A stretch of DNA of 63,936 bases, counting the filler, from Atractiella rhizophila (lineage: Eukaryota), in NCBI GenBank assembly GCA_021432655.1. It is 3 parts of 3 records of this genome, joined end to end, with 100 filler letters (N's around TTAATTAATTAA, not from the genome) between each part and the next. Parts side by side here need not be neighbours in the genome. Positions count along the whole stretch, not along the records: positions 49,808 to 63,936 come from MU271821.1; 2 more parts are not named here. One strand, given 5' to 3'. Of this stretch, positions 1 to 63,936 are shown piece after piece. The number at the start of each line of letters is the position of its first letter. Within the stretch, counting starts at the first letter, position 1. The position numbers were made by a program, and so were the translations under genes. Under the pieces are notes generated by a model. That model ran no database searches and was not told where the DNA came from. It saw only the letters and a list, made by a program, of their open reading frames with translations.

Positions 1-1211
1 AGAGACTTTGCTCCAGCGTAATAAGCGAATGTGTCTCACCCCTCCTCGAGAGCAGCAGTAGATCCTCCATTACAAGTAATGGCTGCCTGGAACTCCAGGT
101 TATGCGTACGGCAATGAGGAGCGAAGATGGGCACACCTGCGACTGATTCAGGCTAACGTTACAACAGTGGTCAACTCATTTCGTCAGTTCCAGCAGAAGG
201 CAGACCTAGCAATATGATAGCCATACTATGTTGCATTTACGCACTTAGTTCCTTGCCAGTTGCAACTGGGAAGAGCATTCCTCACCTTTGCAATTTGCAA
301 GGTCAGCTCGCCAATATTTTATCTAGAAGGGGAAGGCATGCCTGGAATGTAGATACGAGGATCCACAATAGAGAGAGAATAAAGCTAATCATACTCAGGA
401 AAGAACTTTAGGGAAATGTGTCCTGGAGACAACGTCCAATCTTCCGAAAGAGGCAATTACCAGTCGGAGACAATGACACAAACAAACCTTCTTACCTTTG
501 GCTTCACGAGCTCCACTTCTCCTACTCTGACTCAAGAATGAAGTAATGACTTTTCCATCATCAGCAATGAAACAGTAAATGTTGCGAACAGTATCATTTC
601 TTTCATTGCAACACGTTTAATCGTTGGATTCTTCGAGAGCAGAATGAGACCAGAAAAACAACACAGACTTGTAAGTGAGAGTATTGAACAGTTGTATGGG
701 GATGGGATGGGATAAGGGGTATGAAACAGCATGAGAAAGAGGGAAGACACGACCTCATTCCAACAACGGGGATCTAAGATTCCGCCTACCTCAAAAATTT
801 CAACAAAAAAACGAGGACCCAAAGCTCAAGCAGTTATCATATTCTTCTCTAAACAGAAAGGACAGCGAATCTAGACACGAATAACGGTAGTGTAGACTCG
901 TTCAAAGTCGTATCCGGAAAGGTGGTGGGAACAGGAAACAACAATAGAAGAAGAATTGATTGGCTTTTGAAGAAACATCGTCAAATTTGAACAAAGATGA
1001 GAGGAAGGCAGAACAAGAATTTAACAGTTGATTCGAATTGAGGGCGGGGTTCGCGAGCACCAGCCTGCCTGCCAGGGAAAATGTCGACAAAGGTAGCATC
1101 CCACTCTGAGAAGGTAAAAATGAAGACCCCCGGAAGGTGACCTATAGCGTCACCGTTACATTAATCAAAATTTATAACAAACGAACTCACGCATTGACCC
1201 CCACGGCCTCC

Positions 1212-3009
<1,798 letters not shown>

Positions 3010-3038
3010 TTTGGATTTTCGTTAAGAAGCTAGAGAAC

Positions 3039-3559
3039 CTACATAACGATCAGTATGAAGATAGAAACAGAGTTATTAATGTTATAATTTTTTGCAGCCT
3101 CAAATCATTGCGATTAGCAGAAATGCATGGCCTAAATAATTGTGGATGACCATCTGTCAATTGAATCTGATCGCACCAGACTAGGCCAAGGAAAATATTT
3201 TTCAAGGTGGCAAAAAAATATTCTGTTCACACGTTCGTGAAAAAATATTTGATCAACAGTCCTGTTGATCGATGTGATCCAGCCTACCACAAATTGCTGG
3301 GTATCGAAGAGCATCAAGCTGCTAGGTTGACCAGCTTCATATCAATGTTCGATTAACGATTAACGAGCGCAGATCAGTCATGCAAAAAAAAGCGATCTCC
3401 AGGTAGGATCTATCAGAAAAGCCAGCCGATCTTATCCTTCTACCTTTCCCAGTACCTAAAAGAAAGATCTGACGAAAGACTCACTTGTATCAAGTTTTTT
3501 CACAGAACCTGGTGGTGGTTGAGAAAAACTTTTTGATCTGTTGATTTGCCCTCTTTATA
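3039..3559 (-). promoter_or_regulatory. TEF1 5'-UTR intron (3484-3039) and TATA box (3554-3559)
   Basis: On the minus strand: GTGAGT donor at 3484, CTGAT branch and TAG acceptor at 3039 just upstream of the ATG, and TATAAA about 70 nt upstream of the donor. Confidence 0.7.
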
Positions 3560-3738
3560 TGATCGCGGAAGGAAAAGATGCGGATGCCTGATGAGGTTAA
3601 GGGGGTTTAAAAAAATTTCGGTGCGCGAATTCGAATCCGATTCGGCTCGCCACTTTTATTACAGAGCTGTAGGGCAGATGCGATGCAAGAAGGCAGGTGG
3701 TAAACTATCAGGAGAAACCTCTCCGAGCAGGCTACGCC

Positions 3739-6700
3739 TCATTCATCCTTATCCTCCACAACTCTCTTCAAGGTGATCCAATTATCACAGTCCATCCCCC
3801 TCAGCTTGACCCCAAGTCCCTCGATCGAATCTTCTAGGTATTTGAGGTCGTGTTGCATCTGTATGCGAACGTTGTCTTCTTCTTCTTCCTCCTGAATCTC
3901 CTTCTGTTGCGATCGAAAGAAGAATGAGGAGGTGGTCTGCTGTTTTCCTCTCTTCAGACGGCGAAGGGAATCATCTGTCTTCCGCATGGCGACAAGAGCT
4001 TGAGCATACCTACGAAGGAGTCGTTAACCCAGCTGCTGTCACATGCGAGACTAAACGCACTTGCTGATGACGTCCTCGAGCACCTTCTTTGCCCACTCTC
4101 TAGCGGTCACTTCATCGCAGACCCTCCCTTCCACATCCAAGAACATTTTCAGTGGTTTAGTCATACTTCCCATGTACGTGCTCGCTTCTGTCGGAGATCG
4201 TCTCAACGATCGTACCTGCGTTGGCATTCGCGCCACGTTTTTGATTGCCTCTGAACAACGGCGGGATAGGATCGAAAGTACGCTGGCAGTCAGAGGCGGG
4301 AGGATCTCGAGTATGTTGGACACAGTCGTTTCCAGCGCACCTAACACCACTCCATGAGCGCAAGGTGGAAGAACTGGATTATGACAAACCTTCTGCTGCA
4401 GACCGTTCTGTAACAGGAAGTTTCTCCCGGATATCTCTGTTCCAGAGGTCGTACACAGCTCGCTCCAACTTCTTCGCGTCCGCGACCACGAGAGCACATT
4501 GTCGAAGAATATTGTTATCCTTTTTCTCCTCCTCCTGTTGAGCCTGAAGCCCAGGAGTCGATGGACGAGCTGGCCCCGGAGAATCCGTAGGGTTGCGTTG
4601 CATTGCATTAGACGTGTTTGGGAGGTAAGAAGGGAGTGTCTCGTCTAGCCATGTCCGGTAACGGCTGAGTAACTAAAGATATCGTGAGCAATATCGATCC
4701 ATTAGAAAAGGTGACTAGCCTGAAGTGAAAGCCTCCAAAAACGATGTGAGAGGTCGTACAAATAGACGTTTGGATCCCAGCACGATTTAACCCCATTGTA
4801 GACCGCCAAAGTTCCTTTGAGGAACACGCCTTTTTCGTTCGGAGCTGCACAGATGGTCAGCAGATCCCCAGGTTCTCTCGAGCTGAATGTGCATACGTGC
4901 GGCACCTTCATCGATTCCACCCTCCACGCGAACAACGATCTCCTTAAATCGGAGCTGGAAGTAAACTGGGAGCTGCCAACGCTTGTGAAAAGCAACATAT
5001 GTCGGGTGTGCGCGAAGAACTTGTAGGTGTCTGAGCGTTGGACACAAAGATTCTATTCGATCGATGAAGTTGCGAGTGAGAGTATAATTCTACGGATCCA
5101 GTCAGCTTGAATAGAGTCATTTGGAGAATGTCACTTGGTGGAACTTGTCCGGCCGTCCAGGAGCCCAAATCACCGTTCCAAGTTCATTCATCATGCGTTT
5201 ACCGATCTCATCGAATAGAACGTTGGCGAGGATATAGAACTCGTCCTCGCCACCCTTTCCGCTCAACTTTCGTTCCGCGACTTCTAAGATCCGTCCACAT
5301 TCGCTCGATAGGTACGACAGGACGGCATTGTAAAGGTGACAAAGACCAGTGATTTGGAGGTCTTCGTCAGTCGTGAGTGTGTTCGGCCGCGGTGGGGGAG
5401 AGAGCATGGAAATTGCGAAATATTCGGACGGTGGAGGTGCCAGCACTTTTGAGCCCATGAATGGGGTGAAAGGTGTTGCGGGGACGCCAGGGGAAGGTGG
5501 CCGGAGCAGGCTCTCTTGTGATATGTTCTATATTCAAAGGAATCAACATCAGAGTCAAAAGAAACATGGAACGAGCACCCACTCTCATCACCCAATCTCT
5601 CACTCCAGAATCTCGTTCCCGCACCACTTCTTCAGCGACAGAAACTTCCCCCATGCTTTGAAAACATCGCAAGCATTGTATCAACGAATCCTCTCCGCTA
5701 CCCGAGCCAGTAACAGTTGGAGTGCTTCCTTGCCGTCCAGGCGTGCTCGGGCCGCTACTCAGTGTTGACCGCGGAAAATTGGATTGGGTTGGGTCTGGCG
5801 ATAGTGGAAAGTAGGAGTTGGCAGTTGTAAAAGCTGGCATTGGTGACCGTGGAGAGGTGGAGAGGAGCACAGTTAATAGGTTTGAGAGCAGGGCAAGGAG
5901 TGATGTAGATAAACGCGACAGTTGCTATAGAGTGGAAGGATGTTATCAGCTTATGTTCTCCAAAAGGGCTTTGCGATGTTCACATTCTTTTGACAAAGGT
6001 AGAAAGCATTTCATTGCAGGACAGAAACGCGCCCATCCATATTGTAGCAACAAGAAAGGGAAAGCGCACCTTCTTCATCTCTATCACAAAAGGTATGTCC
6101 CCTTTCTCTCCAGCTTGCTCCATTTCTTCCTTCCCGCTCTCCTCTGCCCTTCCAACAAGATATCTAAGCCTCGTCCACTCTCCTACAATGCGCTCCAACC
6201 TCGCGCTCTTTCCCTCTTCCTCCTCCTCCTGCTTATCCTTCTCATCGATTAGCATCCTTTCCACTCGACCCAATCCCTCTTCCACGCTTAGCAACAATCG
6301 AAGATATGTTTTCTTCCCTCTCACTGCTTTCCGCTCCTCAATCATGAGCTCGCACTTCTTGCCCATCTCCTCTAACTCAGTCTTCGCCCCTGTAAGCTTC
6401 AACAGAGCAGCCTCCAGCTCTTCCCGTAGTTCTACCACTCCACGTCCTGACTGTCCTTCTGAACCACGTAATACGCCCATTGGTCCTCCGAGTCCAATTT
6501 TGACGAACTCCTCCCATTCTGCATCCACAACATCAACCAATCGTTTACGTAGATCAGTGAGGTAGGTTCGTAAGTCGGAGCGCAAGTCGGTAAGGGGAAT
6601 GTGCTGGTAATGTAGCAGGAAAGTCGAAGGGTCGAAGTCCTTTACGAGGAACAACTCAGTAGAAAGGGTCGGAGGAAACGGTAGGTCGACAGCATTTTCT

Positions 6701-6744
6701 TCTCCTTCTTCTGATATTTTGGGTGGAAGACTTGAATCTGCCAT
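3739..6744 (-). CDS. COG2: Conserved oligomeric Golgi complex subunit 2 (multi-exon)
   Basis: N-terminal FDPSTFLLHYQHIPLTDLRSDLRTYL...LVDVVDAEWEEFV, central KRWQLPVYFQLRFKEIV and HRFWRLSLQLLSRY, C-terminal VRIQMQHDL. Recognised from memory as COG2 family motifs. Confidence 0.85.
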
Positions 6745-6889
6745 TCCTTGCGCTGCCCGAAAACGTCAAGATTGTCGTTGTCGACGATATTCTGTCGTAT
6801 TTTCGGACCCGCACGACCATGACTCTCATTGCTGCATTGGCGTTGCAATGAGATAACAAGGATTCTGGATTTTGAAGGCGCCAACAGAC

Positions 6890-9800
6890 ATGTCCCTTCC
6901 GCTTGCCATTGCTGGTCCATCCTCCTCCAAGTTGAAAAGCTGCGACAGTTGCCGGTGCGTCTTCAAACTTCCCACGCCAAAAAGCATTAATCAGCATCAC
7001 TCGCAGTTTAAGACGAATCGTGCGGCCATATCTCATATCTCTCTTCACCGAGTTCAGACACTAAGTACGGTGATCTAGAAATGTGTGCGCGAACCAGCCG
7101 GGAATGAGACGTGCCAAAAGTGTGCAGAGAAGTCCATCCGGTGCGTGCTTAAACTCGTTCTCCCCGCTACGCGCGAACTACATCGTGTTTGGTCCATTGT
7201 CCATTCGTGCTTTTTATTTCCGTTTACGGCGATGATATCAAGGACCCTGATAAGCTCTGGCGTGGCTATTCAGTAGCGAGTTCAGCCGAAATATGTCACG
7301 TCTGCACTTGACGATTTAGTATTCAAAGGATACTTCTTACATGTGTATCTGCAGATGAGCTTTTGTCTGCTATTGGTGTTCTCGAGATGAGCATCCCACT
7401 TGAAGACTTAGCTGGTCAATAATGTAGTCTGTTTGAGAGTCCCTGGAGTCATAATATAATGTTTCAAGATTGCGACAACGGATGATCTTCGAAAGAAGGA
7501 GTCCGAGAATTGCTATGGCTTTATAAAACTGTAAAAGTGGAGCACAAACCCAGCTGGAACGCGCAGATTACGCTGCAACCGATTTCACATCCTTTCTGTG
7601 AAAGCATCGTTGGCTTCCCTCTTGTGAAATTTACTTTGAATAAACGCCTCGAATTCTGTAGTGTTGAACTCCGGATGCTTATTGCTTTTCATAGATGCAC
7701 GGTCTTGCGACAAATGAATCCCCGTCGAAAAATGGTAGCCTTTCTATTATCGCACCAAGTTTTTGATGATGATGATGGTACAGAACCGAGATGGTTCTGT
7801 CATCGCTCGAGCACGGTTTGTCGCGAACTTCATCCCCAAGACTCCAAAATTGAATTAATACCGAAGGGAAACATTCGGCAGCGCGGGAGCACTCACAAAG
7901 CACCAATATACGAACGAGATTTTCGAGGAAGGGATAAGATCATTCAACGCTCTTCCAAGTTCGACGAATTCGAAACTTGGGGATGCGGAGATAGAAGGCA
8001 CGCTCACTCTTCATCTGATGGAAGGTTCGTCCTTCTTCTCACTTCCTGACCTTCTTGCTAAACTCTTTTGTAGAATTTTTCAGCAACGTCAGTTTTATCA
8101 CGAGTGCATATGGAAACTGAGCAGTCTAACCGTAGCATTACGGCCAAATGCAACCGCTCAACTGGGTGTCCTTTCGCAGCAGATTTGATGCAGCAGGCAA
8201 ACGGCCGGAAAACATGCTGCCTCAGGAAGAGGTATGTGCACTGCCGGATCGTTTATTTCCTTACTAAGGGCAAACAGGTTCTCTGCGCGTTCCTGATAAT
8301 GATGGGGGCACGTCTTTCAGACCATCCCCTGCTGCTACGAGGTACAACTGGTCTGCTCGCTTCTCCCGATTCAGGTCAAAGCAGTGGACGCAGCGGTTCT
8401 CAATCTCCTGACTCCGCCGATGCCAGCGACGGGACGGTGTCGACCCAAACTGACATCGGCAAGTTGAGGGAACGTCAGTCTCTGGCTCTTCTCTCTAGAT
8501 CGTGCTAAGTGAGGTCTTCAGATGTGAATCGAAAGTTGTTTGAGCGCGCCATCTCGCTTGCCGATGCTAAAGGGACTATTCGAAATCCAACAGAGGAGAG
8601 CATTGCGAGCCTCTTGTTTATGCATCAAGGATTGACACGTTCGTCGTTTGTACAACCTTCATATGGAGCTGATTTAGTGATAGGGGATGAACGCATGGTT
8701 CAGGGTCGCATATACTGCAAGGCGACGTTAGAACACATACGAATTCTAGCTGAGCAAAACGACGCGTTGCCGCTCACTGTGCAGGTATTTAGTCATTATT
8801 TGTCCTTTATTGCGTGCTAAAGGGAAACGCATAGCCGAAGAATAGAACCATTGGTGACGTACGTCCAGCTTGAACGGTTTGAAAGTTGGCTGAGAGCGGA
8901 AACAGCGCGCTTGGAATTTGTGGTTAATGGATGCCATGATTGTGGCCCGTAGTGGCATAAAACCAACCTTGTAAGCTTACTGGCCTCCGTTGGGATGACT
9001 GAATTGATGCAATATAAAGTGACGAGGAAGATTTTATTCGATACTGTCCAACTTCCGACATGTCACTTACTGACATCTTGCCCTTGTTCAAGACTTCACC
9101 ATGGAAAGGATTTCCGTCCCTGAAAGGCCATGAAGAAGGCTGTAAGTATTCTACCAGCTCGCACTTGTTTGTTAAACTGTTCTACCAGACTTCTGGACTT
9201 GCGTCACTCCATTTCTGAGAGAAATCGGAAGTACGCGTCATCACCTCTGTTTATAAGTTCTTCTGATTGGTAAATAGATACCGGTTTGAAAATAGGGAAG
9301 TTTACTTCTCCTCGGGCCCTCAAGCTACCTTTCCAGGAGAAACAATTTCTTGAAGTTATCTCGGCGTTATATTTCCTCCAACTTTCTATGCCTCATCTCG
9401 AACCAGCGCTTCTGAAATTACGGCCAGAGTTTATCGAGGTATGGCCGTGTAACGCACTATACTATCTCTAGTATTCAAAGGATACTTCTTACATGTGTAT
9501 CTGCAGATGAGCTTTTGTCTGCTATTGGTGTTCTCGAGATGAGCATCCCACTTGAAGACTTAGCTGGTCAATGATGTAGTCTGTTTGAGAGTCCCTGGAG
9601 TCATAATATAATGTTTCAAGATTGCGACACGGATGATCTTCGAAAGAAGGAGTCCGAGAATTGCTATGGCTTTATAAAACTGTAAAAGTGGAGCACAAAC
9701 ACAGCTGGAACGCGCAGATTACGCTGCAACCGTTTTCACATCCTTTCTGTGAAAGCATCGTTGGCTTCCCTCTTGTGAAATTTACTTTGAATAAACGCCT

Positions 9801-12539
9801 CGAATTCTGCAGTGTTGAACTCTGGATGCTTATTGCTTTTCATAGATGCACGGTCTTGCGACAAATGAATCCCCGTCGAAAAATGGTAGCCTTTCTATTA
9901 TCGCACCAAGTTTTTGATGATGATGATGGTACAGAACCGAGATGGTTCTGTCATCGCTCGAGCACGGTTTGTCGCGAACTTCATCCCCAAGACTCCAAAA
10001 TTGAATTAATACCGAAGGGAAACATTCGGCAGCGCGGGAGCACTCACAAAGCACCAATATACGAACGAGATTTTCGAGGAAGGGATAAGATCATTCAACG
10101 CTCTTCCAAGTTCGACGAATTCGAAACTTGGGGATGCGGAGATAGAAGGCACGCTCACTCTTCATCTGATGGAAGGTTCGTCCTTCTTCTCACTTCCTGA
10201 CCTTCTTGCTAAACTCTTTTGTAGAATTTTTCAGCAACGTCAGTTTTATCACGAGTGCATATGGAAACTGAGCAGTCTAACCGTAGCATTACGGCCAAAT
10301 GCAACCGCTCAACTGGGTGTCCTTTCGCAGCAGATTTGATGCAGCAGGCAAACGGCCGGAAAACATGCTGCCTCAGGAAGAGGTATGTGCACTGCCGGAT
10401 CGTTTATTTCCTTACTAAGGGCAAACAGGTTCTCTGCGCGTTCCTGATAATGATGGGGGCACGTCTTTCAGACCATCCCCTGCTGCTACGAGGTACAACT
10501 GGTCTGCTCGCTTCTCCCGATTCAGGTCAAAGCAGTGGACGCAGCGGTTCTCAATCTCCTGACTCCGCCGATGCCAGCGACGGGACGGTGTCGACCCAAA
10601 CTGACATCGGCAAGTTGAGGGAACGTCAGTCTCTGGCTCTTCTCTCTAGATCGTGCTAAGTGAGGTCTTCAGATGTGAATCGAAAGTTGTTTGAGCGCGC
10701 CATCTCGCTTGCCGATGCTAAAGGGACTATTCGAAATCCAACAGAGGAGAGCATTGCGAGCCTCTTGTTTATGCATCAAGGATTGACACGTTCGTCGTTT
10801 GTACAACCTTCATATGGAGCTGATTTAGTGATAGGGGATGAACGCATGGTTCAGGGTCGCATATACTGCAAGGCGACGTTAGAACACATACGAATTCTAG
10901 CTGAGCAAAACGACGCGTTGCCGCTCACTGTGCAGGTATTTAGTCATTATTTGTCCTTTATTGCGTGCTAAAGGGAAACGCATAGCCGAAGAATAGAACC
11001 ATTGGTGACGTACGTCCAGCTTGAACGGTTTGAAAGTTGGCTGAGAGCGGAAACAGCGCGCTTGGAATTTGTGGTTAATGGATGCCATGATTGTGGCCCG
11101 TAGTGGCATAAAACCAACCTTGTAAGCTTACTGGCCTCCGTTGGGATGACTGAATTGATGCAATATAAAGTGACGAGGAAGATTTTATTCGATACTGTCC
11201 AACTTCCGACATGTCACTTACTGACATCTTGCCCTTGTTCAAGACTTCACCATGGAAAGGATTTCCGTCCCTGAAAGGCCATGAAGAAGGCTGTAAGTAT
11301 TCTACCAGCTCGCACTTGTTTGTTAAACTGTTCTACCAGACTTCTGGACTTGCGTCACTCCATTTCTGAGAGAAATCGGAAGTACGCGTCATCACCTCTG
11401 TTTATAAGTTCTTCTGATTGGTAAATAGATACCGGTTTGAAAATAGGGAAGTTTACTTCTCCTCGGGCCCTCAAGCTACCTTTCCAGGAGAAACAATTTC
11501 TTGAAGTTATCTCGGCGTTATATTTCCTCCAACTTTCTATGCCTCATCTCGAACCAGCGCTTCTGAAATTACGGCCAGAGTTTATCGAGGTATGGCCGTG
11601 TAACGCACTATACTATCTCTCTTTGAATACGATCACTTGGGCACATCTGGTTATGGCCGCGAAGACACTTGTTGTGCAGAGACAAACTGACTCCGTCCCC
11701 GATCCCGAGAAAGGAGGAAAAATGGCGAGGGTCGCTCCTGTGGTCAATCAGCTCGCTTTCGACTCGTCGAGGCAGGTCGCATATGTATTCCACGTGAGAT
11801 TTTCTGTAACACTTGTCGTCATGCCTCTAACTAAGCGCTCTATCAGCGTTTGCGAACCCTAGGAAAAAAGCTTGCTTCTTTTATGGCGCTCGGCTTTATC
11901 ATGACGCAGATTCCAATAATCGCACACGAACTCGTCCAAGGAGAGATCGAAAGAATTCCCAAAAAGGCGTACGAGCCACTACCGTCTTTACCTGGCGTGA
12001 CGGATCATCCACCACCTGAAGCGTGCCAATTTACCGCAGAGCGGAAGCTGATGGAGCTTGAGTGGTGTGTATTATCCCTTCACAATCTTTCCACGGTATT
12101 CATTGCGTGGAATTCTCACAGGATGCTGGAAGGTGTAAGAAACTGCACGTACGCCCACGGAGACGATGCATTACGGGAGACGGTGGCCTACCTCACTTTT
12201 GAGCTCGAGAAACTCAAGAAAGAACAAGATACTTTTCTAGCCACTTCTTTCTTGATCGGGAGCCAACAGTCCAGCCCAGAAGATGAATATTCTCCTCCTA
12301 TGTGCGGCGATGAGAATTTGAAACTGTGTAGAGGAGATTCAGGCGACTTCAACAATACTTCCGTCAAGGAAATGGTGCCTGCCGACTTCTCAGCAGCCGA
12401 AGAGCTTCATCGATTGCAGCAGACTCTTTTGGCCTTGCAGCAGAGCGGACAACTAGATGCGGACCTTTTGAGAAACGCAAATCTATCCAGTCAATTCTTA
12501 AACCTCCCACCACCGAGACACGATGGTGCTATTGGTTGA
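6890..12539 (+). CDS. Zn(II)2Cys6 fungal transcription factor, interrupted by an internal tandem duplication
   Basis: Splicing four exons, including a 13-nt micro-exon at 7007-7019, gives CDSCRLRRIKCVREPAGNETCQKCAEKSIRC (C-x2-C-x6-C-x9-C-x2-C-x6-C). Many short exons follow to the stop at 12539. It is divergent from COG2, with 145 bp between the ATGs. Confidence 0.85.
7317..11620. repeat. Head-to-tail tandem duplication of about 2.15 kb (7317-9469 and 9469-11620)
   Basis: The ORF track shows near-identical ORFs offset by 2151 nt. About six differences are visible, all in the first ~360 nt. Confidence 0.97.
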
Positions 12540-12869
12540 GTGACAAGACTGCCAACTTGGGGACAGGATGTTTCGCAAAGTGTAATGTATATATATCGTT
12601 AATGTCATTATGCATTATCAGTCGTGCTGTACCAAAGTAGTCGTTGTAGACTAAAACGTTTATACATGACGTCTGGAGACACAAAGCACGAAAGCTGAAC
12701 CATGCGCGAGATACAAGCTACTTTAGACTACTAACGAAGCAGGCCACAAATATTTCGAAAACAGATGTCACCGCATCACTAACTACATGACATGGGAGAG
12801 GATTAAATATACTTGGACTTGCGAGAACACATAAACATGTCGAGACCGATTCGCACGCAATAAAAAATG

Positions 12870-13929
12870 TTAAAAACCTATGTCATACCCTTCTGCCGAA
12901 TCCCGCTTCATTGTCTTCCGAGCCCTCTTGCTCCGTCTTACCGTGCTAGGTGGTGTAGGAGGAACTCGAACCTCTAATTTCCGCTTTTTTCGCTTCCCTC
13001 CTTCGTCAATGTCAGCGCCTTCTTGATTGGGGGTCTCAAGAATCCTGTGGTGATGGTGACCACCGACACTGGAGGATCTTCTGCGCTTCAGTGGAGGTGT
13101 GGCCAGTGAAGAATGAGTCTGAGAAGGAGGCGGGGCGGTCTGACCACGGTAGTTTGGAACACTCGGACACGGTAGGAGATGCTGAAAGGTGGAAGTCTCT
13201 CCTAGAGCCGGCACAGGCGTGGGATTACAGTAGTAACCTTCGTCGTCTATACGATACGTCGGATAAGGGTAGTAAGGATGCCAAACAAGCTGTGGGGAGG
13301 CATAATAATACCCTGGCACTGGAGCCTGGTGCCGGAAAAAGGACTGAGGCTGCTCTTGAGGAGGGACAGAAACAACAATATCCGGTAACATCGATGGAAG
13401 AGGGTGAGGTTGAGGTTGAAAGGTTTTAAGTTCCTTCGTTTCCAACGATGAAATATCCTCCTTCTCAGGTGGCCGATGCTGCTGATTCTGATGGGGCGGA
13501 CCTCTATGTGTGACCTTGTCTGAGAACGTCTTTGTTCTTGGGGAGATCATGCTTGACATCAACGTTGCTGGGGGAGCAGAGCCTGACCGTTGGAAGTTAG
13601 GAGGCATCGTGGATAGATGTTTCGAGGGGTACTGGAATGAGAATTGGAGTAACTCGTGAAACGTCGAGTTGCGCACGACAGTCGGCGTGATTGGAGATGC
13701 TGCATTATTTATCCATCAGTCTGTTTCGAATATGATTGAAGTTAGTGGGAGATGGACCAAACGAACCTCGAAGAGCGTCTAATTGGTGATGACGGACACC
13801 AGAACTACCAGCGACCTCAAGGCGTAAATGCTTCGCAGGGACTTTGAAGCTCAACTTGTGCTTCAACTCCGGATTCTGCAGACGGCTCTCGTGCTCCTGA
13901 CGTTGCTGGCGCTGGTGCTGGAACTGCAT
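12870..13929 (-). CDS. Hypothetical Pro/Ser-rich protein with basic C-terminal NLS-like clusters
   Basis: A 268-aa ORF joins an upstream exon (MQFQHQRQQ...) through a GTTCGT...CTGAT...TGCAG intron. It contains KRRR and KRKKRK motifs but no recognisable domain. Confidence 0.55.
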
Positions 13930-15503
13930 GCTGATGGTTTTCTCTCTTGGATTTGAGAGCACGGCCAGGTATGGGATGATGGATTAAATATAAATGATTA
14001 GAAAACCAAGCGATGTAGAACAAGGCCCATTGTTGTTGGACAAGCTTTGTTGAGATTGCAGATTTAGTTTGAGTTGGTTAGCGAAAATCAATGCTGCAAG
14101 GTTTGAGCTAAACCGAATCAATGGTAGTCTGCAATATTTGGTTTCAACAAGGCGACAGGGGGGGTTCAGTAGGGACGAGAGAGGGACGACTAGGACGGGC
14201 TTGGACACGCCTCGGAAACTCGATACACGATACATAGTGACTAGCATGCATGGCAACTTGGTTTGGTGTTAAAAATGGCACAGGGGTGGATGAAAGAACA
14301 AACAACCAGACAAGGATCTTCGTCAGAAACTTTCGCGCTGGGTTCTTTCGAACCACATGCAACGACGTTCATCATAGAAGTAATTAGAAAAGAACAGGTC
14401 AGGTCAAGAGTAGTCCGAATCGAGTTATGCAACGAGACGCCGTAGACGCCTACAAAATGCACACCGCGAATTGCATTGAAGCGACCGTCATACAACGTTC
14501 GCGGCTCCCATGTGCTTCCCAACTAAGAGTTTTGGGTCGATAACGAAGGAAGGATCGATCTGAAGAAAGTAGAGAGGATTTCTATCCTAGGCCTTCACAT
14601 CTTCGGAATACCTCATCTGCCAATACCTGCCAGACCGTTAGAGAAGATAGAAAAGAGCAAAAAACTCACCGTGTACACGGTGCTCTGTGCTGCAGCAGCC
14701 CACTAGGTTTGCTACCGACCAGTCTATCGGTCTAACAGAGCTAACAACCTTCCTTCATGATCATCACCACCTTCCTTCCTTTCCAACCCTCACAACAAGG
14801 AATTTCTGATAGCACACCCCATCGCTTTCACGATGCGTCCATCAAGAACATCGTAGCTCAACCTCAAAAAGGAAGAGGAGGGCGACACAAACACTCGGAC
14901 CTTCCCCCTCGCTAGAGCTTTTGAACTGCAATCCTCCTAGAAAGGATCGACGAAGTAAGCTTTGAGTCATTCCAACCCAAAACTTGGATGGATTACCCTG
15001 TGGGTAGCGAGGAATCGCAGCCTTTGAACTGAACCTGCACCAAGGTGATGCGGTGGCACTCATACGTGCTGCAGCCGACCCATTATCCCTGAGACCAGGC
15101 CAGTCGCACCTTTTCACCTTGGATGGAAAAGTTCGACCCGAACTTCTCCCCTCGAAGAAATTGTTCATCAACTTCTTCTGGTTCTTGGTCTCTCGGGTTT
15201 ACCCGATCATGATCGTGCATGACCATGGTCGCAGGGGGAAGGGAGGAGAGCCGAACAAATACAAACATGTTCCACGTGACTTTCTGCTCCGCAGAATTTC
15301 GCTAGCTGGCACTTTTATGAAGCTGCTTCGAGATGGCACTGGTTCGGGAGGCGAATACGTATGCACTGAATCATATTGGGGTCTAAGCGGCCATACAGTA
15401 GAGCGGTATCGAAACATTCTGAGAAATCACAACAGGTAGAAACACGAATCAAAACCATTCACAAGAAGGCAAAGGCATAGAGCATGAGATAAGCAAGAGG
15501 CGA

Positions 15504-16461
15504 TTAAGCCGAGGCTTTGGCTTTGGTCGTCGTCTGCAACATTCCACGTCAGTGTCACGTATCAATGCCAAAGGATAAGGGAAGGCACACCTTTTTCTTT
15601 GCTGGAGCTTTCGTTGGAGCCTTCGACCTGTCAGTGGGAGCCTTTCTAACAGCGGCAGCCTTCTTCGCAGGTGCGAGAGAGGAAGTCGTCTTCTTGGCTG
15701 CAGGTTTCTTCGTGGTCGTTTTCTTTGTCGCGGCAGCAACAGTCTTCTTGGCAGGAGCCTTCTTCACAGTGGCCTTCTTCGTTGATGCACCAGCATTCGT
15801 TTTCGCCGTCAGTGGTTTCTTGACTGGTTTCTTCACAGCAGACTTGGTAGCGGTAGACTTGGTCGTGGATTTGGTGGCAGACTTGGGTTTCGCAGCAGGC
15901 TTTTTGGCGGCAGAAACGGGTTTGGTGTTCTATTGGTGGATCAACAACGAGCCCAGTGTTAAGTCCAAATGAAACGAACCTCTTTGCCAGCAGATGACGT
16001 TTTAGGCGCCTTCTTGATTTTACCCGAGATTCCCTTAGGAAGCGTGAATACGCCGTTCTCCTCTCCGCGCTTGATGGCAGCAGCAATGAAGTTGTTTGTT
16101 GACGCGTTGGCTTCAATCTTGTAAGTGGTCTCGATGTATCTTGATGCAGAGACAAACATCAAAAAGTTGAATTAAACAAAGACCAAAGAATGTACTTCTT
16201 TATTCCCTGGCGTGAGACTCCGTTCCTAGTTCCACCTTCCTCAGCTTCGATAGCCTCCAAAATCATTTCCTGATAGGTAGGATGTTCGGGAGCCGCTTTC
16301 GATACCGGCTTGGAAGTCTTCTTCGTGGTACCAGCCGATTTTGGCTTCGAGGTAGTGGCAGCTTTCTTGGAGGCGGGTTTCTTTGCCTTGGAGGTTGGGG
16401 CCTTAGCGGACGAGGGAGCGTCGACGGGAACGTCGGGAGCAGGAGCAGAGTTGTCAGACAT
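15504..16461 (-). CDS. Linker histone H1 (3 introns)
   Basis: Globular domain HPTYQEMILEAI...GVSRQGIKKYIETTYK...KRGEENGVFTLPKGISGKIK, flanked by K/A/T/P-rich tails. Confidence 0.93.
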
Positions 16462-19400
16462 GGCTGGAGAGGTATTGAAGGTTAGTAGATGTTATGTGGC
16501 GTTGGAACTAATTTCAAGCAAAGTGGTTAAAGTGGGAAATTTCGAACGTCCTTCCTTTTCAAGGGCAACGTTGATGATGACTTGAGATGATACCTGGCAC
16601 GTGCAGTGATAACAAGTGATCTTAACGCCGAACAATCCTGCTTTCTGATTGGACAGAACTTCCGAACTTTATCCCAACAAGTACTTGTCCGTTGTTTTGG
16701 TGTCCCATCGATGATGGCTGGCTTTTGCTTTTGTGACTGCCTTTTGTTTCTTCTGGCTTTGCTTCCACCAACGGTACTGATGCATTTGTCCCCACGTCCC
16801 ACGTTAGTGTCGCTACAACATCCTCTCCCTTGCTCCAACAAACACAGTTAAGAGGCACATTTTTACTGTGGAGATTTTGTGGGAAATATGTGGTGTGTGT
16901 GATGATTCGGTCTGTCTTCCTCTCCTGCGCGTATGTTTCTGGGTTGCTAGCTCGTTCATCGGCTGCTGAGAGACACCTTAAATGCAGTTAAATCGTTCAC
17001 GTATTAAAACCTCCAGTAAATCTGGGTCGTCCATCGACGACCTCCATCATACTCACGGGCTGAACGTCAGGAACTGAACCTTGCAGTTTGGAGGTTTCTG
17101 TTGCACCTTATCTCAGGTTGCCGTCGAAGCTATCCGAATTTGCGGTGAAAGAGTCTGCATGATGGTATCTGGTTCTGCTGACGATTCGTTCAAGAGCAAT
17201 TAGAACCATTCTCTTGCCTGCTCATGAGTAAAGCTTGAGGGAAACGTAAAACTCTCGCTCTTTGTCAACGTTTTCCAAGACGGACCGCGACAAATCCGAC
17301 CCTTTATACCATTGTTATGTTCCTGCTGTACGTTCAGTGAACTCTCATGGACTCGTAAAAGCATGGGCCTAAGCCACTCGCTTGCACTTCTGGGGTAGAA
17401 GGTGGAGACTGGGTTTAGCGTGGAAACTTGTGCGAGAGACACGTATGTTGGTCGTTTGAGGAGTGGTTTGTGTCCCTCCTGTCCTGACTCGCTTCACTGT
17501 GAACCCATCGCGTTCTTGCACAAAAGTTAGCCTCAAACTGTGTTTGGAAACCCCTCTGCGTTCACAGAGAGTCCACTACCATGGACGGACGAATGATTTT
17601 CAATGAGCAGGCCTAACGGATACGTTCTATTGTAAATTAAATCGTCCGCTCAGAACGAGGTGCACGTACCGCCTGTTAAGACCAGGTCGAGTCGAAACCG
17701 AGGTTGGGCTCATCTCGATACTGCACGTCCAAGTCGTTCTGTCGAAGACGCTAGACCCGTCCGATTCGTCTCGCCTGAATGGACAGCTCAAGCAAACGCC
17801 CAACCAAAAACAGGGCAAGTCGTCATGAGCATTCAGTGCGGTTATCTCGATCAGCTGAGCTGAGCAGGCTGAACGTCTCGATCGTGTCTCACAGGACACA
17901 CGAGGTTTACGTGCCTTGAGGTTGATGCATGCGCTACATGCAATCCTTCCTGCTACATTTCTGCCTTATAAAAAGCGAGGGGCAGAATCCTTTCTCACAA
18001 CATCTTCATCCAAACACCACTCAAATATGGCTTCCCCAATCCCGCGTTATCGTATGCGCTTCCTTGCTGTGGGCTGTGGGAAATTCTGATAATTTACCTA
18101 CGCAGAATACAATGCCCAAGAAGAAATTTACTTGTGGAGCTCGACCCACCACGTCGTTTACCCTGTCGAAAGCGTTCGGAAACTCAGGCGCCAAGGCTAC
18201 GATGTCTCTGTTGGTCTTTCCCATATTTGACGATTATTTCTCACCTCTGCATTGCAGCACTTCGATACACCTTTAATCTTCCCACCATATTCTTACATTC
18301 AATACAGTTAGTTCCTTATCTCCTTCCAGTTTGCAGACCTAACTTCACGAAGTTAATGAGGACGGCGTCGTTTACACCCCCCACGACGTCAGCAATGTCT
18401 TCATACGATCTCAACGCTGCCTCGATGAATGTCGCTTCAACACCGCAAACAAGAAACCAGCTGTCATTAGAGAGGTAAGTAGCTCATCCTTTCCCAGTGG
18501 ACTCAATCTGAGACTTGCGGTAGCATTTTGCAAACTGCAGATTCCGAAGTCATGCATTTCTGTCTGCTCGTGACCCTCTGGGCGATCTCTGTGCTCTCCA
18601 ATTGGGCTCCCAGAGGCATCCTCCGCATCGCAACATCAACAATATACCACAGACAGTATAGGCAGAATCGTCGATAATCCCTTTTTGTACCATATATCAA
18701 TACGTCCTCGATATAATATCCGCAACGGCAAGCTTAGTTTTGCGAGCTACCTGCACGGCATTTCGATCTTCAATTCATGTTCTTTCACCTGTATCACTCT
18801 TTGGTTGTTGGCTTCTCTTGTTCTACCATCCTTGAGCTACAAATGAGCATACTGTATCGCATCTGCACGTCGTCCACAAGGAGACCTTCCAACGATCGCA
18901 AGAAACGACACAATACTATGGGAAACATGAACTTGCAAATTTCAAGCTGGAGCGTAGGTTCAGAGCAGGATACCATTCCTCATTCTTTATGACTTCTTTG
19001 CATAATTGTGCACGCGCAGAAACCTAGATATATGAATATCTGAAGCCATGACGTAGTAGCATGGAAGGCAAAGTCAGCGAGCAGCTGCAGCCTACCAGTC
19101 CGAGCAGGAAAGCTCGCAAGGTAATCTACTAGTAAAGGGCCGAAAGAGCTAGAGAAAGCATCTCTCATTCAGGAGCCAACTTGGCAAACCGCGACTGACC
19201 CGAGTAGGGCTTTGAACCGTCCCGTCCGTCGATTTTTGTGCCTGAGAGGGCGACGGGACGGGGTTACCCGTCCCGTCACCCGCACCGTCATTGAACACGG
19301 GGACCTTCTGACGGTGACGGGGTGGTGACGTCAAGAAAAGGGTGCAGACGGACGGGTTTGACGGTGAACACGGGTGTCAACAAAATACTCCTGTATTCTG

Positions 19401-19868
19401 TCCGGCACCACCGGAATATCTCACTCATGCCATGTTGTAGCCGCTAACTACTAATCCCGGCAAGCCTAGGCCTGTTTGGCTTGGCGGAAAGGTGCTTTGG
19501 TTGCGCCAGCTATGGCACGTAAGCAGCCGGTCCACATAAGGTTAGGTGTGTACTGACCCGAAAGTCCCTTTCTGGCCGTTTCGGGCCATGCAAAGGAATG
19601 TTTGCTCTGCTGCAAACAAGAAAATATGAAATTACGAAAAGCTTGCAGCAAAACAAGCAAAAAACTGGTAAAAACAGGTTTAAACTTAAAATTCATTTAT
19701 AACACCCGTTGTTCCCCAATGGACGTGCTAGCTGTGGACGGGGATGAGGATAGGTTTAGACTACAGTAGTTGCACGTTCGTTGTAGCGGACGACGATAGG
19801 GCTAAGAGAGGTAGGAAGAGAGGTTGACGGGGAGGGATGGAGGTGGAAAAGATGGTCCGCAGAAACCG

Positions 19869-20806
19869 TTAGACACGGTCAAAGACTGAACGAGAACCAT
19901 GTATGGAGACATGGATTAAGATAGGGTGTTGACGAATGTAAATTTGGAACGCTTCTGAGCTCCACCTTCCAATTTTCTGAATGATGGATTCTGGGACACC
20001 GTTGGCCGCGAGATGGGTGGCTTCACCTGATCGAAGCGAGTGGCCAGCAATGTCGCTGCTGAAGAATCTCCTGAGCTGTCGTATGAACCACGAACGAGTA
20101 GGAATTGATCCATCCAGCTTCACGAAGAGTTCTGGATTGTAAGGATGTTCGGTGTCCCTTCGTTTGAGATACTGTTTGAGAATGCCAGTGGGATCTAGAG
20201 TTTCGCAGTCCCTCTTCTGCAAGACACATAAGTTTCCCATAAATGTGCGGTCCCCCTTATGAGCAGGAAGCATATAGGAAATCGTGTCATCTGCGATGTT
20301 GACTGAAGTGCGCTTGATTCGCTTTCGAAAGTCGCGTTTCGAAACTTCGTCTGGGTCGACCAGCTCCCCCGCTCGATGCAAGTTATGCCAACCGACCGCG
20401 ACAATGCATTTGAATAGGGTGTCGTCGTAGCTGTCAGAGAGATGGCCGAATAGGAAAATAAGGTCTGATTCCATCAGGGGGCGTTTTCGATTCGTGGGAG
20501 TTTGAAAGCGCTTAAAGCATCCAGCCAGTGTCAACTTGACAAGACGAGAATGGCGGATGGCTGGCCATTCAGGGAAGTACGGTTCTATGAAAGAGGCGAT
20601 TCCGGATAGATAAGATTTGACTGTTGAGGGCTTGACAAAATGTGACATATATACGATGTAGAAGGAAAGGGTGTCGCGGGATGGTGTAAGGGAAAATTTG
20701 TGTAGTTGGCAAAACTGGATGTAAGACCGTGCTGCTGAAGAATAGGCCTCCTTTGTAGCAGGGTCGTAAGCCAAGGCTAGCGTTGTAGCGCGCTCCTGTA
20801 TAAGGC
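19869..20806 (-). CDS. Tyrosine recombinase of DIRS/Ngaro-type retroelements (intact frame, no clear ATG)
   Basis: Catalytic R (LHRAGEL), K (HKGDR), H-x-x-R (GHSLRSG), W (IGRWSS) and Y (FQIYIR). The N-terminal RLIQERA...YSSAARSYIQFCQLH...SFYIVYMSHFVKPSTVKSYLSGI is typical of fungal YR-retroelement recombinases. Intronless. Confidence 0.9.
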
Positions 20807-21599
20807 GTGGGAGGAAGGGTCGGACGGCAAGGTCTAGAGGAGTGCTCTGAACCTATGCCACCTTTCTCTCGAGCACTCCTCTTGCTATCGTCGCTGCTGC
20901 TCCCTCCCTCCTCTTTCTTCGGGCAGTGCTCGGAAAAGGTCACCGCTTTCCGGCTACAACGATTGCGGAAACCAGGCCGAGGGTGTGGCGAGCGAGTCCT
21001 TCACGAGCTTAACCAGCGATTAGTATCCGCTCTGGAATTCTGACGATCTTAGCTGGAAGTCAGTAGGGGGCAGACAGGAGGCGAATTTAGTCAGGTGGAG
21101 CTGTCGGAGAACGTCTTACTTATGTAGAGAAAGAGGGTTGAGGCTCGGATAGTCGTACCCAGGTGGTCGCTCCCTTCCGCGGAACGGGTCGACCCTTTCG
21201 TGCTCGAGTCGTAGCTCCCTTAATACCGCCTCCTCTTCCAACTACTACGACCTCGTACCTAGAGTCACATGCCGGAGATGCGCTTCTCGCAATTCTGTCA
21301 AAAAAGGATACGAGAGTCTGCCTAATGTTCTTATGAAGTTTGTATAGTGGCCTGAGAAGTGTCTAGAGGGTTTGCTCGAGGTGGTAGTTCAAGAGCGTAT
21401 GCTACTGCCGAAAGCGTAGTTCGAGCGAGTCTGGGGACGAGAGTGGTAGCCGCTGATGCGAGTGCAAGTAAAGTTGCCACAGCAATGAGCAATGGAGCAA
21501 CGCCCTGAGTTCTTATTTAGGAGCTGAGGAAGAGTACGAGGACAACGAAGATGAAGATGGTTCGCAGGTCCGCCGAGGCCAGCTGGGGTGTTCTTCAAC

Positions 21600-22839
21600 C
21601 TCCTTCGGACGTCCTTCACCTTACTCCCAGCTACGCTTGTTCGCCTTTCATAGACATCCTCTTTTGTGCTTACAAGGCAGACACCCCCTTCCTCAGTATC
21701 CCGTCCGCTCGGTCGAACAGGGTTCCATGCTCAACAGTTCCTCTTCACTTCCCTTAGTAGAGGGAGCGGGTGCTATAGAAGCATTGAAGGAGACCGTACC
21801 CCTCCTTAGAGACCAGTTGGGAAGGCGTCTAAGGAGGCTTTAAAGGAGAGGAGAAGGAGCCGGAGGGGCGAGGAAATACCTTCTAGGACACCGGACCCGT
21901 TGATAAGCTCGAATAGGGCTTGACAAGTTCCAGACCTGTGGGTAGTTAGAACTTATGAAGCTCAGTGTCGAGAGAAGGGTAGGGTTGGGACGGAAGCAGC
22001 TCAGCCAGAACTGTCCAAAAGCCCTCCCCAAAACCGGTGTGCGTCAGAGATCCGGAGTCCAGTACCTTCTTTCTTCCTTGGTACCCTGTACACTATAGTT
22101 GTACCTTCAAGATGCTAGTTACGCCCTACTTCTCAATGTCCTCCCCTCCACCAGAGGTGGCAAACTTTTGGATAATGGCCCATACTGCTGATCAGGCAAC
22201 CCAGAATAGGGTTTCTTCCTGAGACGGTTCAAATCCTATTAGTGCCTAGTCAGGATGCCACTTAGTAGGGAGTTGAGGGAGTAACTGTTTCGGTTTCACG
22301 CTCAAGCCATGCTGTTGTAAGTGCTAAAGTAAGGGACCGAAGCTGTGATGCGTCCAGATACCCCTGGTCTGTTAGATAACGAGACCTTTAGTCTACACAG
22401 AAGTCGAAAAGCGGAGGACGGATACGTAGGCAACACCGTCGATAATGTCCAGGACGCTTAGCTGCTGGATATAATGCAGCTAACCAAGCGCCATAAGCCG
22501 TCGAGCCCATCGGGTATGGAAACCACGAGGAAGAAAAGAAACCAGACGACCTAACGGTTGTCCTCTGAGGTGTAGGGGTGTCACGTCGTAGAGTACCTGC
22601 TACAGACCAGCCAGGTCGTATCAGCAAGCTACTGAAGGAAGGTGCCATAAGCTTAAGGAGAAGTTGTTCGTTCTGAGGAACGAGACACCCTTGCAAACCC
22701 TTAAGGTATGCTGACCTTCTTCGTCGAGGTGCCAGCTTCGGATCTCTAGTAACCCAAAGTCCAGCTGCGTCGTTTTGAAGATGAAAGTAATCTCTTCCTC
22801 TTCTTTCGCCTCAAGCATGTGAGAGAAGCTCTCAAACAT
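21600..22839 (-). pseudogene. Degenerate intronless ORF of unknown, probably transposon-derived, origin
   Basis: One reading frame can be followed without invoking frameshifts for over 350 codons (MFESFSHMLEAK...QEETLFWVA*SAVWAIIQKF...). It is interrupted by many TAG/TAA/TGA codons, and the DNA is visibly TpA-rich. Confidence 0.55.
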
Positions 22840-24842
22840 GCGAGAGGGTCGTCTGTTGCCGGGGAGTAGCTGACCACCTCTTAGGTTCCTACCAAGTTAA
22901 CCTAGGAGTTGCAGAAGGGGGAACGTGCGAAACGGGAGGTTAGGAGAATGGCCTTCTGCCGACCCTTCAGAGCGTCTAGGCGCTTTAAGAGAAAGAATTG
23001 GCGCGACAGTTCTCCCTGAACCTCACCCGTCGTCTAATGCAACTCTGGAGGCTGCCACAAAACACCTAACTTTTGTCCCTAACCTCGCCGTTGCTCCGTC
23101 TAAACGATCCTATGACACTACGTACAGGTGCGCCTCACCCCAAAACCAAGGGAGTCGAATTGCATCCGAAGTTTCCTGTCAAGTTGCAGGGTAAGTTGCA
23201 GCTGTAGAAGGAGCGCCTTAGAGAGCGGCAAGAAGTGCGAAATGCAAAGTCATATCGGTCTCCAGTAGCTTCCTAGCAGAACAAGTGTCTAAGTTACTTG
23301 AGTCAGCTAGAAAAGAGAAGCGTAAGAGGGGGCGAAAGCAATCGCTTCCAGAAGGCATTGCGTCACGAGGAGGACCGTGTTGTAGGACTCCAGCTGGAGT
23401 CTCACAACGTACAGGGTCCCCTCCTCTTAATGTAACGTCTACGGGAGAGTTCCTTGGCCCTCCTCCACCACGCTACAATGGAGGGATTGAACTAGTAATG
23501 TGGAAAACTTGGGGGGTGGCTTCTCAACTCCCCCCTCCTCTTCATTACCTAGAAAACCCGGAGAGCCACCCTTCCGTCGGAGTGGCTTTCCGGACCAGCG
23601 CGCTTNNNNNNNNNNNNNNNNNNNNNNNNNNNNNNNNNNNNNNNNNNNNNNNNNNNNNNNNNNNNNNNNNNNNNNNNNNNNNNNNNNNNNNNNNNNNNNN
23701 NNNNNNNNNNNNNNNNNNNNNNNNNNNNNNNNNNNNNNNNNNNNNNNNNNNNNNNNNNNNNNNNNNNNNNNNNNNNNNNNNNNNNNNNNNNNNNNNNNNN
23801 NNNNNNNNNNNNNNNNNNNNNNNNNNNNNNNNNNNNNNNNNNNNNNNNNNNNNNNNNNNNNNNNNNNNNNNNNNNNNNNNNNNNNNNNNNNNNNNNNNNN
23901 NNNNNNNNNNNNNNNNNNNNNNNNNNNNNNNNNNNNNNNNNNNNNNNNNNNNNNNNNNNNNNNNNNNNNNNNNNNNNNNNNNNNNNNNNNNNNNNNNNNN
24001 NNNNNNNNNNNNNNNNNNNNNNNNNNNNNNNNNNNNNNNNNNNNNNNNNNNNNNNNNNNNNNNNNNNNNNNNNNNNNNNNNNNNNNNNNNNNNNNNNNNN
24101 NNNNNNNNNNNNNNNNNNNNNNNNNNNNNNNNNNNNNNNNNNNNNNNAAAGTGCTGTTCGACTTCAACGACGACGTTGGTGGTTGCGAGCAGCTGGACGG
24201 AAGGAGGGATCCGATCGTGACCTCCTTTTGTAGCTGCGCAAGGGCCCCACGTCTTGTTAACAGTGCACCCAGCACTTTCAACAAAAACGACTTACGCAAA
24301 AGGAAACGCGGTTTGTCAGAATGCTCGCCGTCGAGCTCCTGATCGAAACTGCATTTCCTAAGCTGACCGTCAGCTATGACCAGGTCGACCTGGGGACTCT
24401 GCTTACCTAGCCCGGTAGGTAGCGTAGAGGGAGACGACTCCATGGACGCGAAGCGCCAGCAGTGGTGTTGTGAGCGAACGTCCCGGACGCAGCACGTACA
24501 ACTGGTGTAATCCTTGCATTAAACTCGAAATATGAAATTACGAAAAGCTGGCAGCAAAACAAGCAAAAAACTGGTAAAAACAGGTTTAAACTTAAAATTC
24601 ATTTATAACACCCGTTGTTCCCCGTCTGACCCGTCATGGAAGCACAAGAGGGTTGACGGACGGGTAGCACCCGTCCGTTTATACCGTCCGTCGTCAAAAA
24701 ATCAAAGTTGTGACGGTGACGGGACGCGTGGCCAAAAATGCCGTCCGTCCCGACCCCGTCACCCGTCTTGACAGTGCCGGTGCAAAGCCCTAGACCCGAG
24801 AGCAGGACCCTTTTGAGGCGTCCACTGGAACTCCTCCTCAAG

Positions 24843-24942
24843 NNNNNNNNNNNNNNNNNNNNNNNNNNNNNNNNNNNNNNNNNNNNTTAATTAATTAANN
24901 NNNNNNNNNNNNNNNNNNNNNNNNNNNNNNNNNNNNNNNNNN
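24843..24942. other. Artificial scaffold-joining spacer
   Basis: 100 nt of N with a central TTAATTAATTAA (stop in all six frames) at 24887-24898. Confidence 0.97.
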
Positions 24943-25524
24943 GACGTCCTTAGACCGTCCCACCACATTCGTCGTATTCCAAGGCCCAAGCTTGCCCACT
25001 CACCCAGAATAGCCTAGAACATATTTGAAGTGAATACTGTTGCCATCTTTACGCCACTGGCGTCGTCCGAGATCTTGTCTGCATTCTCCATTGACACAGC
25101 CGACAGTGACTCACAAACTTGAATTGTCTTTAATTGGAAACCGCGAGCAGTAACCAGAGGAGTAGTTGAAGAATTGCTCCTCTAGGTGGGATGGAATAGG
25201 ATTTGGGTGGTCTCGTTTGCGTCTCGTCCCTTATTTTGTTTATTTGTCGAGTGAGATGGCAACGACGCACACGAATGTCTGTGCTATCTGTCAACAGAAG
25301 TTTTCCACAAAATGAGGCGTGGGCTTGGAGCAGAGACATAGAGATAGACCACCCTAAAGACAAGCATGATACATGCTTGCATGTGTTCGTTTGTCACAAT
25401 AGGAGGAGCACAGCTGGAAAGTTTAAGCTTAGCAATTATTCACCTCTGAATCGCAGAGACTGAAATTATGATGCATACTACAATGAACTTGACACTCTGT
25501 TTAGCTGACTGACATCAACCCTAG

Positions 25525-27862
25525 TGTCTACATCCTCTCGATTTCAACTTCGCTAGTAGGCGGTAACCTCTACACCTCTATCGAAAATAATGTGTCTTTA
25601 GGAAGCGAATGTGACACCTACAATTGAGCCGTACTTCCTATCCTTATTCAAAGCACACGGCTTCCTCAGTAGTGTATATGTGGCGATTAACGTAAGCAAC
25701 TAATATCTTGAAGTCCCTCGTTGTGGTGACACGTAAATCACAGATTGCTCTTGCCGTGGGAAAACCACCCTTGGCGAAAGTGTTAGACGTATTTGGACGT
25801 GCAGAGGGTATTGCACTATCCGGAGTGACATATGGCATCGGTAGTTCCTCTCCTTTAGCGAGGAGCGATCAAACCTGATGCGCTTGTGGTCAGGTTACGT
25901 TCTCATAGCTTTTGCTGGTTCGATACAGATGTTTGGGGTGCGTTGGTGCCGCCATGATTTCGTTCTTCTTCTGACGTGAAAGAAAGGTCGGCAAAATTGT
26001 GGCGGCTTTGGGAAGTCAAGGGCTTCAACTGAGCCAACAAGTTGTTGTGGCTGGTAGGCAATCAATCGTCTCGTACTCTTTAAGTTCACTCGTCTGTAGA
26101 CACCTCAAGTTTGACTTCTCGCGCATTCATCATCTCGACAATATCTCTACCATGGCTCTTTACAACCTGGATTGGTAAGTCACAAGCGTACTCTTGGTTC
26201 GTGGTCCTGGGCTGAGATCAACAACAGGCCCTCCAATCGGTAACTTCTTCCTTCTCGGAGGCGAAACTCTATATCGCATAGCCTATCTTATCTTTGCCGT
26301 CCTCGTCCCACTCTCAGCATTATATCTCTCCTTTCGGCTTTTCTGGGAGTGGAACAGAGTTGCACGGTTCCTGCGATCTTTGCAGGAAGAGGACGATGTC
26401 GAAAGCGATGAAGAATCGGTGGAGAAATTAGCAGGCATTCCTACCCATCTAGGAGATGCCTTCGGAGCTGAAGGAGGCTTGCGCGTCGCGCTCAAGAATG
26501 TTTGGAGAGAGCTTGACGGTTTCGGAATGCTCCTCCTGACTTTGGGATGCTCCTTTATCCTATTTCCCCTCAGCGTTGGAGCAGAGTGGAAGAAAGGTTG
26601 GGGTGACTGTGAGTATTTACGCTCAGTGTGCAAGAGATGCTTATATGGGACAAAGATCGCCTTTACCTATTTCTCTTACTCGGCTTCTTGACACTCGCGC
26701 TCTTCGCACGAGTCGAGCAAAGATCCAAATACCCCATTCTACCACCTCGGCTTGCGAAGAACACGACCATTGTTGCCGGATGTTGTCTTGGTTTCTGGCA
26801 CTTTGCCAGCCAATTCATCTATGAAACCTACTTTACGAGTTTTCTCCAAGTTGCTCGAGGTTTGTCTCCAAAAAAAACACGAGCAAGATGTGATGAAACT
26901 TCACTCGCAGGACATTCGGCACGAGATGCCCAATATATCAGGTTCACTTTCTGCCTCCTTCTGAAAGGCAACAAAGAGCTCACAACCCCTAAGCCAGACC
27001 TACATCTTCACCGCATCGGTCTCATCGGTATTCATTGGCATTCTGACGAAGATATCCGGGCGTTACAAAATTTGGGGACTTATTGGGGTCATCATTCATA
27101 CCATGTTAACTCTCCCTCAACCTCCTCATCGACGTCGTTCGCTGACGAGGTATTAGTGGGGAGCTGATGATGGTTCGGTTTCGTCGACTGGATAATCCGA
27201 CGTGGGAGCTGGTTTTGAGCCAGGTAGTAGGGGGAATAGGTGGAGGTGTGCCACCACATTGCTTTGTCCATTCACAAATGCTCAAAGGAGGGCAGGATTC
27301 ACCACCGTCGCTGGACAGGTTGGAGTGCAGAGCGTCGTCGGAAGTCAAGGTTCGTCACATGCCTAACAGCAACAACTTGCCCAAGCTGATCCCATTCTAG
27401 ACATCGCATGTGCCACTGCGCTCTTCCTCACCATCACTCAAATCGGAGGTGCCTTAGGCAGTGCCATCTCCGGAGCCTTATGGACCACCCTGTTGCCTTC
27501 TCGACTAAGGGCGCATCTGCCACCAGCATCGCAATACCTCATTCCAGACATCGTTTCTTCTCTCTCAGTCGCCCTCTCCTTCCCTCCCGAAGACCCAATC
27601 CGGATAGGGATCAATGAGGCTTATACCGACGTCCAACGCGTGTTGAATGGAGTGGCAATACTCGCGCTCATTGGCGCTTTCATTGGCATCCTCGGTATGC
27701 GGAATGTCGATTTGAATGCGAGGGATGAGGTCCATGAGTATGTGAGAGTGCCTGATATCGAGGTCGAGGAAGATGACGCCGTCGAGGATGGTAAGTCATT
27801 CTTCCGTTCTGTCTTCAGGTTAGTTCTGATAACTCAAGTTTTCAGAAGAGCATATAATCTGA
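25525..27862 (+). CDS. MFS transporter, siderophore-iron transporter (Arn/MirB/Str-like) family; 5' end not resolved
   Basis: Spliced exons give VGKPPLAKVLDVFGRAEG, GLQLSQQVVVADTSSLTSRA, PWLFTTWIGPPIG, ELDGFGMLLL, ATALFLTITQIGGALGSAISGALWT and RIGINEAYTDVQR. Confidence 0.85.
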
Positions 27863-28110
27863 GAGCGATAAAGAACGTAGACTGCTTCGTTTCAAGCACC
27901 GGAAACATGTGTTCCGTCGATTGGTCCAACACTGCATTTTTGTAATCCACGCATACTTAGTGTAGCAACCGATTTCATATACCCTGTCATTAATACCGTC
28001 TCAGGTAGAACAGATACCATGCTTTTTTGCAGCACATTGAGCTTCATTACACTCAAGCTAGCTTGAATGGTGCAACGACAGTCATTTGCTCTGAACGAAT
28101 TAGGTAATAT

Positions 28111-28514
28111 TCACTTAAACTCGACCTTGATTTCCTCCTCACCCTCACCCTTGCTGACGACCATCCTCCTCCCCACCTTCTCCTTCTCCCTCGGATCCCT
28201 AGGCGTCCACACCCACAGGACGACGGTTATTCCAAAGGCGAGCATGAACGCTCTGTAGACGCGCAGGATCTTTTCTTGCTTCTCCTTCTCTGCGTCCGAA
28301 ATGGGAGGATGCCATTCGGGCTCTTTTGGACCTTGTTCGGACGATGAATAGGAGTAGAGACGAGATTGGGAGTGGGCACGAGGGGCTAGGAGGAGAGGAT
28401 GGCGTAGAGTAAACGGCGGGAACTGGTGCGAGGTGTTAGTAACTCAACTAGGAGTAAATACAGACTTACGCGTTGTGTGCGGAGGAGGGAATGCAGGCGA
28501 GGTATTCGGGTCAT
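28111..28514 (-). CDS. Small (~118 aa) single-pass membrane protein with a putative mitochondrial presequence (not in the ORF track)
   Basis: Two exons joined by a GTAAGT...CTAAC...CAG intron give MTRIPRLHSLLRTQRFPPFTLRHPLLLAPRAHSQSRLYSYSS...ILRVYRAFMLAFGITVVLWVWTPRDP...EEEIKVEFK*. Confidence 0.7.
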
Positions 28515-28689
28515 CTTCTTACAATGGTGTTCTGTGAGAAAGAGAAGTCTACGGGCACAGCGGGAAGTGCTACCCGAAAAGGTAACACCGATCAGATTTC
28601 GACAACACGTCCAACTTTTCGGATACACACCAGCTTCACCTCAGCTTCCGTGCAGCGCTGTGTCCAAGTGATCAGCAAAAGCAAGCACC

Positions 28690-30381
28690 ATGGCCGCCTC
28701 TCTCCCCCTCCTCAAAGCGTATCGCACTTCTGGCGTACGCAACCCGTCACTGGTCGTGGAGCATGGAGAGCAAGTAATAGCTGCTGGGATGCTCAAGAGA
28801 ATGGGAGACGAAGGTATCTCCAGCTTCCTCTATCCTATTTAAGGTATAAACTCATAAGGCTGCATCGGAATGAAGCTTGGGCTTTCTTGGAGCAGACGGC
28901 GGTCGCCGCCCTTGAGTGTGGCAGGGAGCAGCTGGCAGAGGTAAGTTATGTTTCTTCTTTCTGTTGTGGCATTGGTGGGAGTTTGAACTCGAAAGGGATG
29001 AACCTCCTCAGTCTCTTCTACCGTATGAGAGACAATGAGCTTTAAGGCAGTCTTTGCAATTATGTTTTATTATTCTCAGTCGACTTCTCAACGAATATCG
29101 TCGCTGTAATTTGAACTGAAACGAAGCAAAACGTTTGCTTGCGTAGATACTTTACCTTTTTGTGATACTATGATACTTAATTTTCTTGTTTAAACGGTTG
29201 GGGAGCTGTGAAATACTTACAGTCCTGTTGAACACATTTGTTCCTTTTCTGTCTCAGTGCAGCTCGAGTGTGCTATCGAGGAAAGTTTGAAATCCGGCTT
29301 AGACTTGGTCGCCACATTCCCCTGATTATACATTTGCTTCCCGCTTGGACTCTCACTCAAGTTAGAAAGTTTCACTCATGACTTTGTTAACAGGCATGCA
29401 TCTCACGACTGGCCGAAAAATTTCCCGACTCTCCTCGCGTACAAGTCCTGCAAGGCTGTCTCCTGGAACACAAGCTTCAATGGAGTATCGCTCGCGATTT
29501 CTACGAAAAGATCCTCGCTGATGAGGAAACTTGTATCGTGCGATTTCTTCACATCCTCCTCCTTAGATCTACCATTCAACAGAGCAGTCTAGCCAATCCG
29601 CAAACGTCTTATCTCGCTCCACCTCAACCATTCGCCTATTCCAAACACCAAGATCTCAAAGTACAGAGATTCTTCATTAGACTTCAAGAAAGGAGTCGCA
29701 TTGCTAATCGAACACCTTGATGCCGTTTTTAATGACCCAGAAGGCTGGCTTGAACTCGTAGAGGTGTACGAGCGCATAGCTTCGTGAGTGTCCCTCTGAC
29801 CTTGTCGAGCAAACTGACGTGTCGTCGAAGATATAATCAGTCACTAAGCGCATTAAGCAATCTCATCCTCCTCCAGCCTTACAATACCCTCTTCCTCCTC
29901 CGGAATGCTGAAACGATGTACACCGCCCAAGATTACCCAGGTTCGTCGAGCATCTAGTCCGCCATGCTCACATGCTTATTGATGTGCAGGTGCATGGAAG
30001 GTCTTCCTACGCGTCATCGAGATATCCGGCTCTTGGAAAGAAAAGTGGATCGATTCGGAAGAGGAAAAGACTGGGACCGACTTCGCCTCTGGTGGAGGGT
30101 TGGGTCGCCGTGCTGCCTTTGGTGTCAAGCTTGTACGTCGCGTCATCATCTCAACCTTTACATACACCGTCCTAATTCAAATGCAGACCGCAAGAAAACT
30201 TCTTGCGTCTCCAAATCCTGCTGTGGAGAGGAAAGTGGTTCAGGATGTGGACATCCTGATGACCAAATTGTTGATGGACATCTACTCTGAAGATTGGGCA
30301 CCTGGGAATAAAGGTGGCAGAGGGGTGGCGAGCGAGAATGATCGACAGGTTATTCGAAAGTGGTTAGAGGCGACTAAATAA
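28690..30381 (+). CDS. EMC2: ER membrane protein complex subunit 2 (TPR protein)
   Basis: Spliced GDEAWAFLEQTAVAALECGR...CISRLAEKFPDSPRVQVLQG...HLDAVFNDPEGWLEL...LILLQPYN...AETMYT, matching the EMC2/TTC35 pattern. Confidence 0.85.
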
Positions 30382-30970
30382 TATCTCTTATTTGCTCCGG
30401 CTGGTTGGGTCGAAATGAACGTCACACGGTTCTGATTCATGGAGTTACTTAATAACCAGTGGTAGTAATTGCACGATGGTGAGAAGAGAAGTCTACTCGG
30501 CTAATAAAACAACGAGACGCCTTGTTCGTCTCCTTGAAACTTCGAATTGCGAAGAGAGAAGGAACACTGCAACACAAGTAAAAAAGTGAAGATAGCGGAG
30601 CAAATCAAGAAAAGCAAAAAGAGAAGAGTAAAAAGAAATTGCAGCTCTCACTGCCCCGATCCCAACATCTCTACACCTTGACCATTGACCAACTACGAGA
30701 GACCATGACGAGAACGTTGGAAATGCTAATCGACTTGATTGGGTAAACTTGATAATGAAGATGAAGAACTAGTGTTGATGGATGGGAGTTGTTGAAGAAT
30801 AAGTCAATATTTAGGGAAATTGCGTAGAGAAGCATCAATCGTGGGTCGTCATCCAGTCGTCAAGCAACAGAGGTAACAAGAACTCAAGTAATCCGCCTCC
30901 ATCAGAACATTCCATCCTTGTCCGTCTCCCAGGAACGAACGAAGGATGAAGGGGCATTTTAGGACCCGTC

Positions 30971-33036
30971 CTAAATTTTGAGTTCCTTGAACCCTCCCTC
31001 GACGCCTCCTCCGGCGCCACCTCTTTCTTTTACACCTTTACCGCTTGAACTCCTCAGCGACTGTTTCCTCTCCTTCGCCTCCCTCTCCTTCCTTTTCATC
31101 GTGCTCTCGACAACGCTAACTACTGCGACAGCAACAGCGGGATTCTTTCGCGGTCTGCCCCTCTTCCTCTTCTCTGGTGGTGAGGGAGGAAGCGTCTCCT
31201 GAGTCGAAGGTTGGAGCGCTGTGTCATCGGGTTCGGAGAGGTCTGATTCCCCAGGTGCTGGAGTGGGAGCAGTCGTCGTAGGTACAGTGGTAGGAGCGGG
31301 CGATTCGCGTCTTGATCGCTGACGTGGGCTCTCTTCTCCAATCGAGGGAGAGCGACTCCTACTCCGTCGCCCGATGACTGAACTCGCGCCGCTCACGCTC
31401 TCCGTCTCCATCCTCCTCCTTCTCCCTGTATCCAAGAGCCTCAATCCCCTCCCTCTGAGACCTACAATAGTGGAAGCATTAGAATGGCCTTTCTCTTTCT
31501 CCCACTCTTCCGAAGAGACGACTGAGGTCCCCAAAGAGCTCCCAGTCAGCTTACTCGACCCCGATTCGGACGAGATGGCAGGAGAGGAATCGCGCTCATG
31601 ATTCTGCCCATTCAGGAGGTGAGCTACAGAGGTGGGAGAACGTAGGAGCGCCTTGGCGGGGGAAGAAGATGAGGGAGGGATGACGTTCAGGTTGAGGAGA
31701 GGTGGTGCTTCCTCTTCCGTCTCTTCAGAGTCAATGGGATCGTCGTTTGGAGGCGATGGTACGGGCAGTGGAGATGATGAGGACGGATCAGACGATGGCG
31801 GGGTGGTGTCGCGTATTTTTGGCAGCCCCTGATGTGGGCCGGAGATGTTGCGGACACTGGAATAATGCTACCATGAGAACGATAGTCAGCGTCTGTTCCA
31901 TCTAACTATTATTGCAGACACTTTAATTGGTGTTGGAGATGTATTCACTCGTTCTGTCATCCATGTACACGTATGGAAACAAGTACTTCTGAAAATGTGA
32001 ACGTAATAATGACGAATGTGCTCCAAGGATTTGACTCCTTCATTGCTCCGCACAGATGCAGTGTTATACCACTGCATCTTCAAATCATTTCCATCGAAGA
32101 TGGGTACTCCACGGTCGTGATATAAATGATAAAGAAACCAATGTAGAAATGTTGCACGAGACCTTAGGACGAGCAATGAGAAACTCACCTCCCAGTTGTG
32201 ATACGCAATATAAAGTGGCTCTCCTTCCTCCTCCTCATTATCTTGATCAACAGCTCCTCCTCGTTCAGCATCCATCTCCCTTTCCAACTCCCTCTTCAAA
32301 CGACTCCTTCTCTCCTTCCGGCTCAACATCACTGTCGAGCTTGAAGTCCCCGAAGGAGATGCGGAAGCAGCGTCGTTGGATGCTGAGGGACTTTCGTCCT
32401 TCCATCCCACGACGTAGACGAGTCCAGGCTGCACGACTTTGATTCGACGACGTTTTAACTTTGCAAACGCTGACAGTTCCAAATGTCCACCATACGTCCC
32501 TACCCATCCCAAGGCATTCTTTACCCAACAGTGACCAACCCAAAAAGAAATACATACCGCTAGTGCTCATTCCCCGGAGATATCCGTCCCAGTTACCCCA
32601 TACATCCTCATCCACAAAAGCGAGATACTGCTCCCTATGACTGCGCACGAACTCGACCGTTTCCTTCCTCAACTGCAAATGGGCATTAGGGGTGCCAAAC
32701 AATTGGTCGGAAAGCGCTCTGCTCTCATTGTGTGAGCTCTATATGGCATTTCTGGGGAAGGGATGGACCGGAAGAGACAGTTCCCATCCCCCATTGTGTG
32801 GGCAGCATATAAGCCCATAGATTTTAGTTGAGCTTTCAGGCCGCGATCGTACGACTCAGGGTCTTCAGTTATGAGCTATCCACCCAGTCCCATTATTATC
32901 GGCATGGCTGCACTGAGCGAGACTGGGGCAAAGGGGCAAGACGAACATCAGGTCTATTCCGTCGAGATTTGACACGGGGAACGGGTCGTGCTTTCTTGCC
33001 CCCTCCGCCTGGCTGCGAGCGGTATGTCTTGCCCAT
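30971..33036 (-). CDS. OTU-domain deubiquitinase (OTUD3-like) with a disordered C-terminus and an AT-hook-like KRGRPRK
   Basis: Cys loop MGDGNCLFRALSDQL, TYGGHLELSAFA, and His loop IAYHNWEHYSSVR across introns. Confidence 0.9.
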
Positions 33037-33350
33037 CTTCGCTGTGATGCTGGAAGCCGCAGAAAGACTGTGCAGGTGAAAGCGAAGTTGTTTATGTTAT
33101 GAGAAGAAGGACGATGATTCCGATCTGCGTGTAAACATCGGCCGGAAGCAATATTTCAGAGCTTATTTGAGTGACAGTGTCAACAAGGGAGAAACTAGGT
33201 TACCAATGTTGCATTAGTGCCTTTTCCTTTCTGCAAAGTATTTTAACCATTTGTAACAACACCCTTGCGAGTGTGAGAGGTAGAATACGTCAAGGAAATA
33301 GGAGTTTCATTTTAACTAATCACGTGTTCACAAATCAATCCAAAAATGGA

Positions 33351-34634
33351 TCAATCAGTCCAACCCTTCTTCTCTCTTTCTAAAAGTTCGTCGATCGAAT
33401 CATTGAACGTCTTCATCACATCTGTAAACTTCAAGTCCAACACTTCCCTAGCTGGGGCCGAATCCAACCTTGACAGCGTCCTGTTCTCTGGCTCCAAATT
33501 GCTTGGGATGTTCGGCAGTCTATCCCTGAGCTCTGGTCTTTGCTCGCCTAACTGTTTAACCAGGTCTCTCCAAAGAATGGCGCCGTTTGAAACAATGAAC
33601 CTATGACCCTTCGCCTCTGGGACTTGGAAAGCTCGCACATGCGCTTCCGCGACATCTCGTACGTCTGAGAGGAGGGGAAGACGGTCTTCTGGGAGTGGAG
33701 CAGAACGGGATGACGACGTGAGGAGATTGTATATGTTTGCGGAAGAAGTATTGAGGGCTTCGGGGCTGCTGATGTCTTGGAGGGCAGGTCCATATATCAT
33801 AGGCGGGTTGACTGGGGCGATCATTAGTCCAGAAAAACCGTGGTGGAACAAAAAGCGCACTAGTTACAAGCTCCATGTTGTTAGAAGAGGCGAAATCCCA
33901 TGCTGCCTGTTCAGCAAATTTCTTAGACGCTGCATAAACAGCGACAGGCAGCGTGGATGCCTTCGCTTCCGCGTAAGTGGTGGAGTTCCAATCTACGTCC
34001 CAATCAGAGTTATGAGCAAATGTATATATCAGCACCAGGTTCAGAAATGTGCACCTTTGTCAGTGTAAGTATAGTCTCTCCAACACCCTCCTTGCTTCGC
34101 ATCGAAAACTGCCGCACAAGACGAAGTGACGACGACTCTCTTCACCGCCTCCTGTTTGGCATATTTCAAAACATTGGTGGTAGCATCGATGGCAGGGAGG
34201 AGCATGTCGCGCTCGTTGTCTTTGGTTTGGAAATGATATGGGCTCGCCACATGAGCAATGAGAGAGCAACCTGGACACCGTCACATTCGTGAGGTGAGAA
34301 AATGATTTGTTGGAGAAAACATGAAAGGACTAGTCGTACCTCTCACGATGCTAGACAAATCTCCATAGAGTAGATCCGCAGCTTCGACAACCTCAAACCT
34401 CTTGTCCTTGAAAAACTCTGAGAACTTTCTCTCCAGATAAGCACCCGACTTCGAAACCGATCTGACGGTCCCTCGAACAGAGAATCCTGACTGAAGCAAT
34501 CTGTCCACCTAAATGGGACAAAACCAAATCAAAGTAATTGCCATCAACGCAACAGTCACAAGGCGACGAGGAGGCAGACGTACTACGTGGATACCCACGA
34601 AACCGTTTGCACCTGTGACCAGTACTCTTGCCAT
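33351..34634 (-). CDS. NAD(P)H-dependent aldehyde reductase / extended SDR (Gre2/Ari1-like), copy A
   Basis: MARVLVTGANGFVG, HVASPY, VVVTSSCAAV, YAASKKFAEQAAW, VNPPMIYGP, DVRDVAEAH. Confidence 0.92.
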
Positions 34635-35370
34635 ATCTTTCCCGCAAATTGTTGCGTCAATGGGACAAGGTGATAGCTTGCGCTGGTGTATATATATATA
34701 TATGCCCCTCCCACATTTGGAAAACTCCTGAACCTACTGGCCCCTCCAGTTGAACGCTCTGCTCCTCCACAACGAGAGAGACCTGTCAGCGATGACCGTT
34801 CACCACTTTCAAGCCGTATCCATTCAATCCCTGTCAGCGGGGAAGCAGATGAATGTACCACCCGGAATCGCCGGGTGGTGGAGGCTTGCTGACTACGGCG
34901 CCTTGGTGGAGCGAAACTAGACGAACATTGTGCCCAAAGGGAACGAGTGTTACTAGAAATAGTCCAGCTCTAGATACGACTCAGTAATGTGAGTTTTGAG
35001 AAAGTATCTTGCTTTGTTGACGTCGAGTCACTTGAGTACCAGCCAGATGCTCTCGAATCCCAAAAATGAGATACTTCGGGTTTCACGGTGAACTTTGTGG
35101 GCGTGATTTAAGATTGAATGTCTGGGTTTTAGAGCAGGAAGTGTGCACGCAACGACTTCTCGTACTGGAGTAGAATCGTGTGTACCTTCAAGAGCCAGAA
35201 GCACTTAGTTTAACTTGAACAACATTCCGCTCATTTATTCCTTTGTGTAACGTATTTCAAGAGGTAACCGTCTTCAAAGAAGTCGTGAACAGAATTATTT
35301 AAAGAAATGGGAAGCATGTTCCCTTTGAAGAGAGACCCGCTGGACACAATATCTGCAAATCATAAAAGTA

Positions 35371-36634
35371 TCAATGAGCCCATCCCTTCTTTTCCCTTTT
35401 CAAAAGCTCATCGATCGAGTCTTCGAACGTTTTCATCACATCAGTAAATTTCAGTTTCAGCAATTCCCGAGCAGGAGTCGTATCCAACTTCGCGAGCGTT
35501 CTCGTCTCCGGCTTGAGATCACTCGGAACGTTCGGCAGCCTATCCATGTGCTCTGGCCTCTCCTCGCCTAGCTGTTTAACTAGGTCTCTCCAGAGAATGG
35601 CGCCGTTCGAAATGATGAATCTATGGCCCTTCGCCTCTGGGACTTGGAGAGCTCGCACATGTGCTTCGGCAACATCACGGACGTCTGAGAGGAGGGGAAG
35701 ACCGTCGTCTGGAATGGGGCGAGATGACGACGTGAGGAGATTGTAGATGTTGGCGGAGGAAGTATTGAGCGCTTCCGGACCACTGATTTCATGGAGAACT
35801 GGGCCATAAATCATAGGAGGGTTGACTACGACGATTGTTAACAAATGAGGAGGACGTATTGAAGGTATCAACGCACTGGTCACGAGCTCCAGGTCGTGTG
35901 AAGAGGCAAATTCCCACGCAGCTTGTTCAGCAAATTTTTTAGATGCTGCATAAACCAAGCCAGGGAACTTTGACTCCTTGGCTTCCGCGTAAGTGGTGGA
36001 ATTCCAATCTAAGACCAGATTCTGAATGAGCGCACAGCCAAATTTGCGGTTTCAAATGTACCTTTATCCGTATAAGTGTAGTCTCTCCAAAATCCTCCTT
36101 GCTTTACGTCGAAAACTGCTGCACATGACGAAGTGACAACGACTCTCGTCACCCCCTCCTGCTTCGCGTACTTTAAAACATTAACCGTAGCATCAATAGC
36201 AGGGAGGAGCATATCGCGCTCGTTGTCTTCGATCTGATAATGAAATGGGCTAGCTACATGTGCAATGAGGGAGCAACCTGCATTCCATCCCTGTCGCATC
36301 AGAAAATGATCCATGTAAAATGGCAAGAGATGAAAGGCGTAGCATTACCTCGCACTGTGATAGACAAATCTCCATACAGTAGATCCGAAGCCTCGACGAC
36401 CTCAAATCTCCCGTCCTTGATGAACTGCGAGAATGTCCTCTCCAGATATGGGCGGGACTTTGAAACTGATCTGACAGTCCCTCGGACAGAGAATCCGGAT
36501 TGGAGCAATTTGTCCACCTAGAGCATCGAATCGCAAGTGGTATCAGCCTGAGAGTAACACAGAGGAGGAGGAGAAAGACGTACGACGTGGATCCCTACGA
36601 AGCCGTTTGCACCTGTGACGAGCACTCTTGCCAT
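35371..36634 (-). CDS. NAD(P)H-dependent aldehyde reductase / extended SDR (Gre2/Ari1-like), copy B
   Basis: Same motifs and intron positions as copy A; a diverged tandem paralog. Confidence 0.92.
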
Positions 36635-39536
36635 ATTCTCCCTTGATGAAAGGGAAAGGAAAGCTCAAGTGGGAGGTTATATAATATCCCTCCTCCATTT
36701 GCCGCTTAGAACTAGAACTCTGCCCTCCACTTAGAATAATCTTTACCTCCACAACGAAATGATCTTCCTGTCCGCGATGCCCGCTTAAAGCTTCCAAGTC
36801 TTCATTCATTTTGCGTCGGCTGGGCTTCAAGTGAATGTGGCACCCGACGATTTCGAGTGGGTCCTGAAATAGTGAACGCTGTCGACTGACGAACGTGACT
36901 AGCAAAGCTTTTAATGACGAGAAGATTAAATTCACGTCATGGGGAGTCTTTGTAGATTTTGACAAATGAGTCTTTTCTTTCTGTTCCAACTTGACCGAGG
37001 AAAAGAACCGAGGATATGTTGGAGTTCGGCCATCTTGGCCACGATACTCGCCATTGTGAATCTTTATAATTGACAACCTAGTTCTCTCCCGTCAGAAATT
37101 ATGCCTACCTGGAATTGGAATTGATTGGAAGGGAGGATACGAGAAATTTTCCTCGGATGTCTATTGCCACAGAGTAAATTAAGAAATTAAGTAAAAAGAG
37201 AATTCTTCCTAACATCATATATCATGTCATCATGTCCATCTCGTTTTAGGAACAGAATATCCATCTCATCTTTGGAACAGAACGAGCCGTTTCTGGCAGG
37301 GCTACAGACTTGTCAATGGACCGACACAAAGTGACGAGAGATGTGAATAGGCCTCGGATCTCGCTCAGTGGGAGAAAAGAAATCCGACATATTTGCCTAT
37401 GTCGAAACGGTCGGTCCTTTGTCGATGTTCCTCTCGAAATGGAACCTTATTGAACTAGGGCCATCGAGATGCTGAAGCACAAAGCGTACACCCATAAACA
37501 AACCGCCGAATGGATCGACGGATATGGGCAAGTGATAGAGTATGAGAAGGTCGGTTGCTTGGCACTCTCCTTCTGGCGAACCTGGAGCTGATTACTGCTT
37601 GACGAGGGGACCATCAGCGAGAACTCCAAATTGCAAGATTTTTCACAAATTCTCCGTACCCTTCTGCACACCCGTACGCGCGTCATTGACCTGATTCTTC
37701 CTTCTTTACAACCGCAACACATTCTAATCCTCGGAGTAGCCGCCGTGTTTGAGTCCTGAAGCTGTTCGAGAATCTTCTCCTACCCTCATTGATTTTTTGG
37801 ATCTACTCCCATCAACTAACCGTACATGGGTACATCTACCCATTCATACGATGTCACACAGGTTCTGCGCTCAGAGACTAAAGAACGAAATTAACGCATC
37901 TAAGTCACCTTGTACACAGCTCTACACGGTCACTAAAAAATTACTGTGATTACCTCACTTTAAGGAGCCAAAGGAACATCTGCTTTATGAGAGGCGTCTT
38001 AGAGAATAATGGGTCTTGCATCTATTACACCATGTGCGGACGCCGTTGCTGCTAGCAGCAACAGCAACTAGCCAGACACTTGGAGACAGAATACAGAGCG
38101 CGAACCACTTTCAGACTTCGTGCGGCAAAATCAATGAGTTCAAATTGATTTAGACACCCTTTCTCGACATGAACTCGATTCCCAGAATGCCTCAAGTTCT
38201 TTCATGCGAACGTAATCAGGAAAGTCTTCCCTAGCGCTCAGTACAAACGTATGGATGAACCACAAGTCTATCTAGCGGATTAATCATAGGCGTGAACCTT
38301 TTGCTACAAATAGGCGCTAACCAAAAGCTCCTCAGGTTTTGAGAGCTAGGATGAAAGTTGTGAGAAACTGGACTTCGAACGACCTTCGAAAGTTGAGACT
38401 GCGGATTCCGGAGCCGGCTGAGCGAAGACTGAATTTTTTGTGAAACGTCGTCCGCATCCTCTGTCCTTATTACTCCGCCAGGCTCGTGTGTGCCCTAGAA
38501 TTAATGAAAGTTGACACAGGATGCTAAGGCTGAATTGTGCGGGCTTCTGAAGGGTAATACCAGTATCATCATATCGCGTTCTGTGAGCTTTCTGTTTCTA
38601 ATGGCTGCATTATCGGTATCGAAGGGCGATGATGAAAAACCATCCTTGATAGGGACATCTGAACCTCTTTTCTCTCTAGAGAGGGGTTAGTTGAAACAAA
38701 CGGGAAAGCTAGATTTTCTGAGCCCTTCATCGAACTCTTACTTGGACAGGATACGACTGACCATCTTTTTCGTCGCATAGGTATATTAGCCTGAACGAAA
38801 TATCTGTTCGCCTAATCTGGAATCGACGCTCCCAGACGGAGGTCATGACAACCCCTCCTTGATTACCAACACCTACGGAGGAATTATGTGTGAGACCGTT
38901 AAAGTCTGCTCGTTGGGACGATCAAAAGTTGTGCTTTGTGACACCGTGATCAAAAATCGAATGAAGATCAACGTTTCATGGAAGCTCGTATCCATGATTT
39001 TGAACTCGTGGAGTGCTGCACGTCGAGGTACAACAGTGGTGCCCTTCACCTCTTCTCCAAAAGAGGTCGAATTAAAAGCATATTCGGCTCCTTTGAGCCT
39101 CGCTAATTGCCTTGTGTCTTTTCTCTTCTACCATTCTTCAATGAGTATGTCCTAAGACAGTAGTGAGAATACAATTATCAAGTTCATTCCCGAAACCTGC
39201 TTCATCGTGTCCTAGATAGAGAATAGAGAAGGTATGGCGCGGAGTGTCAACGTTCGCTGGACTAAACCTGGGCTGGAGTTTGTGCTGTATAACCGCACTG
39301 TCTGATTCCACCACTCCCGCTGCATCTTCCCGTTCTCGAAAGTCTCATGGGAAAGGTAGTCAGCTCTTTTCCCATGCTAGCCTATTTACGGGAGCGCTCG
39401 TGTCCTTTTCCTCTCACCGTAAAAGGGAAGATTTGTCATTGTTCCCTCCGTTGCTCCTTCTCTCATTTCCTTTCGCTGTCGTGTCTCGCGAACCGTCAAC
39501 GCTGCTCGTCCACACTTCACTGTTTAAAACTTGCCA

Positions 39537-41024
39537 ATGCTCGCTCTACACTTTCTTTTCGTTATCACTCTCGCTATAGTTTCCGCCCATCCTTCAAGTG
39601 TGAAGGATAACTCGCCTGTCGTGCTCGAAGGGATTCCCCTCCTCAAATCCAACTATGCCGGAGTAGCGAATCTATTGGACTTCAGCCCTGTTTACGATCA
39701 CGGCTCATCATTTTCAAACGCGGCTATGGCTCCTAACGCTCCGCTCTCTGCGTCCAATTCAGAGAAGACTCCCGATCCCACCGAAATTCTTGGGACAGTC
39801 CTTGGTGCTGCAGGTAGCAGAACCTCTGTTCCCAGCTCTATCGTTGAGGTTCCTGTCGCCTCGAGGAGGAAAAATGTCGCTAGTGCGCCGTTTCTATTTC
39901 CTGCTGAGATTGAGGTCGAAGTGTCTGCAGAGAATACCAAACCTCATTCTTCACCTATGGTCCTCAAGAAGCGAGCATCCATCCCTCCCTCCTACTTCGA
40001 TGCTGGCGATGACATGGCTGAAACTTCTCAGCTGGAACCCATTCCTCTTTCTAGAATTCTTCATGCTGAAGAAGACAGTTATGATGCTTGGCTCGCTTTG
40101 GCGAGAGCTAGCAGGGCAAAGCATGGTTCATTTTTACTCTGATACCCTGCTGTGAAGATAGCTCTGACAGTTTTGGTGGTCCGGAACAGGCGATGCCCAT
40201 ATGAGAAATAGGAAACTTAACTACGCACGTTACGCTGAAGACGATGGCCACTACTATGATTCCAAACCTCGAATGCAAAGTGTGTCTTTGCTTCCCTGTG
40301 TCATGTGCTTAGTATTATTCTTAACACAATTCGGAGTACAGGCGCTAAGTTCCCCCCCGTTGAGTTTCCAATCCAACCAATAGCCCAACCTCCAATCCAG
40401 CCTCCAACCAAACATCCAGCCCGTTTACCTGTGCAATCGCTCAACCAATCGACCAGTTCGTCGGTTAATCCTCCGCAAAACAGTCCTCACCCTCCAGTTG
40501 ATCTGCCGGACGAGGAAGATGGAATGGTCAAACCTCGAGCCCACGAAACTTCTTTCGAAGAAGACGAGTCCTTATACAACACATATCGACTTCCATCCTT
40601 CTATATGAGTGAGGAAAGCGACAGCGTCTCTAGTGCCCTTGTTGCTCCGTCTGTGGCTGTTCTCCGTCAACGATTTGCGGATATGTTTTCTGACACACTC
40701 AAAGAGGGAGAAGACCTCTCAGATGGTGCTGATGACACTGAATCGTTCAACAGCGTTGAGAGAGCCCCTGCTAGCGGACTTGCGTTTGAAGCGAAGAGGG
40801 AGAGTAAGGTTGGGAGACATCTGGAGGGTTGGAAAATGTTCGACTTCTTTCTGCGGATTTTAGGCTCGTCCTCGTGGGTTATGGACAAAGCAAATGGAGA
40901 CGGGACGAGGACGGAGAATCAAACCAGCATTCTTGGAAACGTGGGGTGCGAAGCGTGCGATGAGCATGTTGAGAGCAGCAGGGATGCTGGAGAGATGGCA
41001 CAGAGGCGTTGGAGACTGTTTTAG
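39537..41024 (+). CDS. Putative secreted protein of unknown function (2 introns)
   Basis: Signal-peptide-like MLALHFLFVITLAIVSA|HP and a KKR dibasic site. The exons join in frame through short GT-AG introns. Confidence 0.6.
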
Positions 41025-41215
41025 AAAATTTGTGAGTTCTCAGTCTTTCCCGTCTAAGGTGACAGATGATGCTCTCGCACAGCCCGATAGCAGGATATTG
41101 GCGATGGTAATTGTTGTGGTTTCAGATTGTGATTCCAAGTGCCTGCGAGCTTCGATGTCTTTTATTCAACTGGTGAATACATTCTCTTCTCTTGCTTGAT
41201 CTGATCCTCCGTCAT

Positions 41216-41266
41216 GACATGCTCCTTTCCACGACATGCTCCTTTCCACGATATGCTCCTTTCAAC
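41216..41266. repeat. 17-bp minisatellite, three copies
   Basis: GACATGCTCCTTTCCAC twice plus GATATGCTCCTTTCAAC, lying between convergent 3' ends. Confidence 0.9.
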
Positions 41267-41305
41267 TCATCGTTCTAAAATGGTTTGTGCGAGCGCTGCA
41301 CAGAG

Positions 41306-44300
41306 TTATGCCACGTACTGCGGTTCAAACTAGAGTCAAGGTTATTGCAAAAGGGTTTGACTGACTCACAGCGAACTTCTCAGTTTCTCCATCAATCTTC
41401 TTCAAGATTTCCTTCTCCTCCAATCGTCTGATGACAATGTTGATATCCTTCACAGCAGGGCTGAATTGGGCGTGAAGAGCAGTGATCGTATCCTGGCCCA
41501 GAACAATGTTTACTTAATTCTCTTTGTACCATGGGACCCACCGCCACTAAGCTTTGTCGAGTTAGCTGTTTAGCACATTTCATGACCCTAAAGGGAACAT
41601 AGGAATGAATGAAATGAAGGAGTGAAATGAAGGACCGACGAACCGAACAACCGCCGCTTCGATGGCTACGAGTCGATTTTTATTGACTTGGATCATGACT
41701 GCTGATATTCCATCTTTATCCTTATCCGCATTGAGGCGGTGAAGTGGGATTCGGACCTTTTTACTGGCAAATTCTAAGCTTTAATCAATTCCCGTTGTCA
41801 AGTTCAAGGTGAAAGATCTCACGCAGGTTCAAATGATATTCCTCATTTTCGAACAATAAGAGATGTTGCTTAACTAGTCCATTAAGAAGTCGCTTCACAG
41901 TCTTCTCTGTTAATCCAACCTCTTCCGCTATTGTAACAAGATTCGCACTTGATTTGTCTTCAGCGAAGAGAAGGAGGATCGCAGTTTGGGGAATCGATGC
42001 TTGGATCGTGTATTTGACGGTCGTATATCGTGTTTGCAGCTCTACAGTGGAGAGATGGAGTACGTGTGTCACCTTCCGTCCCCTGCGCAACAGTGAGGTT
42101 CATACCAAGCGGGGGAACAAACGCACCGCTGCTCCCGAGCGAAAAACTGATTGAACTCGTCATGTAATGGTTCTAGAGCTTTTGGAAGTATCATGCCGTC
42201 ACACTCGGAGCGTGGGAAAGTCGACGCAGAAGAGGATAGTACTATGGCGTTAAAATCTGTGATATTATTCTTAAACCATAGATTTCTTCCAACACAAGAA
42301 CGAGACAAACTGATGCTAGACTGTCTCTCTTGGTTAAATTGGTCCAGCAGGGTTTTTGAACAGCCAATATCTATCTACGAATCAACTTCGATCGATTGTC
42401 ATACCAGAAGGTACGAACCTGCAAGCATTCGGATGATCTTTTGTTTATAACTTGATTCTGCCCCCGAGAAAAGCCCAGCAATTTCTGTTTCCTTGTCCTC
42501 ATCGATGCATTCAAATTTTGCTATTCGCCGAGCAAGTCGTCGAGCGTGTAGCTCGAGGAAGGCATCCTTCTGTTGAAGGAAAGAGTATATGCGCAGCTGG
42601 ATGTGCTTTAGCTCTCTGTGACGCCGGAGATATCTAAAAGACCCAACCGCATGCTTGATATTGTCATTAAGAGAACCCTGCAATGGGTCCCCTGGTTTCC
42701 TCAAAACTTCGTCAATGTATGCCGAAACCAAGTTCGCCGCATTTTCCTTCGTGTTTACGAGATCTGTGGAGGCCTGTGTGGAGTCAACTGGGGCTTACTT
42801 CAAAGGAGAATGGACACCTTATCTGTAACTTGGTCAAAGAAAGGTCCTTCGCCTAGCGCTTTCACCTGCAAGACAATGAAATTTAGGGCGGCAATCGTGT
42901 GGTCAACAAATGCGGCTGGGGTGAGAGCCTCTTCAGTATCTGCCTCCTGATCCGTCCCACCGATGTCTTCAACGTTCTGCCTTAGGAGTTTCCCAGCCAT
43001 CTCCATGACGATCCATTGTGCGACTAAGTTCAGAACTGCTTCACATTCTTGAGATTCCGGTGCGAGCTTGGCGAGATATAGGATGTGTTTGACGTCTATC
43101 ATGGGCCATCAGCACTTCTAGTACCATGCAAGCTTTCACATGATATGCAGACCTTCTTCACCTTCCTTTCCAGCCTTAAGTGACTGCGGCAGCCTGTCTA
43201 TGGCGCTTAATCGCAAGATTTTTATGGCACACAACATAACCAACTGTGCTGCCTGTGAGCGGGGATCCCTCGGGTACGAATGGAAGTGATAACCTCATTT
43301 TTCAGGCTCATTATTCTCTCCTTCCATTCTCCCATTGCATCCTCATCCGTAAACAAGGTATCGATTCTCTTGAGACGTGATTCTGCTGCTTCTGGTGGAA
43401 TGGATCGTTCATACTCGAGGATGGGAGAGGCTAGGAGTGCGTCGTAAAAATTAGTGCTTGTGGGAGCGTCCACGTCAACTATTTGACTGTCAACACAATT
43501 TCGGCGGAGGAAAATAAAACAGACGGCATAGAGTTGCACAGCGCGTGAGAAGGGTACCGTTTTGATCCGTTCTCTTCTTTCTCTTCCAACTGGGCGGAAG
43601 GTATGGAAGATCATGCAAGTGGCTCTTCTCACGCTCCTCCGGATCATCTCCCACCTCCTTCCGATAGCATCTCAGAATGGAGCTCCTGATCCCGTTTCCA
43701 GTATTTTGCTGAAGCGCATCGGAGAAAAGAGCGACTTTGACGATATGCTTCACCTGCTCTTTGTCAGGCTCACTTAGCCTTGCATTGTTGTGGTAAACTT
43801 CGACCATCCCCCGCCTCGTAGGATCGGACCTGAGCCACTCCTCGAACGTGGGATGGGAATTGGGATATCGATATGCGGTGTCAGCCACCGAATAATCAAG
43901 GAGTCCAACAGCCATCTGAAGGCCAGAAAGGACTTCGCGAGTCCTCTGCTCCCATAGTGGAAGAAACACTTCAAGGGGCAAACCCAAGAATTCAGTAGAA
44001 AGTTCCTTCAATCGGCTATCGAAAATTGGGAAGACAATACGAAAGAGAGCAAAACGGCACTGGTACGAAGTGTCGAGATACCGTTCGACTGTCCTTACAC
44101 CAATTCCGTGTGAGTCAGTGGAGGCATAACCTGGAAAGAGCAATGGCTCACTTTCTAAAACGAAGCCTTTCAGCTGAATTCAAGCTGTACAATGGATCGC
44201 AAACTAGCTTCTTCATGACATGTTTTATGTGAGAGAGTCTTCTTTTGTTTATGCTTGGACGGTGCGGGTTGATCCAGTCCCCAAGCCAAAAGCGGCGATG

Positions 44301-44633
44301 TTCTGGAATGCAGAGGACGACCTGTGGAATCAGGATCGTCCATTCTACAATGACGAAGGGTATGCATGCGAACCAGAAGACTAAGCGGGCTAGTCCTGGT
44401 CTTCAGACATCCTTCAGCAATATTAGAAACATAAAGGCAATGACACACATAACAGTTGAGACGCTGACGATGAACACGACGCAGAATAAGACAAAGAAAG
44501 ATAACCCAATAATTCCACCGGTGTCAAATTCTCTCTTTGTTGGTTCCTCTTCTTTGGCATCTTGTGCGAACGCGAAATACGGTAGACAGAGGCAGAGAAG
44601 AAGAGAGAATGACTTGAGGTGAAAACATATCAT
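41306..44633 (-). CDS. Divergent cullin (Cul1-like) with a predicted N-terminal signal peptide and transmembrane extension
   Basis: Cullin homology KDAFLELHARRLARRI...QKIIRMLADI...RKVTHVLHLSTVEL...QTAILLLF, neddylation domain RLVAIEAAVVRVMKCAK, and C-terminus EKEILKK...FAYVA*. The cullin body is well supported; inclusion of the 5' exon (44633-44449) is inferred from a 48-nt intron. Confidence 0.8.
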
Positions 44634-46183
44634 GTTAGATGAACACAACAACTATAACAGGAAGTGGCGATCCCAGATTGTTGACAAGTCTGGGTCACTG
44701 TTGGTGATAGACTTATATTGCTTCTCCCTCGACTTTAGAAAGGTTATTGTCGTTCAACACGTTCTTGCGACCCACCCCCGCACTGAGACCCACACTCCAC
44801 TGGTCCAAAGCAAAATGAGGTGTTTAATGGACAAATGTAACCAAAGATTGAAGGAAAGGCACAATGATGTGACAGTCTGATAAGTGAGAAAGGCACAACA
44901 ATGTCATCTCATTTCTATCTAGGATGACAGTGAGGGATAACTTCAACATCTCATTTGCTACAGAAGAATGCACCAGGGTTAGACGCTTCTGTTCGCCCCT
45001 TGCCAAAAGGACTTAGGCATCACATCCGACTAAGGCTCCTCGCTGTTATCAGGTGATACAATCACGAAGTGAGGATGACGCCGACTCCGTGACTCTATTC
45101 TCCCTTCAAAGTCCTTCATTCAAGTTCCCAGAGGAAAAGCGAGGCATTGTGGCTCAGCAGGCTCAGCAGCTGGCAAACAAACGTTCTGACCCTCTCGCAA
45201 TTCGCAGCTTCATTTCTCCTTGCACCAGAGGCCTGGCTCTCTTCTCGTAAGGTCCTACCGGTTGTCTCCTCCGCAGACAGGTTGCTGAATCAACGAACGG
45301 AACGGTACCTAGCACCAGCACGTGAGATCCCAGCGGAAACTCACTCAGAGTCCCAGACTTCCCCAATCATGAATACATTGGGAACGTTCTGCTCATAAAG
45401 AGACGAGATTGATTCGGATTTACAGTACCTTGTCTCTTCTGAGGCCGTCCATAAACGAGCAGCCGCGCTTTTGCCATCACTGTGGCCGAAATGAAGAGTC
45501 TTCTTTTCTGTAGCTTGTCCCGACCCTGAGGACATTAAATCTACAATTCAAGCAGGATCCAGGTTTGTTTATTGCACTGATGCACGGTTCTCTGCCTTCC
45601 TCTCCAATTTCCATTTTGAAGGTTCTAATCATGGCGTTCTATAATGTCATAGCAAAGATCACAGTTCATCTTGGAACTTTGAGAACAGTCCTACAGCGAT
45701 TGTCTGCTGCATATGTTCTAGGTCTGAAGCCAATGCTTATGCTTCATGACTTTCAAGATCAAGGTTTCTGTATTCCTCCTTCCTACATTATCGAATTTTA
45801 TGAACTCATTAGCTTTTGCGAATTTTATGATCCCATGAGCTTTTGCGATTCCACTATAGCATCTAGAGGTGAGAAAGCTGCAACTGCAAGGGAACCAACA
45901 ACCAGACTGACGGGAGGTTGAGAAACTCGATAGTTCCAGAACACTCCTGTCTCAGTCAGGTTCCCACGATGAAACAGTGATGGTGGGACGATGTGCCAGA
46001 ATCTGCCGACGTGACGTTCAAGCACTTCAACTTCCCTTTTTAGAGCTTATCAAACCACCACATTCCTTTTCTCCTTCCTATAACTTTCCAAACAACTTGA
46101 ATATTCAATCGATATTCAACGTTCAACAAGAGGGACATCGTTCAGTAATCAACATTCCTCTTCTTTCTCGATCTATTAACATC

Positions 46184-46948
46184 ATGATGCTTCTCCTCCA
46201 CTTATTCATTGCCATCATCGCTGTGGCGTCTGCTCTTCCCACCAGCGATGAAACCAACGTTCTAGTAGCCAGAAATGACGGCGTCTGGCATGGTAGGGGG
46301 ATCGTTCGCGGAACTCATTACGACAAACCGACCCCTCAACCAACTGTTCACCCACATACGAGCTCAACAGCTGGCCGTCCATCTCCTACCGGACGTCGTC
46401 ACGTCCATGAAGAGGGAACTAGCATCGAGCGGCGTTCCATCCCCGAGCCTGCCGGCGTTGACTTAGGAAATGGTCTCAATGGAGATGCAGTCGGTGTCTT
46501 GGACTCTGTCGGGACGAAGATATATGGTGCGTTCCCTCCCCGTTCCTCCATAGTCCATACTCAAGCTCCTATCCCACCAGGTCACTCCTACACAGCCCTT
46601 CTAAACGATTTCCTCGACCGCCTTTCCGGTGGACAGGCTAACTCTGCCGAGTCTCACCACGAGACCCCTAACGTCCAACACCGAGACGCCTCATCCACCG
46701 TAGTCTCTCGTCTCCAGAAACGCGCAACGGCCATCCTGAAAATCGTTCACGCGAAGGCGTCCTCCTTATCTCCACACTATCAGCCTAAAAGGGCAGTTTG
46801 CGATAACTGTGGCGCTCACTCCACGGGAGAAGACGACGAGTCTTTGGCTGAGGACAAAGAGGTGGAGGATGGTCTTTCCGGAGATGGAGTGGATCAGCAC
46901 GACCACAAAGGAAATAGCGAGTGGATGGGTGCTCAGCGTTCGTGGTAG
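46184..46948 (+). CDS. Putative secreted protein with several Kex2-like dibasic sites
   Basis: MMLLLHLFIAIIAVASA|LP signal peptide, with RR/KR sites (ERRSIP, QKRAT, PKRAVCDNCGAH). Confidence 0.65.
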   Translation: MMLLLHLFIAIIAVASALPTSDETNVLVARNDGVWHGRGIVRGTHYDKPTPQPTVHPHTSSTAGRPSPTGRRHVHEEGTSIERRSIPEPAGVDLGNGLNGDAVGVLDSVGTKIYGAFPPRSSIVHTQAPIPPGHSYTALLNDFLDRLSGGQANSAESHHETPNVQHRDASSTVVSRLQKRATAILKIVHAKASSLSPHYQPKRAVCDNCGAHSTGEDDESLAEDKEVEDGLSGDGVDQHDHKGNSEWMGAQRSW

Positions 46949-47180
46949 CTTTTGACGAGGTGCACCTTCCCTTGAATAATTTAAGCCCGCTCTTATGTGT
47001 CGTGCCTTTACAGGATTCCCCCCATCTTAGTCTTTTGTTGTCCATACTTTTGTTTGAGCGATTGAACCCGTCTTTGTTTTGCACAGAGAGCAGATACAGA
47101 ATCAAGAAGCAAGGTATCGGCATTACGTTGTCTCAATGAGATAATCACCTCTATGGTATATTGATTGTAAGATCTATCGA

Positions 47181-49707
47181 TCATGCTCTCTCCTTCATTT
47201 CCTTCAGCCTCTCCCTCCATTTTTCAACATCCACAAGCTTCCTCTCCAAATCCCTCTTCTCCTCTTCCAAAGCCAATCTCCTCTCAGGGTCTTCAAGCTC
47301 TCCAAATGAGTACCCGCCCTGTCCGTCAAACTGTTCCCATACCGCACACATTTAACTGGACTGTATGCGAAACAGCATGAAAAGCGGCGCACCTGAAGGA
47401 TATATTTGTGATACTTCCACAAACTAGGACGATGTGACACGGTCAAAAGTGTGATTCCAAGTTCTGCACCATATTCGACGATCAGCACCACCGGAGCGAG
47501 AGCTCTGTGAACGAAACACAGCGCACCAGTAGCATGTTCATACATGACCCTCTCGATCTCCAGAGTGACCGCACTGGTGCTCTCATCCAAGATGGCATAC
47601 TTCGGACGATGGTAGAACAACCGCCCGACGGCCAGACGCTGCTTGTCACCTCCCGAAAGGGCATCCCTCCATTCCTTCTTCGCGTCCCAGCCTCCTTCCT
47701 GAGTCAGGATATGGTGGACCTCCAACTTCTTCAACAGTTCCTCCAGATCCGAATCCTTTACTCCTCCTATCCATGCGCCGCAAAGACGCGCAGAATAAAA
47801 TATCAGAATCAGCAGCAGCCCCAAACGCGTGACGAATACAAGGGAGGATACGCACGAGCAATCATCTCCTCCTTCGTATCGGGGTAGATTAACTGGTCCC
47901 TCAATGTCCCAACGCAGAGATAAGGACGTTGAGGAATATACGTGAACTCTCTCGCCGGGGGCTTCGTGACCTTCCCTCCATACACCGGCCACAACCCACC
48001 CAAAATCCTAAACAAGGATGATTTCCCGGATCCGTTCGGTCTATCCCATCCATCCACCAACAAAACAAAGCGAGTCAAGCAGTCAGAAACGGCAGAGCCA
48101 AAGGAAGGGAGGGAGGGGAACGCACCCGACGACGAGCAGGTGGTTTCCTGGTTTGACGTGGAACGAGAGTTTGGGTATGAGGACGTCCCCGTTTGGAGAG
48201 ACGATGGGGACTTGGTCGAAGATGATGTCTTCTTCCGACTCCACGATCTCTCCTCGTCCGCTCAACACTGGTCCATCCGATACCAAAGCGCATTAGCGCA
48301 CAGGCAGACGGTAGAGGGAAGGCAATGCTACGCACCTTTTTGGTGTCCTTCGACGCCGACTTCGGCTCCAGACACCAGTTTCTTCTCGAATTTGCCCTTC
48401 GAAATGTCCTCCATGGTCTCCAACAGGCTCGACACGCGCAGAGTGTATCCCGCGAGTTCGGCCAACTGTAACCACGAACCAAACAAGCAAGATTCAAAGC
48501 TCTCGTTAACGTAGTGATCTGTGAAGTGGAAAGAAAGTACGCGCCTCTTTGTAGCTATACATGACCCTCCCAAACGCGTCGCTGGCACTCAACAACAGTC
48601 TCCTATTCGTCACGAAGCCTAGACACCATCCCATCTTTCGTTAGCTCTCCTTTGTTCATCCAAAATGCAAACGTCCACCCTGTCTCAGAAACGGAAAGCT
48701 GAGAAAAAAGACGCACTCTCCGTCCTCCCACCGAAATCCATCGCTCCTCCTCCACCTCCAGAATTGAAGAAAACGGGAACGGCGCAGATACAAAGTCCAA
48801 GCGATCCCCAGAACCACTTTATGATTCCGTCTTCGACCTTTGTCCACAATTCTCCGTTCAGAATTCTCGCGATGGGATGCAATGATGGGAAGGGACGCAC
48901 CATGCCATGAAGCAATCTCATGCGATAGATCCGGTTGACGTGCTTGACTAAACTGTAGTAAGCTCTTTCGACGATATTTTTCTCAACCTCGTGTCCCCTA
49001 TACAACGCGACCTATCCATCCAATCATCAATCAATCAGCCATTCCTCCTGCTAATATGTACATCTACACAAAAAGAGGAAGAGAGCTCACCTCCTCCGCG
49101 TTCTCAATCAACCGCGTATGCGTGAACCTGAACTCGCCTTCTAATGCTTGTTCTTCGGCTGCGTAGCGCCCGAATGCGGGTGTTAGGAGGCGCAAGAGGA
49201 TGGCGGAGAGTTGGATGATGGAGGATAGGCCTATGAGTGCTTCTGCGCCGACGGAGCGGGAGAGTTGGTAATTGTAGAGTATGACATCCAAGATTGGTTT
49301 TGCAATGTTTCCACTTCACACATTGTCAATGAAGATGAACGATAAGGAAAGGAAGAGAGAGACATACTAAATCAGAGCGAGAGAGTTGGAGAACAAAGCC
49401 ACATCAGCAGTGACAAGTTGATCGGCATTCTTGATCCTATCATCCAAATTCCCCAACGCATAAAACGTCATTCCCCTCAAATAAGTCTCCCCAACCTCCC
49501 TCGTCAACGTCCTCCTATACTCCGTCGCCAACCTGCTCTGCAAGTATTCAATCATCGAATTACAAAACACGGCGGGGATGGCGACGGCCATCCAGGTGGC
49601 GATCCTGCGAGCGAAGATGGCGGGCTGACGACGGACGAGGGCGGAGACGATTCGGCCGTCGAGGTGGGCGACGAGGACGGAGAGGAGGGAGCGGAGGAGG
49701 AGGAAGG
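47181..49707 (-). CDS. Peroxisomal ABCD half-transporter (Pxa2-like), 5' end cut by the scaffold edge
   Basis: [28 protein letters not shown], Walker [10 protein letters not shown], signature LSGGDKQRL, Walker [23 protein letters not shown]. Confidence 0.92.
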
Positions 49708-49807
49708 NNNNNNNNNNNNNNNNNNNNNNNNNNNNNNNNNNNNNNNNNNNNTTAATTAATTAANNNNNNNNNNNNNNNNNNNNNNNNNNNNNNNNNNNNN
49801 NNNNNNN
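49708..49807. other. Artificial scaffold-joining spacer
   Basis: 100 nt of N with TTAATTAATTAA at 49752-49763. Confidence 0.97.
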
Positions 49808-50291
49808 GCAACAATGAACAATCGGAATGTGGTTGACTGTGGGACCGATGATATCCCTGACTACTTACAGTAAAAGTCGTTTGAAGTCTTGCAACGCCGC
49901 AATTGTAGAATGGTATGCCCAGACACCTTACAGGTAGAGGTGCTGAATTTCGACTCAGGGTCCAGGTTCACGCGGCCGAAACTCACGAACTGGTTGAAAG
50001 GAGATGAAACCACAACCCCCACAATCACTCCAGAAGGTTTCACTACTTCTCTAAGAGCAAAGACAGAAAGGAAAAGGGTGAAAACAAAGAGGAGGAAATC
50101 TAGCTAGCATTGAGAATTTTTGGAAACACGAGACACTGTCGCTAGTCCATTAGACAGTTAGATGGACAGTAAAGGCAGGGGGGAAAGTTGGTTCAGACAT
50201 TGCGGCAGGTAGACAGTAAATTTCTGACTCAAACCTTATTTTCCTCTGGTGACGCTAACCAACCCACCAGCTGCGAATCGGTTTTGCTCGA

Positions 50292-51849
50292 ATGTCTGCG
50301 CCAACGACAGAACCCGCTCCATTGCCTCGTCACCTTCAGCAACTGCTCGATGAGCTTGCAGCTGAACCCCCTCCCCCATGTCAGCTAGGACAGGAAATCG
50401 ACGTGATGCAAGAGCATCCAGGACACGATCTACCGCAATCTGTCAGGGAATCCGTGGAACAGCTCTCTGATAGCGATTTGATCCAGCTTACTCTAGGGCT
50501 AATCGATAAACTCGAACCACCTAAAGCGGTCTCAGTAATGAATAGCGAGAAGAAGGAGAAGGAGGACAGAGACATTCTGAAAGGCTTCATTCGATGGGAC
50601 CGAAAGGCAGTCGTAGAGGAGGTGAACAAAAGGAGACCCGTCGAAGAGCACGTTACTTCTGAGAGGCTCAGCAGGAGCTTTGCTGAATTCGTCCTGAGGT
50701 ATCGACACCAATTACGGTCGTTCATTCGCAATATGAAGACTCAGTGTATCTGCGTAGGCATGTCGTTTGTTTCTTGTTGAAAACATCTAATGGCAGTGAT
50801 AGCGAAAGCCACCAAACCGGCAACGCCCACATCAAGTGTGTCTTCCTCAGACCCAACCGTAAAGTCAACCACCTCAGCTCCTGCTGGTCCTCCGCCCTCT
50901 CTTCCCTCTAGCGCCACCTCCCGAAATCGCCGCCATGTTGCGAATGTTCTTAGCTTACCCTGTTCTCACATTACCTTGCTTATTGAGTGCTAGGTTTGCA
51001 AGCGCGATAACAATTGCTGCCGAGTATCTGGAATCCCAAAAGCAGACGACCCTTGTCAAGTGGCCCACCTCTTACCATAGAAAGTACCATCACCAGTAAG
51101 CTTTGACGAGATCCCTATTGAATATCCTTGACTGCAAACACAGTTTTGGTCTTGGATATCACGGATTTTCGGCACTGAATATCATGAAGCAGTATGCGAT
51201 ACACCTGCAAATATGATCCTTATTCATTCATCGGTTCATGCACGAGTTGGGCCGTTCCAAGTGTGGTTTGAGAGGGATGAAAGTAACAATTTGGTGAGCA
51301 ATTCAAGTATTTACTCCGCATTTAACCTGCTGATTATGAAAAAGACTCTACATCTACGAAATGGCGGCAACAAGTTTGATTCTGGAGTAGTCACCGACCT
51401 CGTTCGGATAAAGGACCTTCCGAGAAGTGGAGTCTGGACTGCAAGGGATGACGAGATACTGCAAGAGATGATCGATGAGATCGATGAGATCGATGAGCAA
51501 CGGGGACGAGCTGTCCCAAGCCTTTTCCGTAGGACGTACGATGGGTCGACAGTGTTTCCCGCCTTGACGCTGACAGGCAAAGGTGGTCGGTCCTCCGCTT
51601 AATGTTGAAGATGTCTCCGGAAAGTTTGCCTTCTATCATAAAGCTCTAGGCGACGTCATATGGATGAGCGGAGCGACACGGTGGATGGACGACTCCGATA
51701 GCGAAGATGATGAGGATGTTGATCTAGTCAGGAACGAATGCAGAGGCGGAGAGTTACTGCGAACCAAAACCTGGGTGGAAGATCAGATATCAATGATACA
51801 GCAAAGGGAGATAGAGCGGGCGCCAACACCAACGTCTGTCGATGCGTAG
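50292..51849 (+). pseudogene. Fungal HNH-endonuclease-like gene with an in-frame stop
   Basis: VCKRDNNCCRVSG...CQVAHLLP*...DTPANMILIHSSVHAR...HKALGDVIWMSGA resembles HNH_2-type domains. There is a TAG at 51078-51080 inside the domain and an apparent frame change near 51580. Confidence 0.6.
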
Positions 51850-52230
51850 CATCTGGGTGAGCGTTGAGTAGAAATTAAAGTAAATTCTACCTCGTCCTCC
51901 TCATCTAGCCCAGAGGAGGCCTTTCCACCCTCTTACGAGAGTCTGAGGCCTTTCTGGGACATGGTGAAGGTTCCTTAGTTGATGGAGAGTCAGTTTTGTG
52001 TGAATTTGTGATGAAGGGTGTTCACCGATCACAATAGCGCCTATCCCATAATATTGTCAACAATCACGGTTACTAGTATTTCAAGTTGTTTCTCCATGTC
52101 CTCAACCTTTGCAATGTAGGGGGTGTTACAGGGTCTATGGATAACATGAATCTATTGCAAAAGTGGATAAAAGAAAGGGTAATGTGATTCCAATACTTTG
52201 AGATTCCGCACCATCATTTGTTTTGGTCCA

Positions 52231-53389
52231 TCAAGTTGACATTTCCTTATCTTCTTCCTCTTCCTTCTCAATCGCCACATTCTTCTCAGATTTGTTCCTT
52301 GTGTTCTCCCACATCTTACCCACCACTTCTCCCCTCAACCACATCTCCTCCGGAGTCCACCACCAAGCCAAGAACCCAAAGATGGTCACAGCCCCGAAGA
52401 TGACACAGGCGAAGTTGAACGTTTCCGCAGTGACAGGGAAGGTGTAGGGTGAGAGAATCACACACATCAAAAACACTGTCGTTCCTCGTGTGAGCCCACA
52501 ACATCAAAGTGGGTAGGAAAGGGAAAGGAGGACTCACAATTCCACACCGCTGCAATTACGCAGAAAGGCCTCGACCAACGTCCCAGGGACCACTTTCCTC
52601 TGCTGAAGTTGTGTGGGGTAAAAATAAGCCTACAAAAACGTCAATCAATATTGAATTGTTCTCGCTGAAGCATACCTGAGGATAGGAATGAGTGCATAGG
52701 CTGCGATTGTAGGGACGGCACCGGCAGAAACCAAGGAGGTGAAGGCGACCTGCGAGGGCAGGGACGTGCAGAGCAAGATGGCGGAAACCTATTCGAGTCG
52801 TAGTAAGGGTCGAGAGTGGAGACGATATAAGGAAAGAAGCGCACAGCCCAAATAAAGTACACGCTATTGCTCGGATTCCCATTCTTATCGACCTTCCCGA
52901 TCCACTTGCTTCCAGGAAGCACTCCATCTCTCGCAACAGCATAGATGAGTCGACTGGCAGCTACGACGGCAACTGAGGAATTCTGTCCCAGTGTCCCAAT
53001 CGAGGAGTCAGCAATCATGTAGGAACGCAGAGAAGTGAGAACAGGACGAACGATGAGCAGTCCAAGACTCGCAACCACCGTCATTACCACCTGTCCTCCC
53101 TTTCCTAAGGCGAGTTCGTAAATGAGGACGAACGGTTGTGGCGCAGCGAGAGAGAAGAGTGTATCGAGACTGGGGGAACAGAAGAGGAACAAGATCAAGA
53201 CGGGCTGTATGCATAAACAAATACGTCAAACATGCATTGACGGTAGTCTGGAGGGGTGAGACGCACAAACGCTCCAAGCGCCGATGCGACGCAACCCCAA
53301 AACAAACCTCTCGCGGCCACAAGTCCTGCGTTTTGCGTCTCCTCGGCAATGTGTCCGGATGCGTCGAATCCAGTGAGGACACCGCTCGT
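52231..53389 (-). CDS. 3' half of the APC amino-acid/thiamine permease (second copy, native C-terminus; 5' part lost in the gap)
   Basis: Matches 56210-57264 (offset 3875) but continues to the native end WLRGEVVGK...KEMST*. Confidence 0.85.
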
Positions 53390-54250
53390 NNNNNNNNNNN
53401 NNNNNNNNNNNNNNNNNNNNNNNNNNNNNNNNNNNNNNNNNNNNNNNNNNNNNNNNNNNNNNNNNNNNNNNNNNNNNNNNNNNNNNNNNNNNNNNNNNNN
53501 NNNNNNNNNNNNNNNNNNNNNNNNNNNNNNNNNNNNNNNNNNNNNNNNNNNNNNNNNNNNNNNNNNNNNNNNNNNNNNNNNNNNNNNNNNNNNNNNNNNN
53601 NNNNNNNNNNNNNNNNNNNNNNNNNNNNNNNNNNNNNNNNNNNNNNNNNNNNNNNNNNNNNNNNNNNNNNNNNNNNNNNNNNNNNNNNNNNNNNNNNNNN
53701 NNNNNNNNNNNNNNNNNNNNNNNNNNNNNNNNNNNNNNNNNNNNNNNNNNNNNNNNNNNNNNNNNNNNNNNNNNNNNNNNNNNNNNNNNNNNNNNNNNNN
53801 NNNNNNNNNNNNNNNNNNNNNNNNNNNNNNNNNNNNNNNNNNNNNNNNNNNNNNNNNNNNNNNNNNNNNNNNNNNNNNNNNNNNNNNNNNNNNNNNNNNN
53901 NNNNNNNNNNNNNNNNNNNNNNNNNNNNNNNNNNNNNNNNNNNNNNNNNNNNNNNNNNNNNNNNNNNNNNNNNNNNNNNNNNNNNNNNNNNNNNNNNNNN
54001 NNNNNNNNNNNNNNNNNNNNNNNNNNNNNNNNNNNNNNNNNNNNNNNNNNNNNNNNNNNNNNNNNNNNNNNNNNNNNNNNNNNNNNNNNNNNNNNNNNNN
54101 NNNNNNNNNNNNNNNNNNNNNNNNNNNNNNNNNNNNNNNNNNNNNNNNNNNNNNNNNNNNNNNNNNNNNNNNNNNNNNNNNNNNNNNNNNNNNNNNNNNN
54201 NNNNNNNNNNNNNNNNNNNNNNNNNNNNNNNNNNNNNNNNNNNNNNNNNN

Positions 54251-56209
54251 GCATTGCTGACATCAAATTGTGCCAACGACCATCGTTGCGATGCGGCGAG
54301 GGAAAGAACAGTACGAACAGAGGACATACGGACAGTAGGAGCATATGTCTCCTTGAAATCTTGTCCTGCCACCTGTCTGTCGCCTCTCGCAACGAGCCTC
54401 GCTTTATATTTGACGATATTGCCATCTAAGTCCCTTTTTATCAGTAAAACCCACTTACATCCTATCGCGCGCTTTCCATGCGGCAATTCAACCAAATCAT
54501 CTTCCCAAGTCCCCATGGCACAAAGAGCAGCCATCTCCGCCTGAATCGCAGTCCACCACTCATCCGCATGAGGCCCACCTAACGCCTGTTTAAACGTAGG
54601 CTCATCTAAATTACCGTTCCACCCTACTCCTGTCGCGAATACTTCCCATTTCCTTACACCAATCCTATTATCTGTGAGCGCTGATTGGTTCGAGGCCCTC
54701 AAAGCCGCATTCATCTCCCTTGCAGCAACTGATGGATTGAAATCTCGCAAGCCTGGCTGGAAGTGTGCATTGAGATGGAAAGCTAATGGGTGTCTCGATT
54801 TAGACAGAGGTTGTAGTGTATGTGCTTGTGGGTGTTGAAGACCAGATCTATCCCCTAGAATGTTGTCAGGTTGTGGAAGCCCACTGTTCAAAGCCCGATA
54901 ATCGATCCTAGGGATATCCCTCCTGGGTCGCGAGGGTAATGGGTAAGGATTAGGAGAGTGGTTCGGAACCCTCTTACGAGGGATGCGAGTCCGTGGGAGG
55001 GGTGGTTGCTCGTCACTACTGGCTTTTGGTGTTTCTCGGCCATCGTCATCGTCATGTCCGCTCGTCTGCCCTGCAGGCGATGAGTCCATCGGTGGAGAGA
55101 ACGGTCTAACTGATGGGTCGGATGTAGGTTGCATCCTCGCCATTTCCATGGGAGGTGGTATTATCGCATTCGTATCTGGTATGCGGACAGGAACATTGTC
55201 AGCAAGGTAATCAAAATCCGAGGGCATGAACTCGTTAAGCGACCAGCTGGTCAATTTTACCGTCTCCTCCTCCTGCCTATCCTTGTAAAATTGGTCTTCA
55301 AACCACTTTACCTCCTTCGATTCCACAAAGCGCCTCTGTTGTGGGACCCAGAATAACCACCCCTTCTTCCCTTCCAAGTACCCAACGAAGTACCCCAAGA
55401 TCCCTCTTGCATGAAGCTTCGAGATCTGTTTTTCTTTCGGAACATGTATAACTGCAAGACATCCAAAAGTGCGGAGGTGCGATACGTCCGGCGTTTTCCC
55501 AGTCCATGATGATTCCGGACATTTCCACGACCCATGCGAGAACGTCGGAAGACGATTAAGCGTGTAGACTGCAAACTGCACTGCTTTCTCCCAAAAGGAT
55601 AAAGGTAGACCGGATTCAAACAAAATCGTTCGTGCAACATCAAACAAAGTATACCATCGCCTCTCAATGAAACCCATCTGATTGTGAATATAAGGAATTG
55701 AGGTCTCATGAGATAGACCATTTTGACGAATAAAAGATTTGAATTGGACAGATTGAAACTCTCCGCCATTGTCGCTTCGGACAATCTTCACTTTGACGTT
55801 ATAACGCCGCTCAGTCTCCAAGATCCAGCTCTTCAGAACCATCGCAGCCTCAGACTTAGCTCGGAGGGGAATCCACCATAGTTTGGCTGTGGATTCCTCG
55901 ATGATCCCCAGACCATAACGCACACCGGATTGCATCGAAGCAACCGGGGCAGGTCCCCATAAGTCACAGTCTATCCGTTCACCTATTGTGTACGAAGTCG
56001 ACGTAGTGATTTCCCGATTCGGACGGGCTTTCGACTTCCCAGCCGCACATGATGTGCATGGATTTAACTTGGTCGAATTGCAATCAAAGCCCGTCACCCA
56101 CTTCCCAGTACACAATTCCCTCCATCTCTTCGACCCTATATGGCCGAAACGTGCGTGCCAGGTCTGAGCAGTCGTAGCTGCATAAGCCGAGATGGGAATG
56201 TGAGTTGAC
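54251..56209 (-). mobile_element. Ty1/Copia pol fragment: integrase and N-terminal reverse transcriptase
   Basis: HHCC (WHARFGH...CTSC), DDE (DLWGP, RSDNGGEF, IERR), GKKGW, and RT motifs IGCKWV...YKARLVARG...ETYAP...QFDVSN. The integrase-before-RT order defines Copia. Confidence 0.96.
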
Positions 56210-58835
56210 TCAACCACATCTCCTCCGGAGTCCACCACCAAGCCAAGAACCCAAAGATGGTCACAGCCCCGAAGATGACACAGGCGAAGTTGAACGTTTC
56301 CGCAGTGACAGGGAAGGTGTAGGGTGAGAGAATCACACACATCAAAAACACTGTCGTTCCTCGTGTGAGCCCACAACATCAAAGTGGGTAGGAAAGGGAA
56401 AGGAGGACTCACAATTCCACACCGCTGCAATTACGCAGAAAGGCCTCGACCAACGTCCCAGGGACCACTTTCCTCTGCTGAAGTTGTGTGGGGTAAAAAT
56501 AAGCCTACAAAAACGTCAATCAATATTGAATTGTTCTCGCTGAAGCATACCTGAGGATAGGAATGAGTGCATAGGCTGCGATTGTAGGGACGGCACCGGC
56601 AGAAACCAAGGAGGTGAAGGCGACCTGCGAGGGCAGGGACGTGCAGAGCAAGATGGCGGAAACCTATTCGAGTCGTAGTAAGGGTCGAGAGTGGAGACGA
56701 TATAAGGAAAGAAGCGCACAGCCCAAATAAAGTACACGCTATTGCTCGGATTCCCATTCTTATCGACCTTCCCGATCCACTTGCTTCCAGGAAGCACTCC
56801 ATCTCTCGCAACAGCATAGATGAGTCGACTGGCAGCTACGACGGCAACTGAGGAATTCTGTCCCAGTGTCCCAATCGAGGAGTCAGCAATCATGTAGGAA
56901 CGCAGAGAAGTGAGAACAGGACGAACGATGAGCAGTCCAAGACTCGCAACCACCGTCATTACCACCTGTCCTCCCTTTCCTAAGGCGAGTTCGTAAATGA
57001 GGACGAACGGTTGTGGCGCAGCGAGAGAGAAGAGTGTATCGAGACTGGGGGAACAGAAGAGGAACAAGATCAAGACGGGCTGTATGCATAAACAAATACG
57101 TCAAACATGCATTGACGGTAGTCTGGAGGGGTGAGACGCACAAACGCTCCAAGCGCCGATGCGACGCAACCCCAAAACAAACCTCTCGCGGCCACAAGTC
57201 CTGCGTTTTGCGTCTCCTCGGCAATGTGTCCGGATGCGTCGAATCCAGTGAGGACACCGCTCGTAGACAAGAAGGCCAGTATCCAATTCCACGCGTCCCC
57301 TGCTCCAGTGCCATTGAACGATTTCGTAAATACCCACTTAGCGCTCTGGAATCCATAAGTTTTGGATACACCGATTGGAAGCCAGATGACGGTGAGGAGG
57401 AAGTCGATCACGATGATTGAGATGGAAGCGCGAAAAATATGAGACATCGTCTTTGCTATATCACCCAGAGGTAGATCAATATGACAATTCCAAAAATTGC
57501 TAGGGGTGAATGAAAGGAATGACATACGGGATATGACGTTCGAGAGGCAAACTACAGCCAAAGCGACCTCACTCACTGCCCACGCTACGGCTCGAAACTT
57601 GACATTGTCCGTCGTGATTCCTCCGGGGAAGTCGTTCTCGAACACCACCATCTCAGTCAGCAAGAAATTGGCAATTCCCAAAGTGTTGGAAGCGACAAAG
57701 GAGGTCCAAGCTGTAGTGGTCCAGAATGCGCTGTTACGTCAACCAAAACCTCATCAATCGCAATAATGAAGAAAAGTTGGCTGAAAACATACACAATAAA
57801 TCCAGCAAGACGCGCCCACTTTGGTCCGGCCGCTTCCTGTCCTCCCATAATATATGAGTTTAAAAATGCGCAAAAGGGGAGACACACGGCAGCCCAGATA
57901 TAGATGCTACCACTGAGTGGGAGCGCAGAACAGATCTCAGCGAGGACAGCAGCAGTAATGGTCATGAACACCATAGTGACCAAGAAGCTAGACCTACACG
58001 ATAACGTCAGCCAGGTGGACAAGCAATGAAGAGAAGAACGAACCAAAGAGCAGCTGGTCCACCAGAGTAGATCCCTACAGAGTAGAGGATGCGAACGCCT
58101 TATTTTCGTTCATCAACACTAGTAATGCGCCAGATACAAAGAGGAACCGACCTCCAACGAAGTACCTACTCGCATTTCGTCAGCTGTAGATTAGAAGAGG
58201 AAGAGATACGCACAAGCTTCCAAAACTCGCGGCAAAATTTTCAAACTGTTTCCACGTCCTATGAAGCGTCTATCCTCCCAAACAATCGAGAAATACGCAA
58301 ACCAGTCCGTCAACTCATGCCATCAACCAGAGAGAAGCAAAAGGGAGAAAAACGGACCTGTTGATACCCAAACTGCCTCTACCATCATGAAGGTAGGGAT
58401 TAGTTGTCACTTCTCCATAACGTAGGAGCAGAAAGGGGGGGTTAAGGGGGAAACAAAGATGGCAAATCCCTTCGCTGGTATTGTCCAGATCAGGTTCAAA
58501 CGGTATCATCTCAGCACTTCTTCCCCTGCCTCCATCCGTGCATCCACATCCACAACAGCGTAGATGAGGCATGCTGATGAGAGGCCAGGGAGAGAAGGCA
58601 CCCGCAGCCATTTTCCCACTCGCAGAGAGGGAGAAGGTGCAAGTAAAAGAGAAGGACGTTACCAATGAGACCAGTTCCGTTCATACTAGCCAATTTCGCC
58701 ATCTCATCTCCATCCTTTCCCCATCCCCTCCCTCCTTCCCACCGTTGAAAAAACTGGACGAAGACGGTGTACAAGAATCGCTTCATCATCTGTCCCACTA
58801 CTCGCACTAGATTTTGGTGTGTTTGTGTCTGACAT
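56136..58835 (-). CDS. APC-family permease, probable thiamine transporter (Thi9-like); last ~34 codons replaced by Copia-derived sequence
   Basis: Spliced MSDTNTPK...FGYQQ...ENFAASF...LAEICSALPLSGSIYIWAA...TGFDASGHIAEETQNA...ASRLIYAVARDGVLPGS...FPVTAETFNFA. The substrate is inferred from the intronic TPP riboswitch. Confidence 0.88.
58459..58611 (-). promoter_or_regulatory. TPP (thiamine pyrophosphate) riboswitch in intron 1 (58772-58379) of the permease
   Basis: Minus strand reads ATGGCT-GCGGGTGC-[long P3 stem]-GCTGAGATGATACCGTTTGAACCTGATCTGGACAATACCAGCGAAGGGA-TTTGCCAT. P1 (ATGGC/GCCAT), P2 (GCGG/CCGT), P4 and P5 (CTGG/CCAG) all pair. Confidence 0.96.
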
Positions 58836-59816
58836 TCTGTTTCTTTGAGTATTTGACTGAAACGTAGAGGGTGTGGAAGGGTGAGTGCAGGGAAGCACAA
58901 CGTTCGAAATTTGAGCTCATCCAGACCGATCACCCAAAAACCATCACGTGCACTCATTGTGCTTAGCATGCTGAATGTTTCTTTGACAAACCAATATTAT
59001 AATCCCCCTCTCTTTTCCAGTTTAGCAGTTTAGCGGTGATTTATGAGCAATTCTGGTTGCTTCATGTTCAGGCGACGGCTCCAGTATGATCCCGTTACGG
59101 TCTGATCCTGGCCTCACCTCAACCGGTACAAAAATGAATACAAGGAGGAGCATCCTTGTCTTTTCTCCCTTCCCAAGCCACTACTAGTACTGAACTTTTG
59201 CAATTCATCCAAATTCATCCTCATTTACCAGCTTTGATATGAACTTATCCCTCTACTCCCGTCAATATGGCTGAACTTTCCAATTAGAGTGTGCTGGTCT
59301 GTGTTACGTACGAGTTACTGAATTTTTCCCATAGAAATCGCTGACTTCACGATCAGGAGCTGCTCGCAGCTAGGTTCATCGGCGATGGCGAGTCCTTGGT
59401 CATGTTATTATATGTTATTATATGTGTGACGCTGTGTTTGAAGATAGCTATTGACAATATCTTTATGACCGCTGTCATTATTTGCATCGATGAACTGTAT
59501 TTTCCGCTGTTTGTCATTGGCAGAAAAATCCAACATCTGTGGTAATACATCGCAAGCCACCAAACGTGGCAGGTGATCAACTTGCTTCTGCTGTCAGCCA
59601 AGCAGATCATCAGGACACACTCCTACGCAGGCAATACTGAATCAACATCAACATTGCAAACATTCAGTACTTTATCACGAAAGGGTATCAATAATTTCCC
59701 GTATCCTCACAAACAAAAACCTAATGCTCACAGTCCATCGCGCATACTTCACAATTGCCAACCCATCCAACGCAACCCTCATGGCCTCAGATCAAGGAGC
59801 CGACGTACCTTTCAGC

Positions 59817-60648
59817 TCAAGAGGAAGCAGCAGCCTTCTCAGCCGCTCTCCTCCGCTCCTCCTCCTTCTTCCCACTCCTAAAAGCAAGTATTTCCTTCCC
59901 GATCCTATTATTCACTCGCTTCCTCAATTGGGGTCTGTATCCTAATCCGAAAAGCACTTCGACCCAAACGAAGAAGACTGCAAGAACGACGGCTATTCAT
60001 GTCACCCGAACATCCATCAGTCTATAGTTCGCAAACGCATTAGAGACGAACATTGAAAAAGATTGTCAAGTAGCGCAGGCGCCCGTCCCTCGAATTTCCC
60101 GTGCCCTACGAACTGAGCGATCCAGCATACAACGTGCAAGATGACGGCGTATTGGAAGTGGGTAGAGGGATCAGATGCATAAAAAGCGTTGGCTGTAAGA
60201 CCGAGGGTGAGGAGGATAGGTGCATAGAGGATCTTTGATAGAGCATCAGCAAAACGTGAGGGGAATATCAGAGGAAACGCACTCCGGCTAAAGGCTCGAG
60301 AATGATGAAATACGTGGTGTATCCCACCGCAGTCAACAAACTGGAATTGACGAGCACATCTCCTCCTTTTACGCCCAAGTTCTCGAGGAACGGAATGTCC
60401 ACATGGCCGAAGGATGGGAGGTATCGGTTACCCATCACCAGGGCAGACCAAAAGATGCACGGCACACAGAGGATGTGGATTGCGATGTTGACATGGTTAG
60501 AATGGTAAGCGCCGTAGAAGGCGAACTGTTCTGTAAAGGCCATCTGTCTCGATCACCCTATCCCACTCCTGAGATGAGGAAAGAGCATACCTTCGAGCGA
60601 GAAGACTTTCGCGAGCCCTTTTTTCGGGGTAGTGGAGGTGGTGGCCAT
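59817..60648 (-). CDS. MPO1: Mpo1/DUF962 family membrane protein (2-hydroxy fatty acid dioxygenase-like)
   Basis: QFAFYGAYHSNHVNIAIHILCVP and WIAQFVGHGKFEGRAPALLDNL motifs; the gene is complete with short introns. Confidence 0.88.
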
Positions 60649-61411
60649 CGTTCAAATCGATTCACCCTGCAGTCCAATACTCCTATGTAAGTATGGGTGA
60701 TATTCGACAATGATATTTCGTACCTCAAAACTGAAGAATCTCGTTGCGCGCGAACGATCGAAGGTGTCCTTCTAGCAAAAGACGATTCTTCGTACCCTTC
60801 AGGAAGAGTGCAAGGTCTCTCGATGCGTGATGGTCGTCGTTGCGAGCTCCTTTAAAGACGTGCGCGAGCTCGTGCATGGTGTGGGGTAAGCCGGATTTGT
60901 CTTATGCCGGAGCCGGAAGCCGCGAGAGAGCGCGAAGAGCGATCAGAATGCCAGAACTGGGGCACGCGTTTCCTTCTCCTTCCACAGTCTTAGTTCAAGA
61001 ACAAATCTCAGAATGACGAAGTCGAGCAGCCACATTGCTCATCCATATCGGAAACGGACTGAGCGAGCGAATTCAAAGACGCTACCAAAGGGGAAAGATA
61101 ACGGGACAGTATCACCCGTTGTTTGCTGTTTGAGCTTCAGCGCTTGAGCTGCAAGGCTGATGGGATTCAGTGTGAAGCAATAAATTGTGAGCATTTATGC
61201 ATCAAACGCAGTACTCAACGTACTGAGCAGCGAGCGTTTTGACCACTTCTTCTTGACAAGAAAGAGACTGCGCAACAAAAGGTGTGACTCCTGCGTACGT
61301 CCCAACCACCAAGACACATTCAATGCGAATGATCTCACGCATTCATGTTCCAGCTTGGAGCTGGTGCTCTCAGCCTTCCACATACTGACTCGCGTTGGGC
61401 TGTCGTCAACA

Positions 61412-61695
61412 ATGCCTAGCTGCAGCGACTGTTTAGGGCTCGCGGCGATGATATGCTTCTTGCCCTTTTATCCTTTTTACATGGTGTATCGTGCCGGAAG
61501 GCGTACAGGAAGGGCAGCTTCTCAACAACATCGTCGAGAGAAATGGTCAAGTAGGTCTTCCACGCCAGTGCTTGTTTTTGAAAGCTCATTAAGCAACAGA
61601 GCAAGCCCGCTCGAGTAGGAAAGACCTCCTCAGAATCGCGCAAACAAGACATCTCCTCCTACGTAAGCTCCCCGTCGAGCTCGTAGATGAAATAC
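61412..61695 (+). pseudogene. 5' fragment of a gene with an N-terminal hydrophobic segment and an F-box-like motif, truncated by Copia gag
   Basis: A 49-nt intron (61551-61599) gives MPSCSDCLGLAAMICFLPFYPFYMVYR...RHLLLRKLPVELVDEI, after which the sequence switches to antisense gag. Confidence 0.5.
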
Positions 61696-63389
61696 GCGCC
61701 TACGATCATACGTTGTTCATACGCTGCCTGAACAAAGGATGGCCAATATGCAACATCCCCTTCAGTAACTAGCTTCCCGTTCAGATCCCCATCAAATCTC
61801 CCATCTGGTCCAGGGTTAAGTTGGTCACGATGAGAATGGGGAACCCTAGGGTTAACAAGGTATGCTGTAGCAGAGCTCGTGGGATTTGCTATCAGCGTCG
61901 TTGAGGGAGTCCGAAAGAATGTTGGGGCCCTATCCGTGCGAATTTTAATTCCAAAATCACGAAAAGCTTGTAGACGGGCACGTTCTCGATCCTTTTCCGG
62001 AATCTTGCAGGATCGTGCAAGGTGACCCTCTCGAAGGCAAAAAACACATTGGTCTTGTCCAACTACAAAATGACCAGATGGAGAAATTGAGCCTAGCCAA
62101 TTCTGAAGTCCTTCATAGTCCCAGGCCCGGGATCCAAATGAATCACGATCGGGATTAGAAAAAACACGTCGAGAGAACCGAGGGTATCTCTCAAAGACGA
62201 TGCCTCGTGGAGGAGCTCGTACACTGTAAGTGTCTGAACGTCGTCGTTCAATCGGAGGGAGATCATGTTGGATGATCTTGGTTCGAGATGGTGAAAACGG
62301 AGCAATGGATCGTACACTCCCAGGAAGCATAGGAGTATCGTCATAGGAAAAAAGCCGTGGACCCATGGCCGGAGAACGTTGATTCCTGGAGGTTTGGACG
62401 TCGTACCTGCGGGAATTCATAACCCTAGCACGTCCTATCAGAGGATAACGTCGATCGAGCCCAGTTGCAAACGCAGTAACACTCCGTGCTCGTGAGAAGG
62501 AGGTATTCCCGTTTGACATCTCATCGTCTAGTTGGTGTCGTACCCCACGAGAACGGGCCACATCCTTCAAGCGTTCGAAGCATGTCGCCAAATTGTTACG
62601 AGGTACTTTCGATTCATCCAATGCCACATCCCTCCATTCTGCGTCCAGAGCATTTACAAAAATTAAGAAACGAACTGGTTCCGATACCACATATTGTGAG
62701 TCTGCTGCTAGAAGGGCTGCATAAGCGTTGTTCCACATGGTGATAAATTCAGCCATGGATTGGCATCCCGAGTTCGCTTGAGATAGTTTGGCAAAGTTGT
62801 CCCAGGCTGAGTGAGCGATGATGGAGTGAGATGTACCGTAAACGGAGCGGAGCTTCGCGACAATCGATGTTGCGAGTTCTTCATCTGGAGCAATTTCATT
62901 GCAAGCTGAAAGGTCAACGTTCGCACGGAGAACAGCAACTGCGTTGGCATTCCCGGCATCCCATTCAATCACATTCATCTCCCATGCTCTCTTCGCAGCT
63001 TCCGATGCGTCGTCTCCAGGATAAATTGGCTTCTGACGGATAAATCCATCCTCCGGTCTTTGATCAAGGCAATATCAATAAACTTTGAGACTCTTGAGCC
63101 CCGGGACGATCGCTTTCCACCACCGTTCGAATCCAACCCTCGAAATTGGAGGTACGTTGTCAATGACATGGTTTCCACCACCGCCATACATAGGCATTCC
63201 CGGTCCCTCCATTGGGGTATAAGAAGAAGAAGAAGATGCGGACGTAGTTAAAGGTTCAGTCGCTGTAGAGATGGCTGGAGAAGGAAAACGTGTCGGTGAT
63301 GGTTCGTCAGGTACGTTGAGATTTAGCTGATTGTTAATATGAGGAGGTTGATCACGGCCATCCAATGGAGTGGGGTACCGTTGTGACAT
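61696..63389 (-). mobile_element. Ty1/Copia gag with one in-frame stop; truncated before the protease
   Basis: The two ORFs 63075-63533 and 61659-62978 are in the same frame, separated by a TGA at 63075-63077. There is a gag-like helical core (EWDAGNANAVAVL...SMAEFI...VNAL) and a zinc knuckle CVFCLREGHLARSC. Confidence 0.85.
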
Positions 63390-63442
63390 CGGAAGATAAG
63401 ATGAGAAAAAAAATTGATTATGATAGATCCGGATTCCTATCC

Positions 63443-63456
63443 GGCTCTCGCTACCA
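63443..63456 (-). promoter_or_regulatory. Primer-binding site (likely initiator tRNA-Met)
   Basis: TGGTAGCGAGAGCC immediately follows the LTR-terminal CA and precedes gag. Confidence 0.75.
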
Positions 63457-63635
63457 TGTGCGCTGGACCTGGTCCACAGCGGATGGTGGTCAAATCGCTG
63501 TATACAATGCAATGAACTCCCTACCTGGTCCACAGCGGATGGTGGTCAAATCGCTGTGGAACCAGAACATGACCCTAACCCTAAGTGTAGAATGGAGGGG
63601 GGGACCGAGTGAACCAGAGAGCTCATGCTCTCACA
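63457..63635 (-). mobile_element. Putative 5' LTR (179 bp)
   Basis: TGTG...CACA termini abutting the PBS, with internal 35-bp direct repeats. The partner LTR is not visible, so the outer boundary is inferred. Confidence 0.65.
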
Positions 63636-63639
63636 AGTA

Positions 63640-63936
63640 TCAATGAATAACATTCGCTTCATTGATCACCATCTCCTCCAACGAGTTCCTGTTATATTTG
63701 ATCACAAGCTCTAAGAAGTGAATCAAAAATCTCAGCAGTTTCTCTTGTTCGTCCAGTGTGTCGAAGGAAGTGGCGTCAATGAAACCCTCTTGAAGGAACT
63801 CCCCTAATTCAACGGGCAGGATGCCGACCTTTGAACAGAGTTGGATTACCTGATCCTTACGATGCTCCGCGAGGACGTTTTGAAGGAGTCCGTCTCTGTA
63901 GTATTGAGAAGCGAGAAATCGGCGAAATAAGGAAAT
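63640..63936 (-). CDS. 3' end of an unknown gene running off the window
   Basis: Open frame of 98 codons, ISLFRRFLASQYY...EMVINEANVIH*, with the stop 4 nt before the LTR. Confidence 0.5.
   Translation of the reverse strand: MSLFRRFLASQYYRDGLLQNVLAEHRKDQVIQLCSKVGILPVELGEFLQEGFIDATSFDTLDEQEKLLRFLIHFLELVIKYNRNSLEEMVINEANVIH

Follow-up and report, generated by a model that had tools for sequence, protein, structure and literature searches.

We report a gene of Atractiella rhizophila in which a 123-residue N-terminal module with the features of a membrane-targeting sequence is fused, in one frame, to a complete and strongly diverged Cul1-type cullin, and we consider it probable that the product is a cullin-RING scaffold tethered to a membrane, its body facing the cytosol. 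The gene occupies 41306–44633 of the window, i.e. the whole stretch of DNA analysed (63,936 nucleotides, filler included), and all features described below lie on the minus strand. Its transcript-backed frame of 873 aa corrects the deposited gene model, the 673-aa protein of which is truncated. A start of this kind, signal peptide-like and putatively membrane-spanning, has not been described in cullins and recurs in sister copies in the genome; this start is no one-off gene-model artefact, but a trait of a small, fast-diverging family in one root-endophytic Pucciniomycotina species. If the reading is true, its own signal peptide and transmembrane (TM) anchor would make the cullin a novel basis for a multi-subunit ubiquitin ligase resident in a membrane, and the end of the scaffold that recruits substrates would lie beside the bilayer.

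A single transcribed frame from exon 1 to the cullin body

The reading frame opens at the ATG at 44633 and runs through 15 exons to a TAA stop at 41308–41306. In four public runs, spliced transcript contigs back all 14 introns, and the locus, which might have proved untranscribed, is expressed; transcript depth is low in three of the four runs. The 13 introns besides intron 1 (introns 2–14) measure 44–58 nt each. The observed 5′ leader of the mRNA (44634–44752), the far end of which is reached by X1 record 6, contains no ATG ahead of 44633 and has an in-frame stop upstream of the start (ATG scan). The ATG at 44633 is the first of the observed leader, with A at −3, and no transcript cover is seen over 44753–45200 in any of the four runs. 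From 44651 to 44148 the frame is open save for one TGA, inside intron 1, and we estimate that such a one-stop frame would arise by chance with a probability of ∼3e-4 (167 random codons).

Intron 1 (44401–44448, 48 nt, GTGTGT...CTGAAG) holds this sole in-frame stop. The sequence-only reading had claimed that its removal keeps the frame and leads from a signal-peptide/TM peptide in exon 1 into a second hydrophobic stretch; both parts hold, the translation of 44451–44633 agrees with the peptide quoted, and all coordinates given in that reading agree with the sequence. Because splicing at any of dozens of GT..AG pairs would likewise remove the stop in frame, sequence alone cannot pick this intron, and the choice was decided by the transcript contigs. 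The far acceptor (44401) is used in three of the three contigs that reach the junction, from three runs. X13 record 10, a 1167-nt contig spanning exons 1, 2 and 3, aligns at 44647–44478, continues with 20 divergent letters, and resumes at 44400–44151 and 44092–43525. X3 record 16 stops at 44400 with a loose end similar to the end of exon 1, and an X14 contig ends at 44369. X1 record 6 matches 44752–44449 with 1 mismatch in 304 letters and carries 45 further letters that, judged from binned depths of 0.72 and 2.4, would map to 44400–44356; this joint comes from depth arithmetic and is absent from the listed joints, with 4 joints unlisted. By depth arithmetic, 44401–44448 is covered by no contig of the four runs. 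The nearer acceptor at 44412, the outcome at odds with a fused product, occurs in none of the three junction contigs, and neither it nor intron retention is seen in the contigs, which drop rare variants and may miss a minor isoform. Two diverged relatives show length differences of −9 and +3 nt against the window at the end of exon 1, each of which preserves the frame (read by hand).

Intron 2 (44094–44151, 58 nt, GTGAGC...GTAAG; X13 record 10 and X14 record 11) lies between exon 2 and the exons of the cullin N-terminal domain, and one contig joins exon 1 to the cullin body. A separate cullin mRNA starting at MKKLVCDP, the other outcome that had been envisaged, is not seen among these contigs, which cannot show internal transcription starts or rare isoforms. 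In the 3′ UTR, a 17-nt tandem repeat of 2.8 copies is found at 41216–41263, one unit of which is missing from the transcripts of two relatives (17 letters left out at 41222, X14 and X3).

Cullin body and paralog family

Exons 3–6 (42818–44093; introns 43479–43524, 43244–43293 and 43096–43152) encode a diverged helical N-terminal domain (∼residues 145–519) that gave no Pfam match and no detectable sequence similarity to Cul1 in its N-terminal repeats. The cullin homology domain is encoded by exons 7–11 (41774–42773; flanking introns 42774–42817 and 41774–41822, inner introns 42597–42647, 42371–42418, 42257–42310 and 42083–42126), as indicated by Pfam PF00888, per-exon matches and contig joints. 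On the deposited model (P0004), PF00888 matches with E 6.1e-39 and 134.7 bits (cutoff 33.2) over model positions 259–603 of 620. Exons 12–15 (41306–41773; introns 41588–41643, 41493–41541 and 41318–41369) provide the Cullin_Nedd8/WH-B domain (PF10557, E 9.8e-13, 48.4 bits with the cutoff at 36.9, on the deposited model) together with a cullin-type C-terminus. Both domains of the cullin family are present, and the length from Met124 onward is that of a normal cullin. The N-terminal stalk of three helical repeats was found in paralog P0005 (48% identity to exon 3 here). The best sequence match of P0005 in the PDB is human Cul1 (E 5e-37), and its AF2 model (pLDDT 90, pTM 0.80), the input alignment of which contained canonical cullins, aligns in Foldseek over 742–795 columns with full-length Cul1/Cul2 chains (TM 0.50–0.57; Cul1 E 1e-24 over ∼790 columns). 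The Pfam domains and the fold of the paralog bear out the earlier description of the body as full-length, diverged and Cul1-like.

The neddylation lysine of the VVRVMK motif, said to be retained, is Lys817 of the 873 residues (codon 41578–41580), as judged from a conserved-column check and an alignment with human Cul1. The R..A.VVR.MK block occurs in five of the five family members that have the C-terminal domain and aligns to IVRIMK of human Cul1, and the cullin-type C-terminus is conserved in all of them. Of the near-universal cullin columns, 34 of the 59 aligned are kept in the window protein. The Trp-Pro pair that opens the alpha/beta domain, the Trp of which is present in 97/97 canonical cullins, is replaced in 5/5 family members; Rbx1 binding is uncertain because such near-universal residues are lost in the family. 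The alignment of the N-terminal domain to cullins is too weak to judge single residues of the Skp1 surface. Among 33 neighbouring ORF fragments searched against Pfam, no adaptor-like neighbour (F-box, BTB or Skp1) was found; the only Pfam matches in this set are to ABC-transporters.

At least six loci, including this gene, form a clade that, among 1.84 billion representatives, is found in A. rhizophila alone; there is no second copy in the window, and relatives are transcribed in root metatranscriptomes. The paralog loci include KAH8925995.1, KAH8923642.1, KAH8923648.1, KAH8914560.1 and KAH8920299.1. When exon 2 (P0002) was compared with longer proteins, not one of the 27 candidates reached E<=0.01, and when metagenome contigs were scanned with P0002, tblastn identified no relative among the 75 pattern matches. 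Features of the N-terminus recur in two paralogs, namely P0007, the model of which has a signal peptide and one TM segment, and P0009, which has the exon 2 stretch; the models of P0005 and P0006 start at MKKL without a TM segment. The paralogs bearing the extension are only ∼40–50% identical, and they supply independent support that the N-terminal extension is coding.

Met124 of the window protein (ATG 44216–44214) corresponds to residue 1 of P0005 (735 aa) and P0006 (705 aa), both models of which begin at the homologous MKKL. This would suit a relevant product that is soluble and begins at Met124 (MKKLV...), with an internal promoter or a minor transcript as its source and the upstream signal-peptide/TM frame as a translated leader or minor isoform; a cullin of P0005 length matches Cul1 end to end, and transcript starts are invisible to contigs. 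We regard such a start as unlikely, since the contig starts and ends between exon 1 and Met124 fall at splice sites only, the junction contigs are spliced in frame in every case, and six AUGs precede the MKKL AUG on the observed spliced mRNA. Moreover, at the position of the MKKL Met P0007 carries a Leu, and P0009 remains similar to exon 2 for 49 residues upstream of this position. In P0005 and P0006, in turn, the models may be truncated in the same way as the deposited model of the window gene.

Of the 36 typed sites among the listed differences from relatives, 34 are coding, with 21 non-synonymous and 13 synonymous changes, a count that suggests relaxed or diversifying evolution. Together with the confinement of the family to one species, the loss of many conserved cullin residues and the low transcript depth in most runs, this ratio is what one might see if the gene, though transcribed, were functionally decaying or neutral after a recent lineage-specific duplication and its N-terminal extension were an accidental exonisation without selected function. 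We consider decay of this kind quite improbable, given that the 873-codon frame is intact over 15 exons, that the exon 1 end changes in two relatives preserve the frame, that the extension is shared by paralogs of such low identity, and that the neddylation block and cullin C-terminus are conserved in all members with that domain.

The N-terminal hydrophobic module and its predicted topology

Codons 1–23 (44565–44633) encode a signal-peptide-like N-terminus with one Lys, a 16-residue hydrophobic core (KD mean 1.97) and an A-F-A motif ahead of Gln24; signal-peptide cleavage is described by the −3/−1 rule of von Heijne. Codons 24–40 (44514–44564) form a short acidic stub of net charge −3, predicted to be lumenal or extracellular, and are followed by TM1 (codons 41–62, 44449–44513, the last codon being finished in exon 2), a hydrophobic segment of 22 residues with a KD mean of 2.77. 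TM1 shows a weak but position-matched similarity to the signal-peptide/TM start of P0007 (9/29 identical, E 0.009). The second hydrophobic stretch, TM2 (codons 68–93, 44307–44384, 26 residues, KD mean 2.21), holds Glu, Gln and two Pro in its interior, and its region is homologous to the start of P0009 (28/70 identical, E 3e-18), in which the counterpart contains Glu, Arg and His. A basic linker (codons 94–126, 44208–44306, net charge +7), which includes Met124, leads into the cullin body. Three hydrophobic segments are thus found within residues 1–93, where a soluble cullin would have neither signal peptide nor TM segment. The 19-residue KD maxima of the hydrophobic segments, 2.81 and 2.28, exceed the usual threshold of 1.6. 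In a scan of 161 cullin-like sequences (KD>=1.8), a hydrophobic N-terminus was detected only in P0007 and P0009, which belong to the family described here, and in P0104. P0104, a cullin-like sequence of 614 aa, was considered as a second example and set aside; its N-terminal domain is largely missing, and the model may be an artefact of gene prediction. The AF2 model of P0009, built to look at packing of the hydrophobic stretch on the cullin repeat, has a mean pLDDT of 58.8, with residues 1–36 below 50.

Hydropathy and charge would fit a type I membrane protein, with a signal peptide plus TM segment and a basic cytosolic flank, the second hydrophobic stretch leaving the topology ambiguous. Were two spanning segments to follow the signal peptide, the cullin would end up in the lumen, against the cytosolic-body reading, and the KD maxima together with a loop of only 5 residues between TM1 and TM2 could accommodate such a hairpin. 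The cullin body would then lie in the ER lumen or outside the cell and would not be a conventional Nedd8/Rbx1-dependent ligase. We give this topology a low probability. By the positive-inside rule a basic flank stays cytosolic, and the flank after TM2 carries net +7 (9 Lys/Arg in 33 residues) as opposed to +1 in the loop, which would keep the linker in the cytosol. The polar residues and prolines within the second segment, and the charged residues of its P0009 counterpart, are poorly suited to a hairpin, as is the single TM segment predicted after the signal peptide of P0007. N-glycosylation sequons number one in 873 aa (Asn323), which lends weak support to a cytosolic body, and a retained neddylation motif would be pointless outside the cytosol or nucleus. 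Should the hairpin be right, the exported cullin could serve in the secretory lumen or at the cell surface of the root endophyte, e.g. where fungus and plant meet, as a decoy or a platform for binding, in a family diversifying under conflict, a role that we consider very improbable.

In the membrane-tethered reading that we favour, the modules follow one another as a cleavable-looking signal peptide, acidic stub, TM1, second hydrophobic stretch and basic linker. The signal peptide and TM1 would direct co-translational insertion into the membrane of the ER or another secretory-pathway compartment, with the stub facing outward, the basic linker and cullin body in the cytosol, and the second hydrophobic stretch as a re-entrant or interfacial element. 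The C-terminal domain would recruit a Rbx1-type RING protein and be neddylated at Lys817, whereas the diverged N-terminal repeats, near the membrane, would recruit an adaptor or substrate to give a membrane-tethered cullin-RING ligase.

Comparison with known ubiquitin ligases

To our knowledge, canonical cullins have no N-terminal signal-peptide/TM extension, and the cullins described are all soluble scaffolds that reach membranes through partner proteins only. Phrase searches turned up no paper about a cullin with a transmembrane segment or membrane anchor, and among the matches listed in a wider word search none dealt with such a protein, judged by title or abstract. The closest known relative is Cullin-1 (Cul1/Cdc53, the SCF scaffold), which shares with the window protein the cullin homology domain, the WH-B/Cullin_Nedd8 domain, the VRxMK lysine and C-terminal residues, and which is the best solved-structure match by sequence and fold as tested on P0005. 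The window protein differs from Cul1 in its 123-residue extension with signal peptide and hydrophobic segments, in keeping no more than the 34 near-universal positions counted above, and in the loss of the Trp-Pro motif. Some cullin-RING ligases are recruited to membranes via membrane-bound substrate receptors or adaptors, the cullin itself being soluble; the complex proposed here would likewise act at a membrane surface, but its anchor lies within the cullin reading frame. Among the RING E3 ligases that are integral to membranes of the ER and secretory pathway, Hrd1, Doa10/MARCH6 and the RNF family consist of a single polypeptide with a cytosolic catalytic part. By analogy, the window protein may also be a ubiquitin-ligase platform tethered by its own TM segments and facing the cytosol, although it has no sequence relationship to these ligases and what it would anchor is the cullin scaffold of a ligase with several subunits.

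Transcript support for the signal-peptide and transmembrane exons

Minus-strand translation of 44633–44451 reproduces the signal-peptide/transmembrane peptide described in the sequence-only reading, and once the intron 1 proposed there (44448–44401; 48 nt, GT..AG) is taken out, translation reaches a second hydrophobic stretch without a frame shift. Unspliced, the exon 1 frame runs into a TGA at 44405, which is its one stop between 44651 and 44148, an openness that is unlikely to arise by chance in non-coding DNA (estimate ∼3e-4). Intron 1 does not stand out in this gene, whose introns measure 44–58 nt and have variable donors. Dozens of alternative GT..AG pairs enumerated on the sequence also bridge the TGA, so that the sequence by itself is little proof of this intron.

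Parts of the window stretch were found in 15 runs, and the public sequencing runs X13, X14, X1 and X3 were aligned to 41000–45200 at a likeness of at least 88%. All four consist of assembled contigs, which report presence and joints rather than starts, ends or expression levels, and they derive from RNA since intron-sized GT..AG intervals are absent from them. Each of the 14 introns of the model is spliced out in at least one contig; removal of 42774–42817 and 43244–43293 is seen in X14 only, the latter aligning fuzzily, and that of the remaining 12 in two to four runs each. X13 record 10 (1167 nt) follows 44647–44478, 20 diverged letters, 44400–44151 and 44092–43525, and a single contig therefore runs from the signal-peptide/transmembrane exon through exon 2 into the N-terminal domain of the cullin. 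In X3, a root metatranscriptome, record 16 stops at 44400, and its loose end is similar to the terminal part of exon 1. X1 record 6 covers 44752–44449 with 1 mismatch in 304 and carries 45 extra letters; the binned depths (0.72 and 2.40) are consistent with these letters lying at 44400–44356 and inconsistent with the near acceptor at 44412, from which we infer that the contig joins 44449 to 44400. The X14 contig ends at 44369 and is hence uninformative on exon 1. No contig of the four runs covers 44401–44448, and, by hand reading, the end of exon 1 in two diverged relatives is 9 nt shorter and 3 nt longer than in the window, both in frame. The junction proposed at 44448–44401 is thus borne out in RNA, with spliced contigs using the far acceptor.

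Gene model, translation start and neighbourhood

The spliced gene comprises 15 exons from an ATG at 44633 to a TAA at 41308–41306 and encodes 873 residues. The acceptor of intron 4 may be 43253 or 43244, a difference of 3 residues, and 43244 was chosen as it matches X14 and the deposited protein. The summed depth of X14 reaches 149.9 and 54.2 at 43256–43537, compared with ∼28 in other parts; loose ends occur at 43364 and 43405, and a short, abundant, unrelated X14 contig has ∼40 nt in common with exon 4. The observed leader (44752–44634) contains no ATG, and an A occupies position −3 of the start at 44633. Six ATGs precede the ATG at 44216 (Met124, the start of the MKKL motif) in the spliced mRNA, which renders leaky scanning to the latter unlikely.

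The translation of exon 3 is identical (100% over the overlapping 69% of the exon) to KAH8915206.1, a 673-residue hypothetical protein of A. rhizophila (Pucciniomycotina, Atractiellomycetes); an identical protein recorded on a second contig, KAH8918188.1, may be a haplotig or duplicate. KAH8915206.1 begins at an internal Met, residue 205 of the 873-residue model, and lacks exons 1–2. It is also mis-spliced near exon 9, where it omits 42311–42370 and retains intron 42257–42310, and here RNA contigs and paralogs support the 873-residue version.

A 17-nt tandem repeat (2.8 copies, 41216–41263) lies in the 3′ UTR, and exactly 17 letters are missing at 41222 in X14 and X3 contigs, indicating that its copy number varies among relatives. 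Upstream, open frames of 135 and 345 residues at 45514–46945 (+), without Pfam matches, stand in divergent orientation to the cullin gene, so that 44753–45500 is probably a shared promoter region. At 47207–49011 (−), two genes upstream, ORF fragments with matches to ABC_tran (E 5.7e-06) as well as ABC_membrane_2 (E 3.8e-11) are likely part of a gene for an ABCD-type (peroxisomal) half-transporter. Runs of N at 23606–24147, 24843–24942, 49708–49807 and 53390–54250 (1579 bases in total) mark the window as a scaffold with gaps.

The cullin body and its family

Pfam matches (Cullin, E 6e-39; Cullin_Nedd8, E 1e-12) are confined to the C-terminal half, and the best solved-structure sequence match of the paralog P0005 is human Cul1 (E 5e-37), over residues 349–735 only, a span that holds the neddylation motif as well as the C-terminal residues. 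The AF2 model of P0005 (735 residues, pLDDT 90, pTM 0.80), built from an alignment in which canonical cullins were present, aligns with full-length Cul1/Cul2 chains across ∼740–795 columns (best E 1e-24, TM-score ∼0.5–0.57), which makes the diverged N-terminal half a cullin-repeat stalk. As the P0005 N-terminus, MKKLV, aligns with Met124, the window protein is a complete cullin with a 123-residue extension. Divergence from canonical cullins is strong: across 97 of these, 61 columns are conserved to at least 85%, and of the 59 that align in the window protein 34 are retained. The R..A.VVR.MK block is unbroken in 5/5 family members that have a C-terminal domain, and a Trp found in 97/97 canonical cullins is replaced, together with the next Pro, in 5/5. 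The diverged Cul1-like body with a neddylation lysine is accordingly upheld; the protein passes Cul1-like sequence and fold tests, and its binding of Rbx1 and adaptors is putative.

P0005 was searched exhaustively with phmmer against 1.84 billion representatives, which yielded four close matches (E 8e-217 to 3.5e-65), then a gap, then generic cullins from E 2.5e-39 at ∼30% identity in the C-terminal domain only. The close matches, P0005 and the deposited model of the window gene are all A. rhizophila proteins; the next-best matches come from scattered eukaryotes. P0006 (KAH8923642.1) and P0008 (KAH8923648.1) are encoded on one 95,033-bp contig and their accession numbers differ by six, which suggests local duplication within the family. 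Of 40 listed differences to relatives (122 more exist), 4 fall in the 3′ UTR and 36 were classified as 2 intronic, 13 synonymous and 21 non-synonymous, a count that fits a fast-evolving family in a sample that is partial and mixed from several relatives.

The P0005 and P0006 models begin at MKKL. The P0007 model (776 residues) opens with a segment resembling a signal peptide, continues with a short stub of charged character and a transmembrane segment, and has Leu where the MKKL Met would be. P0009, a 298-residue partial model, opens within a hydrophobic stretch; this is homologous to exon 2 (28/70 identical, E 3e-18), the similarity beginning 49 residues upstream of that Met. In a scan of 161 cullin-like sequences for hydrophobic 19-mers (KD ≥ 1.8), one at the N-terminus was present only in P0007, P0009 and P0104. 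P0104 (614 residues, outside the family) opens on a hydrophobic 25-residue segment with an acidic run behind it and is missing much of the N-terminal stalk; it may represent an independent case or an artefact of gene modelling.

Predicted membrane orientation and comparison with known cullins

Residues 1–23 form a signal-peptide-like segment with one Lys, a 16-residue hydrophobic core and A-F-A before Gln24, followed by a stub (24–40, net charge −3), TM1 (41–62, KD mean 2.77), a loop (63–67, net charge +1), TM2 (68–93, KD mean 2.21, containing Glu, Gln and two Pro) and a linker (94–126, net charge +7). If both TM1 and TM2 span the membrane, the cullin would be lumenal. We favour a cytosolic body with TM2 not fully spanning, given the strongly basic flank, the polar residues of TM2 and the single transmembrane segment of the P0007 model. 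The P0009 counterpart of TM2 is also polar (Glu, Arg, His), and the 873 residues hold one N-glycosylation sequon, in the body. The AF2 model of P0009, inspected for packing of the hydrophobic stretch on the cullin, is of low confidence. Membrane insertion, orientation and ligase activity are predictions.

Full-text phrase searches of non-subscription literature returned no paper on a transmembrane, membrane-anchored, membrane-tethered or membrane-bound cullin, and among the papers listed by a broader word search none addressed the subject. To our knowledge no other cullin encodes its own signal peptide and transmembrane module. Transcripts and paralogs support the proposed fusion of a cullin to such a module.

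What the first reader, a model, noticed from the sequence alone, without database searches (positions are those of the whole stretch)
58379..58772. TPP riboswitch in the first coding intron of an APC permease, with an extended P3 and candidate splice-control pairings
Seen: a complete TPP aptamer (58611-58459) with a ~90-nt P3 stem in a 394-nt intron. Intron retention or use of downstream GT donors hits a stop at 58704. A purine tract near the donor (GGGAAGGAGGGAGGGG) is complementary to the P3 5' strand (CCTTCTCTCCC), and CTTCG/GTCCAG just after the donor are complementary to CGAAG/CTGGAC of P4-P5. Established: fungal TPP riboswitches regulate alternative splicing, including via long-range pairing, and S. 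pombe Thi9 is an APC-family thiamine transporter. Inference: this gene imports thiamine or a precursor and is switched off by TPP.
Basis: partly seen in the sequence, partly recalled or inferred. Interest (0 to 1): 0.8.

Follow-up and report, generated by a model that had tools for sequence, protein, structure and literature searches.

The report
Thiamine riboswitch inside a transporter intron
A genuine thiamine-pyrophosphate-sensing RNA sits in the first intron of a fungal transporter gene and most likely turns the gene off by diverting splicing, but this kind of switch is already well documented in basidiomycete fungi.

Summary
The core observation holds. On the minus strand, a complete TPP aptamer (58611-58459) lies in the 394-nt first coding intron (58772-58379) of an APC permease. 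It has P1-P5 and an 86-nt P3, and intron retention meets a TGA at 58706-58704. Rfam RF00059 scores 51.6 bits (E 3e-9), just under the 54.3 gathering score. The window nevertheless keeps all 27 invariant core positions of 18 related aptamers, and 39 related metagenome loci have an aptamer-like motif in the same intron.

New here: public RNA contigs show a second donor (G|GTAACG, 58662) spliced to the same acceptor, plus intron-retained forms. Both carry the stop. The productive S1 junction was not seen.

A different pairing is a modest outlier: 58706-58694 with the 3' strand of P1, like the alpha-alpha' pairing of N. crassa NCU01977. It is not conserved across relatives.

The class is in print as TPPsw-AA / THI9-type, with "Type III" regulation. 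Verdict: a real, ordinary new member of a known kind.

The parts
58773..58835 (-). Exon 1 of the permease (ATG 58835; 21 codons MSDTNTPKSSASSGTDDEAIL)
   Evidence: Translation. The N-terminal motif spacing matches relatives P0002, P0005 and P0024. No RNA contig covers 58808-58911.
58379..58772 (-). Intron 1 (394 nt, phase 0), the riboswitch intron. The gene's other cleanly mapped introns are 46-88 nt.
   Evidence: The acceptor is confirmed by a joint. The S1 donor is inferred from homology only.
58767..58772 (-). S1, the distal (productive) donor CTT|GTACAC. It lacks the +5 G that 8 of 8 cleanly mapped constitutive donors have.
   Evidence: It is unpaired in both modelled states. This junction was not seen in RNA contigs.
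58699..58743 (-).
   Evidence: In the intron MFE it pairs with the pyrimidine tract 58458-58424, not with P3. That pairing is largely compositional.
58704..58706 (-). In-frame TGA, reached after 43 codons if the intron 5' part is kept
58694..58706 (-). Candidate alpha element UGAGAUGGCGAAA, complementary to the 3' strand of P1. It lies between S1 and S2.
   Evidence: dG is -15.5 kcal/mol. As good or better in 7/500, 0/300 with an 18-nt target and 11-17/1000 block shuffles. The X12 allele U>C at 58701 weakens it to -11.1.
58657..58662 (-). S2, the proximal (non-productive) donor TTG|GTAACG. It keeps 110 nt of intron, giving a frameshift plus the TGA.
   Evidence: Joint 58663->58378 in run X12 (1 contig, depth 61.8). 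Frames.
58459..58611 (-). TPP aptamer. P1 58611-58607/58463-58459; P2 58605-58602/58503-58500; P3 58599-58514; J3/2 CUGAGA 58514-58509; P4 58494-58492/58471-58469; P5 58488-58485/58478-58475.
   Evidence: All 27 invariant columns are shared with 18 related aptamers.
58455..58466 (-). 3' strand of P1 plus flanking bases (alpha'), the shared partner of the P1 5' strand and of alpha
58424..58458 (-). Pyrimidine tract between the aptamer and the branch region. It is the partner of the purine tract in the intron MFE.
58399..58403 (-). Likely branch-point motif CUAAU, about 20 nt upstream of the acceptor
   Evidence: Sequence. The consensus is recalled, not tested.
58358..58378 (-). Exon 2, a 21-nt mini-exon (RQFGYQQ) whose position is conserved in relatives
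   Evidence: Joints. The mini-exon motif is found in 59 of 80 related loci.
56209..58357 (-). Remaining exons and introns of the APC permease up to the assembly break at 56209
   Evidence: Pfam AA_permease_2, E 6e-11. There are 12 splice joints in X12. Relatives are listed.
52231..52333 (-). True 3' end of the coding sequence (…WWWTPEEMWL|RGEVVGKMWEN…MST*, stop at 52233-52231). Transcripts reach it directly from 56209.
   Evidence: Loose ends in X12 and X1. The pattern matches at 52321-52333..

Best explanation
This is a functional TPP riboswitch of the basidiomycete amino-acid-permease group (TPPsw-AA, THI9-type). It lies in the first coding intron of a Thi9-like APC permease and controls which 5' splice site is used.

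Splicing from the distal donor S1 (58772) to the acceptor (58379) removes the whole intron and gives the full permease. Splicing from the proximal donor S2 (58662), or not splicing at all, keeps a TGA (58706-58704). S2 use also adds a frameshift. Those transcripts encode a 43-residue peptide and are probably degraded.

By analogy with studied fungal TPP switches, TPP binding closes P1-P5 and shifts the balance from S1 to S2 or retention. High thiamine therefore shuts off an importer of thiamine or a precursor.

The most likely coupling, which is inferred, runs as follows. Without TPP, the 3' strand of P1 pairs with the alpha segment 58706-58694. This extends a purine/pyrimidine helix that brings S1 next to the acceptor and loops out S2 and the aptamer. 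With TPP, P1 takes that strand back.

Shown here: the aptamer, the intron, the stop, use of S2 and retention in RNA, and conservation of the aptamer in this intron.
Inferred: TPP dependence, its direction, the role of alpha, and the substrate.
For: - Aptamer: RF00059 at 51.6 bits, E 3.2e-9. The MFE gives P1-P5, z -3.4. All 27 invariant core columns are shared with 18 relatives.
- The relatives' consensus fold recovers P1, P2, the P3 base, P4 and P5, with compensatory changes in 14 of 24 pairs.
- Conserved position: among 80 related metagenome loci, 39 have an aptamer-like motif upstream of the same mini-exon. 13 with at least 400 nt upstream have none, and 28 are uninformative. L018 reaches 65.6 bits in Rfam.
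- Host gene: Pfam AA_permease_2. The closest proteins are Microbotryomycetes permeases at 66-79% identity. Neolecta proteins that their source names 'thiamine transporter thi9' are in the same hit list at 63-64%.
- RNA: run X12 shows 12 splice joints along the gene. These include 58663->58378 (S2). One contig is colinear over 58358-58668 (intron retained, next intron spliced). Two allelic contigs are colinear across S1, 58671-58784.
- Isoform coding. Both regulated donors lack the +5 G present in 8 of 8 constitutive donors.
- Alpha and the flank helix. The alpha duplex (-15.5) is stronger than P1 alone (-7.7).
- Literature: this gene class and its 'Type III' layout (intron of 200-400 nt, two donors, a stop between them) are described in PMC5882874 (passages and section 7), PMC5997356 (passages) and PMC11683625 (passages). 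The alpha-alpha' model is in PMC3597705 (abstract and Discussion).
Against: - The Rfam score is below the gathering score, and there is no hit in the whole-window gathering search.
- The productive S1-to-acceptor junction was not seen in any of the 4 runs laid, and no contig covers the start codon. These are assembled contigs, which drop rare forms.
- Nothing here shows a response to thiamine.
- Alpha complementarity is only a modest outlier (about 0.015), and it was one of five targets tried.
- Alpha is not conserved. Of 23 relatives tested, only the closely related L010-group loci (7 loci, 3-11/300) show a comparable signal. L007 gives 73/300 and the others are not significant.
- The flank helix is an outlier only in the window (z -3.6). 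L043 gives -1.9 and the 15 others lie within noise. Without alpha it is compositional (30-57/400).
- One X12 allele changes the central U of alpha.
Confidence: 0.8

Rival explanations
1. NMT1-type masking without any alpha element. In the TPP-free fold, an aptamer strand (J3/2-P2', GAUGAUACCG, 58510-58501) pairs with the S2 donor (UUGGUAACGUC, 58664-58655) and hides it, so S1 is used. TPP folds the aptamer, frees S2 and diverts splicing. This can coexist with the alpha model.
For: The free-state MFE of the intron pairs exactly these segments, and S1 is unpaired in both states. Of 10 GU sites in the 5' flank, S2 has the strongest predicted duplex with the aptamer's 3' part, -14.3 against -12.3 or weaker. 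Masking of a proximal donor by aptamer nucleotides is the established NMT1/THI4 mechanism (PMC3597705 Discussion).
Against: Complementarity of the flank to this core is not above chance (206/500). The modelled P(paired) of S2 changes little between states, 0.72 against 0.57. In NMT1 the masking strand is P4-P5, and here P4-P5 shows less complementarity to the flank than shuffles do (476/500).
Confidence: 0.2
2. The purine tract near the donor pairs with the P3 5' strand, and CUUCG/GUCCAG just after S1 pairs with CGAAG/CUGGAC of P4-P5. These pairings would couple aptamer folding to S1 use.
For: The complementary words exist in the sequence. The purine/P3 duplex is -23.2 kcal/mol, with 37/500 whole-flank shuffles as good.
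Against: With local composition kept, 277-313 of 1000 shuffles pair as well with P3. The nearest relative L007 has no purine tract. An X12 allele has G>C in the tract (58730) and G>U in GUCCAG (58754). In the intron MFE the tract pairs with the downstream pyrimidine tract instead.
Confidence: 0.06
3. The aptamer is a decaying relic or no longer coupled to splicing. On this view, S2 use and retention are constitutive inefficiency of a long intron with two weak donors, independent of thiamine.
For: No thiamine data exist here. S1 was not seen in RNA. Both donors are weak. Donovan et al. saw some second-donor use in both conditions in Candida DUR31 (PMC5997356 passage).
Against: All 27 invariant core positions are intact. 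The two X12 differences in the 311-nt aptamer-side contig fall outside the core, in a P3 bulge and outside the aptamer. The aptamer is kept in this intron in 39 related loci.
Confidence: 0.07

Closest known systems
TPPsw-AA / THI9-group riboswitches of Basidiomycota (Mukherjee 2018, PMC5882874; Donovan 2018, PMC5997356, citing Moldovan 2018; ACS Omega 2024, PMC11683625)
   Same: A TPP aptamer associated with an amino-acid-permease-family (Thi9-like) transporter gene. It sits in an internal intron of 200-400 nt with two donors, an in-frame stop between them and the acceptor just downstream ('Type III'). The P3 is long and variable and depresses Rfam scores.
   Different: Nothing essential. This particular locus adds transcript evidence for the second donor and for retention. 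I could not see Moldovan 2018 or the supplementary species lists, so I cannot say whether this very gene is already catalogued.
Candida parapsilosis DUR31 riboswitch (Donovan et al. 2018, PMC5997356; passages read)
   Same: Two 5' donors, then the riboswitch, then a single acceptor, all inside the coding region. A premature stop lies between the donors. Unspliced and second-donor products are non-productive.
   Different: The host gene belongs to a different transporter family (SSF/urea-type). Thiamin dependence was shown by experiment there and is not shown here.
Neurospora crassa NCU01977 riboswitch, alpha-alpha' long-distance pairing (Li & Breaker 2013, PMC3597705)
   Same: A segment between S1 and S2 is complementary to the 3' strand of P1. 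Pairing would bring S1 and the acceptor together and loop out the proximal donor and the aptamer.
   Different: That intron is about 650-900 nt with about 530 nt separation, in a urea-type transporter, and alpha is conserved and tested by mutation. Here the separation is about 230 nt, alpha is not conserved in relatives and nothing has been tested.
Neurospora crassa NMT1/THI4 riboswitches (summarised in PMC3597705 and PMC5882874)
   Same: An OFF switch acting through the choice between a distal productive and a proximal non-productive 5' splice site upstream of the aptamer.
   Different: Those sit in 5'-UTR introns and act through uORFs. Their P4-P5 strand masks the proximal donor, and here P4-P5 shows no such complementarity.

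Membership tests
TPP riboswitch aptamer (Rfam RF00059) | Score at or above Rfam's gathering score (a curated detection cut-off, not a structural feature) | tested here: not met
   51.6 bits against 54.3, E 3.2e-9 in a 601-nt search. No hit in the whole-window gathering search. cmscan aligns P1-P3 inside the long P3, so the true architecture is penalised. The 2024 survey reports that P3 size hampers detection in fungi. Of 7 motif-positive loci among the 13 searched, cmscan found only L018.
TPP riboswitch aptamer (Rfam RF00059) | Helices P1, P2, P3, P4 and P5 in the canonical order around a three-way junction | tested here: met
   MFE of 58611-58459 and of 58625-58440. The same helices appear in the consensus fold of 19 relatives, with compensatory changes in 14 of 24 pairs.
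TPP riboswitch aptamer (Rfam RF00059) | Conserved ligand-contacting sequence blocks (GGGUGC, GCUGAGA, ACC, AACCUGA, GCGnAGGGA) | tested here: met
   The window keeps all 27 columns that are invariant in the alignment with 18 relatives. Which bases contact TPP is recalled, not tested.
TPP riboswitch aptamer (Rfam RF00059) | Binds TPP | not testable with these tools
   Needs in-line probing or ITC.
TPPsw-AA / THI9-type riboswitch gene group | The host gene is an APC/amino-acid-permease-family transporter related to Thi9 | tested here: met
   Pfam PF13520, E 6e-11. 301 relatives at E<=0.001 among 443 candidates. The top hits are 66-79% identical basidiomycete permeases. Neolecta 'thi9'-named proteins are at 63-64%; these are the sources' own names. 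S. pombe Thi9 itself was not compared.
TPPsw-AA / THI9-type riboswitch gene group | The aptamer sits at the orthologous place in relatives | tested here: met
   39 of 80 related loci have an aptamer-like motif upstream of the same FGYxQ mini-exon, at a median of 92 nt. Sequences are shown.
TPPsw-AA / THI9-type riboswitch gene group | The protein transports thiamine or a precursor | not testable with these tools
   Inference from riboswitch association and from Thi9 (Vogl 2008, seen only as a reference entry).
'Type III' splicing control (Mukherjee et al. 2018) | Internal intron of 200-400 nt, two alternative donors, an in-frame stop between them, the aptamer downstream and the acceptor just before the next exon | tested here: met
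   394 nt. S1 at 58772 (from homology), S2 at 58662 (RNA joint), TGA at 58706-58704, acceptor at 58379.
'Type III' splicing control (Mukherjee et al. 2018) | TPP shifts splicing from S1 to S2 | not testable with these tools
   Only one RNA-type data set covers the intron, and its growth condition is unknown.
'Type II' long-distance alpha-alpha' control (Li & Breaker 2013) | An alpha element between S1 and S2 complementary to the 3' strand of P1 | tested here: inconclusive
   Present in the window at 7/500, 0/300 and 11-17/1000. It was one of five targets tried, and one allele weakens it.
'Type II' long-distance alpha-alpha' control (Li & Breaker 2013) | Alpha conserved among homologous introns, in a long intron (650-900 nt) of a urea-type transporter | tested here: not met
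   Only the L010 group shows a comparable signal; L007 and the other groups do not. The intron is 394 nt and the host is an APC permease.

The most novel reading that the evidence does not exclude
This permease riboswitch uses an NCU01977-like long-range mechanism that the surveys assign only to urea-type transporters. Without TPP, the 3' strand of P1 pairs with alpha (58706-58694) on top of a purine/pyrimidine helix that clamps S1 to the acceptor. TPP releases alpha and hands splicing to S2. This would be a lineage-specific hybrid of 'Type II' and 'Type III' control, showing that expression platforms are re-invented around a fixed aptamer.
Probability: 0.3. Interest if true: 0.45.

Novelty: new member of a known kind. 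Interest (0 to 1): 0.3.

Why it matters
It confirms that a sequence-only reader can spot a eukaryotic riboswitch that Rfam's default threshold misses because of a long P3.

It also gives transcript-level evidence, from public contigs, for the second donor and for intron retention that the printed 'Type III' model predicts for this basidiomycete permease group.

It does not change what is known. TPP riboswitches in Thi9-like permease introns are described as the commonest TPP riboswitch group in Basidiomycota. The only point that reaches beyond the literature is the possible alpha-alpha'-type pairing, which is weakly supported.

Tried and rejected
- Whole-genome search: no genome is held for this window.
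- Earlier scan notes: nothing by place or by words.
I dropped it and used the alignment instead.
- Rfam on 13 related loci at E<=0.1 found only L018. It missed the other 6 loci among those 13 that the motif search and inspection show to carry aptamers. Rfam absence is therefore not evidence here.
- My first strict motif found 0 of 80 loci. It was too strict and was replaced.
- The S1-to-acceptor junction is not listed in any of the 4 runs laid, and 58808-59015 has no cover. These are contigs only, so this says nothing about absence.
- Runs X1, X2 and X5 hold only small parts of the gene and none of the intron.
- Masking of S2 by J3/2-P2': not above chance (206/500).
- Flank helix in relatives: not significant outside the window.
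- SNP density, aptamer side against 5' flank: 2/311 against 3/114, Fisher p = 0.12.
- An eIF5B neighbour, suggested by fused gene models in relatives: not found downstream. Only an ABC_tran fragment was found.
- One search used boundaries that were off by one base. It was superseded.
Full report
**What is there**

On the minus strand a gene starts at ATG 58835.
- Exon 1 (58835-58773) encodes MSDTNTPKSSASSGTDDEAIL.
- A 394-nt intron runs from GT at 58772 to AG at 58380-58379.
- Exon 2 is a 21-nt mini-exon (58378-58358, RQFGYQQ).
- Exon 3 (58269-58213) continues TLHRTWKQFENFAASFGSL.

The junction gives DDEAIL-RQFGYQQ. This has the same spacing as DDEALLARFGYKQ in relative P0005 and similar N-termini in P0002 and P0024. 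The larger exons match Pfam AA_permease_2 at E 6e-11.

A search with one 104-residue exon found 301 relatives at E<=0.001 among 443 candidates. The best are Microbotryomycetes permeases (Rhodotorula, Sporobolomyces and others) at 66-79% identity. Two Neolecta proteins that their source names 'thiamine transporter thi9' are at 63-64%. The organism is therefore a basidiomycete of Pucciniomycotina affinity, and none of its own proteins is in that collection.

**The aptamer**

Rfam at gathering score finds no TPP element in the whole window. A permissive search of 58300-58900 finds RF00059 at 58557-58450 with 51.6 bits (gathering 54.3) and E 3.2e-9. Its alignment squeezes P1-P3 into the distal part of a long hairpin.

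| Element | 5' strand | 3' strand |
|---|---|---|
| P1 (AUGGC/GCCAU) | 58611-58607 | 58463-58459 |
| P2 (GCGG/CCGU) | 58605-58602 | 58503-58500 |
| P3 (two-part, 34 bp) | 58599-58514 (whole element) | |
| J3/2 (CUGAGA) | 58514-58509 | |
| P4 | 58494-58492 | 58471-58469 |
| P5 | 58488-58485 | 58478-58475 |

**Relatives**

A scan of metagenome contigs with an alignment of the exon returned 80 related loci at 49-69% identity. Of these, 59 show the same FGYxQ/LGYKQ mini-exon flanked by introns.

With a motif broadened after inspection, the 80 loci split as follows:
- 39 carry an aptamer-like motif upstream of that mini-exon, at a median of 92 nt (about 100 nt in the window).
- 13 with at least 400 nt of upstream sequence do not.
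- 7 have too little upstream sequence.
- 21 show no mini-exon motif.

Rfam itself reported only L018 (65.6 bits) among 13 loci searched. At least six others of those 13 have clear aptamers, so Rfam is insensitive here.

The consensus fold of 19 related aptamers recovers P1, P2, the P3 base, P4 and P5. Compensatory changes occur in 14 of 24 pairs. When the window is added to 18 of them, all 27 invariant columns stay invariant.

P3 ranges from 11 nt (L018) to about 199 nt (L007) and is mostly 41-100 nt. The window's P3 is ordinary.

**RNA evidence**

One public run (X12) holds 46% of the sampled words of the gene. Its contigs behave as cDNA, with 12 joints along the gene. Nine have clean GT..AG ends on the minus strand, and three are offset by a 14-nt micro-exon or by alignment slack.

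The intron-relevant observations in X12 are:
- One joint links 58663 to 58378 (1 contig, depth 61.8).
- A 319-nt contig (depth 20.7) is colinear over 58358-58668. The intron is retained through the aptamer while the next intron is already spliced.
- Two allelic 114-nt contigs (depths 33.7 and 57.2) are colinear over 58671-58784, across the S1 donor.

No joint from 58773 to 58378 is listed in any of the four runs, and nothing covers 58808-59015. Because these are assembled contigs, this shows presence of the non-productive forms, not absence of the productive one.

The S2 form keeps 110 nt (a frameshift) and the TGA at 58706-58704, 43 codons from the ATG. The two in-frame ATGs downstream stop after 10 and 8 codons.

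All 8 cleanly mapped constitutive donors have G at +5. The four others, read by eye from the same output, do too. S1 (GTACAC) and S2 (GTAACG) do not. The other introns are 46-88 nt.

**The proposed pairings**

Each candidate was tested against shuffles of the 5' flank.

| Candidate pairing | Observed | Shuffles as good or better |
|---|---|---|
| Purine tract with P3 5' strand (reader) | -23.2 | 37/500 whole-flank; 277-313/1000 block shuffles of 10-20 nt |
| Alpha 58706-58694 (UGAGAUGGCGAAA) with P1 3' strand | -15.5; P1 alone is -7.7 | 7/500; 0/300 with 18-nt target; 11-17/1000 block |
| 5' flank with whole 3' tail, 58466-58379 (long imperfect helix) | -68.9 against about -48 ± 5.5 | 0/500 and 1/500; 0-3 of 400 block |
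| Same helix without alpha | -51.7 | 30-57/400 |

The nearest relative with a full flank, L007, has the same layout: exon 1 …YGDEEQL|GTTAGT, an in-frame TGA ten codons into the intron, and exon 2 ASFGYKQ. It has no purine tract.

Alpha lies between S1 and S2. Without alpha the flank helix is mostly purine/pyrimidine composition.

Across relatives, only the L010 group shows a comparable alpha-type signal (3-11/300). There the exon-1 end AUAUCAG and GGCAUC bracket the donor and pair with CUGAUAU and GAUGCU next to P1. L007 (73/300) and the other groups do not show it. The flank helix is an outlier only in the window, at z -3.6; L043 gives -1.9 and 15 others lie within noise.

One X12 allele carries U>C in the middle of alpha, which weakens the duplex to -11.1.

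In the free-state MFE the S2 donor pairs with GAUGAUACCG (58510-58501) of the aptamer, and S1 is unpaired in both states. That complementarity is not above chance (206/500), although S2 is the best-matched of 10 GU sites.

**Mechanism**

Shown here: an intact aptamer conserved in this intron, a weak distal donor needed for the open frame, a weak proximal donor that is really used, retention, and a stop that disables both alternative products.

Inferred: TPP favours S2 or retention and so represses the transporter.

This matches the printed models:
- The 'Type III' model of Mukherjee et al. is an intron of 200-400 nt with two donors and a stop between them. They called it not yet observed experimentally (section 7).
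- The Candida DUR31 switch was shown by experiment to have the same layout, and thiamin increases the unspliced RNA there (passages).

For the coupling step I favour an alpha-alpha' competition for the 3' strand of P1, as in NCU01977 (Discussion), at about 0.3. Masking of S2 by an aptamer strand is the alternative, and the two can coexist.

**Comparison with what is known**

- Mukherjee et al. 2018 report TPP-riboswitch-regulated amino-acid-transporter genes as widespread in Basidiomycota.
- Donovan et al. 2018 state that Thi9 orthologs in Basidiomycetes contain riboswitches. They cite Moldovan et al. 2018, which I did not see.
- The 2024 survey names TPPsw-AA the most prevalent group in Basidiomycota and stresses the P3 detection problem.

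This locus is therefore a new member of a known kind. I could not view the supplementary species tables, so it may even be listed already. Searches that held 'Thi9' and 'riboswitch' (4 papers) and 'TPP riboswitch' with 'Basidiomycota' (4 papers) listed no paper whose title or abstract start is an experimental study of this permease group; I opened only some of them.

**Verdict**

The special features claimed, an extended P3 and specific pairings, are ordinary or unsupported. Interest 0.3.

Noticed in passing
window 52334-57264: The 3' part of the permease is present twice as an exact 1056-nt copy (52334-53389 = 56209-57264). The copies flank an 861-N run (53390-54250) and a copia-like retroelement piece (54251-56208; Pfam rve, gag_pre-integrs, SH3_retrovirus). 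Transcripts in runs X12 and X1 go straight from 56209 to 52333. The element and duplication are therefore an assembly join or belong to one haplotype only.
   Followed up: partly
window 14399-14929 (-): Nuclear RNase P RNA (RF00009, 58.7 bits, E 2.8e-14) with a very large insertion in one arm. It is the only Rfam hit at gathering score in the window.
   Followed up: no
window 24843-24942 and 49708-49807; also 23606-24147: Two odd pairs of 44-N runs, each pair separated by 12 bases, and one 542-N run. These are masked or gap stretches of unknown origin.
   Followed up: no
L003, L004, L006, L008, L009, L029 (upstream of the LGYKQ mini-exon): These relatives have UUGAGA instead of CUGAGA. In the three I inspected (L004, L008, L009), GGUAUC replaces GGGUGC and P2 is GCCG/CGGC instead of GCGG/CCGC. 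These are compensated changes of the P3-closing pair and of P2, that is, natural covariation in the aptamer.
   Followed up: partly
proteins P0001, P0006, P0014, P0055: Several deposited gene models of relatives start at an internal MA(G/S)FG… and lack the N-terminal exons. The likely reason is that the riboswitch intron and the 21-nt mini-exon defeat gene prediction.
   Followed up: no
proteins P0073-P0109: Many Agaricomycete models fuse this permease with eIF5B domains (1500-1760 aa), which suggests a conserved neighbour gene merged by annotation. No eIF5B lies next to the gene in this window.
   Followed up: partly
window 58098-58213 (-): A 14-nt micro-exon (GTACTTCGTTGGAG) between two short introns. 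It is supported by contigs of X12 and X1 and is needed to restore …LYFVGGVRILYSVGIYSGG….
   Followed up: partly
window 58671-58784 in run X12: Two allelic contigs (depths 33.7 and 57.2) differ at 58701, 58730 and 58754. The source therefore carries two haplotypes or strains of this intron.
   Followed up: partly
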